Shown here: positions 1 through 64,000 of the stretch, piece after piece | How the letters are laid out: every line of letters starts with the position of its first letter | Numbering within the stretch: the first letter of the stretch is position 1 | DNA from: Chlorokybus atmophyticus | Lineage: Eukaryota; Plantae; Mesostigma and Chlorokybus algae | Direction of reading: 5' to 3' | DNA length: 64,000 nucleotides | NCBI GenBank assembly: GCA_009103225.1 | Contig: RHPI01003369.1 | Location: 1,826,017 to 1,890,016, forward strand | The notes under the pieces: generated by a model | The model's database searches: none | Seen by the model: the letters and a program-made list of their open reading frames with translations, nothing else | What the model was told of the DNA's origin: nothing | Made by a program: the position numbers and the translations under genes

Positions 1-11
1 TTGTTACTCAC

Positions 12-2738
12 GGTACCTGTTGAGGTCGTTGCCGGCGAGACCGCAGCGGGTGTTGCCGACGATCACGCCGTCCGGGTTGACCATAGGAACCACCTGTAAC
101 GTTGTCGTTGTTTCAGGTGGTTGTGTAATTGTGTTTGTTGACACTCCACTTGGTGGCACATGTTGTACAATTGCAAAAGCATGCTTGCCTTGATGACGCA
201 GGCTTCCCTCAGGGCTTGAGCTTCGCGTGAGTCGCCGGTTGCAAAGTCGATGAAGCCCTAAGTAAAGTAAAGAAGTGAGTTGCTGAGCTGAGTTGTCTTG
301 CAATGGAGGAGTGGTTGTTCAACGTATGACACCTTGACCATCCAGCTTGAGTTGGTCTCGCCGGGATGGACTCGCGACGTCACCACCTGGCAACACGCAC
401 GCAAGGCGATGTTGGTCAGCATGCAGTATCAAATAACATGCAGTTCCAGCGAGACCCGTATGTCTCGCACACAATCGTGCGCACGTGCACGCGCACAGGC
501 ACGCATGCGCACGTACCACTCCCAGCCTGTTCTGCAGCGCTTTAGGGTCGCACCCAAACCGCGTGATCGTCAACAAATCACACGCCTGCGCACAACCAAC
601 CCACCATCACCATCACCACCACCACACACACACACGCACGCACACACGCACGCACGCACTCACGTTCCCCGCGAGCGTGGTGCACAGCACCCTCCTCCTG
701 CACCTGCTCTCGTCGTCCACTCCCTTGAGGTACTGCTGCAGCTGGGTGTAGGAGAACGGGTGCGCGTGGGCGACGTACACGGTGTCGGCGTCGTGGGGGA
801 AGGAGAGGGACATGGACAAAGTGGAGTAGGAGGCGTTGGGACCGCCGCCGCGACGACGGATGCCGTTCTGAGAGTGCATACCCAAGAGGTGCCTTACTGT
901 GTGTGTGTGTGTGTGCGCGCGCGCGCGAGTGCGTGTGTAAGTTCATAGTAAGATGCGTACACAGTTTAATTTGTGCACGCGGACTACATGCAGTCTGTTA
1001 CATGTGTGTGCATGTATGAAATTGTGCTGTATGTGTGTATAAACAGCTTGTCGGATGTACGCATGCATGTACGTTTCCATACCCACAAGTCATGTACTCA
1101 GCATCGACTCGTGTGTATGTCGTGTCCCCCAACACCCACCCACCTGGTAGTAGCACACGTCGTGTCCGGCGCGTCTCCACCCGCGTTTGATGAGGGACGC
1201 GTCTTTGCATGAGTAGATGAGAGGGAGGAGACCGCACTGGTAGAGGCTTTCGGGCTTCGTCACATTCACTATGTTGAAACGATACCTGATGATGACAGAA
1301 AAAAATGAGTATAACCCCACACGGTCAGCATGATGTAGCAGCGTGATATGATTAGGATAGTACCAAAGAGTGGGGTGTACCTCGTGTGAGCTCGGGTGTT
1401 GGAGATTGAAAAGAAGAACCACTGCGTATGCGCGTTTGTGCCGATATCGGGTCGCAAGAATAGGTCGTACTCATTGTCGTATACCTGCGCGCGTGTGCGC
1501 TTGCATGCGAGCTCATGAGCGTGTGCCCATGAGCGTGCGTGGGTGCATGCGTGCGTGCATATGTGTACACAAAACACACGTTGCCAAGTTCGACCCCAAC
1601 TTCAGCTACAACAATTGGACATACCTGTACCGCGCGGCGCAGGTTGCCGCATTCGAACCGGCTCTCAAACACGAGCGTCGTGTCCGACTCACTCGCAGGC
1701 ACGTAAAACGGCTCCAACTTGGCATCACCTTCCCTTTGATGCAGGCTCCAACCCCAACCCCACCTCCTGCTATCGCTATTACCATTGCTACTACTACTAC
1801 TTGCACTGTTATCTACATGGATACTGCTGCTATCACTACCGCTACAACTCGAGTTACTTTGTTTATCAGCCCCGAAGAGTGTGTTAGTACTATCTTCCGG
1901 TGGTGGAGGCGGCTTGTTCATGGAGTCGTAAACCACTCTGTTCATGGACGCTAGCGGCTGCGCCAACCTCTCCGCATCGCGCGCAAGCAACTCAGCCCTC
2001 AGGTCTGTGACACGACACAACAACATCAACACACACACACAACCTTACTGAACCATAACCACACACCTTCTCTCGGGGCCACAAGTGGTTCCCTCTGTGT
2101 GGTGTTGTCTTGTATGAATGGGGAGAGGGATGCCAGCGTCTGCGTGGTGCCCGTCTTGGGAGGCAAGCTGTTGAATGTGGGGGAGAGGCCGCGCACGCTG
2201 TCGAGGAAGTCGTCGGCTAAGGGGAGAGGAGGTGGGAGCTCCAACACCCTGAGGAGGATGGTGAGTGACTCACCAATTGTGTAATGCAGAGGTGGCACAG
2301 ATACACGCATGCAAACATGGACATGCATGCACGCGCACTTGCACGCAGACGCCCGCGCGCGTGTGTGCACAGCCACACAGCGTGGTTGTGGGCACGCTGT
2401 GTAGCTGTGCACATGTACTTGCCCACAACCACCTGACAATCATGCGCACGTGCGTGTGCACACACACACACACACACACATGGACGCATGGAGGTAACAA
2501 ACTTAAGTCATGTATTCAACATGCATCCTGTGTACCTGCTTGTGCGTGCTGCTCTGAGCGGTTGTCTCAGTGAAGCCAGCTGTTGTTGCAGAGAAGACTC
2601 ATCAGTAAGGCAGCTTCCATCCGGATCTTCCAGAGCAGCAGCAGCAGCAGCAGCTGTTCCTGGAACTTCCTCCTCATCCCTCAGAACGAAAGCTTCCAGC
2701 GTCTCTATCTCCATACCCATAAGTGCACACAACACCCT
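12..2738 (-). CDS. Cytosolic carboxypeptidase (M14D, CCP1/AGTPBP1/Nna1-like tubulin deglutamylase); 3' end runs off the window, 5' exons uncertain
   Basis: Phase-consistent exons 2536-2738, 2067-2248 (alternative donor near 2048), 1625-2004, 1381-1484, 1144-1285, 664-867, 517-585, 333-386, 189-257, 12-93. They give FESRFECGNL, EYDLFLRPD..HTQWFFF, YRFNIVN, CTTLAGNACDLLTIT, SRVHPGETNSSW and VPMVNPDGVIVGNTRCGLAGNDLNR, the CCP-family motifs. Intron 94-188 has a GC donor. Further upstream exons to about 3420 are likely but unresolved. Confidence 0.93.
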
Positions 2739-3057
2739 CTACAGTGTAGAGTCTACGCCCACACTAACTGATAGTGTGCTTGTGAGCACTTGTTGCAGTG
2801 CCTGGGGCACACTGGTAATAGAATTTCTGTGCCTACGTCCATCGTTGCTTGTGGGGCGTTTGCAACTTTGCGCGCGTGAAGGTGAAAACTTCTCCCTTGT
2901 GCGCGTTAGCCTGCGTGCCGTGGTTTCATGAGTTCTGGAACGCAGGATTTATTGTACATCTCCAGCTATAATGCCGCACTCTGTTTTTGGCTTCTGGTTC
3001 ATCAATGATGAGGTCATCAACCCCACCCCACCCCTCTGATCCACAAAAACCAACCAA

Positions 3058-3060
<3 letters not shown>

Positions 3061-3143
<83 letters not shown>
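3061..3143. repeat. (CT)n microsatellite followed by a (GCGTGT)n tract
   Basis: Uninterrupted TC dinucleotide run seen directly. Confidence 0.98.
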
Positions 3144-3147
<4 letters not shown>

Positions 3148-6100
3148 GTGTGCGTGTGCGTGTGCGTGTGCGTCTGTGTGCGGGTGTATGTGTCTGTCGG
3201 CGTATGTGCACGCTCACCTCACTCTCAACCGCAAAAAAGCTTCACGGGCCTCGTGCTTGACCAATCCCTCACTTCCAACCTGATCCATCTGTCATCCTTA
3301 TCCTTCCCTACTATACGCGACAGCGCCGCCTCCGCCTCCGCCGCCGCCGCCGAGGAGGAGGCCGACGACGACGTGGAGGACAACGGCCAGCCGGTTGCAG
3401 TGTCGGTAATGACCGGCCGCACGTGACCTCTGTTGCGCCGAAAACAAGCATTTCTCAAAATGCAAGGCAGACACCCAAAAGGTGGTGTCAAACACCTGCT
3501 GCATTATCCAGTCAATAGCTTTGAGGCGCCAATATGGCTCTTCTTTGTTGCTTTATTGCCGGCTCCGTTATTGATAAATCATTGATGCTGACGGGGGCTT
3601 CGTTAGTGACTTCAACACAATGAAATAAACATATACATTACTCTTCTCGCATACAGGCTTCCCCTGCTAAAGCAATAACATTTTCCCCATGGCTCTTCAT
3701 TCCACAAACGGGGGTATTCCCTTGACGGAAGAATATATATGCTCAAAATGAGGGCTTTCTCTGTTGCCTTTGAGCCTCGTCATCCTTGAGTTGCGCATCA
3801 CTAACCATGGTGGCCGTGGGACGATTATCATTGCTATAATTGCAGATGGACTGGTTATTAATGATGTCATGAATGTGATTGAGCATTGATATCGCTCACT
3901 TGCTGGTGTTCAAGAGTACGCATTGTGGACACTCAGCTGAACAGCATGGGTATTGCACGCGTGTTGTTGCGAATGGTTTCATGCAACATAAACCACAAAA
4001 AGAAACATGCAAGCAACTACTGTAGCTAATTGTATCACGCTAATTGACTGTGAGCAGGCGATCACCAGCTGAGGTTGTTCGCCACAACCTTGTCACCCAT
4101 GCACTACTCAATGGGAAGGCCGATAATACGCTGAGAATGCTTGCTTTTACCCATTAACACGACAAGAATGATGCTATTAAGATGTACTTAAAGTTGGGTG
4201 CTGCTGATGAGTCGGGCGTGTGCTAGTTGTTTGGCGATGCCTGCATGCGTTATAATTGTTCTATGCAAGTTGTGGCAGCTGTGGTCACCATTGTTTTACT
4301 TTAGCTCGTGGCATCGTGCGCATGCGCGCATGCGTGCACATGCGCGTGCCTCATCGCACGCGTGTAAGTGTTGAGCGTGCGTTGATGTCATATTGTTGAC
4401 TTTAGTCGTGGCAGTTGTTGTTGTATTGTCTTTGTTGACATGTGGCAGGATGTGCATGCGTGCGAGCGCGCCAGCAATTCGTGAATTGATATGTCATAAA
4501 CAATCATTGTTTGTACATTAACACTTATCATATAGTAGTTTTATAATAGATTACTTCCCTCATTGCAACTCATATATTGGGACCACCACGCAGCTATTCA
4601 CGCATGCTTGACGAGAACATCAACGGTGTGCGCAAACGCATTTTAGGCAAATATGTGCAATTCATTGACAGGAGACAACAAACATAAACAGCATTTGAGT
4701 CAAGCTTAGACTATGTCGGCAATAAAGAATGGTTTATTTTGCGGGATAGGAAAAGGGAATTATTTGTGCAAATTGCCAATCATGCATAGCAATACAAGTT
4801 ATAAATATACATATATATAGATAGCCATATGAAAGCATATGCGTATATATGTATGTATATGTATATATGTTATAGCCATATTGATACAATGGATACTCGC
4901 AAATCACATGTGTATGCAATGATCATGGCAAGACGTTGGTCGTAAACAGCAATAACAACACGCGCACACATCAATACAAGCACCCCTAGCCAATACCATT
5001 GGGAATTAGGCGTGGCCATGGCAGCACACAACTTAGTGTTAGACCATACATGTATGTGCACTGCACAATGCATGTGGGCATGCACATGTGCATGTGCATT
5101 AGTGTTTACAAGAGTATCAAATGAGATTTTGTGTAGATGGCTTTAAGGTCAGCATGACAATGTGATTCAAAGGTTAGCAGGAAGTTGATCCCAATATTTG
5201 TATAGTACAAGAGTTGGCTGAACATATGTGCTTGTGAATATGTTTAAAAAATATGGAGCAAATGTCGTGTGGCAAGGTGCATGGGTACAACAGCATACCG
5301 GTTTTTATAAACATCAACAGATAAGTAAGAGATGTGGCTTAGACATGTCGCAAAGCACATGATATCATTATTGCCACCTAAACGGGCCCAATTGAATTGA
5401 GCATGCTTGATGCCCACTAATATGAAATAGGTACATAGCCACAACAATTGGCATGGAATGGTAATGAGAACTGTTATATATAGCAAGTAGAAGCCTCTAT
5501 GTCACATAGTTTCGGAAATGCTCAGGCTTTTAAGCAGCGCGCCCGTTTTCGGAACTCGTTTGCGAACGTGGCTAAGAGCCAGATAAAGGGTGCACGTTGC
5601 CAGCCTCAGTAGTATGCACACTCGGATGCCAATTGATGCCACCTTTCACCGCAGCTTGCAGTACTAGTCCACCAACAGCATTGCCTGCACCAATAAGTAA
5701 CAATTACTACTTGCGCAAAAGCTGCGTGACGTTAAATATGTTTTTTGCTTTGTTGAACCTCTGAAGCCTCCGGGGTTCAAATAACACAAAAATACGTACA
5801 GTATGTATTACCTTAAACATACATGTACAAAATCTTGAAAGTTTAACTTACACATGAAGACCAACCTGGCAGGTAGTGGACGGATAACCTTCCGTGCAGC
5901 ATGCATTTCGTAAGGCAGTTTTTGAGGGGGAAACGAGGGAAAACACGCAGGTGGCCAGATAAGCCTAGTAGTGGTATCATAAAAATCGGAATTGTGGTTT
6001 GCATATCGTTATATAACTTTCCACCTCGCCATTTCTCAAGCCCCAACCTTCACTTTTGCCCCCTATCAAGAACCCTAAGCATCCCCAAACTGGCTATTAT

Positions 6101-6322
6101 GTGTAGCACACGCAATTTTATAATAGTTCAAGTTCAACGCAACCACATGAGTGTGGACTACATTTTTATATATGTACAAAAACAGCCATGAAACATGCCC
6201 ATCAGTACTGTCATCAACATCACATTGTATAGCATACGGTATCTTATATCATGCATAAACTCATGCATTTGCTAAAGCTACCCATTTGTTAACTATTAAG
6301 GGCACTTACGAATACATACAAT

Positions 6323-6374
6323 ATCGCTCCAATACACCCCTGTGCATGTTTGCACAGAGGTGTATTGGAGCGAT
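6323..6374. repeat. Near-perfect inverted repeat, 24-bp stem with 4-nt loop
   Basis: ATCGCTCCAATACACCCCTGTGCA-TGTT-TGCACAGAGGTGTATTGGAGCGAT; one C.A mismatch. Confidence 0.95.
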
Positions 6375-7205
6375 CACACTCTTTGTGAGATTCGCCTCGT
6401 ATCTTACATATAACATGGACAAAAGTTTTGTACATTACACTAGACAATTGCTCATGTAATAATGCTATAATAGTGCGCTTGCATGCGCACAGTAGTGAAT
6501 GACTTCGTGTACAGTGGTTTATGCGATTGCGATGTAAACGGATATTTGCATCATGTGTTTACAACATGTTATGTTAATCTAGCTGATTATACTGTATTGA
6601 GGGACATCATGGTAAACTCTTTCAATAATTATTATCAACCATTAACGCGAATCAAATCAAGACCATTGATACTAACGAGTGGCATAAATGCTACCACATT
6701 TGTGCCGCTCGTTATGCTTTACATGACGTGTTACCGAACACGTCACATAAAGCATAATAATCAGCATTAACTTGTAGCATATAAAGCGGATAAAACATTT
6801 GCACGCATTGCACATTACTTAATGCCACATATATTGTGATATACATTCACATGTATATAACAAGTTATATACATGGGGTTGACCGTTATTATGTAGTAAC
6901 ATGCGCTAACTTATGCATGTGCTTTTATCATATGATATATGGCATGTGCGCATATGCCATACATATGGCAAAAGCACATGCAACACAAGAGAACTCATTT
7001 ATTGTAACAAATGTACAACAACATGTGCATGCTGTATGAGAAGACTCATATAATATAATATTGTATGACATACAAATATATGCAATATGTAATCATATTT
7101 CATGGTGTTATTCAATTCATCATATTGGTTTGATGCCACACGGACTGCGGTATTGCAATTTGTAATGTAAGGGGTTAATGCACGACTTGCTCGCACAATA
7201 CATTA

Positions 7206-7540
7206 CCGTATTTACCGTTCACAATGCCCCCCCCTATAACAATCACCCTTTTAGATGTTCAGGGGGGGCACACTGTTATGCTGTACTACGCCCCCTTCTC
7301 GCATAAAGTGGCCCCCTGCTACGAGGTTACGCATAAAATACAATAAGTTACACTTAAAGTTACGGTTATAATACGTATATTGACCGTCAGGTTATGTTAG
7401 ATGCAGCCAAATACGGTAAATTAGCGTAATTAATGTAATACAATGCCCCCATTCAAGTAGAGTGCCCCCGAATATAATTACCCCTCCATAAAGTTTTTTG
7501 GGGCAATTTGTTGGGGGGCACTGTGAACGGGTAACTACGG
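7206..7540. mobile_element. 335-bp MITE of the Tc1/mariner (pogo-like) type
   Basis: Left end TA|CCGTATTTACCGTTCACAATGCCCCCC; right end GGGGGGCACTGTGAACGGGTAACTACGG|TA, whose reverse complement is CCGTAGTTACCCGTTCACAGTGCCCCCC. TA flanks both sides; no coding capacity. Confidence 0.8.
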
Positions 7541-7959
7541 TACTCTCAATTGTTTTACTAAGTCTCTGAATCGAACTCCCTTGAGTCCCCCTTTATTGAC
7601 GTATAAAATAGCTTATAATCAAAATTTATGCTTTTGCTTATGATGTGCCACATGGTTTAGCATGAATTGGTTGCACTTGACTCGACTTTGGTTCACTGCG
7701 CTCTCATCCACGGTCTATTAATAACTCCATCCCCCCCCCTTCGCGCGAACACAATGGTACTTTGTAACACGCCCGCGCGCTTTTAATAAAACGGTATTGT
7801 GTTTTTATTTGTGGTATAAGCTCTATGCCGGATTGATTTTAAGTAATGGAATGGATTATTTAACTTTTTCGTTATGTTCATACTCTATATACCACGCCAT
7901 TTAAATAGTGCAATCCATTCTCTTTATTATAGACCAATCATAAAGGCGCACCCCCCCCC

Positions 7960-8621
7960 NNNNNNNNNNNNNNNNNNNNNNNNNNNNNNNNNNNNNNNNN
8001 NNNNNNNNNNNNNNNNNNNNNNNNNNNNNNNNNNNNNNNNNNNNNNNNNNNNNNNNNNNNNNNNNNNNNNNNNNNNNNNNNNNNNNNNNNNNNNNNNNNN
8101 NNNNNNNNNNNNNNNNNNNNNNNNNNNNNNNNNNNNNNNNNNNNNNNNNNNNNNNNNNNNNNNNNNNNNNNNNNNNNNNNNNNNNNNNNNNNNNNNNNNN
8201 NNNNNNNNNNNNNNNNNNNNNNNNNNNNNNNNNNNNNNNNNNNNNNNNNNNNNNNNNNNNNNNNNNNNNNNNNNNNNNNNNNNNNNNNNNNNNNNNNNNN
8301 NNNNNNNNNNNNNNNNNNNNNNNNNNNNNNNNNNNNNNNNNNNNNNNNNNNNNNNNNNNNNNNNNNNNNNNNNNNNNNNNNNNNNNNNNNNNNNNNNNNN
8401 NNNNNNNNNNNNNNNNNNNNNNNNNNNNNNNNNNNNNNNNNNNNNNNNNNNNNNNNNNNNNNNNNNNNNNNNNNNNNNNNNNNNNNNNNNNNNNNNNNNN
8501 NNNNNNNNNNNNNNNNNNNNNNNNNNNNNNNNNNNNNNNNNNNNNNNNNNNNNNNNNNNNNNNNNNNNNNNNNNNNNNNNNNNNNNNNNNNNNNNNNNNN
8601 NNNNNNNNNNNNNNNNNNNNN
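7960..8621. other. Assembly gap (N run) preceded by a C homopolymer
   Basis: 662 N characters directly after CACCCCCCCCC. Confidence 0.99.
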
Positions 8622-10010
8622 CGCCTCTCCTTTGAAACCAATATAAAAATAGAGCAATCAAACAACAACAACGCAGCACCCTTATCTACAACACGAACAT
8701 CACGCTCCTATACCATAAACGCATACCATAAAGTATTATACAGTCTTCGTGGTGTTCCAATGTTTCCATTCCGCTCGTCAACTTGGCAGCCAAACGTTAG
8801 CTTCTCAAAGAGCACTTGGAAAAAAAACGTTAATCCAACGGACCGCTTTGCGCGCCCACACGAGCTTGAAACTCGCTCGCACGGCTCGAATTCTGCAAGC
8901 CTCCCTCGCGCTCGCTCGCGCGCGCGCGCGCTGCATTTTAAGTTATTCAGCTCTAAGAACAACAATTTATCGCCTGCAAACACTCGCAGCCTCCAGCATC
9001 CCGACGAATCTCGATAAGCCGGCCGGACTGCGGTTGGACGATGCATGATGCAATATCGTTGTTTAGGAAACGGTCGGGCCCCCCCTGTCCTGATGTGGTC
9101 GATTACAATCATGGCGTTGCTCGCGATAGGCCTAACAACACCGGCGCCGCTGCTGACGAGTGGGTTAATCCCAGCGCCGCCACCAACAGAGAGCCACAAT
9201 GACGTCCGCTAACCGCCGCGCGTGCTTTTATGCTTTACAAATCGCAGTTGGTTGACTGCGATATGTGACGTACACTGGGTTCGAACTGTGTTAAAACCGA
9301 GGAGTCTAACCGTATGGAAGGAATAGCAGTCCCAGTAACGAGGAACCCCCGATCGAGACTTCTAGTTACATGACTGCGCAAAAGGGGGGCTTCCGAACCG
9401 GCGAAAGCCTTTCGCGGCCGCCGCCATAGCCAAAAAGCTTTGAGCAGCTTATGGCCCTGCAATTGTTTTTTCATCACAACCACCCAAAATAACAGAAATT
9501 CCAAATGTTGTATGATGAAGCAGGCAAGCGTGTAAGGCGAGGTTGATGACAATGTTCATCACAGCTTCAGCAAAGCAAGCAAGCCGGTTTGTTGTTTGCG
9601 CGCGCGCTTGAAGTGGTTCAACTTTTGAAGTTTTGAGGCTTTTGGGTGTGCGCCTGCGGTGGCGGCGGCGGAGGGGCGGAGGGAGGTGGCGGAGGCGGTG
9701 CTGGCGGAGGTGGAGGAGGTCAGCGCAGCTGTTAGAGGGTTGCTTGTGGTAGGCACTGTCAGGGTTTTGCGTTGTAGAGCGTTTGGTAAGGTCGTTTTGC
9801 TGCAGTCTGGAGGGAGAGCTCAGCACTTGGTGGGCTACCAGGCTGGAAGGCAGGCAGGAAGGCAGGAAGGCAGGCGCCTGCCTGTTGTAGAGGACAGTGT
9901 AGACGAGTTTACGGTGCACCTTGTGGGGGTGTTGGTGGAGCAGGCGCTGTGGGGTCGGTCGGTAGCGCCTTGTAGGAAGCGAGCGTGGTGGTTCTCCAGA
10001 AGTGTCCCAC

Positions 10011-12239
10011 ATGCTGGCAGAGCAGCCTGATGTAAGATATGGCAGCATGCAGCCGTTGGTCTGTGTGTTTATTTGAGCCTTGGCAAACCAGTGGAAGGCT
10101 GCTAGGGTTACACAACGACCCAGCGCTGCAAGCACGCCTGTTGCAATAGCATGTATGCGTAATGTACCACTCTTATCGTTGTGGACCTTCCTATCTGCAG
10201 CGCTGGTCTACCCTTTGCTACTACTCTAATCAAGTTGCGGTGGACCTTTTGCCTGGCTTGGTACAGCATTGTTCGCACAGAGGCCAACTGTACACATACT
10301 TGCACGTGTAGTGGCACTGAGGAGAGTGTGGTTCTGCGGTTGGGGGGATGATAACTATGCATGTTGTTGACAGGTGCCAGCTGGCGCAGTTTCAGACACA
10401 GCGATGATGCCAGCATCGTCGCCTGACCCGGATACAGGGCCAGAGGAGGGAGACAACGGGAATGGACACAGGCAGACGGAGGAGGACGAGCAGGAGGTGA
10501 AACCCATGCTGCTGCCACCAGCCGCTGCCACACCAACTGCAGCAGCTGCCTCGAAACCGCGCACGACGGTGCCAGTTTACCCACGCCCGCTGTACTCACA
10601 TGAGATTGTAACCAAAGACCCCTCACTCTTCCTGGAAGCGCTGCACAAGTTCCACGATGCTCTGGGCACGTCCTTAGCTCGGTCAGTGCTGTTGTTTGCT
10701 TTGCATTTCGCAAAGCACTTGCAAGTTGAGCTGAAGCATATCTCATACTCACCGACCCTCGCACTTTTTGTAGCATGCCCGTTATTGCTGGCAAAGAGTT
10801 AGACTTGTTCCTTCTGTTCAAGGAGGTCACAGCGCGCGGCGGTTTTGAAAAGGTGCGGTGTTTACTTGCTGCGCATATGCCAGTGCATGCTAGCAATATA
10901 GTCTCTGATTGCATGCTTTTGGCTTGTTATTGCATGCAGGTCATCAGAGACAAGACCTGGAAGGATGTGATGAAACCCTTTGAATTCCCGCCCACGCAAA
11001 CAAGTGCCTCGTTCATACTGCGCAAGTACTATGTGAAGCTGTTGTGGGACTTTGAGCAGGTGTATTACTTTCACAATCAGGGAGCGCCTGTTCCTCCACC
11101 AGGTTAGCCATGTTTGCTGTGCCTGCCCACAAGGTGCATGACGCTTAGATGCAGTAGAGTCGCATTGCATGCATCCTTGTTGGCTTACTCTGTCGTTGCA
11201 TGTGCAGAGATAGCGCTCAGGGAAACTCCTGGGAGGAGCACTGGTCCGCGAATACTTACAGCAGCGACATCAGGCGAGCCAAAGCAGCGGAGAAAGCGGA
11301 AGAAGATGATGCACGAAAGCCAAGCTATCAGTAAGTGTTTGTTGTTGGTAGCTGCACGCACATGTTGCACTCTCAGCACTTATGAGTACGGCACTGGTAG
11401 GGTGTCTCTACATTGCCACCATCAGCAACTAAGATCAACAGGTGTTCATGCTGCAGTTGATCCTGCCAAGGTGGTGGGTGAGAAGGTGATTGGCTCTGTG
11501 GACTCGAAGTTCGAGTATGGTTACTTCGTCACCGTCAACATCCAAGGCAAAACCTTCAAGGGCATCCTGTACCATTCTCCAGAGGCCAAAGGCATGCCAA
11601 CGGTCCCGCCTCTCTATCTGCCGAGCATGGCGATATCGGTGGCTACGGCCGCAATGTCTGGACAAGACGATGACAAGCCGCGGAAGAGACGTGGACGAAA
11701 GCGGCGCGATGAGGCGCTGAGAAAGGACCCCAACGCACCAAAGCCTCCGCGCACAGGCTTCAACTTCTACTCCATGCGCGTGGGCAGACCCAGAGCACGC
11801 GAGATGCATCCTGATGTCGGCGAGCGGGAGCTGCCTAAGTTCATCGGCGAGTTGTGGAACTCAACATCAACAGAAGAGCGCCAGGTCCGTCTTTATGCAT
11901 GCCATGCGGTCATGACACAAAAACCCTGGGCTCATCTACTTGTAGTGCTTTCATATCAAACCTACTGTCATCATGCTGATGTGCTTACTCTTGCAGCCAT
12001 ACTTGGAGATGGCAGCGGCGGATAAGGAGCGCTATGAGCGTGAGCTGAGAGAGTACAGGGAGCAGCATGGCGGTGTCCTGCCTGATGTTGACACCCTGCC
12101 TGCTGACAATAATGACCACCAGGACAACCTTACCTCAAATAACACTGAGCCCGGCCCCGCCACTGTGGCTGAAACCAGCAACCATCATGCCGCTGGCATG
12201 GAGGCAGGACCTTCAGAACCACACTACCAACTTCCTTGA
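10011..12239 (+). CDS. ARID/BRIGHT plus HMG-box chromatin protein (plant ARID-HMG, HMGB9/10/11/15 family)
   Basis: Exons 10011-10031, 10374-10681, 10774-10852, 10940-11102, 11208-11330, 11442-11884, 11997-12239, all GT-AG and phase-consistent. ARID: MPVIAGKELDLFLLFKEVTARGGFEKV...LRKYYVKLLWDFEQVYYF. Plant-type linker: IGSVDSKFEYGYFVTV..FKGILY. HMG box: KDPNAPKPPRTGFNFY...IGELWN...AADKERYEREL. First exon is the least certain. Confidence 0.93.
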
Positions 12240-13698
12240 CAGTGCTGCAGCCACACGTGAGGGGTTCCTTTTTGCAGTCTAACTTGCGAGGCAGACTGTC
12301 CTATTAATAAGTTGTAACGTTATAAGCTGCTTAAATATGCTGCTCAAATGCGGGCTGGGAATGTCTGATGAGCAGTAATTTTTGCGCATGTGTCAGCTGT
12401 CGCAAATCTCAGCTTACGCAGTCAGCCTGGTGGTGTGCCAGCTAATGCTGGTAGGTTTCATCCTGGCAATGCCTAATTGGATGCGTTTTCCTCCACTAGA
12501 CTACATACCATGAGCGTGCACTGGCTTATCATTGCTTGTGCGCGAGTAGTGAAGTACCTTAGCGGCGTAGCAGCAGTGGGGCACAAGATCAGAAAGGCCA
12601 GTATTGATGTTGGCCACCACCTTGTGTCTGAGTTAGTACTGCTATATATTGTGCTGCTGTTCGCTTGCATGTGAACACGGCATGTGTGACATTGCATGCA
12701 CGGATTCCCCATTCCCTTTCCTATACATCATCACGAGCAGCGTGCCGTGGTCAATTGCAGCGTTCCTGCCTAGACTGCAGGGTTAGCGTTACATGTTACA
12801 GGAAGATCAACACCAAGCAGTCTGCTTCTTGATGTAGAAGCTGCGGCATGCTTAGAGCCCCCATATGGTAAGCGGTGTGGGTTGTTACTATCATGGTCTT
12901 GAGTTTGTGTATTGGTTACTGTACAAATAATGCGAAATGGAAATGCACATGCCTAGTGTACAGGATATGCGCGAGACAACTGGCGACATGACGTCACAAC
13001 AGCATAGCATACCAACCAGCATGCAAACAGGTGTGTCTATGCGGCTCGCAGTTGCTGTTACCACTGCATAGGATATGTGAAGTGCTGTTTCGCACACTTG
13101 TGTTGCGTGGGTAAGCATGACGGCCAAAGCGCCCCACCACGCACAGCTGATATGACAGTTGTAAAGGTTTACTATATACAAACAATGCGGGGCGCACTAT
13201 GCCACATCACATTGGAGATGAGCGTACGCAGCAGCGTAGACAGTGGAATAATACACGGCATGCAGCAGTACTCCACACTCTATATCGCTAAAGTAGTACA
13301 AGTCAAGGGGCACCAGCAGCCCGTGTGGCAGGTGATAATGATGACTACGCATGCTTGCATGCCTGATGGGGTGTAACGGTAGTATAGGAAGTAGCCAAGT
13401 TCGGAGGAGTAGATGAGCCCGGTGGGTAATAGAACATGCCTATGTGGCTGGCTGCTGCGTGCTTGTTGTGTGAACGTGGCACTATGTGCATGTACTATGC
13501 ATGCGCCACCCCACATCGCAATTTGTGTACACGTGTCATGCTGGCCACATCACCATCTGCAGTGAGCCCCTAGCAGTATGGGTCAATAATACACCCATAC
13601 CACAGCAACAACATAATTTGTGGACTTGTCCACAATAGCAACAGCGAACATGCTAGAATTGATCGAGTCATACAACCAAGGTGTGCACCAATACGCCG

Positions 13699-16600
13699 CT
13701 ATAGCAACCTTGTCTCCACACCCGCTTCAACTAAATGCTCTTTGACGGTAGCTATGGAAACCTGATATGTGGTCATTGTGTTGGTAATAAGCACAACTTG
13801 AGCGATCGGTCATGCACGCAACAACGAGAGCAACAAGTACAAGCACAAGCACAAGCAGACCTACCTCTCTTCTATGGAAGATGCCGGCAGCAAGCGCAGC
13901 AGCCGCTTCCGTCTGCTCAAACACTTGAGAAAAGTGCTCCGGCGTGCCCGCGCCACTGCTCGCGATGACCGGTATCGTTACAGCGTCTGATATCAACTTG
14001 ACAAGCTCCGTATCAAACCCTGTTCACAGGAGCAGTGAAAGATTAGAATCAGCTCTAAGTCCTATCACACAGTCAAGCAAAGAGTGACAGACAACAGCAA
14101 ACCAACAACAACTGACCTGTGCCTTTGCCATCCATATCAATGCAATTGAGTAGTATCTCTCCCGCGCCGAGCTCCTCCACGGCGATAGCGAGCTCGTAGG
14201 CACCAATATCACGGCCCTCTCTTCCCCCGGACACCGTGCACTGATACCACACGTACTCCTCGCCGTTGGGTCCGGGCCGCGCGGTCTTGATGGTGTGGTG
14301 TGGGATCTCGCTCGGGTCCTTCACGTACACCCTGCGCGGGTCGATGCTCACCACCACAGCCTGGTTACCGTACACGTAAGATATCTGCTCCAGGCTACTC
14401 GCGCCCGTCTTCACGCCCGTCTTGATAAACTCCTCGGCTGTAAAAACAGCGTCGCTACCTATCGATATCTTGTCCGCACCCGATCGGAAATACTCTGCTG
14501 CGACCTCCAAACTAGTATAGTGTCTGCAACAGAAAACCAACATCAACAAGAGCAACAAGCAAGTCAGTGAGCAAGCAACCACATGGGTAAGTTGTGTCCC
14601 TTGGATAGGACAACGTACGCACAGTTGCGCACAATCAACCCACGTACACAACAAGCACGCGTGCATCATACCTGCCGTTTGCATCGGTAAAGTCGCGGAT
14701 GCCACCTCCAACGGTAAGAGGCACGAACACGTTCTCAGACGTGCGCTGCAGGACTTCGAGCATGGGGAGGTCGCCTAGGGGGAAATCCCTGAACCCGGTG
14801 ATGTTCAAGAAGGTGACCTGTTTTGGTACCACAAAAACAGTAGGTCATACATCAACAGCAGGTGTGGTTGTCAATTGCAAGAGACGTGTGTACATAATTT
14901 TGTGTGGTATGACATAAAAACACAGGTCTCGACACTTGGGCGAACTAAACGCAACCAAGGGGATCGCATACAGCTCAACGATGATGCTATCACTGTGTCA
15001 AACACCCGATACAATGTTCACAAACATGCACGCAGTCTGTACATATAATACACAAATGATTTTATACAAATGTAGACATGAACCTTATACCCCAGCAAGA
15101 CTCCTTACCTCGTCGGCGCCTTCCTGGAAGTACCTTCCCGCCAGCTCGACCGGTTTCCCCAGGTTGCGCACCTCCTTCTCGCCGTGCGTCTCGCGGACGT
15201 CATACGAGTCTCCTTTGGTGACGACGAGGTCGCCGTCATCGTTGCTGCGGACGTCCAGGCACGCGATCACGCGCTTGGCAAGACGCGTCGCGGGGGGACC
15301 CTTGCGCTGGCTATGAGATGTTTCGAAACCGTTGAGGGTGGTGTGGCCCTCCGAACCGGCAAGGAACCTGTGTGAAGGTTGGTGTTGCTGACTTTGCGTA
15401 GGCAGACTGCTATGCGCGTGCACGTGCGCACGCAGATGCATGCGTGGGTGTATGTATGTCTGGGTGTGCGCATGTGTGTGCAAGACCGAGCTCCATGTCA
15501 CAATTGTGCGCGTGTGCATGTCTGTGTGGATGCATGCATGCCGAGTGGATGCGTGCGCGTGCGTGTGTGCGCGCAAGTGTGATAAAGCTCATCCCTGCCA
15601 TTGCAAGTTTCACTCATGCACCTGCCGACGATGTCGAGGCCGACAATGCCGCTCTTCTCGGGGTGAAACTGCGTGGCATACACCTCGCCGCGGTTGACTG
15701 CACTGACGAAGTCGTACCCGTAGTGCGTTGTCGCCAACACCCACTCCTCATTCTCCGCTGACTGTCAAGACAACACTTCCATGTAGCGAACAACGATGGC
15801 ATGGCCTCTCCTTTCTAACTGTTGTGTCACTTGGGGAACGAGTGGGGTGTGGTCAATGCAAGTGTTGCTTGCGTACACCACATGACACACACGCGCCACA
15901 TGATGTTGATGCTAATGTAATAACGCACGCACAGACACACACACATACCACTACTAGGTAGCAAAAAGTACTGAGTTCAGAAGCACAGCCTAAACCATTC
16001 TTGTTACGCGGCACTCACCGCGGACGCATGGTACGAGTGCACAAAGTACACGTGGTTCCCATCCACCCCATCCAGCAGTTGACTCTCCCTGATTGGTTTC
16101 AGTCCGTTCCATCCGATGTGCGGCACACGCAACCCATGATCGGAGCGGGGGAAGCGCACGATGCGGCCGGGGATGACGCCCAACCCTTCCACGCCGCCGT
16201 TCTCCTCACTGCCGTCGAACAGCAACTGCATGCCGAGACAGATGCCGAAAAAGGGCTTGTTGGAGCGGATGTAGTCCTTCAAGGGCTCGGCGTACCTGTG
16301 GTGAGAGGAGTCAACGCACATAAGGGCATATGCACACATGCGCACGCGCATATATGTGCACACGCAGATGAGCGCGCGCATGCTTACGTGTGTATATGCA
16401 TACGAATAAGCACATTGGTAATGGTTGTTTGAATGGTGCTATGAGTATGAAGTACACTCATAGCACTGCCCAGCTGGTGAAGTGTGAGTGCAAGAGTGCG
16501 CACAGGAAAAGGATATGCGTGCTTGTTGTGTGGCATGTGCACTTCTCACCCTTTTCTGACTATGACATCCATCGCGGCAGCAAATGCACCAACACCCGGG

Positions 16601-17216
16601 AATATCAGCCTTTCTGCACTGGCAATGTCCTCTGGCTTCGTGACCTACACACCAGTCATATCACGGAAACAGCCAGTCAAGGCAAGAAAAGACACACATG
16701 AGCTTAAAACCAGACAATAACACAAGAGTAGTACTCAATTACCTCCCGGACTTGGTAACCCAAATGCTTGATAGCGTTGCGCAGGCTGCGGACATTGCCG
16801 GCGCCATAATCCAGCACTGTCACCTCTGCGGACGCATGTTGAGTTACTGCATTGTTGAAGACGAGTGTGTCAACATAACAACAGGCTGCAATAGGAGGAG
16901 CAGGACAGCATGCACTAGGCTTGGTGTTTGAAACTGACTTCAGCTTGTCAAAGTAATACAGAGAAACCACAAGCATAAGCAGCGAAATTGTTATACTATG
17001 ACATGATACAGAAGAACGCAAGACAGTACCTTTGCTACTGCTGCTTGTGCTGCACACCACAGGTGAGGCTGCTCTGCTGCCACCGCCGCCGCTGCTGTTT
17101 CGTGTACTCCTCCGCCGCAGCTGCTGCAGCTCGTCGTTACCACAACGAGACGACGACGCCGAGCCGGCCAGCAACCTCTCCGACCCCGCCAGCAACGCCG
17201 CCGCCGCCGCCGCCAT
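13699..17216 (-). CDS. HISN4: Bifunctional imidazole glycerol phosphate synthase HisHF with plastid-type N-terminal presequence
   Basis: Exons 17030-17216, 16743-16846, 16550-16644, 16019-16295, 15622-15761, 15109-15367, 14672-14817, 14117-14523, 13865-14019, 13699-13761. HisH motifs: [39 protein letters not shown]. HisF motifs: [34 protein letters not shown]. Ala/Ser/Arg-rich 62-aa leader. Confidence 0.97.
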
Positions 17217-17401
17217 CCGCCACCGCCGCCGCAAAGCTGATATCCACTTTGCTATAAGATAGTATTCTGTTTGATTCTGTCTGTTTTTGGTGGTGAAGAT
17301 ATCGGCGCTGGGCGGCGGGGTGGCTGAGGGGGTTGCTGGCGTAGGGAGAATGGGATAAGTGGCGGCAGCGGAAGCCGCTACGCAGTGTTGTTGCCGTAGC
17401 C

Positions 17402-17905
17402 ATGGCCGCAGGGGAGCTGGTGGCGGAGCGTCGCCGCCGCCTGGAGGCGCTCCTCCTGGGCAACGCCCTGGCCGACTCCATGACGCTGAGGAGCTTCGCC
17501 CAAGCTTTCCCAAGACACACCAGGCAGGCTTACTACTCTGATCTGATCAGTAAGACACACAGTCTGCCTTGCGTGTTACTTAGCCGTATGACTGATTATT
17601 GTTGTTTGTAGGGGTTCCAGGGAGGTGCGGCTCCTGCACGGGGTGTACCTGCAGCACCGAGGGGAGATTAGGGCGCAGGTGAAGACAATGGTTGACAAGG
17701 AGTGTGCGCCCATCACGAAGGTGCGAGAGACAGTGTGGCCATGCACGCACAAAGGCACAAACAAACACACGCACACACATATGTGCACATGTGTGTGCGT
17801 GTGTTTGTTTGCAGACTCACACACGGGCGTGCACATGCACATGCATATACACACATGCATGCACGTCCGCAAGCACCAGGTAGACTGGCAAACAGCTGCG
17901 GGCAT

Positions 17906-17963
<58 letters not shown>

Positions 17964-18496
17964 CGACAATGAGCGCAACCGCTCACGCTGTCGGACAATG
18001 TGGCTCAAGGTTGTTGGTANAACACATACACGCACGCGCGTACACAACAGTTTGTATTTGCAATGCAGCTGTGGCATGGTGCAGGATGTGGGCGACTGCA
18101 GCATTGAGGAGGCCATTGCCAGGCTGGAAGCGCTCGAGAACAGTGCGAAGGCTGAGCTGCGCAGGCATCAAGCTGCCACTGAAGCCATCAAGAAGCAACT
18201 AGACAGGTGTGTACTGTAGTGGCTATTGCACGACACATAGCAGCACTCTAGTCCAGTCATACTTGAGCGTAATTGTGATATGAACGCTTGTGCAGTGTTG
18301 TTGGTGCACTCGACGAGTTGCCGCAGCCCGAGGTGGTGTCGCCGGAGCTGATGAAGGAGGATGCCAAGCTGCAGGTGCATTGCTTTTGTGTGTTTTGTTT
18401 GTTTGTATGTATGTTTATTCGTTTGTCATGTTCTTACCCTCTTCTCCCTGGCGTTACGGTCATGGAATTGACACACAGGCTATGCTCGGTCAATGA
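17402..18496 (+). CDS. Small (about 149 aa) Cnl2/Nkp2-like kinetochore protein; Nnf1/PMF1 is the alternative
   Basis: Exons 17402-17523, 17612-17720, 18085-18206, 18296-18374, 18479-18496; intron 1 needs a GC donor (AG|GCAGGC) to keep phase. Product: MAAGELVAERRRRLEALLLGNALADSMTLRSFAQAFPRHTRGSREVRLLHGVYLQHRGEIRAQVKTMVDKECAPITKDVGDCSIEEAIARLEALENSAKAELRRHQAATEAIKKQLDSVVGALDELPQPEVVSPELMKEDAKLQAMLGQ. It resembles, from memory, the Cnl2_NKP2 pattern L..F...FP...R....IR.LY....QR....V..NI..E and C-terminal VG.LSDL. The gene model is firmer than the family call. Confidence 0.6.
17908..17960. repeat. 53-nt poly-C homopolymer in intron 2 of the Cnl2/Nkp2-like gene
   Basis: Counted directly; exact length may be an assembly artefact. 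Confidence 0.85.
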
Positions 18497-20235
18497 CATT
18501 GGGAAACACACATCATGCACATGAGGCCCACAGCTCGTGGACGGGACCGAGACTGCACATTCAGGTGCATGGAAGGGGTGCAATATGAGAAATATCAGAA
18601 ATGAGCAGCCAACAAGTTGTTGGCTTATGCTAGCACGAGTTGTTGGGGTTGGGCCAAGTCTTGGAGGCAAAGCAACTTTGGGTCTATGCTGCGCAACAAA
18701 CCGGGTCCATGCCTTTTTTCCAAGTAGCACAATCCTTGTGCATCATATACGACAAGGGTCACAAAGTGTGCTTCATCTCACTAAAATACCTGCATACATG
18801 CAAGTTGAGTAACATAGTAGAGTTGTCAAGTAGAGTTATCAAGCTTTCTTTAGCGTACTATTTATGCTTTATCACTAGTGAACGTGTATATTATAAGTAT
18901 AGGCATAGGTATAGGTATGTTGTAGGTACTCATTAATATCATTTAATGAATATTGTTTTCGCATTTCCCTTGTTCAACACATCTTGCTTCAACCCCTCTC
19001 TCTGTTTATATGTTTCAAGCACTTTATACGTGAGCAATTAAGATGGAGGCTAAAAAGTAGTTAATCAAGAGTATTATACATTTGTTTTTATGTGTTTACA
19101 TTTGTATGTATGAAGGGATAGGGTCGAGGTAGGGGTAGCGCCATAGGGATACTAGCGCTAGGAATATGGGTAGGGATTATAATAAGCATGGCATATGCAT
19201 AGGCACCCCACATCAGTTTGATGTGACCTTTTATATCAAGAGTTTATATCAATTATATACCTCTCGACAATTAACTCCGACTAGACATCGACCCTACAGA
19301 TAGGGTAGTTAGGAAATCTAGCGTGAGCCAATCACAGCTTCGATAAGGTACCTATCAAAAGATACCTATTGTAAGGTACCTAACAAGATAGTGATCACAT
19401 TTTACCAAATGTGACATTAAATAGGCTTGAATAAGCGGTTTTACATCCATTGGGACTTATTTAAGATATGATAAAGCATCATAGCTTTAAATAAGCGAGG
19501 AACCGTAAAAAGAGGTATAAATAAGCAATTTATATACTTGTCCATACAGAATGTGTTACTTAGGTAGCAATAATACCCCTATTATTATTGCTCCCGTTAC
19601 AATTATCAACAATACTTGAGTGTCATTATGGCACATGCCAATTGTAGAAGCTCAAATATTATTCATGCAATTATACTGACAATTTGCTGATTCCCATAGC
19701 AAACATATCTCGTTATCCCTATGTCTACCCCATAAGTACTATCCTTCAAGGCTAGGGATAGGGAAAAGTTTTCCCTGTCTCTAGCCCTATCCCTATCTCT
19801 ATTACCATCACTATATCAACATCACATGCAAGCTAGGGTACCGCGCGGAACACACGGCGCTATCACTATTCCTATCCTGCACTATTAACAGTACGCCGAC
19901 TGTAGGGTACCGCGCGGAACGGTAGCAAAACAACGACGCACACGCAGCGGGCGCCAATTATCGCTGTACGGCAACACCTTCAACCAGCCCTGTTGCGCAG
20001 TGAATCGACGTAGTCGATAACTGACCAAAAACACAAAGTGACTGAAACGCCGACAAAGCCGGGTACCTTGCATCATTGACAGCCTAAAGAAGTTAACTTG
20101 GTTAACAATGAGCACAACAATTTGCAAGCATCTTCAAAAGTGAAATTGATAGCATGATGTGTTGCGCTTCTGAGTTTATGTAAGTTCATGAATCATGATA
20201 GTCATAATGTTATGCTTGAATTGAGAAAACTAGTT

Positions 20236-22105
20236 GTGCGGCTGTTTGGTCGGGCCGGCCAGCCGGCCCGCACATAACACAAGTATCTCCACACGACGAA
20301 GGGCCATCGCTGGCCCATCACAGATAGGCACCCGCGACTGGCGGGCTGCGCGGCAGTACGCGTCCCGCATTGGTGAATGTAAACCCTCCTTTGTACTTTG
20401 TAAGGCATGTTAAGGTTTATGATACGAGTGCACGCTTAGCATGGTGCCACTCTGCAAACATGTACGAGCTCCTAACATTTGCCATTGATGCTGCATAAAC
20501 ATATGCGCATGTAACCACAAATGCGATGCAGGCATATAAACTAGCGGTGCGGCTGATTGGGCGGGATTGGGCCGACCGGTCAGCCGGGAGGCCGGCATTA
20601 GGGCACAAAGACACATCACGCGCACTGAGGGCCATCACACACGGCACCCGAGACTACATGCCTACCGTGCATACCGAGCAGCCCGCCTGCCTCTCATTGG
20701 CTATGCGACGTTTATCAGCTATCAGCCATTCGATTTGTGTTAAACAAATCTCAACCTTCCAAAGCACATCCCCATATCGTGCAATTGCACAAAGTATACG
20801 CGAGTGAATAAAAGAATCCATTCATTTTGAGCACAACTGCACGGTGCACATATGCCTCATGTTTGCGTTGTACAGTCCACCCCCGCTAAAAGACTTTGCT
20901 CCAAGAGAATAACCCCGCTTGTAGCATACGTTCCGAGATCACCAACGATGCTACAGGCAAATGTTAGTGCTTAAGAGAATATGACTAACCGCGAAGAGCA
21001 TATTATTTTTTATGACATTTTTGCAAATGTTTGTGTGCGTATTTTTAACATTGAGGGAGTAGCGCGTGACGGGTGTGTCATCAGGCGTAATGAGTGTGAT
21101 AGACAAGGCGTGATGGGTACAGTGTCACGCGTAATTAGCGTAATGAGCGTGATGGCATAATACGTGACGTAATGCGCGTGATATAATGGGCGTGATGGGC
21201 GTATTGAACTGCTTTATACCATACAAATGCTCTTAATGTTTAAGAGCATATTATGCTCTTCTTAACGCCAAGAGCATAACCCCGCCAGGAGCAAACTATC
21301 TTTGAAAACAAACAGCATGCTCTTAAAAAGGGTAGACTGTACAATAAATGTTTCAATGTACTTAGATACGACCATTATGTACCTTAACTGTACAGTCTAC
21401 CTCCGCTATAAAAATCACGTGTATCTTCATTCCATCAACGGGGTTATTCTCCTGGCGTTTGCAATAATATATACTTTTTGAATTTTACATATTATATATT
21501 TTACTAACTAAAATAACCGTAAGCCACGTTATTATGTTTTAACGTGGCATAGATTAAATTGAGAGTAATCAACAGTAAGTTAATTATGTCCGTAACTATA
21601 TATAAGTCTTGTAATATGGTTATGCTTATAATATTTAAATAAACATGCCATTAACGAGGTATTCCCCCGTAACAAGACTGAGCTCACACAAAATTTTAAC
21701 CCTTCGTTGTAGTCTTGTAGCGTACAAAACTATTCCACTAACCAATGATATTGTAAAACCATTGAGTTTTGCAAATCTATGATCTCAACGGGGTTATTTT
21801 CATAAACCGAAGTCTTTTAACGGGGGTAGACGATATAGTCTACCCCCTTTTGTAAGAGCATACTGTTATCCTAAAAAAATTGTATGCTCTTGGCGACTAA
21901 GAGCATAATATGCTCTTGAACGTTAAGAGCATATATATGCTATAAGCGCAGATTCATTACGCCCATCACGCCTATTGGTCGGGCCGGCCAGTCGGCATTC
22001 AACCTACATCACACATCCCGCGCTGGGGCCATCACACGGCACCCGCGACTGCCGGGCTGCGCGGCAGTATGTGCGGCCCGCCTGCTTCTCATTGGCTAGG
22101 CGGCG
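20236..22105. repeat. Three dispersed copies of a 130-160-bp GC-rich repeat (about 20236-20373, 20547-20712, 21973-22105)
   Basis: Shared blocks TTGGTCGGGCCGGCCAG, GGCCATCACAC..GGCACCCG(C/A)GACT, GCGGGCTGCGCGGCAGTA and CTCATTGGCTA. Confidence 0.75.
20873..21972. mobile_element. Cluster of nested Tc1/mariner (pogo/Tigger-like) non-autonomous element ends
   Basis: TA|CAGTCCACCCCCGCTAAAAGACTT...AATAACCCCG at 20873 pairs with CGGGGTTATT...AAGTCTTTTAACGGGGGTAGAC ending at 21833. Further CAGTCTACC-type ends, all TA-flanked, at 21339 (reverse), 21393 and 21836. Segment 21185-21339 is an inverted copy of 21836-21972 (AAGAGCATA repeats). Confidence 0.7.
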
Positions 22106-23972
22106 AGAACTAGCGTTACACCGTTAGATCTGCCTAAACACAATCGTGGCCGTCCAAAGCACATTCAATTATAAAAGCGCATGCCAATAAATGTAAAAAT
22201 AAGCACGGTTTTGCATACGTGGCCGCTGATGGCTGCATGTTGAGAATTTTAACGTGTTACATTCATAATATTGATAAATATGGTGCAATATGGTGCAATA
22301 TGGTGCAATATGGAGTTAAGTTACAAAACTTGAGCCAACGTAACGCTTACGCCATGGTACGTGCTGCGAAATTTAATAAGTAATGCCGCGGTTACAAACA
22401 TCGAAATAATGCTAACCTGAATTACCTTAACGTTAAGATTCAACTAAACGAAAAATTGCATCGTCAGGCCACCATTTGGTCACGCATAAGATTGATTAAA
22501 TGGGATCGCAACGGCGACAACAGCCGTTGCCAAAAAAGGCAGCGAAATGGCCAATCATTGCATGAATCCGTAAAACATGCTAAAAACTATCTCAGCGGCA
22601 ACTGCTTACCAACGGCGAACCAAAATCGCTAGGGATTCAATGCAATTGCAGCAATGTTAGTGATAAAAACGGCCGCGTTTTTGGTGGTACGAGGTCGGGG
22701 CAGGCCCCATACCCCAAGACATGCCGCCACTACTGACCCTCGTTCTAATTCACTTTACCATGTAACGTTAATTGATTGATTACACGATATAGTACTGCAT
22801 CATCAAACATGGTCAACAGCCGAATTAGGGGGGCAGTAGTGATAGGGTAGGCGTAGTGGGTAGGTAGCATGCAAGCGCATGCTTTAGCCTAGCGGTCGTC
22901 AATTCAGTAAGTGGTTGTGAGATGGTTGTGGCATGGCGTGTTCATGGACGAGTTGTACTTTGCATCTTTTGTACACTTTTCATGAAAGCCTGCCTACCGG
23001 TATCTTAAGAAATACTTTTTATCCTAAGCTACAGTGATAGTAAGCAACTTTATGTTGCTCAAGCTTACGCATCCCTTTGAAAGTAGTAAAGCCAACCCAG
23101 AACCATGTTGTTATGGTATTCCGTAACTTCAGCTGGGCGTGCTTTTGTACTTTCTGCCGCACTTGTACTCCACACATATACCTCGCCAAGCCAGGCCAGG
23201 CCGGCGCAGGCGGGGGCAGTACAGGCAAAGGGACGTGTAAAGCAGTAGATAGTCACTCTTACTGATCCAAGCACAGCACATACCCGCCGCTTGACGGACA
23301 GAAAGCAACTTTGTAGGTGGGTTGTCTTTGCCAGCAGCTCCATGCATGACTGTCATTCAACGCATGCACCTGATGATGTCTGTGCACGGCTCCTAGCCAT
23401 GCTTGACGCTTGTGCTGGGTGTGAAAACCCTTGCAACAGCGTTGTCTCAACTCCTGTGCGTTCTGTTATCCATCGTGCGGAGGTTTGTTATGTGCTCCTT
23501 GTGAACTGCGGCAGGGTTTTAAGCTGGGCGTCCACACGTCTTTGCTTACTTGCTTGTTGACAATGTGTACGCCTGCTTTGTCTCTGTAGTCTGCTGGTCT
23601 GTTAGCCTTTGGCACAGTCATTGCTGGCTTGCGTGCGTGTGTGGATGTGCAGTTTATCACAGACCAAAACAAGCTCAGGTCAGCTGCTACTTCGGCCAGG
23701 AAACCTGGTAAACTTGCTCAGCTGTGCAGTTGTTACTCAACTACATTAACCATGTATATGTAATGCATGTGGTTATAGCTAGGACATGTCCGTTCATTCA
23801 CGCGGCATAGGCAGCTTCATGACTTACATCAAGGTCGTAGTGTGCTTGCTGCTCAAGGTCGTAGTGTGCCAGCCAAGTCAGTTGTACACCTTGACACCTG
23901 AAGTCGTTGTGCACAACATGCATAACATGCATTCAACGTGCATGCAGGCTGGCTGCTGCTGCTCAGTCATCC

Positions 23973-26647
23973 ATGGCTTCCACCAGCGGCCGCACCAGCA
24001 CTCGCTCTCCTCTATCAAGTGAACGCGCGCAAGCCACATTTAACCCTCGCCAGCTGTTCCTCGTGTTGGCAGGCAGCAAGCATGCGGCAGCTTTGCACGA
24101 GCGTGCACGTGACATTGTCGCGAGGGCGGCCGAGGCTCATCCCGACGTGCTGAAGCCGCACGGGGACGGCGCCGCCAAGGCCAACCTCACACACGAGGAG
24201 AGGTATGCACGCGCGATGGCAGCGGCGAAGGTGCTGCTCGATGTGGAGGAGCAGGAGGGATTGGATGCAGACGGCGAGGACAATGCTGTCCTGCGGGAAC
24301 TCATTGCGAATGAAGTGGGCGAAGCATTACCCTTGGATCTGCACAGGTGAGGTTGATGCTCCTGTAAGTTGCCACTGTGTTAGATGTGTGCACATGCGTA
24401 TGCACACGTGTGTGTGCATACACTGGCTCGCACGCCATCATGTGTCTGTGTGGGCGCGCGCATGTACGTGTGCTTCTGTCATTGGGCTTACCGTTTTACT
24501 TCTCAGGTATGTGTTTGGGGCGGCTGTGGAGTCGCAATGCGACGAGAAGCAGGCTGCGTTGTGGGTTCCTCACGTGCGTTCGAGCGCCGTCCTCGGGGCT
24601 TACGCACAGACAGAGTTGGGTCACGGATCTAACGTGCGCGGGATTGAAACCACCGCCACATTCGTTAGAGGAGACAGCACGTTCGACCTCCACACACCCA
24701 CTCTCACCGCGACAAAGTGGTGGCCTGGAGCGTTGGGCAAGACCGCCACGCATGCTGTCGTGTTTGCGCGCCTCATCGATGGCGAGGGCGTGGACCGCGG
24801 CGTGCACCCGTTTATAATTCAGCTGCGTGACATGCAAACCCATGTACCTCTTCGGGGTGTACACGTGGGGGACATCGGCGCCAAGGCCGGCATGAACGGC
24901 GTGGACAACGGCTTTCTGCGCATGAATTGCGTGCGCGTGCCTCGCGACGCACTCCTAGCTCGCTTCGCTTCTGTTGACGTAGATGGAAAGTACCACAAAC
25001 ATATTGGCGCGGACGCGCGTGGAGCGTACCTTACAATGGTGGACGTGCGTGTACGTTTTGTCGAGGGTTCGTGGCTCACGCTAGCGAAAGGCCTCACGAT
25101 CGCCATTCGCTACTCTGCTGTTCGCCGACAAGGCTTCATTGATGACAAGTCTATTGAAGAGAATGCTATTCTGGATTACCGAATGCAGCAGTACAGACTG
25201 CTGCCACTGTTGGCTGCCGCGTGGGCCATGCGCTTTGTTGCGGCGGACCTTCGCAAGCGACACGCGGAGTGTGTGAACGCGTTGAAGAACAGCGCCGATG
25301 CCGCGCTGTTACCGGAGCTTCACGCAGTCAGCTCTGGACTGAAAAGCCTCTGCACGCGCGTCACGGGGGAGGGGCTGGAGACATGCCGCAAGTGCTGCGG
25401 AGGGCACGGTATGTAACCTTCATGTTGTCTCGTGTGCTGGTTCTCACTCACATGTTGTCTCCGTGGTGCGCGCGCGCGCGTGTGTGCCTGCCTGCGTGTC
25501 TGCCTGCATGCTTGTGAGACAGCACATACACGTGCTTGCGCGTATATATATGTACATGTGTGCGTGCGAGGTTCTGTGCGTGTGTGGGTGTGTGGGTGTT
25601 AAAGTCTCTCACTGTACGTCCATTCAGGGTACATGCACGCGAGTGGCTTGCCGGACTTGCATGCGTGGTTCACGCACATGGAGACGGCCGAGGGCGACAA
25701 CCACCTGCTCACGCAGCAGACCGCGCGCTATTTGCTCAAGCAGCTTCGCGCCTTCGACAAGCAGCCCGTCACCAGTGGCGGTGGCAAGTGTGCAGCGCGG
25801 CACGAGTCGGAGCTGCGCGATCCCGCAATATACGTCGCCGCTCATCGCCATCACGCTGCCAGCACCGTCGCACGCTTCACCGCAGTCATCGGCAGCTCAA
25901 GACAGGCTGGCAGAAGTGCTGCCGACTCCTGGAATGATGCGTTGGTGGAGATCTTCCATGCATCCAAGTGAGTGGTTTTGTTGTACATGTTGTGTATGTT
26001 GTGTATGCTGTGAATGTTGGCTAATGAGACTACTGGTTTGTTGTGCAGTGCCTACTGCACCATGCTATTGGTGGAGAGCTTTGTTGGTTCTGTTGATGAT
26101 GCGGTCAAGGTTGTCGATGACGGAGCTCAGGCATCTGCCATCAAGGCGGTTCTGTCGAAGCTCTGCCACTTGTTTGCGCTGCACGCTATTGAGGAACAGG
26201 TATGCACACGCTCTCAGCTTGTTGTTGCACGAGCACGGTATCAACAAGGCAACGATACAGATGGGAGACTATCTGGAGGAAGGCTTCTTCACCCCTCAAC
26301 AGGCACGCGGAGTGCGCAGACAGGTGTGTTGTTAACTTCATGGTTGTTGTGTGGCTCAGTGCTTGACATGATGACAACATCACTCTTCTCTCATCCAGGT
26401 GCGTGCATTGCTGATGGAGATACGCCCGGAAGCAGTTGCATTGGTGGATGGCTTTGGCATTTCCGATTATGCGCTCAATTCTGCATTGGGCCGGAGCGAC
26501 GGCCGCGTTTACGAAGCCCTGTATCAGTCGGCACTGGCGGAGCCCCTCAATGCAAAGGATGTTGTGCCGTCTTACGACACGCACATCAAGCCCATCCTTA
26601 CCCGTGGTGCCGCTAAGCTTGCAACCTTCGGGCATGCGCGGCTGTGA
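23973..26647 (+). CDS. ACX1: Peroxisomal acyl-CoA oxidase (ACX1/ACOX1 type), about 692 aa
   Basis: Exons 23973-24346, 24507-25408, 25628-25967, 26049-26199, 26261-26323, 26399-26647. Motifs: GAYAQTELGHGSNVRGIETTATF, TKWWPGALG, GDIGAKAGMNGVDNGF, AIRYSAVRRQ, CRKCCGGHGY, catalytic EGDN, SALGRSDGRVYE. C-terminal ARL is a PTS1. Confidence 0.95.
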
Positions 26648-27437
26648 CGGCAATGAGTTGAATGGACAGATGCACCATATGTGTCTTGACTGCTGAAATT
26701 GTGAAAAGGAGATGGCAAGCGTGTTCTGTGTGGTCCTCGCATTATTGCAGGAATGTGATATTTGCCGACTGCTGCATGTGTACGCTTTGTCACCGGCAAC
26801 CGTCTACTTGAGTTGACATATGCAAGCTGCTATTGAGTCATTGCACTGTTATTGTCTATGCAAGTACAATACTGGGCATGAATGTACGCGCGCCAGGCAC
26901 TAATTGGCACTTATTGTCCCTCTTGCAGGTTGAAACTAGCTTACGACACATGCGCACGTGATTGATGCAAATAGTAGTGTCCGCATATGTCAAGCACTGG
27001 TTTCCTCCATAAACAATGTGAGCTTGTTTGCTAACCTCAATGGCATGCAGCACACATGCACATTGCATAACGGTGTAAACGCAGACAATGCTGTCACTCG
27101 CCAGCACTGAAACAGTAACAACAACAATTGTATTGTGCGCGAGCAGAAAGTGTTGGTTTGCTGATAGCACAAGTATAACATGACAACTGCGCAACCTGTG
27201 CAGCCAACTTGAGGTGCAGCCCTCATCTGCAGGCCTGCCCGTGCCAAATGTTCTAGCAGCCTTAGCATACTGGCACCACAGTCTCACCAAGCCCCCCTTG
27301 ACAACTTTGAATGCCAAACATATTTGCGCAAGTTGGTCCACTCCGGACCAACATGCTTCAACTTGGAGCGGCAGCAAGTCCATTGATAATGGTCACCAGT
27401 CCTCTGTGTTGTTTTCCCTTCAATTGACAAAAATCAA

Positions 27438-28854
27438 TTAAGCGGCTGCGGGCTGGTCTCCTCCTTTGAGGCCTTTGCCACCAATCTTGCACACGGGGAG
27501 GTCGGGGTACTTGACGGCGAGCTTGCAGACCTCGGGGACAACGAGGTCTTTGTGGAGGACCACGTCGCCCTTCTCCATCTTGGACAGGTCCACCTCAACA
27601 AACTCGGGGATGGTGTGACCAGGACACATGTACGGCACAGCGCGCTTGATTGTGTTGAGAAACCCGCCTGCCACATAGGCATAGTTTGAGAGCAAGACCA
27701 GATGTAGATATTAAGGTAGTACGCATGCGTACATGTGTATGCATGCATGCGCATGTGCACGTATGTGTGCGCGCGCGTGTGCGTGTGAGTGCGCGCGCGT
27801 GTGCGTGTGAGTGCGCGCGCGTGTGCGTGTGAATGCACGCGTGTATGTGTGGGTGTGCGTATGTGCGTGCGTGTGAGCGCGTATGCGAGCGCGTGCGTGT
27901 GGTTGAGCGCGTGGGCGTGGGCGCGCATGTGTGTGTGTGTCCCACCTTTGCGGATGCCAGGGCATGTGTCCTCGCCGACAAAGTTGACAGGCACGTAAAT
28001 CTTGACAAAGGATTCAGGCGGGCAGCGCAGAAAGGTGATGTTGATCGGCTCGTCTGTCACCGTGTTTATGTGCAGCTGGAGGCAGACCATGTGAGTCCCA
28101 ACCCTGCTCAGAGTCTGTGTTGCAACTGAGAAGTAAGTAAGATTAGAAGTACGTACCAAGCGGGGGAGGACGCGCACGGGAGGGCCAACGAGTGGTCCAT
28201 CCGGCCTGCCCTCGCTGATATGCAGGTCAAGCAAGCGACTAAGAAACACGTAGCGCCCTTGCTGCTGCACTCGCCTCACAATCCTGCGCGCGTGTTCATA
28301 ACGTTAACTAACACAGACGAAGCCAAACACACTTGCCATGCATGCGTGCATGGTAACACACAATGCAAGCACACAATGCAAGCTGCAAACAGCACCCACG
28401 TTGTACAGGTTGCTTGCGCTCAGCAGACACTGAATAGCAGATTATCTTTCTGTTCATGATCAACAGCATGCAATGGATGGTCAAACTCTCCCAACAGCAT
28501 TGTGTGAGGCAAGCACAGCTTGACTCACTCATTGCGGTGGACTGCCACAAGGATGTCCTCCTGCCTCTGACCAAACACCACTCCCGGGACAAACCGCCCA
28601 CTCCGCTTGAGCTTCCTCACCGCCGCCGACCCCGCCCCTTCCCTCACCCACGCCGCCAAGCTACTGCTGCTGGATCTCTCCTCCTCCTCCTCCTCTCTCC
28701 CTGCCGCAGCCTCGGCAACCGCAGCGACAGAGGAAAACGAGGACGACAAGTAGGAGGAGGAGGAGGAGGTCGTCGCCCCACCCGCTGATCGCCTCAACAG
28801 CAACCCCGCCGCCCCACGCACAAGCCTCCCGCCGCCGCCGCCGCCGCAGCCCAT
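27438..28854 (-). CDS. Organellar ribosomal protein bL25 (L25/Ctc family), probably mitochondrial
   Basis: Exons 28529-28854, 28157-28283, 27946-28075, 27438-27667. Motifs: REGAGSAAVRKLKRSGRFVPGVVFG, VRVLPRL|LHINTVTDEPINITFLRCP, VPVNFVGEDTCPGIRKGGFLNTIKR, CPGHTIPEFVEVDLS. Arg/Ser/Gly-rich N-terminus resembles a presequence. Confidence 0.9.
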
Positions 28855-28914
28855 GTGCTCCAGCTTGGTGTTAGGGTTGTTGTTGTGGTGGTGCGTGTAA
28901 TTGTGGTTGTTGGC

Positions 28915-30949
28915 ATGGCGGAGCAGCTGATTGGCCGCGGTGGAGGCGGCGGGATGGCTGGGGAGGATGGTGGAGGGGGCGGTCTGCTGGGTGCGGCGAC
29001 CGCCCCGCTGACGTTCCACGACTTCCTGCTGAAGATGCGCCAGCCGGGCGCCGCCGACCTCGTCCGCGCCATACGCAGGTTGGGCCGGGAGCTTAGGGTT
29101 TGGGGAGTGAATGTGTGTAACTGTTGCTGTAATCAAAATGCGTGGAGCCAACTTTAGACACCAACACTTCACGTGCGTTCTCAGCGACTGCCCATTGCGC
29201 AATTGAGAAATGTGCCCAGCTGTTTTCTCATGTGTGTTTGTAAGCGTGCGTGCTGAGTGCTGAGGCATGTAAGGTGTGCGTGTGGGGTTGCGTGCGCACA
29301 CCTTACATGCCTCTCATTGATCCGTGGAAAGAGGAAATTGTGGTGCATGCTACACTTGAGGGGGGGAAAAACAAACCAAAACAACAGAAGGCTCTGGCCA
29401 GTGTCTGTCTCCTGCATTGCCACACGCAATGCCACTCAGCAACGCACAGCCTCGGGTTTATCATTGTTGATTGTGCACAGCATATCCACAAACAACCCTC
29501 CCCTTCGCCTGTAAGTGTTAACAAGTGTGCACACTCGCAGCTTCATCCTGACGTTCACGTCGGTGGCCGGCCCGCGTGACGCCTATCGCGACTCATCCTC
29601 CGTGCAATCCTTCCTCACCGCCACGAAGAATTCCATCCGTGCGCACCCCGTGTGGGCCGGCGCCTCCGAACCCGCCCTTGACGCCGCAGGCGAAGGCCTC
29701 GAAAAGTGAGCACGTGTTGATGTTGTGACAACATGGGATCTGATAGTCATTGTTTCATCAGGTATTTGATGACCAAGTTGCATGATGCGGCGTTTGGTGC
29801 TGCGCCTGGTGATAAAGAGGGGGATGTTGAGCTGGATCGAAGGATGAAAGTGTTGCAGACGTTCCTCAAGCCCGAGCACCTCGACATACCCGCGCGACAC
29901 CACGACCAACAGACCTGGCTGGTACGCACGCAATGAGATGGCTACGGAGAAGGGCTTTTGTAACTGCGCGCACATGTGCGTGTGTGTGCGAGTGCGTGAA
30001 TATGAGTGGACGAGGGCACGGGCAAAGGAGTGCTCATGCAATGCATGCAAGCATGCAGGCGCGTGTGTGTGCGCGCAAGTTATAAGCATGTATGTTGCGT
30101 TGAAAGCGTGAGAGTGTGATTGACCATTCACCCTTTCTTCAGCTGGCGGTGAACGAGCTCTCGCGCATGAACCAGTACAAGGCTCCCCGTGACAAGCTCG
30201 TGTGCATCCTGAACTGCTGTCGCGTGGTGACGAACCTCCTCAATGCCTCCGCCGCGTCCTCCGGCAGCGGCGAACAGCAACAGTCCGCTCCCGGCGCGGA
30301 CGACTTCCTCCCCGTGCTCGTGTACATCACGGTGCAGGCCAACCCGCAGCAGCTTCACTCCAACCTTGAGTACATCGCTCGCTACCGACACGCGCCACGC
30401 CTCGCATCCGAGACGGCGTATTTCTTCACCAACCTCGTGTCGGTGGAGGCTTTTCTGCTGAACCTACACGCGGGGTCGTTTTCTATGGACCCAACGGAGT
30501 TCACACGCCGTATGCGTGACGCGGGCATCGAGATCAACAACAACAGTGATGATACTATGACCAACGACAACAACGCTGATGATGTGCAGCGCACTCCTCG
30601 TGCGCAGCCGTCGCCTGCGTCCCAACGTGTTGTTGCGCGTGATCCCGACGCCGAGGTCGCGCGTCTGACTGCGTTGGGTGCGGCCGTGGTGGTGGAGTCC
30701 GGCAGCGTGCGAAGCAAGCACAAGTATGTGTACGCGGACGCTGGTGATCTTACCGTGGGCGACGCGTACACGCTGCTCGCAGAGTACAAGGAACTGGTGA
30801 TGCGGCTGGAGTCGCTCACAGCCGGCATCAAAGCAGACATGTTGAACACGCCCGCAGAGAGCACCGCACACCCACGCGCCGAGGAAGACTATCATCATCA
30901 CGCACGTGACGACAACCCTCAATCTGCCGACGAACACAACGACGACGAT

Positions 30950-30996
<47 letters not shown>

Positions 30997-31366
30997 ATCT
31001 GGGCGGCTTCAGAGTGCTCTCAGCAATGCTGACTATGAGGCTGCCGTGCGGTCACTCGAGGAGGCTGAGCGTGCGGGAGCGCTCGTGGAGACGGCTGCTG
31101 TGGAGGACGCTGTGGATGGAGTTGGTGTTGATGTGGCTGTTGGTGAAGACGTGTCGGGAGATGTTGGGTTGGAAGATGCTCTGCGAGCTGTTGTTGCGAA
31201 CGAAGCGCGCGCGTCCACGACTGCGAGGAAAGGTATGTTGGATGATGATGAAGATGACGGTGGTGAGGGTGAGGGTGAGGGTGAGGGTGTGTCACATGTT
31301 GCTTCACGCAAAGAGTTGGGTCAGCAGGAATCAGATAGCGAGCATGTAGTAGGAGCTGCGGGATGA
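28915..31366 (+). CDS. VPS9A: VPS9-domain Rab5 guanine-nucleotide exchange factor (plant VPS9a type)
   Basis: Exons 28915-29078, 29541-29705, 29762-29921, 30143-31366. Motifs: TFHDFLLKMRQPGAADLVRAIRSFI, AHPVWAG, GEGLEKYLMTKL, FLKPEHLDIP, KAPRDKLVCILNCC, GADDFLPVLVY, SETAYFFTNL. Start could instead be ATG 28954. Confidence 0.95.
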
Positions 31367-31440
31367 CCAGCTTAGTTGGGTGCTAGCTGCTCGCTGTATA
31401 TTATGCTGTACATTACACCATACATGCAATGTTGTTAGAG

Positions 31441-31693
31441 ACGTGCTCTCTTATGCGGCTTGTGCCATTTTGTTGGATCGCGTGCAATCGGCCTGTGTTT
31501 GAACATGTGCATACAGGCGCTTGGCCTGTGCACACACACCCACATTTACGCGCACACACGCACAGGGACGTGCTCTCTTGTGCGGCTTGTGCTGGATGTT
31601 GGATTGCGTGCAACCGGCCTGTGTTTGAACAACACGTGCATACAGGCGCATGGCCTGTGCACACACACCCACATTTGCGCGCACACATGCACA
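31441..31693. repeat. Two-copy tandem duplication, 127-bp period, just 3' of VPS9
   Basis: ACGTGCTCTCTT(A/G)TGCGGCTTGTGC...GGCCTGTGCACACACACCCACATTT begins at 31441 and again at 31568. Confidence 0.9.
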
Positions 31694-32489
31694 TGCTCAC
31701 ATATGCGAGCCGACACACAACAACCATGTATTCCACTGATGTTGGTTGAGTGCCCTGTAGCAATTCTCCTTTTGTACATGTGTTGCGCATGAATTGCATC
31801 AGTGCTGTATCGCAGCTGTGAGTTCAGCTTCAAGGTTGCCACTTGAGACAGGTGTGAGGACAGTGTCCATCATGTCAGAATGCCCTCACACAACTCTGCA
31901 GGCCCCCATTCCATCCTAGCAATGTCAATAAAAGCTACAACAGTTCCAGTGGACAACTTGCCACGCCTCCACCACAAACTTTTGCAGTCATCCTCAGTGC
32001 TTCAGCACCCAAAACCTATTAAACAACACTCCATACACAGGCTGAAGGCACAGTAGAAGCGGCAGATCTGCCATTTTATTCGGTGGTTGTGTTTGGCTAA
32101 ACGGTAGTATGGTCAGCGAAAAGGGTTGACCAATACACCGTTGGTGTTGTTGTTGTTGTTGTGTCTGTATGTGTCTCTCAAACCTATGGACCTGAGCAGT
32201 CTGCGATGTGGCTTTATGTGCGCCACTCCAGCAGTGCTCAAGCCCATTATTGTATCCTACACTATCTATACAACTGTACAATGCATTTACACCAGCAAAA
32301 AAAAAGGAAACAATGCACAGTACAGTCTCTGACTGCTCGCGTGTGTGGCTCCCGAGCGGGTTTGGTCGTCACACGTCCACGCTGCAGCCTGTGACAGCAG
32401 CACCACGCGGCGAACACACGCTGAAGGCGGGGGGAGATGTACAAGACGTGGGTGGGAGAGAAGGAGGAAGATCATCACCGCCTTCAGAA

Positions 32490-35474
32490 TTAATTAAGGA
32501 GGAACCCGCCGTCGAAGAGAGAAGGCTTGAGCAGCGTGTTGTTAGTGAAGTTGATGTTGTTATCGATGTTGTTAATGTAGTTGTTGTTGTCGAAGATGGC
32601 GGGCTTGATGTCGGCTTGGCACTCGTCGAAGATGCTGGGTTTGATGCCAGCGTACAGCGGGTCCACATCATTGAAGGGTGTGACACAAGTTGGTTTCATG
32701 TCAGCGAGGGACACTAGGCAGTCTGAGCACACAAACTGCGGGGGTGGGGCGAGAGAGTCTTCCGTGATGCCGTTGCAACGCGTGTGTTGCCACACCTCGC
32801 ACACGTCACAACATACCATCCTCTCACCGTCGTCGTCACGCGCACCACATGGGCAACGCACCGTCCAGCTGTCAGCGTCCTCACCCTCGAAGCGCCACGG
32901 CGAGTCCACGTCCTCTCCACAAGCGCGCAAAACCAACACGGGCGGAGGCGAGAGCAGGAGTGGTCCACATGTTGGGTCTCCACTCCCCACCTTCATAGCT
33001 TTGAGCACCCACTCAGCGGGCTCGCCATCACCAAGAGCCTCCAACCCAACGACCGCGTCCACACGTAGTCCACGTAGGGCCGGGTACACGCCTCTGAACG
33101 CGCGCTCGGCCTCGCGCTTGAGCTCACCCAATGTGGCGCACGCCGACACGCTGATCAGCTCCGATGGCGGGGCCACATTGCGCCGGGCTGCGATGCGAGG
33201 GTTGTTGTCCAACATCACCGTGCACGCCACATGATGAACCGCCTCTAAAGTGTGAGAGGGGATGTGGGGTGAGAGTGTGAGATTGGATGATGAAGAGGAG
33301 GAGCAGGAGATGAGGGCGCTGTTGGAAGAGTTGTTGTCATCGTTGTTGGGGGTGGGCACGTCCCCGCGGTAGTCCTTCATGAGGTGTTTGGTGTCGAGAA
33401 TGATGCGGGCCGCCTCGGCAATAGAGGAGAAGTGGCTAACAACAACGTTGGTGCAGAAGGCCGGGGCATAGCTTGCGAGGACGTACTTGTAGATGAGAAG
33501 CATGTCGCGCCACACCTGATCGCGGGAGGGGAGAGCAGGGATAGGTGGCCTTGATGTTGTGGTGGTGGTGGTTGTTATTGCTGGTGAGGAAGAAGGATGC
33601 AGTGTGGCAGCAGCAGCCTCAACTGGGTCAAAGAGAGTGGGATCCTGCAGATGATACTCGAGGACTTTTGTGCGCGTGTTGAAGGCGCGGCGTACAGCAA
33701 CATCCCCAACGATGCGGTTGCCGATGGACTTGAGCACATGGTCGAGGAGGCCCGTGTCACCAATGCGCTGGCGTGCGCCATCCCTTAGCTCTTGCCTTGT
33801 CATGAGTGGCTTCGTCGCCACGCGCAGCACGTCCACAACAACACGCGTGGCGAGCTCCACGCGCTTCGCTGACCACCTGCACGGGGCTGTCCCACTGGCT
33901 GTCGTGGGCTTATTGTGGCTTGTTGTCACGGTTGTCGTGGTTGAACACGTCGGGGAGGATGTTGTGGAGGACGAGGCTGCCTGCACCAGCTTGATGTTGG
34001 TGTCCACATCATTGCCGGCTGTGTCCTTGAGGTGCATCATGTAGCGCAGCAGCTCCCCCAACGTGGCGAGTGTCTGCGGGTGCTCCAGGCGCAGCCCCCA
34101 CGCTGCGTACGCCACGTACGTGTTGATGGTACGACTCACACCCGCGCTCCCGACCACATCCGTGACGCCCTCAAAGTCTTTCAGTATGGCTTGGAGCGGG
34201 GCCGCACGCACAATGTCCACAGCGGTAGCGAAGCAACGTGGCGTGATGCCATAACTCCCTCTCCCAAAGGTGTAGCCCCAACGTGCGAACCAGGGAGCTC
34301 CAAAGGCAGCCGCGTGGAGGAGACGATAATCACACGCGCCGCCGTTGGGTTTAAGCTTGCGTGACACGTCCTCTACGCTGACTTGTCTTGCGCGCACGGT
34401 GGAGCAGAGACGGTCCCACAACTCCATCAGCTGCGTGCCGGACAGGCGAGGGGACCCGCCCTCGCGACCGTTCATGCGAAGAAGGTGACCGAAGCCGTTG
34501 CCGTGAAGAGTGCCGTGAAGGAGGTGGGTCGCGCATTCCAGCGCAGATAAGGAGGAGGACAGACATGCCGGCAGCCATGACGACCCGCATGGCTTGCACG
34601 CCCTGTTTGAGAGACCATCAACATCAGGACCATGGTCATCCATGTCATAAGCACAAGCACCGTACCGTCCCAACGTGGCTGCATGCATGCATGCAAGTCG
34701 GCTGTACGTAAAGTCTACCAGCATGCAAGCCACAAGCCAATCAAAAGCTAGCACGCGGGCAAACGGAATACACAGCCACACATGCGAGGACTGACTCTTC
34801 AGCTGACCGTTGCAACACTGACTGACACCTTGCGCAGCATTGGGGCAATGTTGGCTGCTGACTCGCTCATAACTCAAAGTATGAGGACAGCACATCCATG
34901 CACACCTGACAAGTGAGCCGGGTGCAGCTCGAGGAGATGATGATGGCGCCGCCGTCTGGCATGCGGGGCAGCAGCCGGCGGCGACAGGGGCAACGTGCAC
35001 AGGGTTGGGGATGATGAAGTGGTAGCGGAAGGCTGTGACGGGATGGTCGCCCCAGCCCATCACCTTGCAGTGGTCGCAATGCAGCGGGCGGGAGTGGTGA
35101 GAAGAGAGCGCCATCGCTGCCAGGAGGTTGCCCTTGCGCCGCCTGTCATCCTCTACCGCCTCCGTCAGGTCCTCCTTGTACACCAGCACCTCCACGCCAG
35201 CGGCGTCGTCCACCACCACGCGCCAGCACTGCAGCCCGGGCTCCGCCACATGCAGGGGCTCCCCGAACTGCTGAATGAACGCCTCCACGGCCGTCCTGAA
35301 CGCAGGGCGGCAGGCGCCCGTCCTCGCCGCCCCATCGCCGCCGTCGCCAACGACCTCCACGGGCACACCAGCCACCACGTCGACGGTGAGCGGGCAGCCG
35401 TCCCCGGTGACCGCACGCCGCCGCTGCTTGGCAGGAGGCGGCTCCCCTGCTTGGATCAGCACAGCACTATCCAT
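32490..35474 (-). CDS. MALE STERILITY1 / MMD1(DUET)-like PHD-finger protein
   Basis: Family motifs: CDHCKVMGWG..YHFIIP, HLLHGTLHGNGFGHLLRMNG, LMELWDRLC, YRLLH..AFGAPWFARWGYTFGRGSYG; MMD-type CRWSAKRVELA...LRDGARQRIGDTGLLDHVLK...NTRTKVLEY; PHD VRCPCGARDDDGERMVCCDVCEVWQHTRC. ATG 35474 chosen because the ORF-track start is TTG. Probable in-frame intron(s) at 34679-34905. Confidence 0.92.
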   Translation of the reverse strand: MDSAVLIQAGEPPPAKQRRRAVTGDGCPLTVDVVAGVPVEVVGDGGDGAARTGACRPAFRTAVEAFIQQFGEPLHVAEPGLQCWRVVVDDAAGVEVLVYKEDLTEAVEDDRRRKGNLLAAMALSSHHSRPLHCDHCKVMGWGDHPVTAFRYHFIIPNPVHVAPVAAGCCPACQTAAPSSSPRAAPGSLVRCAWMCCPHTLSYERVSSQHCPNAAQGVSQCCNGQLKSQSSHVWLCIPFARVLAFDWLVACMLVDFTYSRLACMHAATLGRYGACAYDMDDHGPDVDGLSNRACKPCGSSWLPACLSSSLSALECATHLLHGTLHGNGFGHLLRMNGREGGSPRLSGTQLMELWDRLCSTVRARQVSVEDVSRKLKPNGGACDYRLLHAAAFGAPWFARWGYTFGRGSYGITPRCFATAVDIVRAAPLQAILKDFEGVTDVVGSAGVSRTINTYVAYAAWGLRLEHPQTLATLGELLRYMMHLKDTAGNDVDTNIKLVQAASSSTTSSPTCSTTTTVTTSHNKPTTASGTAPCRWSAKRVELATRVVVDVLRVATKPLMTRQELRDGARQRIGDTGLLDHVLKSIGNRIVGDVAVRRAFNTRTKVLEYHLQDPTLFDPVEAAAATLHPSSSPAITTTTTTTSRPPIPALPSRDQVWRDMLLIYKYVLASYAPAFCTNVVVSHFSSIAEAARIILDTKHLMKDYRGDVPTPNNDDNNSSNSALISCSSSSSSNLTLSPHIPSHTLEAVHHVACTVMLDNNPRIAARRNVAPPSELISVSACATLGELKREAERAFRGVYPALRGLRVDAVVGLEALGDGEPAEWVLKAMKVGSGDPTCGPLLLSPPPVLVLRACGEDVDSPWRFEGEDADSWTVRCPCGARDDDGERMVCCDVCEVWQHTRCNGITEDSLAPPPQFVCSDCLVSLADMKPTCVTPFNDVDPLYAGIKPSIFDECQADIKPAIFDNNNYINNIDNNINFTNNTLLKPSLFDGGFLLN

Positions 35475-38400
35475 GAACCAGTCCCACGACAGCGCCGCCG
35501 CACCTACTCCACCTCCTGGCCCTCCCTCGCCGCCGCCGCCGCCGCCGCCGCGGCCGTGAATGCAGCAGAGTCGAAACGCTACACAGACTAGCAGAGTGAG
35601 GGAAGGTACCGCGAGGGAGGGGTGACGGTACGGAGCATGGGGCGCCGCATCATGCAAAAATCATGCCCATCGGGGCGGAAGGGCGACTTTTTCCGCTGTG
35701 TCCACTTGCCCTGCTAGGGACACCTGACGCGACGGCTCCGCCGCGCTGCGCCGGACGCGTGATGTCAGACCGCGCCTGCCGTGTCAAGCGGTGTTTCCCT
35801 TTTTTACGGCGCGCAACTAGCAAAGGACCGCACGCTCCCTGTGCCCCCATTCCGTCCCTCTAACCCTGACTGGATGAGAATCCCTGGCAGCACCGCTGCC
35901 GCCGGCCAAAGCATCCGGTAAAGTTTAAGAGAAAAATTACACGCTGGACCACACTTGTGTGGGCCAAATTGGTGGGCTTCAAGCCGCATCAGTGATGCAG
36001 TCTCACTCATGCCCTCGGCTCACATCAAGTGTCTCTTCCTGTTTCGTTATGTTTCCGGTTTGGCGAGTCATAGGTGACAATGGAGAAGTTTTCGTTACTG
36101 CCGAAGTGCCCTGGTCGGACGTATTGAATAGAACCGATTGCGGGCAGGTCTGGGGTGACGTCGCCGCGGCACAGTGACCGGCGCGCTGGAATGATTCTTC
36201 GGATCTTTGGTTCTGACCTCAGGCCGAGGTTACCGGCGCCACAACACCTGGCTACGGCGGATATTATCCCCTGTGCCACAGAAGATGCCAGTGCCCAGTG
36301 GGCACTGCCGACCCAATGAACGGCGCAACCAGGGGCCACGACGACGTCCCCTGACAGCCATGGTACCCTGGCACTGTGACCAATACGACGGCGTGGATAC
36401 CGCCGAGTCTGCCGCGGGCTCTTGACCTAGAGCGCGCAGTGTGCAGCCTGCTACACCTACCTGTGCATGCTGTGTGCCTAGAACACGCCGTCGAACCGTT
36501 GGGGCGGGGTCATCAAGTACAGCTGTACTACAGTACCTATGCAGAAGTACCCTGATTCGTAAGATCATGTGTGATCTTACCAGCACAGGCCTACTGGGGG
36601 GTCCCACTGGGGGTAGCATAGCCTATATCATGTACCCGCCTATAGTCTGGTACCTGGTAGGGGCGACTATGCATGTCATGATGTACCATGCTAGATATTG
36701 GTGGGCGCTACGGCTCGTGGGCCATAACTGGGCGGCACCACTATCATGAAGGTGCCCATTTAGTCAATGGGAGGGTGTTCTTCAATTCTAGCGGCAATGT
36801 CACAGTCAAGTTGAGACTCTCAATGCGTGTGACATTATGAACTCGGAATGTCATTTGTTGTGCTACGCGTACCTAGTTTGGGTACGATGTGCAGTGCTGC
36901 TGTGGTATGGTGGTGGCTGGCGTGACCGGCAAAGTGTCGCAAACGGTCGCGACTGACCGCCGAGTCCGAGCCTTGCTGAGGCACAGGGAGTACGCCCCTA
37001 TTAGGTCGAACAGAAAGTGGCTGGGTTATCTGCTGCCTCATCAGTCGCGGGGTGCCAATACCTTATTGGCCCTACACTCAGAGAACTTCACTCAAGTTGA
37101 AACCAAGTTCTGATCATGCGACTGGCACTCACTGCACTGGGCCATGGCCACCGGTAGGCCTAAGAAGGCCTAGGTAGGCATTTGGCCAATGGTACATCGA
37201 CCAAAGCAATGTGGCTCATGGGCCATGAGTCATGGCGTTTACATCTCAAGTTTCGTGGAACCCTAAGGCTACTTTGTATGCAACGTACCGTAGTGCTGCG
37301 AAATCTTCATCAAAGAGGCCTTGTAAATTATATGAATTCTTCTGCTAAAAGCCCGCATCCTAATGTGTTGATGTAATATATGCATATGTTCAAGCGCGAA
37401 AAGACTATTAAGATTGTTAATTTAATATTGTGCCCGTGCGAAGTTATTTATCTGTAAAACATTTGTGGTACGGCATATATATGCCGGTATATGGTGAAGC
37501 AGACTTGTATAGACCTATCATATGTATTAATTGCAGCATTAAATAACCTGAGTTAGCCATTGTGTTGTTATACTTTATACCTTACAGTCAATAATAATAT
37601 TCACGCTCAATGCATGTTTAATGCTGATTACGAGCTAAATGAGCAATTTTAAACAATCTTAATGGGGGTATCAGCAATGGCGGCGGCGATGACGTTATCG
37701 TTGATGATACATGCAATGACGATGAACATAATGCATTCAAAATGCTGCTCATCATGTTAAAGTGGTAGGGTGGTGGTAGAGTATAATAAGTTGCCATAAG
37801 CAAAGCCATAAGCAGAGCAACTGCGCATGCCAATACTATACTTACTGCGCATGGCCGTCGAGAAAACGCAGAATGATCTTGCATGGCATGTAAGCTCTAT
37901 AAAGAAAGAAGCAGATGTTGTCGCATTTGGATAGATTTCAAGCGATTATATTTGCACGCGACTCTCCTGCGGATTCCAAACAGCTGCAAAACAATGTTAG
38001 AACCTAGATGCCCAGAGAAGGGCAACTACAGGTTTTAACATTGTACATACAACATGTGAAAGTCATCTGTTGAAGCGTTGCATAATCTTGCACTCAGCTG
38101 CCAGAGCGTTTTAAGGGGCGCGAGCCTGACCAACAGCAATCAGTTGTGCATTAGAAATGGTAACAGCCCTCTCAGCAAATGGAGGGGCATACTTAGTAAG
38201 GACCCGCGCGCTTGAGTGCCGATTAATTTGGTTCAGCTGGATTACGAGGATTGAAGATGAAGTCGCGTCAGCACGAGGTACATTTGCAACAACAGAGGTT
38301 CTTTCAGCAATTAATTGCTCTCAGCATCTGGTGATGCTGGAGCCAGAATATGGTTGTCGTCAGCGGTAACATACTGCAAGAGTTGATTAGATGGTCAGCT

Positions 38401-39658
38401 AATCGGTCAATGCACACATTCAACAGCAACAGTACAGCAGCAGACGAATAATATAGCATGCATAACTGACATAGCTGCACGATACGGAACACGGGTACAA
38501 CAGGGTATCAATAATAAATACTTGATGGTATGTAGGTGATTTGCATAAATATGACTTGGATACTACATTTATGTGCAAAGTGAGCAAGCGACAAGTTACA
38601 ATTTGCAATAAACGCCGTAAAAGTGCAAGGTAGCAATGTGAAAGCTTAAGCTCTCACAACTCTGGGAATACATCACCAACATTGTCAAATTTGGAGTCCG
38701 ACACCCGTGACATAAAATCCTTCTCATACTTAATGCATTTCACTCAATTCATCAACACTACGTTAAGCAGGAAACGTAGCTAGCACCTGGCATCTATCTG
38801 TGGTCTGGTCGTAACATATCATAGTCTAGCCGGATTACATAAGATTGGATTCCCTACCTAATCGTATGGTCTGTCCAATATCTGTCGCATCTACTCGTAG
38901 GTAGCATAGTCTGTGCACGACATACTTATCGTACCTAGCACAGTTAAGCCAGTCAATCTCTAGGTTATGTAATTTGCCTAGCAGATACCTGATACTATCG
39001 CTAGACAAATATTAGACCCGCAACCACTAGCGTCATTCTGAAGCATCCAAAGTATCTAGCGCTTAACTGTTGCCTTTGGTTTTACGATATAAGTTGAGTT
39101 ACGCTAACTTTTGCTGAAGATACATAATGGATTACATGAAATTTGTAACTCGATTGCTCGGTTCGAACTTGAAAGTGACGCCGCCGCCACTGCCATCGGT
39201 GAGCATGTTCAGCAAAGGCAGTTGGCGGCGGATATGGCAGCGGCAGGGATGGTGGCGGCGGCAGCGGCTGTAACAGTCGAGGCCAAATTTCATGCTTTTG
39301 AGACCTTTTTAGGGCCATCCATCGAGCACCACGTTTTCATGACTTGTGGCAGATATCGGCGAGTTACGAGTGTGCCACGAATCGACCGGGGCCCCAGGAC
39401 CAGTCCGGAAGGTGCTAGAAAACGGAGGGCCAGTCGAGAAGGGCTCGACCAGATTTCTTGAAGGGCCTGGTGCCAAGTAGTATAACTTGACTATATGAGC
39501 ACCTACTTAGGAGATCTTTAGTGCGTAAGAAAGGTTCAGAAGTATATTACAAGGTTCTGCAATAACATCTTATCATCTAATTTAGCGTAGCACGGGAATT
39601 GTCTAGACAGTAGCATGTGGAGACTGGTATAAAAGCGACATTCTACAATGTGCAATAC

Positions 39659-39946
39659 TGTAAGAAGCGGGGTGCTGCCGCCCCCTTTTATCCCCTACCC
39701 CAACACCACCACCACAGCAACGTTGCCGCCGCCGCTGGCAGCCAGGGGATCGAAAGATCCCCTGGTTATGGCGGTCGCTGCGTTAGCAGCACCGCCATGC
39801 GGTCGATATCGGTGTTGCATAACATAACACCTTGTAAGGGCCTATGAAGGCCCTCATACGACTCCAATGGCTGTGTTTATTCCGTTGGGACTCTTATTTC
39901 TCATTATATTGGGTGGGGAACTGCATAACGGTAGCACTCCGTTACA
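39659..39946 (-). mobile_element. Solo LTR of a second family (family B) inserted in the decayed family-A LTR
   Basis: Interrupts GCAATAC|AACCTTTAG of the host LTR, has TG...CA termini and is homologous to 42014-42354. Flanks AATAC and TTTAC match only 3/5, so the TSD is imperfect. Confidence 0.8.
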
Positions 39947-40125
39947 TTTACAACCTTTAGCTCCCTGGTTTTTTGTGTGCAAGCCTATGAAGGCCCTCAT
40001 ACGACTCTAATGGCTGTATTTATTCCGTTGGGACTCTTATTTCTCATTATATTGGGCGGGGAACTGCATAACGGTAGCACTCCGTTACATTTACAACCTT
40101 TAGCTCCCTGGTTTCTTGTGTGCAA
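39840..40125. repeat. 143-bp tandem duplication across the solo-LTR/host-LTR junction
   Basis: Units 39840-39982 and 39983-40125 are nearly identical and bounded by GCCT microhomology at 39840, 39983 and 40126. Confidence 0.92.
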
Positions 40126-41999
40126 GCCTGGTGGTGGTTAGCAGGGGTTGCTAGCGAGTGTCCACTGGTGTGGGCTTGCTTGTGTGACGATCCATGGCGC
40201 TACACAAGTCGATGTGTAGCTTCAAGTGCGTGCGCATGCGTACGCGTGGCGGGGCGCGCGTGTGTGCTTGGCAGAGGGGGCAAGGTTCCGGTGTGAATAC
40301 CGTGCCTTGGTGAGAGGGTTGTTGGACCAACTCATAGGTGATAAGGCACGAGCACCGTCACAACTGGTATCGGAGCACGGTTTATGAAGATGAGAGAGAA
40401 AGTGTGTGCACGTTTGCACTTTTCATTCGGAAGCGGAATGTAGTGTGTTAGTGGAGATGGAGGATGCTCGCATGGAAGAGCTTCAAGCTGCCATCTTAGC
40501 ATTGAGGGAAGAGCTTCATCACACTCAAGCGGCGGCACAAGCACAACGCGAGGCGTATGAGCATGCGATGGCGCGTGTACAAGTTCCCATGGCATCAAGC
40601 TCGCGCAAGTGAAGATGCCAAAGCCCAAGCCATTCAAGGGTCAACGTAATGAAGATGCAGTAGGCCAATGGATTTTTTAAGTATCGTTCTGGTTGAAGCT
40701 CACGGAGGTGCCCACGCATCTGCACGTGGAGGTTGCAGCGACATTGCTTGAAGGTGCAGCACTTGTATGGTGGAGACATCGTTGTACGCGTGTTGCAAGT
40801 GGGTTGGCGCTACCATTGACCACCATGGAAAAGTGAGCTTTGGAGATCACCAGTTTGTTCCCGTGGAAAGTGTGAAGGCCGCACGCGATAAACTTGCAGC
40901 CCTTGTGCAAACGGGGTCGGTGACGTCGTACACGGCTATGTTTCCGCGATTGGTGATGTCCATACCCAACATGACCGAGGAAGAGCAGTTGGACAGGTAC
41001 ACACATGGTTTGAAACCTTTGGGACGCAAAGAAGTGGAGCTACGGGACCCTAAAACTTTGGCGGAAGCTATACGCATCGCGGAGCGTCTCGACACGCTGT
41101 ACTTCAAGTCTTTTGCAACAAACGCTGACTGGAGGCGTGGGAGCACGCAAGAGCGTGGTGCTCAGCCTAGGGGAAGCTTTCAACATGCATGGACACGAAG
41201 GGAACCAAGTTCACACTTGCAAAGGAAGGTGGAGCTGATTTTGGACCATCACCAATGGAGGTGGGTGCCGTATACACGTGTAACGGCGTGGCGAAGCACG
41301 GTGGACGTGGTAAGGCAGGTAGCAGCGTGCGCAAGTGTTACGTGTGCGGTTCGACAGAACATTTGGCGTTCAATTGCTCGAAGCGGTGCACGCAAACGTC
41401 TGCATCAGCTGGCAACACATATCGCGCAAGATGCATCAACGCAATGTTTTCACTTTGTACAACTCCACTAATTGACAATTGCAAATGACACGAGTAGTGC
41501 CAGTTGTGAATGGAGATTGCTTGGCCGAATAGAACAAGTCTGTTGGCCCCTCCGCACTGACTGGCGGTCACGACAGCCGATGTTGCCACCGCACTGCCCT
41601 CAAGGGTTAGAGCATGCGTGCGAATGCGTGCGCGCGCACAAAAACCTTCACACCCCCGCGAATCCATGCGGTGGCTATCCCACAAGCACACACGTATTGA
41701 AAATAATGTGAGTTATTAAGTGATGTGCTGGGATGCAATGCTTAGGGGTGGGCTGCCTGAGTGGCCGCCTTCCCTTCGCAGTAGTAAGCTAGGCTAGGCC
41801 AGGCAGCTATGCTAGGCTAAGCTAGGCTAGCAAGTAAGCAAACCTAGCTAGGCTACACCAGTAGCAGCGTTATACACAACAACTAACACCGCTACCCGTC
41901 CAAACACATGGGTGGCGGTGGCTGCTACTGCTGCCGCCGTCGCTGAATGCTCTGCGCCGCCGCTGCCGCCGCCGCCCCACAGGCCCCTTGCCTCCCCTT

Positions 42000-42354
42000 G
42001 CTTCGATACCAATTGTAAGAGGGGAGGGGGGGGCTACCGCCCCCTTGTAATCCGCTACCCCAACACCACTACCAGCCACGCCGCCGGCCCCCACCGCCAC
42101 CGCCGCTGCCGGGGCAGCTGCCAGAGCAAAAGATGCTCTGGCTATGGCGGCCGCTGCGTTTAGCAGCGCCGCCATGCGGCTGATATTAACGTGAGACATT
42201 AGTCTCACATCGATATCAGTGTTAGCGATAAGCTTACATAACATGAAGGCTATAAAGGCCTTAATACGGCTCAATTGGATGTTTGCTACCCGTTGGGACC
42301 CTTCTTTTTAACGAAATAAGGCGGGGAATCGCATAGCGGTAGCACTCCGTTACA
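42000..42354 (-). mobile_element. Family-B LTR (42014-42354, 341 bp) with Met-type PBS; internal leader continues leftwards
   Basis: Minus strand reads TGTAACGGAGTGCTACC...CCCCTCTTACA, AT, then TGGTATCGAAGC (42000-42011). No gag/pol recognised downstream in this window. Confidence 0.85.
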
Positions 42355-42513
42355 TGCTTACACGACGATCTAAGCTCTGTTGCGGTTTTCCTCTGGTTCA
42401 TAGCACAAAGAAAGCTCAATGCTTGCGCTGCAGTGGGACACGTGTCAATTCACTGACAGTGTGAGTGATGAGGCACGGCATGCATTATGAATGTGCTAGC
42501 AACCTTATTGTTG

Positions 42514-42559
<46 letters not shown>

Positions 42560-43910
42560 CACGCAGTAGGCTGCCTGCTTGCATCAAGCTACTCGGTTGA
42601 GCAGCTTGACGCAAGCTAGCAGGTAAAGAGGTAGAAAGAGCACCAGCAACAGGCAGCTGACAATACGCAGCAAGTTGCATGCAGTGACTGGTCCAATGCT
42701 GTAGCAATACCACTACTTACTTGCCGATCGGGGCTTGGCATTATATACACAAGCACTAAGGACATCGGAAGTCCCATCCGCACCACGGTGCTACGGAATA
42801 AGCAGCAGCGCATCAAGGGAAGAGAGGATGATCACCAACCTTTCATACAGCTCCAGCCCCATATACACCCACGCCTAACACACCCACACTCACACACACA
42901 ACACAACACCCCACAAGGGATGAGGGTGAGAGCCCCTTCAACAGGTAATAGCCGGGCACCCCACACAAATGGCCCTCAAGTGGTGAACACACTCTGATCC
43001 CTACTCAAGGTTGCTACTAAGCCTTTATACCAATTGCTGCTCTCCCGACCTGGCACACATGATATCCAAGGCCCAAGACCTTGTCACTGTGTGCTGACCT
43101 ATCAGCACAAGCCGACCTTGCCATCAACCTTACAATTTCAAACTTAGGTTAACCTATTACAATAGTACTTGCGGATTGACCACATGCATCAATAGCCTTA
43201 CGACCGTCACATTAGTGGCAAATCGCACTACCACAGTACAGATTATGTGGTTTGCCATCATGGCTCTCATTCGTTGAACCCAAAGTATTGTTGATTGCCA
43301 ACTGATGTGGCAATCCATAATACTTTGGGCTACATGGCCTCAGGTATTAATCAGCTTTGTGCAAGCCCTTATCGATGCCTTATGTAGTACTGTGTCCAAG
43401 ACTCCCAAGGCGACATGGTCAAAGTGCATCAGCACAGCTGCCATGCACTACACAACTTGACAACCGAAATCTTCACGTAGTTCTTCATGCTTACCTAAGT
43501 AAGAGACAGAGAATGACTTTGGCCAGCCTTATAAGCGTGACAAATGCACAATCATGCACAACGTTAACCATCGCCTGAGCGCCTGCCCGCCCGTCTACGT
43601 CAAGCCTTGGACATGAAGGCCGCCCTGGCGCCAGCTTGAGCTTTGCCGCCTGCATTGTTAAACGGGAAACTCTTAAGTTGTAAGTTACAAACTTGTAAGT
43701 TACAGACTTACGCTAAAGCCTCAATCAGCCCAATCTTCGCATTGTTGATTAAGTGGTTACGTATTTACAATAACAGACCTACGTAGCTTGACTTAATGAT
43801 TTCATCGGTATAAGTGTAGTTAAGCGTGCTGATTGAGATAACTTGTAAATCGCTTGTGCCCACGATATGCTAACCGACAAGTTAGCGATAAGGACCATAC
43901 TCACAATGAC

Positions 43911-43972
43911 ACAGGTGAGTCAGTACTTGTCAAGGTCTTTTGCAACCTGGATAAGTACTGACTCTTACCTGT
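43911..43972. repeat. 62-nt inverted repeat (about 26-bp stem, 8-nt loop)
   Basis: ACAGGTGAGTCAGTACTTGTCAAGGT-CTTTTGCA-ACCTGGATAAGTACTGACTCTTACCTGT; one 2-nt bulge, one G.T, one mismatch. Confidence 0.9.
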
Positions 43973-44063
43973 CGGTGGAAGCTTCTGCCGGGGGCTGCCA
44001 GCACTGCCGAGTCAAGCTCGGGATTTAGGGGTTTATGCTAGTCTTGGGGTTTAAAACTGTCTC

Positions 44064-44335
44064 ATGCCAATAATGGCATTCAATTATTTAGTTATTAATA
44101 CTAGCACAAGCTACTTATATTATTAATGGTTTGGGCTAGGTACAGTACTGGCACGGATTGTTAACCTCTTGCCATTGTTAGCACAGGATTTGTGGCATCA
44201 CAGGTCTATAATACATAGACCAGTAATGGCATAGTTTGTGCCAATATTGGCTTAAGCCATTTGCAAGTAGCCAGTACTGGCACAAGGTTGTCGGGCTAGT
44301 ACTGGCACGGGTTTATGCCAATACTGGCACGGGGC
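44064..44335. repeat. Cluster of 7-8 palindromic 12-mers, consensus GCCA(G/A)TA(C/A/T)TGGC
   Basis: Perfect GCCAGTACTGGC at 44270-44281 and GCCAATATTGGC at 44240-44251; variants near 44066, 44143, 44220, 44296 and 44317. Confidence 0.85.
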
Positions 44336-44939
44336 ACTAGACCCATGTGCTGGTCATGTTTGGATTTTATGAGATTGCATATCCAGTCACTCGCATGACA
44401 TTTTACCAGCTAGCGGCTAGCTCTAGACTAGGGTGCACCCTGATCCCAAGATTAGATATACCTAGTTTATTACCTAGCTTGTGTGCCTAAGAAACTCCAT
44501 TTTTTTTAGCTAGCTTGTCTAGCAGATTAGGCATATGCTGGGTGCGGACTAGGTAATTGATTTAGATAATGGTTGCAGCATTGCTTGAAATTAATGTGCT
44601 GAACACAGCAGTGCTAAAACGCGTGATTGCAAATGCATGCATAACAAGAGTTTATGGTGATAGCACATGCACGTGAACACATTCCATAAGGGCCTTGTCA
44701 ATTGCATCGTTAATGCGGGCTGCAACATACTTGGCATCTTTTATATGCCCGGTCTTGTTCACCGCGTTGATGCAGACTTAGCCTTTAAGACACACAATTA
44801 ACATGTAGAGTATTGGCCCAAACTGCATGTCCGTCCATTCATCACTTGCTATCGTGCTACCTGTTGTAAGGAGTGTAGGAAGGCAGGGAGCACAACACTT
44901 TTACCATACCTGATAATCATACACGCCGTAAAACACTCT

Positions 44940-45087
<148 letters not shown>

Positions 45088-48000
45088 NCCGTTGTCTTTT
45101 GAAGATCTGTGTGGCCAAGATGTGAGTTTGCGTCACCACACGCGGACCAAGGCGAGAGGCCCTTGAGTAAGCATGTGCAAAGTGGGAAGGAAATAGTGGC
45201 AAGTACTTATTGCGAAGCCAGAATGTGTTTGCATGAGATTGGGGTGCTTGGCTTAGCTGGTAAAGGGGCCTTCCTCTCTATGCTGGCAAGGGTGGTGGTG
45301 GGGGGGGAGGGGGGGGGTATTAGGCGTGAAGGTGTTGCTTGAGAGAAGGTTGCCCAGGGTCTATAACATCGGCGCCATAACCTCTAGGCTATGGCAGCAA
45401 AAGTCGTTGCCATATGAGGAGCCACATGCCATGTGATCATGTCCCATAACCATGGTATGACATCATCTCTCCTTGCTGCACTTGGTAGCGAAGCGATCGA
45501 CAACCAAATGCTACATGTCTTACCATCAAACAATGTCTGTGCAACAATAAACGTTTTGCCCTTTGCATGTTGATTTGAACAAAGCCGTTGCATGCATAGA
45601 ACTACATGGGACTGTACATGTGAATGCATGTTGCCAGCTGATGGTGCACGTACACAGGTTAGTGCATGATGCACTGTGCATCATGCACTCATCATTTTCT
45701 TGCCATGAGCATGCCATGATGTGATGTTACTTTTGGAAGTGTGTCACACATTTATGTATAACACATATGATACGCACCAACTCCAACTTGCATTGCATAT
45801 TGTGTGCCAGTACAGTTTGACACTAATTTAGTAGATCAACTTTTCTTAAAGAATGACATGCTGTTGGTCTTGCAGTTGTGCACACGCACGCATGTGACAA
45901 CACAAAAACCTGAATCCACATGCAATCAGGTTGTGTATGCAACATGCAATGAGGTTTTCCTGAAAATGCTACATATAGTATTGCAACATGTCAATCGTTA
46001 TCATCTAAAACCATAAGCATACTCCCCGCAAGTTGTTTCAACCCTGTCTGGAAACAAACTTTGTGCACTACACTTATGTGAAACATGTTGTGCGCTTGCA
46101 AGCTTGAAATCGTGCACGTGTAACTTGCACATGCATAACATATTTGAATGGCCTTTAAGAATATACACTTGCTTGCTTTGTGACCCTGCAAACGTATGTA
46201 CAAGCACAAGCTTTTTTAAGATATAGAAAAACGTGTTTTGAACATGTTCTCTATATAAAAAGGTTCACATGTGAATGAGTTGAGCACTTTGATATCCTTT
46301 GATCAGGCATGTTGTTGATATTATCAAGTTGACTGCCAAGCATTCTTTGACCAGTTTCGTACCAAAACATCAAACCATGACTATCATTGTGAGTAAAACG
46401 CATGTTTAACTTGTAGTAATTTGCATAATAGACTTCGTTAATAACATTGCCTACTTGCATGAGTATTTTATGATCTATTATTTGTAGTTGGTAAACTACA
46501 CTACATAGTATACAATAAGCTAGTGCATTACATCCGATTACATTACATCCATAATGCACTACAACTATGCATGGACTATGATAGTATCACTGCAATAGCA
46601 TTTATAATATATGTGTAATGATTACGCTGTAATGCATGATTGTATAACTTACCGTGCACATGAAGAATATATCAAAAATCAATTGCAGATGATCAGCTCA
46701 GATGGGCTTACACATGCTGTTGTGCTTTCATATGCTGCTTTTGCTTTTGCTTCAGTTGCTTATACAGATAATGCCATCAATGCTTTGATTTAAGCTATAA
46801 ACATTGCAATGTTATGCGAAATCGTTTCCCCTTTTGCATATAAATGAAGCGTTGCTATTGCATATGAGGCGCTTTCTCATGTGCAAGTGATTTAATCTTT
46901 CGAATGCCTTTTGACACCAAGATGTTTCAGTTACAGATTGCGTATACTATTGTCCATTAATGCATGAATAAACCATCATCCATGTTCATTGACACTTTAA
47001 TGGTGGCGCCTTACCCTTAGTGAGGGCCGCAAGGTACGTGTGGGCCCTCAGAATGAAGCAGCTCACAGACTTTTATTGGGAAACATGGGGCAATGCTTAC
47101 TGTGCAACTGCCCTACCCCCTAATGTAGGGCGCTAGATACTTTACATGTCAGGTATTACCGTATAGACACGTACAACTCTCACTCACTTCTAAGAGTTAT
47201 TCTTTATTTCAACCTTTTGGCTACACCAGCCATAAATGTCAATGTCCATTATTCTTACTACTGTTAACAAAGCCTGTAATACCCTATGAACATTACAAAT
47301 TGAGGCAATCGATAATAATCTTTCGGTTGTACGTGTCTACACGGTATCTCGGACTGTGGGTGAGCAAAATTACCATGCATGATACCGGCTCCATGGGGCA
47401 ATGCCCCAACCCTTGCCCCATCGATTGGGGGTGTTAAGGTGACATGGACAGGTGCATAACATGCACTGCAGACTCGGTAGGCCTAATGGACTGCATCTTG
47501 CATGCCCAGTGACCACCTGCATGTCTACAGCAGCCTGAGTAACACTGCAAGTGACTTTCCACCCCCGGTGTGCCGGATGCTGGCGCAGCAACCTGTGACG
47601 AAGCGGGAAAAAGTTTCCTCGACTGCCTGGCTGCCAGGCACAGGCTAAGGCCGCCTCTCTTTGTGTGCGTGCGTGTGTGAGAGGATGTGTGCGAGGTACG
47701 GCCGGAGTAAAGTGCGTCAGCCAATAGGCCTAGCTCAGCAGCACAGCAGCTTGCATGCTACGGCTGGCACTGCTGGCTTAGGGTTAGGGCTAGCCTGCTG
47801 CAAGTTTAGCAAGTATGTGCATTGTTAGCTGCTGGGCTCACTCATTGTGTGGGCCGCAGCAGCTCACTTGTCGATGTAACAGCTGGTCTGGTGGCGGCCT
47901 CCACCAAGCGAGCTTCACCCTCTGAGATCGATCAACAGTGATGATAGTGACGTGTGCGCAAGCGAGCATGCCCGGCTGCTAGGCGTGCCTGCGCACCCCC

Positions 48001-48235
48001 CCCTCTCCAGTAAGTGCGCCTTTGCGGCGGATAGACAGGGTGCACTGTGCAATCTCTGACAACCTGTGATTTGCTTTGCCAACGCATGTTGAAGTTGTGG
48101 TGTGCTGCGCCGTGCCTACAGGTTGCAATCCTCCGCTTGTTACAGCGCTGTATATCCAGCTTGCCAAGCAGCAGTGCATGGAAGGCAACTCCTTTGCCGT
48201 GTGACAGCAAGCAGCCTGTGCCCCTGAAGTATTGC

Positions 48236-49957
48236 ATGATGCCAAATGCATGTCCCGGTATAGCTGTGCTAGTGGCGTGTGCTATCTGCCTGTTGGGGTT
48301 GCTTCCGCTGGGGCAGGCCGGCGAGGTGAGCATAGAGGAGCAGAGCATCATCAATGCCGACAATGACTTCATCCTCCTGCCACGCATGGCTACGGCTCCA
48401 GAGGATCGCCCGGAGCATGACGACTTCTTGCACAACGTGAGTGCAGTAAAGTGGTAAACGAGATGGGCTCACAATGCGATCTGCTTGCAAAGTCATGCGT
48501 TGTTGCAGTCAAGTTGGGTGCTATGTGGCTCACGTTGCAATGTAGTGATAGTCGGCATCACATCATGCACTTGTTCGTTCTTGCAGTTGGAGTTTGCAAA
48601 GGGGCAGCTAAAACTGATTAACCAGACAAGCAAGGATGGAAGCGGCCGACAGCTGCCTGCAGCAATCTGTTTTGAAGGCAGGTTGCTGCCTAACATGTTC
48701 ATATTTGGCTCGCCAAAGGCTGGAACCACAACCCTGTGGGCCTACCTGGTTAGGTATGCCATGTGTGGATTCTTTAAGGAATGCACGATTGCCATCACTT
48801 TGGTTCTTGCTTCATAATGTTTTGCAAACACTGTCCTGCATGCAGTCCCTTAGCACATGACAGCGCCTGGAGCTTCCCCAAGGAACCAAAGGTTTTGGGT
48901 CAATCGCGCCCGATGTGGACAGCAACAAAGATAGCAATTGACTACGCGCCACGCTTTCCCACATGTGATCAAGCCAACAATGGCGTAAGCACAATGCGCA
49001 CAGTATTCCTTACCGTGTCTGGATTCTTGTGTGTTGCTTGTACATTGCCAGTCAGCAGGCTCATTCAACTCTGCCCTGGCAGACATATTACGTAGTGGAT
49101 GGCTCTCCAGTCTACATCTACCGAGACCAAGCCCCAACTCAAATCGTGCAAATATATGGGACAGAGGCGTCCAAGCGACTGAAGTTCATTGCAACGCTGA
49201 GGAACCCAGCAGATAGAATACTATCCTTCTTCAACTCGTACGGGAAGGCGCTTGGCTACATCCCATGTGACGCCAACTTTGATGAGTGGGTGATACAACA
49301 TTTGGATGCGACTGACTTGTGCTTTAGAGCTGCTGGCATGCACCGCTCATCTCCTGGAAACCTTCCAATGGTGAGCTGCAACTAGTCTTGTGTGTCCTCC
49401 TCACCACACCAGCTCGATGTACGCAAGTTGGCACATCACTTTGTGTCATGCTGACAAGGCTGTCTTGCAAACAGGCTTATCGCCGCTGCCAACGCCTGAA
49501 TCAGATTGTTCAGTCCTGGCATGCAATGCAGCTATTCAATTGGTTCAACTACTTCAGCCCACACCAATTTATGTTCATAGACTTCGATGATGTGAATGAC
49601 AACCCCAAAGAGACTGTGCACAAGGTAAGTTGCAGTACTAGACACGGGTCTAGCGTCCATGTGGCATGTATATCTGATTCTACCATGTTGCAGATGTTTG
49701 ACTTCGCAGGCATCCCATTCGATGAGTTTGAGTTTCAGCCGCTCATTGCCAACAATGGCTCAGAACAAGTCAAAAAATGTGCCCGCCAGAAGGAGATGCT
49801 GCCTTCCACGCGCGAAGCGATTGACGAGTTTTTCCTGCCTTTGAATGTGCAATTGAGGAACATCATGGTTAGAACCGGTCATGGGGATTCCGTGCCTGCA
49901 TTCGCCCTGCGCTCTCATGACTTATATTTGTCGCGGAAGAAGACAGGAGCACAGTAG
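48236..49957 (+). CDS. Secretory-pathway PAPS-dependent sulfotransferase, heparan-sulfate sulfotransferase (HS3ST/NDST)-like
   Basis: Exons 48236-48436, 48587-48753, 48846-48984, 49083-49370, 49475-49624, 49694-49957. 5'-PSB loop LPNMFIFGSPKAGTTTLWAYL, KE motif (FPKEPK), DGSPVY, 3'-PB motif LKFIATLRNPADRILSFF, W...F...QFMFIDF, and C-terminal REAIDEFFLPLNVQL. Hydrophobic N-terminus IAVLVACAICLLGLLPLGQAG. Confidence 0.88.
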
Positions 49958-50234
49958 GCATAATGGAAATTTGGTGACAGTGGTCGGTTGTATTATCTGT
50001 AAGTATGGCTGCAGTATATTGAGCTGAGGTGTTAGAAGTGGGTTGGTAGAGGGGTGGGTGAAAACATGTGTTAAATCATAGCAAGCCCTGTTTTAGTTCT
50101 TCAACATGGTGGACAAGCGCTGAAAGCATTTCATTCATATATGAAATAGCGGTTGTGATGATTAATTGCGCTAGGGCGTTGTAGATATGTGACCATATTG
50201 ATGGCCTATCGTATTTGCCCGAATGCCCCCCCCC

Positions 50235-50421
50235 NNNNNNNNNNNNNNNNNNNNNNNNNNNNNNNNNNNNNNNNNNNNNNNNNNNNNNNNNNNNNNNNNN
50301 NNNNNNNNNNNNNNNNNNNNNNNNNNNNNNNNNNNNNNNNNNNNNNNNNNNNNNNNNNNNNNNNNNNNNNNNNNNNNNNNNNNNNNNNNNNNNNNNNNNN
50401 NNNNNNNNNNNNNNNNNNNNN
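50235..50421. other. Assembly gap (N run) preceded by a C homopolymer
   Basis: 187 N characters after TATCGTATTTGCCCGAATGCCCCCCCCC, which resembles the MITE end at 7204. Confidence 0.99.
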
Positions 50422-51188
50422 NCTTAATAAAATATAACAGGCGTTTGTAGCTTCGTTATGTGGTTCGGTTGTGCCATAAAACCAATGCTGTATACGTTTG
50501 TTGTTAATAATAACTTCTTTTTCATCTCGTTTTATAACCGGTTGGACTGTACGGTGCCTACGTACATATGTAGCAATGTTAGTAACACTGTTACATATAT
50601 ATTATGTGCCAAGGTTGCATGAATGTTGAACTCCTGCATATAGTGGCGCTTTTGCAACCATATCATGGTTAACGACCCCATCTTTTTATGACAATCACAA
50701 CCATCAACCACTTTTCATGTTGATTGGTCTATGCAGCCGCCATTATAAGTCGTGTAGGTGCACTATAAGAGCATGTGGCCGCCGTCGTCATCATATAGCC
50801 AGCAGCGCTGCAGAACTCAGCTGCTTTGCTAATAACTTTGAGTAACGATGTGAAGAGTTGGGTAGGCTCTGCGTGTACGGTAGCCATTCTGCTGAGACGT
50901 TTGTGATATGAATTGTCTTTAAGGTTGTTTGTGCTTTATTGTTACATTTGCGCCTTCATTATAATGTATGGTGCGGGGTCTGCGCCACATTGCCTTATAA
51001 GTTAAAGAATGGGGTTTATATTTGTTCGCTTTGATACATTGTCAACAACTGACTCTGATGTAGATCGAACGCTCTTGCTCACAAACCACTTAACGTTGCT
51101 AGCATATTGCACTGATGTGTTCCTACCAGCCATGACACACAATTGGTTGTCATCATTAACTTTCACAAACGGTAACACACCGCTTGTT

Positions 51189-51684
51189 CACCATGAATGG
51201 TCCGTCACGCAGGACCGGGATTATTCCCTGCTAAGTGAACTTGACGGACCATGCATGGTCCGGTTTTCATGGACAGTCGGACCATACATGGTCAAAATTT
51301 CACGTAAATGGCACAATTGTTCTTGGGACGCACCAGGCATAGTGGTCAATATGCATGAGATGTGTGGACCATGCATGGTGCGATGCCCCTTGGAACAGTG
51401 AACTATGCATGGTTTGTTGCTTGCTTCATGTCCGATAACTGAAAGTCGCACCATACTATGTAGTACATGGTCCATGGATACGAACCGCAAGTTATATTTG
51501 TTACTGAATTGCACGGACATTCATGGTGCGCTACCCTCCTAGCACAGGGGACCACATATGGTGCCAGTCTGGTCGACAGTCGCACCATGAATGGTCCATG
51601 GCTATCGTCAAGCTGTTGCGCATACATGGTGGCCACAAGCGGCACCATGTATGGTCTTGCCAGACACCGCACTATACATGGTGC
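51189..51684. repeat. Irregular array of about 10 palindromic motifs, core ACCATGCATGGT
   Basis: Perfect GGACCATGCATGGTCC at 51246-51261; variants near 51189, 51279, 51366, 51401, 51549, 51582, 51620, 51641 and 51669. Three are preceded by (C/A)AGTCG. Confidence 0.88.
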
Positions 51685-54569
51685 GGTCTACCTTGATTTG
51701 ATTTGGTGTACCAATCATAGTCTGTCATGATGTCACTTCCATGGAAGCCATGCACGGTGTGAGCGCTGTTTCATGCACCACGCCTGGTGCATACAATGTG
51801 CCACGCATATAATGCACAAAAATGCTGTGATGGACAATCAATGAACAGTCCCATCATGATCATCAGTAGCAAGCTAGCGTCATGTACTATACCTACAGTC
51901 TCCTATATGCACTGCACCCTGCGGTTGTCAGTCGCAGCTGACAACATCTTTCACTGGTAGAAATGGGTTTTGGCAAGTAATGCTGGATGCCTAACTTTAT
52001 TAGAGATTTAGTGCAAAGTTTGTTAGGGATTCGCGAGATCCCTAATTAGTGTATAGCTAGATCTCTGTGTAAGTTTGAACCTGTCACAAGCGGCCATCAG
52101 CCGGTCGCATATTTTGTATTGAATCTCTAGCAACGTTGGGAACCGGGCGTTGCAATTGTCATCATACACGGTTGTGACAAACTTGCACGGATGTTGATTA
52201 AATTATTATTATTATTATTATTGACCACTTCTCTAACGCCGTTGAAGACACGGTGATTACATTACACGCATTTAGGTCAAAACAATGGCCGGTGCGATTC
52301 CTTGTTGCGACCGTGATTGATTCCATCATTGATGCATGTATCTAACAGTCATAAAGTTGTAACGTCGGTCGCTACACCACACTACTTTAACTGCCTAAGT
52401 ATTTGCCACCTAATCATCAGTATATCGCTGGTCCAAGCTTGCTTTTAGGTACTTAAGTACCTACAGGCGTGCCCGCGGCCTACCTGGTACTTGACTTATA
52501 ACGCAGCATACTATGCCCAGTGGTCATTGACCACTCTATCAATTATTAACGCACCGGCGCAATTTACAAATGGTGGGTGACACATGGAGTTTATGGCAAC
52601 AGGATGCCCTACAAGCAACGCTGTGGCTAAATGCTTGGCGTCGCTAACTCGGGATTCAGTCTCCACGCCACCCGCGGACCAACAACTTATGTGCAAACAC
52701 CTACCAGCCTAGCTATTTAACAATAATAAGCTGTTTATCGAGTTGTCTACAGTATTTCGCAATGTATACACATGTAACATGCTTTTGTTAACATTATGTA
52801 TACACAGAATATATGATAATAAACACTTGTATGCGCATGTCAATACTGTTTACCGGTAGTGCTTCTGTATACAACCTTGGTGCATGCGTCGCGTGACACA
52901 TGCATTGCGTAAACATGAATGCAATACAACTGGCACATGAGACAATTGACAAAGCAAGTAATAAGATATTGTGCTAGCAAACATCTCTCAGCGCGTCTCG
53001 TATCGTCGTAGTCTAGTTAGTCAATGCGTAGGTGTTAGGTCGTTTGCTACTAACTTGGCAAACTTGCCTGCATAAGTTCGATCACCGCCGGTGAAAAAAC
53101 TGTGTCAATACTACTTATTTTTGATTTCTACCGCGGATTGCAGTTATACAACCGCATTAAGATTAAGTTCATTGATGCATGATTTAACCTGAAATTATCA
53201 AAGGATGTGGGTATAATTAATTTCAAGAAAAGACGGATATTGAACTTAATGCACATCAACTACTTCACCTTAATGGCTGCTGAGTACCAAACCAAATTGT
53301 GACTAAGTAGGAAAAGAGGTAGAAACCAGTACCTCGGTTGCTATTGAATACCCAATTAAGTTATGATTGAATTCCTAACCAAGTTGCGGTCAAAGCCAAA
53401 CTGTTGGGGGGCCATTTCTACCGGTGTTTATCGTGTAGCACCTTCGCCTGAGCAGCTGAACCCCATGTGAAGCCACTCCTAGAAATATTTCCACATTGTG
53501 CTGACTCCAAGCCTTAGAAGCTAACCGTAGCCTCAAGAGCCGGTGACACCCTTGCTTGACAGCCTTTGTGGACAGCCCCTTCTTATAAAAGACATACGGT
53601 ATTGAGACACACATGTAAGTATAGCACAATAAACCACCCATCTAGGATGACAAGGGCTGTCGCATCCACTCCTCTTGGGTTGCCATGGCTTTTTCTTCCT
53701 TGCCTCGCTCAACAGCCCTGCAATGTGTAGTCATCTCGACAACTACTCAAGGACTGTCAATGACTTGCAGTTCTATATGCATACATGATAGTTTGTGAGA
53801 TTCATAGCGCCACTCGCACCCTCTTTCAACCTCGTCGTTGGCCACCAACCACTTTTTCTCTGCTGCATAGCTGACATCTGCTCGCAAGATCCTCTCGTAT
53901 GGATAAGACTCCATTCGCCCAGGATCCTTCGATGGCAGCTGGTGACGACAGATGAACACCGCGTGCTCAATGTGCTGGTAGTACTCGTACACGTCCATTG
54001 CCTGTTCTCTAGTGGGGGCGTTTGGTTTGGTGTCGCAAACAATCGCAGCAAAATCCAAGTCCATTGCACCGTTTGATCTTTACAATTAAAGATGGCTCAA
54101 GCAGCCTGCACATGTCAAGCATCCGTTAAATGTGCACTGGTAACCGTCCATATGGGACAGCCTGTGTCTGTCAAGTGACTATGAGGACCACAAGCGCGCG
54201 GCGTAACATAACAGCATACAAGCATGAATGTATGTGTGTGTAATTGTCCGTATCCTTGAGAGGCAGTGAGCAACAGATAGTTGGAGACAGTGCGTGATGT
54301 TGTCAGAGATGATATGTGTGCTATTATGAGTGTGCGCGCAAACGCATGCCAATGAGTCATGCCATGCGCTAACATAGCCCTTATTGACCTTTGTGTCTGT
54401 GCTGAGCTGAGTTACGGTCGTAGGCAGTCAGTCCTTGATGCAACCCGGCACCACAATGCGATCATTGTTGCCGCATGGCTCATATGGATAGATGCCTCCG
54501 CTGACCAAAAACATCATGGGCCACTCCATCTCCCTGTCATAAATATTGTTGGATACAAGAAATGCTCAT

Positions 54570-55241
54570 TGTAACACTCAAGGCTAAATTCTGTGATTTT
54601 CATGGCCGTTTTAGGCCTTATTTGTAAGGTACATGTTTCTAATGACTTGTGGCGGATATCGGCGAGTTATGAGTCTGCCGCGGATATCGACCGGGGCCCC
54701 AAGACCAGTCCGGAAGGTGCCAGAAAACGGAGGGCCAGTCGAGAAGGGCTCGACCAGATTTCTGGAAGGGCCTGGCGCCAAGTAGTGTAACTTGACCATA
54801 TGAGCAGCAAATTAGGAGATCTTTGGTGCGTTGGAAAGGTCTAGAAGTGTACTACAAGATTCTGCAAGAATATCTTAGCTTCTAGTTCCGTCTAGCGCTA
54901 GAATCGTCTAGACAGTAGCATGTGCAGACTGGTAGGTATAAAAGTGACATTCTACAATTTGCAATACAACCTTTAGCTCCCTAGTTTCTTGTGTGCAAGC
55001 TTGGTGGTGGTTAGCAGGGGTTGCTAGCGTGTGCCCACCGGTGTGTGCTTGCTTGTGTGACGATCCAAGGCGCTACACAAGTCGGTGTGTAGCTTCGAGC
55101 GCATGCGCGTGCGTACGCGAGTGGCGGGGCGCGCGTGTGTGCTTGGCAGAGGGGGCAAGGTTCCGGTGTGAATACCGTGTCTTGGTGAGAGGGTTGTGGA
55201 TTGGACCAACTCACAGGTGACAAGGCACGAGCACCGTCACA
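54570..55241 (+). repeat. 5' LTR
   Basis: TGTAACACTC...CCGTCACA; TATAAAAG near 54937. Confidence 0.97.
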
Positions 55242-55243
55242 AC

Positions 55244-55255
55244 TGGTATCGGAGC
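55244..55255 (+). promoter_or_regulatory. Primer-binding site, initiator tRNA-Met type
   Basis: TGGTATCGGAGC 2 nt after the LTR; one difference from canonical TGGTATCAGAGC. Confidence 0.9.
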
Positions 55256-55335
55256 ACGGTTTACGAAGGTGAGAGAGGAAGTGTGTGGGCGTTTACACTT
55301 TTCATTCGGAAGCGGAGTGTAGTGTGTTAGTGGAG

Positions 55336-56364
55336 ATGGAGGATGCTCGCATGGAAGAGCTTCAAGCTGCCATCTTGGCACTGAGGGAAGAGCTTCATCA
55401 CACTCAAGCGGCGGCACAAGCACAACGCGAGGCGTATGAGCATGCGATGGCGCGTGTACAAATTCCCATGGCATCAAGCTCGCGCGTGCATGTGAAGGTG
55501 CCAAAGCCCAAGCCATTCAGGGGTCAACGTGATGGAGATGCAGTGGAGGAATGGATTTTTCAAGTATCGTCTTGGTTGAAGCTCACGGAGGTGCCCACGC
55601 ATCTGCACGTGGAGGTTGCAGCGACATTGCTTGAAGGTGCAGCACTTGTGTGGTGGAGGCATCGATGTACACGTGTTGCAAACGGGTTGGCGCTACCATT
55701 GACCACCATGGAAGAATTGGCACTTGAGGTTAGGCATCAATTTGTTCCCGTTGAGAGCGTGAAGGCCGCACGCGACAAACTTGCAGCCCTTGTGCAAATG
55801 GGGTCGGTGATGGCGTACACGGCCGCGTTTCAGCGATTGGTGATGTCCATACCCAATATGACCGAGGAGGAGCAGTTGGACAGGTATACACGTGGTTTAA
55901 AACCTTTGGGGCGTAAAGAAGTGGAGCTACGGGACCCGAAGACACTCGCGGAGGCTATACGCATCGCGGAGCGTCTCGACGCGTTGTACTTCAAGTCCAC
56001 CACAAGAAACACTGACTGGAGGCAAAGGCATGGTGATCAGCCCCGGGGAGGCTTTCAACATGCATGGAGACGAGGAGAACCAAGTTTAGCACTTGCCAAT
56101 GGAGGTGGAGCTGACTCTGGGCCTGCACCAATGGAGGTGGGTGCCATACACACACATGGAAGTGAGGCGAAGCACAGCGGACGTGGTGAAAGAGGTAAAG
56201 GTGTGCGCAAGTGTTATGCGTGTGGGTCGACGGAGCATTTGGCGTACGGATGCCCCAAACGAAGCACGCAAAGGCCAACACCGGATGGCAACCCTCGCCG
56301 TGATCGTCGCGTCACCACCATGGAGCAAAATGGCGTGGAGCAGGAAAACGACTTCCCCCAGTAG
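55336..56364 (+). CDS. gag: Gag (Retrotrans_gag region plus CCHC zinc knuckle), intact ORF
   Basis: KVPKPKPFRG...VEEWIFQV, LEGAALVWW, EQLDRYTRGLKP, PAPMEVG, CYACGSTEHLAYGC; ends QENDFPQ-stop. Confidence 0.95.
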   Translation: MEDARMEELQAAILALREELHHTQAAAQAQREAYEHAMARVQIPMASSSRVHVKVPKPKPFRGQRDGDAVEEWIFQVSSWLKLTEVPTHLHVEVAATLLEGAALVWWRHRCTRVANGLALPLTTMEELALEVRHQFVPVESVKAARDKLAALVQMGSVMAYTAAFQRLVMSIPNMTEEEQLDRYTRGLKPLGRKEVELRDPKTLAEAIRIAERLDALYFKSTTRNTDWRQRHGDQPRGGFQHAWRRGEPSLALANGGGADSGPAPMEVGAIHTHGSEAKHSGRGERGKGVRKCYACGSTEHLAYGCPKRSTQRPTPDGNPRRDRRVTTMEQNGVEQENDFPQ

Positions 56365-59300
56365 GTGAGGAGGCTTTTGCTGGGGATAGGAAGGAGCCTC
56401 ATGCACGGACGGATGCTGTGACAGTTCCATTAAAGAAGCAAGAAGAGATGGCTTTGAACGCGCCAATGGTGGTGAGTTATGCAAACGAGGAGACAACAAA
56501 GTACTTCAGGCTTCGAGCACACATTTGCGATGACCAAGGACGATGGAGAGAGTGTAAGCTCATGATTGATAGCGGTGCCAACAGCAACTTTATGAGTATT
56601 GATATTGCGCGGCGTTACGGTTGGCTTTCGTCATTACGAGGAGGTGAAGTGAAGCTCGCTGATGGAGAGCCACCCTCTGGAGGTGATGGCGCTGCGTTTA
56701 TGACCAAAGAGTTGTGCGTTTGCATTGGGAAGATGAAGGAGAGCATGCGGTTTTGCTGCATCACCCTACGGAACGGGTTTGATGGGATTTTGGGACTACC
56801 GTGGCTATGGCAACATAATCCAGCCATCAATTGGAGGAAGCGCGTGTTCACCATCGAGCGAAACGGTGGAGAGTCCATTCAAGCTGCATCGGGACGTCAT
56901 CGAGGCGCGGCACGCACAATTAGGTGGTACAACAATTGCCCAGATCTCATATGTGCAATTGAGGAAGTTATTGTCTCCACGGAAGGCAAAGGCTGCATGG
57001 TTGTGCGTGGTGCGCGAAAACACTGCAAAGTCAGCACCGGAGCTGAGTGACGATGTTCAGACGGCTACTATGGACCCCGAGGTGTGTAAACTTGTTAAAG
57101 AATACCAAGATCCTATATCATGGTGGACGGACTTCCATCTGGTCTACCACCTCCACGGAGCGTAGACCACCGTGTGGAGCTGATTGAGGGCGTGCACAAG
57201 CCACCGTATCGACCCGTATACAAGTTGTCACCTTTGGAACTGGAAGAGGCCGAGAGGCAGGTGGCGGACTTGCTGGAAAGAGGCTACATCAGGCCTAGTA
57301 AGTCCCCCTATGGTGCACCTATTTTGTTTGTACGAAAGAAGAACGGGAGCTTGCGCATGTGCGTCGACTACCGAGCTCTCAACAACATCACGAAGAGGAA
57401 TTGCTTTCCACTCCCACGTATCGACGAGTTGCTGGAGCAATTGCAAGGTGCGCAGTACTTCACAACACTTGATCTTGCTGGAGGTTATCACCAAATTCGC
57501 ATCGCGCCCGAGGATGTGGAGAAAACAGCTTTTAACACACGTTATGGGCACTACGAGTGGTTGGTCATGTCCTTCGGACTTACGAACGCACCGGCAACAT
57601 TTCAAACGCTTATGAACAGCGTTTTTGCTGACTTGATTGGTAAGGGAGTCCTCGTGTACCTCGACGACATTTTGGTGTACGCGACAACAAAGGAGGAGCA
57701 CGTGGCACTTCTACGGCGCGTGTTGCAGCGTTTGCGCGAACACAAGTTGTACGCCCAGCTACAGAAGTGCAAATTCTTGCTTCGAGAGGTGGAGTACCTA
57801 GGCCACATTGTGTCGCATGAAGGCATCAAGCCGGACCCCAACAAAGTGCAGGTGGTGCGCGAGTGGGCTGCCCCGACCAATGTAAAGGAGGTGATGTCCT
57901 TTTTAGGCCTTGCGGAGTATTATCGCAAGTTTATCATGGGGTTTTCGCGCATAGCTGCTCCCTTGACTACCCTACTCAAGAAGGGAAAGCATTGGAGCTG
58001 GTCAGCAACAGAGGAACATGCATTTGCTGCGTTGAAGAAGGCGCTGACGGAGGCACCAGTCCTGGCTCACCCCAACATGGAAAAGACATTTATTTTGGCT
58101 TGCGACGCGTCCGACACAGCCGTAGGAGCTGTTTTGCAGCAAGACCATGGCAACGGCCTTCAACCAGTAGCATTCTTCAGCAAAAAGATGAGTGGTGCGG
58201 AGCTGAATTACCCCGTGCACGAGAAGGAACTTTTAGCGCAAGTCATGGCGCTACGACAATGGCGTTGTTTTCTGGAAGGCAAAAAGTTCGTGCTTGAGAC
58301 GGATCACTCTCCACTGAGGTACTTACAAACACAACCTCATCTGAGTCGCAGACAAGCTCGATGGCTTGAGTTCTTTCAACTTTTTGACTTCGATATCAAG
58401 TACAAGCCCGGTACGTCAAATGGTGTTGCTGACGCGCTGAGCCGGCTTAATGCAATTGAGGCACTCGCTCAAGTGCAGCCCGAGTGGACCGACCAGATTC
58501 GGCAAGTGCTTCGTGAAGACACGGAGGGTATGAAAGTGTTGCAAGAGCTGGAAAATACAGCTACGGACACAAGTGGGCACTGGTCAATGCGCGACGGGCT
58601 GCTGTGGCACCATGGGCGCTTGTACATCCCCAACGTCGCGCATATCCGTGTGAAGTTGCTGAAGGAAGCTCATGACGTGCCCATTGCTGGTCACCAAGGG
58701 TTGGAAAGGACTTTGGCAAGCTTAAAACAGCGTTTTTACTGGCGAGAGATGCATCGCGATGTGCGCGACTACGTGGCGTTGTGCGACGCATGCCAAAGGG
58801 TGAAGGCAAGCAACCAAAAGCCAGGTGGGTTGCTGCAACCTCTCCCTGTGCCATTGTCCAAGTGGGAGCAAGTTACCATGGACTTTATCACGGGGCTACC
58901 AAAGACAAAAGAAGGGTACGACGCTATACTTGTGTTCGTCGATAAAACCAGCAAAATGGTACGCTTGGCACCGTGTAGTGAGTCTTGCACGGCACCGGAG
59001 GCAGCACGCTTGTTCGTGAAGCATGTATTTCGTTCTCATGGATTACCACGAAGCATTGTGAGTGATCGCGACCCGCGCTTTACAAGTAAGTTTTGGGAGG
59101 CGCTGCATAGTGCACTGGATACCACATTGAAGTTTAGCACGGCATTCCACCCGCAAACTGATGGGCAAACGGAGCGGGCCAACCGTGTGATCGAGGACAT
59201 GCTGCGTTGCTACATTAACGCGCGACAAGACAATTGGGAGGAGCTGCTTGAGTTGGTTGAGTTTGCGATCAACAACCACCACAATGCAAGCACAGGTGTC

Positions 59301-59957
59301 ACTCCCTTCCTTATGAACTACGGGCAACATCCATTGACACCGTTGACGGCATGGACACCGCGACGACATGACGTGCGTGTGGAGGCAGCTAATGACTTCC
59401 TTACAAAGTGCGCGGACATTAACAAGGCAGCTAGGGATGCGTTATTGGTGGCACAAAATCTGCAGAAGCAGTACGCGGGCGCGTATCGCCGACACCTCAC
59501 GTTTTAGGAAGGCGACATTGTGTTACTCTCCGCGAAGCACGTCCAGGTGCGTACGGGAGTTCGCAAGCTGAATGAACGCTGGTTGGGACCATTTAAGGTC
59601 AGCAAAGTTATCTCGGACGTGGCGTACAAGTTGGAGCTACCCGACACCATGCGTGTGCACCCCGTTTTTCACGTCTCCCTTCTGAAAGCATATCGAGGAC
59701 AACCGCCAGAAAGGCCACCCCCCGAAGTTGGCACGGACGGTGAACCCGAGTGGGAGGTAGAAGACATCCTTGGTGAGAAGTTTGTGCATGGCGTACGCAA
59801 GTTCTTAGTGAAATGGAAGGGCTATCCGTTGCATGAAGCATCCTGGGAGCCAGAGGCACACTTGACTAATGCTCAAGACGTTGTGCGTGCCTATCTTGCT
59901 CGACGACAACCTCGCGAGCTTCGAGGACGAAGCTCACCTGGGGGGGGAGGAGTGTAA
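56343..59957 (+). pseudogene. pol: Pol (protease, RT, RNase H, integrase, chromodomain) with lesions as assembled
   Basis: Protease LMIDSGA; RT SKSPYGAPILFV, RMCVDYRALN, YLDD; RNase H CDASD, ETDH; integrase HDVPIAGH..CDAC, MDFI, SDRD, QTER; WLGPF; chromodomain EWEVEDIL..FLVKWKGY..SWEP. Two frame switches near 56870 and 57115, and an in-frame TAG at 59505-59507. Confidence 0.93.
59940..59952 (+). promoter_or_regulatory. Polypurine tract
   Basis: GGGGGGGGAGGAG directly before the 3' LTR. Confidence 0.93.
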
Positions 59958-60624
59958 CACTCAAGGCTAAATTCTGTGATTTTCAAGGCCGTTTTAGGCC
60001 TTATTTGTAAGGTACATGTTTTTAATGACTTGTGGCGGATATCGGCGAGTTATGAGTCTGCCGCGGATATCGACCGGGGCCCCAAGACCAGTCCGGAAGG
60101 TGCCAGAAAACGGAGGGCCAGTCGAGAAGGGCTCGACCAGATTTCTGGAAGGGCCTGGCGCCAAGTAGTATAACTTGACCATATGAGCAGCAAATTAGGA
60201 GATCTTTGGTGCGTTGGAAAGGTCTAGAAGTGTACTACAAGATTCTGCAAGAATATCTTAGCTTCTAGTTCCGTCTAGCGCTAGAATCGTCTAGACAGTA
60301 GCATGTGCAGACTGGTAGGTATAAAAGTGACATTCTACAATTTGCAATACAACCTTTAGCTCCCTAGTTTCTTGTGTGCAAGCTTGGTGGTGGTTAGCAG
60401 GGGTTGCTAGCGTGTGCCCACCGGTGTGTGCTTGTTTGTGTGACGATCCAAGGCGCTACACAAGTCGGTGTGTAGCTTCGAGCGCATGCGCGTGCGTACG
60501 CGAGTGGCGGGGCGCGTGTGTGTGCTTGGCAGAGGGGGCAAGGTTCCGGTGTGAATACCGTGTCTTGGTGAGAGGGTTGTGGATTGGACCAACTCACAGG
60601 TGACAAGGCACGAGCACCGTCACA
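59953..60624 (+). repeat. 3' LTR
   Basis: Near-identical to 54570-55241 and followed by TSD CTCAT. Confidence 0.97.
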
Positions 60625-61474
60625 CTCATGCACCATACAGTCACAGCAGAAGCATGTGCATATCCACTTCAAGTAATGTACCTCCAGGATACGCCCACCA
60701 TGGCAGCTGCTTGCCAGCATACAAGAGAGAAATTGCCTCTCTTTCAAACGTAGGCAAATGCCAAGGTTGCCATCCTCGCTTCTCACTGGGTGACACTGAC
60801 ATTGTACGTCCGCATTGATTGTTTTGGCTTGCTTACGGACTTGATGGTGGCAACGCCAACAACTACAGCATTGATGGCAATGTCGAACACCTGATCCTCA
60901 AAAAATCCGTCCCCACCCTTGATAGGAAATTCAGAGTTAGCAGGCAGCATGTGTGAAGCTTGTATGCAGCCATGGAGGCAACAGCTAAGCAAACTAGTGA
61001 GGACCGTAGAACTTGATAGAAAGCCGACATCACAATAGTCACCTCTCTTTCAGCCAAGTTGCCTGGTACTCAGCGTCTATAAGAGGCTTAGCAGTTAAAG
61101 GCGCAAGTATGACCATCTGCTGGTTGGCCCTCAAGTCCCTGCCAATCGAAGACTCATGCCCCAACCAGCAGCAGTTTTAGTAGCGCGGCTGCCTTGTGTA
61201 GCTTCCATGTCGCTCGAGCGCCTTTCCTTCTTGGCAGCATTGCGTTCTTCCGTGCTCTGCCCGCCACCACTGCAATGCATCGATGGCAATGTTCTCTTGT
61301 GTACAGATGCTCTCAAGCAAGGCATCGTTCGTGACGTGATAAATGTTGCCTCGCCCTATTACTATGCCTTGTTCTTTGATGCGCCTGGAGTGTGCCAAGG
61401 TGAGGTATGCTTCTACAAGCGCCTAAATCTCCTCTGCGTGCTTGATTGTGGCGACCTCATACCAGATGGACCCG

Positions 61475-63936
61475 TTAAATTCTGTTTTGCAGTGTTTGTA
61501 GACAGTATATTGCCAACTCTGTGGCAGAGCAGCAGGCCTGAACGCTGATCTTTACGCATGACGCCATATAGTCGCACACAAACCATCTCCTGACATACCG
61601 AGTCATGAATCTGATCTTGTTTTCCTTGCAGTTGGACTGGGTGTTGACATACAGCTTCACAGCGCGCTAAAAGGTGTAGCACTAGAACACATCATGGCTG
61701 CCATGTTGTTGGATGTTGTAAAATAGGGGGCAAATTTCCGCAATGTGCTTCAGAATCTGTTTGTTGGTGCCAAAGCAGATCTCACTGTTCACCTTCTTAT
61801 ACCCGAGCAATGCATCCGCGAGCTCCAACCCAAGCGAGCTAAAGAACAAGAGGAAGATCATATGGAGATATATGACGAGATCTTTCCTTTTCCGGAGCAG
61901 CTTGTGAAAAATATAGAGCACAACAAATTGTACGAAGATATGGTGCTCCTGCACCTTCCACCATCTAAGACATCTGCTAAGGCCGTGTGGCTAGCGATTA
62001 CCATTTTTCACCTCTCTTGCTCTTGCATTTCTTGTTACGGTAAGCGCACTGTCGATGTCAACCTTGCTGATCTGCGTCCCCTCCATCCAATAGAGTGCAG
62101 CCTTTCAAGCTCTTGGCCAATTCACCTCTCTTGCTCTGGCATTTCTTATTACAGTAAGTCGACTGTCGATGTCAGCCTTGCTGACCTGCGTCCCCACCAT
62201 CCATTAGAGTGCAGCCTGTCAAGCACTTGGCCAGTCTTTCGGCTAGCGTGTGCATGGTATCCAAGACCATGTCCAAGCTTGGGTCAAACTTATAAATAAA
62301 CCCGCTAAAGCCTCTACAAAGGCGACAGCTCATTGACGCCATACTTGTTGGCCTTTTCTTTCTTGTAATTGAGATCTTTTGTGCTTTCAACTTCATCGGC
62401 CATTTGGTATGTGGCCTTTGCAGTTCTTTTCGCAAATGGATGGCGACTGTGGTAGCGGCTGCTAGCATAGTGAAAATCCATTCTGTTGCTTGGGGCTTCT
62501 TCAACAACAGTGTTGCTAGTGCTCGGATCTTAAGTGACACTTTTGGTGACAATAGAGTACCGCATATGAGTTGCTAGCAAGCAACAAGCCCTGCAACCGC
62601 ATAAGCCGCCGTTTTTGAATTGCCCCATCTCACATTGGGTGGGATTGTCGCCGGCAATGTTCATGACCATAGCTCTTAGGAAAATTTTATCATCGGCAGC
62701 CCATGGAGGCATCAGGATTCACTGCTTCGTATGCAGGAGCGCACAAGTGCAACTACGCGCGGGACACAACCACAGCTGTTTATGTGGACTGTCGAGCACA
62801 TCAGACATGAACAACCGCACAAACCGCATGTGTAAGCCAATAAAGCTGCACAAGGCACAGCGAGCATGTGCGATTAAGAAGTAAACGATGATAGCTTACA
62901 ACCCTATCACCGCAAGGCATGCACCTGACGGTCGCTGTTGATAGTCGCATGAACAGCCTTGGCAAGCGAAATCATACAAGCACAGCAATGGATGAATGCA
63001 TAAACTCGACAGTCGCTGTTAACAGTGCAAGGACTTCTGAACTTAACACGGCAATGCAATCCATATAAGAATAGCTTCGTTCGCGTGGCATTATAAAACG
63101 GATGCATGCGAGCGTACCAGCCAATCGATCCGGGAGCTTGATATCGAACCGATTGAAGTCCAAACCATAGTTCGTGGGGAAGCCCATGGCGTACAAATCC
63201 TCCAACTCATCCACTATGAGCTTCATGAACGGGTTCAGATTGTCCTTGTCTGCGTTAAGTAGTTCGTCAGCTGAAACACATACTACTGGCATGATAGAAG
63301 ACGCCTATGAGCTGACGCGCTTGCCTCCATTAAACACACAATGACATTGATGATAAGGCTGCTCCGTTTTATAGTGGATGCGTAGCTGAAACCATCGTTG
63401 TGCAGCATGAGCCCAATGTTGCGCGGGTCTCTAGTACACTGTTGCGCAACCTCTTCATTTTCATACGAGCACTCGCAATCCATTTCTGAAAACCATCCAA
63501 GTGCTGCAACATGTCAATGTCATAATTGTAGCGTCCATATTCGCATTTGCTTGACGGTGGGATGGTATTCGTGCAGTCCCAAAAAGCAGTCAGTTTCTCT
63601 CCACTTGCTGCCATGCCAAGCTTCCCATTAAGGAGCTGGGGGATGGTTTGCTGGCATGTTGAACCATGTGTCTTTGCCTCGCCAAGCAAGATTATCATAT
63701 GCGATCGAAGTCCCTTCCAGCCACGGACCGAGTCTTGGACCAATGGGCGTGTACAAAAAATCAATACACTCCTTGCGCATGCGCCCGCATTCGCCTCCGC
63801 ACGGCTGTTCCAACAAGTGTTTCAAGATCTTGTGGTGACTGTCGTCTTGGCAGCTGTCCTCACAGTCACCGTAGCCTTATGGAAATGCATGTGGAAAGAG
63901 ATAATTGGATCGCGTGCATGCTATACATCTCTGTGA
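61475..63936 (-). pseudogene. CACTA/EnSpm-superfamily transposase relic (Transposase_21/Plavaka-like)
   Basis: Ordered fragments: RDPRNIGLMLHNDGF; NLNPFMKLIVDELEDLYAMG; AGDNPTQ..GGLCGCRAC; FDPSLDMVLDTMHTL; WWKVQEHHIF; HGSHDVF*CYTF*R, where the family usually has FWxxxFER. Stops at 61682-61684 and 61667-61669, plus several frameshifts. Confidence 0.85.
62007..62234. repeat. 114-bp tandem duplication inside the transposase relic
   Basis: TTCACCTCTCTTGCTCT begins at 62007 and 62121; the copies have diverged at several positions. Confidence 0.92.
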
Positions 63937-64000
63937 CTCTGGCATTGCAATGACAGTCAGCAATGCATCAACAGCCGTGCTGTTAGCCGGCTGGGAGGGG

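Follow-up and report, generated by a model that had tools for sequence, protein, structure and literature searches.

Does a green alga encode Nkp2, a small inner-kinetochore subunit? Nkp2 in S. cerevisiae, and Cnl2 in S. pombe, are non-essential subunits of the Ctf19 complex/CCAN. The question is raised by a locus at 17402-18496 on the forward strand of a 64,000-nucleotide stretch (the window) of the Chlorokybus atmophyticus genome. A preliminary description, made from sequence alone, had proposed here a spliced gene for a Cnl2/Nkp2 protein. We find at this locus an expressed, conserved and mis-annotated protein of 149 aa. Its likeliest identity is a distant Nkp2/Cnl2 family member, a reading to which we give a probability of about one half.

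The preliminary description had attributed the DNA to a green alga, and rightly: C. atmophyticus is a streptophyte green alga, and the product of the locus is found under the label Chlat1, which we take to be the JGI code for the genome of this species.

A transcribed five-exon gene with a GC-AG intron

The gene is read from five exons on the forward strand that, translated one by one, give 149 aa. Exon 1 (17402-17523, 122 nt) begins with a start codon in the context gccATGg and encodes residues 1-40 and two bases of codon 41. It is followed by intron 1 (17524-17611, 88 nt), whose ends are GC..AG (GCAGGC ... TTTGTAG). Exon 2 (17612-17720, 109 nt) finishes codon 41 (R), adds 36 residues and is followed by GTGCGA; the GT..AG intron 2 (17721-18084, 364 nt) is seen both in sequence reading and in transcript contigs. 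In exon 3 (18085-18206, 122 nt, with GTGTGT next) begins the predicted long C-terminal helix. Past intron 3 (18207-18295, 89 nt, GT..AG), exon 4 (18296-18374, 79 nt, with GTGCAT directly 3') completes this helix and goes on, through a loop with a proline, to the beginning of a short final one. Intron 4 (18375-18478, 104 nt, GT..AG) separates it from the coding part of exon 5 (18479-18496, 18 nt), which consists of AMLGQ and the stop codon TGA.

All four introns end in AG, in a pyrimidine-rich or CAG context, and their phases (2, 0, 2, 0) are compatible, yielding 149 codons. The longest plain open reading frame in the frame of the gene has 69 codons; an ORF scan therefore misses the gene, as the preliminary description had noted. 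Its five-exon model, with the GC donor, is reproduced in exons, phases and frame, and each of the peptide strings quoted for it is found in the exon translations.

The 5' untranslated region covers at least 17292-17401, as given by the start of a transcript contig and by sequence reading, and holds an in-frame stop at 17342. An upstream ORF of two codons (ATG GGA TAA) occupies 17350-17358, 44 bases 5' of the start codon. The 3' untranslated region spans 18497-18800 and continues further, with about 130 nt more in the same contig.

We matched the locus to four public runs (X1-X4), which come from two studies under one organism label, and mapped their contigs onto positions 17200-18800. Of the words sampled from the stretch, 6-26% occur in the runs, as expected for runs carrying exons only. 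Their RNA label is a guess, and contigs that are devoid of the four introns cannot derive from genomic DNA.

One X1 contig, 976 nt long, covers the locus from 17292 to past 18800 and spans all four joints. The first joint was reported as 17521>17610, with 88 bases skipped and 3 bases of slack, in X1, X3 and X4. Among the four placements that this slack permits, only the one shifted by +2 yields a known intron type, so that intron 1 is the GC..AG intron 17524-17611. The resulting 17523/17612 junction, set beforehand as a point at which the proposal could fail, is supported by contigs of three runs.

Joints 2 to 4 resolve to GT..AG exactly at the predicted sites. The 17720/18085 joint is exact in X1 and a few bases off in the diverged X3 and X4; the mRNA across exons 2-3 measures 230 nt in all three lineages. 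The 18206/18296 joint occurs in all four runs, including X2, which is 100% identical and carries this third joint, while the 18374/18479 joint is found in X1, X3 and X4. The five-exon gene is real and expressed, and its reading frame is confirmed.

In X3 and X4, some contigs read through intron 4 unspliced (in X4, a contig covers 18346-18505 with no joint). They represent either the unspliced precursor or a retained-intron form; retention of the intron would swap the last five residues for a longer Cys/Phe-rich tail.

The X3 and X4 contigs are only 90-95% identical and have the same joints. At this identity, they belong to diverged lineages that share one organism label. The X3 alignment extends from 17388 to 18552 and that of X4 from 17401 to 18505, that is, over the coding part and a few bases more. 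Among the differences listed, which are the best-supported ones, the ratio of synonymous to non-synonymous codon changes in the frame of the model is 5:4 for X3 and 9:6 for X4. In the other two frames, the same differences mostly alter residues or touch stops. In exon 2, the changes ATT>ATC and AGG>CGG seen in the relatives are silent in the frame of the model only. The 149-aa protein is conserved between Chlorokybus lineages, and the changes, being a partial list, are an indication of purifying selection and not a dN/dS estimate.

Intron 2 has an unusual composition. A run of about 60 C is followed, some 60 bases later, by a single N at 18020 (span 17899-18020), and CA/TG-rich near-palindromic repeats lie upstream of the C run (17750-17880). 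The stretch 17899-18020, passed over as a repeat in read mapping, may be poorly assembled.

The official gene model is mis-spliced

The database product of the locus is eukprot:jgi/Chlat1/6078/Chrsp4S06347. It shares its start and its stop with the transcript-supported model, and the length of 149 aa is the same in both by coincidence: the two proteins match at residues 1-40 and 77-149 only, and residues 41-76 of Chrsp4S06347 are wrong. In Chrsp4S06347, exon 1 is extended to a GT donor at 17550; exon 2 is read in the wrong frame (translation of 17614-17676), with its donor at 17679 and the next acceptor at 18069; and five extra codons precede exon 3. The joints specific to this model are absent from the mapped transcript contigs of X1-X4. 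Its database entry lists no Pfam domain.

Other donors for intron 1 were considered and rejected. Joining the donor at 17550 to the acceptor at 17612 puts exon 2 out of frame, would run into a stop with the true donor at 17721, and is found in no contig. With the donors at 17562, 17573 and 17575, the phase is wrong, the intron shrinks to 37 nt or the acceptor is poor.

Many gene finders disallow GC donors, and the GC-AG intron 1 is the likely cause of the mis-splicing. A single intron of this type would then throw an exon out of frame and hide the sole recognisable domain of the protein from every proteome-based survey. This lesson for annotation holds whichever family the protein belongs to.

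Family assignment of the protein

Family searches were done piecewise, with single exons, sub-cuts of them, Chrsp4S06347 and its parts, against the 24,736 families of Pfam. The Nkp2/Cnl2 family is represented there by Cnl2_NKP2 (PF09447), a profile of 65 positions with a gathering score of 27 bits. Exon 1 matches it at 12.1 bits (E 0.21) over residues 17-39, which fall on profile positions 8-31. When residues 16-40 are taken alone, Cnl2_NKP2 is the sole match of this 25-residue core, at 12.5 bits (E 0.16, profile 10-31). The highest score, 15.1 bits (E 0.025, profile 8-35), is obtained with residues 1-49 of Chrsp4S06347, the last three residues coming from the wrong model. The alignment is collinear and N-terminal, as is the position of the domain in family members, and no other kinetochore head-domain family is matched by any piece.

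The preliminary description had stated that the first 70 residues follow the Cnl2/Nkp2 pattern. This stands for some 23 residues (17-39); it does not for exon 2, which holds two of the three motifs it had quoted. Three cuts of exon 2, where the second half of the profile is expected, gave no match to Cnl2_NKP2, and its sole Pfam match is irrelevant (E 0.11). The assignment to Cnl2/Nkp2 is thus weakly favoured by exon 1, at 12.1-15.1 bits, and weakened by scores below 27 bits and by the silence of exon 2; in both respects the protein is unlike the known Nkp2/Cnl2.

In other respects, it is like them. Yeast Nkp2 has a length that we take to be about 150 aa, next to 149 aa here. AlphaFold2 predicts for residues 77-149 a helix of 41 residues, a proline loop and a helix of 14 residues, with a mean pLDDT of 86.5. 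The predicted long C-terminal helix fits the plan of Nkp2, a hairpin followed by a long helix (PMC6407923).

A protein restricted to this lineage, small, helical and coiled-coil, could also have no relation to the kinetochore and resemble Cnl2_NKP2 by chance. We consider this rather unlikely. All scores of the family are below threshold, and on exon 1 they are exceeded by those of a plainly spurious family, the bacterial HrpB connector (E 0.006); for this Ala/Leu/Arg-rich peptide, E-values of 0.01-0.2 are therefore near noise. The lack of a Cnl2_NKP2 signal in exon 2 points the same way. On the other hand, no Pfam family, Cnl2_NKP2 included, is matched at E<=10 by seven ORFs that served as controls and were taken from other frames or the opposite strand of this GC-rich stretch.

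The odds of such a match can be roughly estimated. For Cnl2_NKP2 alone, a 12-bit match is expected by chance in about 1e-5 of peptides; with an estimated 1e4-1e5 peptides per genome, this amounts to a fraction of one false match. Moreover, the sole match of the core among 24,736 families is to one that shares with our protein its size, an N-terminal domain and a long C-terminal helix. Such agreement in size and architecture lowers the likelihood of a false match. The candidate was first picked by the same resemblance that Pfam scores, and so the two lines are not independent.

A chance resemblance would also agree with the failure of every search that we ran to find a homologue. An exhaustive HMMER search with exon 1 against 1.84 billion representative proteins returned only Chrsp4S06347, 100% identical over residues 1-40. 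In word searches, exon 2 gave no candidate and Chrsp4S06347 found only itself. Single-sequence searches of the PDB, with exons 1 and 2, Chrsp4S06347 and its residues 1-49 and 77-149, found no chain of Nkp2 or of another kinetochore protein: the matches were to a kinesin stalk, mL40 and a hydrogenase, all at E>0.02. Look-ups of exon 1 and Chrsp4S06347 in the ESM Atlas, which is uninformative for fragments, gave short HTH fragments or nothing. The sole JGI match to the C-terminal half, a metagenome locus (L001:1470-3254), was rejected: it encodes a thiamine-diphosphate enzyme on a bacterial-looking contig, which has the eight-residue word ELPQPEVV in common with exon 4 by chance.

The C-terminal half, finally, attracts generic coiled-coil matches, as a chance resemblance would have it. 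Its best Pfam match is the uncharacterised family DUF7880 (PF25306), at 20.1 bits and E 7.8e-4; a STAT coiled coil, prefoldin and Sos7 match the same helix, and a kinesin stalk is found as well. We read the DUF7880, STAT, prefoldin and Sos7 matches as coiled-coil noise.

The weak match to Cnl2_NKP2 could instead come from a paralogue. Profile-profile search shows Nkp1/Nkp2 to be homologous to Mis12/Nnf1 (PMC6601020), and any of these ancient paralogues within the Mis12/NANO superfamily (Nnf1/PMF1, Mis12 or Nkp1), built on the same hairpin-plus-coil plan, might produce it. One of them, Nnf1/PMF1 (PF03980), is a subunit of the Mis12 complex and has the plan that our protein would have, an N-terminal helical hairpin and a coiled coil. 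Unlike Nnf1/PMF1, our protein has no PF03980 match at E<=10 on any piece, and the rival that the preliminary description had itself put forward gains nothing from this check. Nor do the Mis12 and Nkp1 families match any exon, Chrsp4S06347 or its parts at E<=10; for all three families, the filters of HMMER may mask very weak matches. Profiles routinely find Nnf1 and Mis12 in the green lineage, in every green alga tabulated and in nearly every land plant (PMC6823300); an Nnf1 of Chlorokybus is accordingly expected to match its own family. We regard a paralogue as improbable.

Membership in DUF7880 itself is the least probable of these alternatives: the match to the C-terminal helix (18.3-20.1 bits; residues 84-127 to profile positions 69-113 of 127) would be collinear with a domain that spans the whole protein, but it scores below the cut-off of 27.5, lies wholly inside the predicted long helix that draws other coiled-coil families and has no counterpart in exons 1 and 2, and a literature search on the family found nothing.

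Possible place in the kinetochore and in plant evolution

If the protein is a distant Nkp2, its role can be proposed from yeast. In the yeast Ctf19 complex, Nkp1 and Nkp2 build a four-helix head from their helical hairpins, and their C-terminal helices make a parallel four-chain coil with Okp1 (CENP-Q) and Ame1 (CENP-U) (PMC6407923). This layout resembles that of the Mis12 complex (PMC6407923, PMC6601020). By analogy, the N-terminal ~75 residues of the Chlorokybus protein would fold into a helical hairpin and make up such a head together with a partner similar to Nkp1/Fta4. Through its long C-terminal helix, the protein would take part, with Nkp1, CENP-Q/Okp1 and CENP-U/Ame1, in the parallel four-chain coil at the base of the inner kinetochore (CCAN). 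Nkp1/2 cap the COMA pillar and are dispensable for assembling the remaining complex; in vertebrates their place is taken by a functional analogue, the small helical CENP-R, which caps the CENP-O/P/Q/U pillar (PMC7614391, PMC9252888).

The host sets our candidate apart from known Nkp2 proteins, which published tables list only in Opisthokonta, Apusozoa and Amoebozoa. Across the 109 species in Table S1 of Plowman et al. 2019, Nkp2 is scored present in fungi and in a few animals (Nematostella, Saccoglossus), as well as in Salpingoeca, Thecamonas, Physarum and Acanthamoeba (PMC6823300). It is scored absent from 20 out of 20 Archaeplastida, Klebsormidium included, and from SAR, haptophytes and cryptophytes; Nkp1 is likewise scored absent from plants, green, red and glaucophyte algae, SAR, haptophytes and cryptophytes (PMC6823300). 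Chlorokybus is outside this sampling. The presence profile of Nkp2 correlates best with those of CENP-P/Q/U (0.64-0.69; PMC6823300). Reviews describe most CCAN subunits as unidentified in Archaeplastida and hold that concluding that the CCAN is absent needs further analysis (PMC9252888). Reconstructions place Nkp1/Nkp2 already in the last eukaryotic common ancestor (PMC6601020).

The preliminary description had read the gene as a sign of an older, fuller inner kinetochore in streptophytes, followed by loss. The published absence of Nkp1/Nkp2 from the sampled Archaeplastida agrees with this reading, which hinges on the family of the protein. It is quite possible, and we propose it tentatively, that Chlorokybus keeps Nkp2 within a whole inner-kinetochore NANO module, and that the plant lineage began with a fuller CCAN that it lost later.

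Were the protein an Nkp2, it would extend a known family to a lineage with no earlier report of it and be the first Nkp2 beyond animals, fungi, their close relatives and amoebae. Its presence in one of the earliest-branching streptophyte lineages would be direct evidence of a fuller ancestral CCAN in the plant lineage, would date the loss of the CCAN within streptophytes, and would add a data point for ancestral Nkp1/Nkp2 from the other side of the eukaryotic tree. Our literature search found no paper on the Chlorokybus kinetochore (co-mentions in passing only), none on the CCAN of streptophyte algae and none pairing Mesostigma with CENP-N.

A divergently transcribed neighbour is read on the minus strand at about 13500-17216, its N-terminal Ala/Ser-rich stretch beginning near 17216. 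It holds a His_biosynth domain at 14073-14708 (E 1.6e-11), and a peptide in the ORF 16704-17513 looks by eye like a glutamine-amidotransferase (HisH) motif. Together, they point to an imidazole glycerol phosphate synthase of the fused type (hisHF). The arrangement also suggests a promoter region of about 190 bp common to the hisHF candidate and the Nkp2-like gene; contigs of X3 cover 17200-17253. Elsewhere in the window, Pfam identifies an acyl-CoA oxidase (24205-25413) and a VPS9-domain protein (30116-31363) on the plus strand, a PHD-finger protein with an At1g33420-like ubiquitin-like domain on the minus strand (32490-35654) and, on the plus strand again, a Ty3-type LTR retrotransposon with gag, RT, RNase H and integrase (55285-59504).
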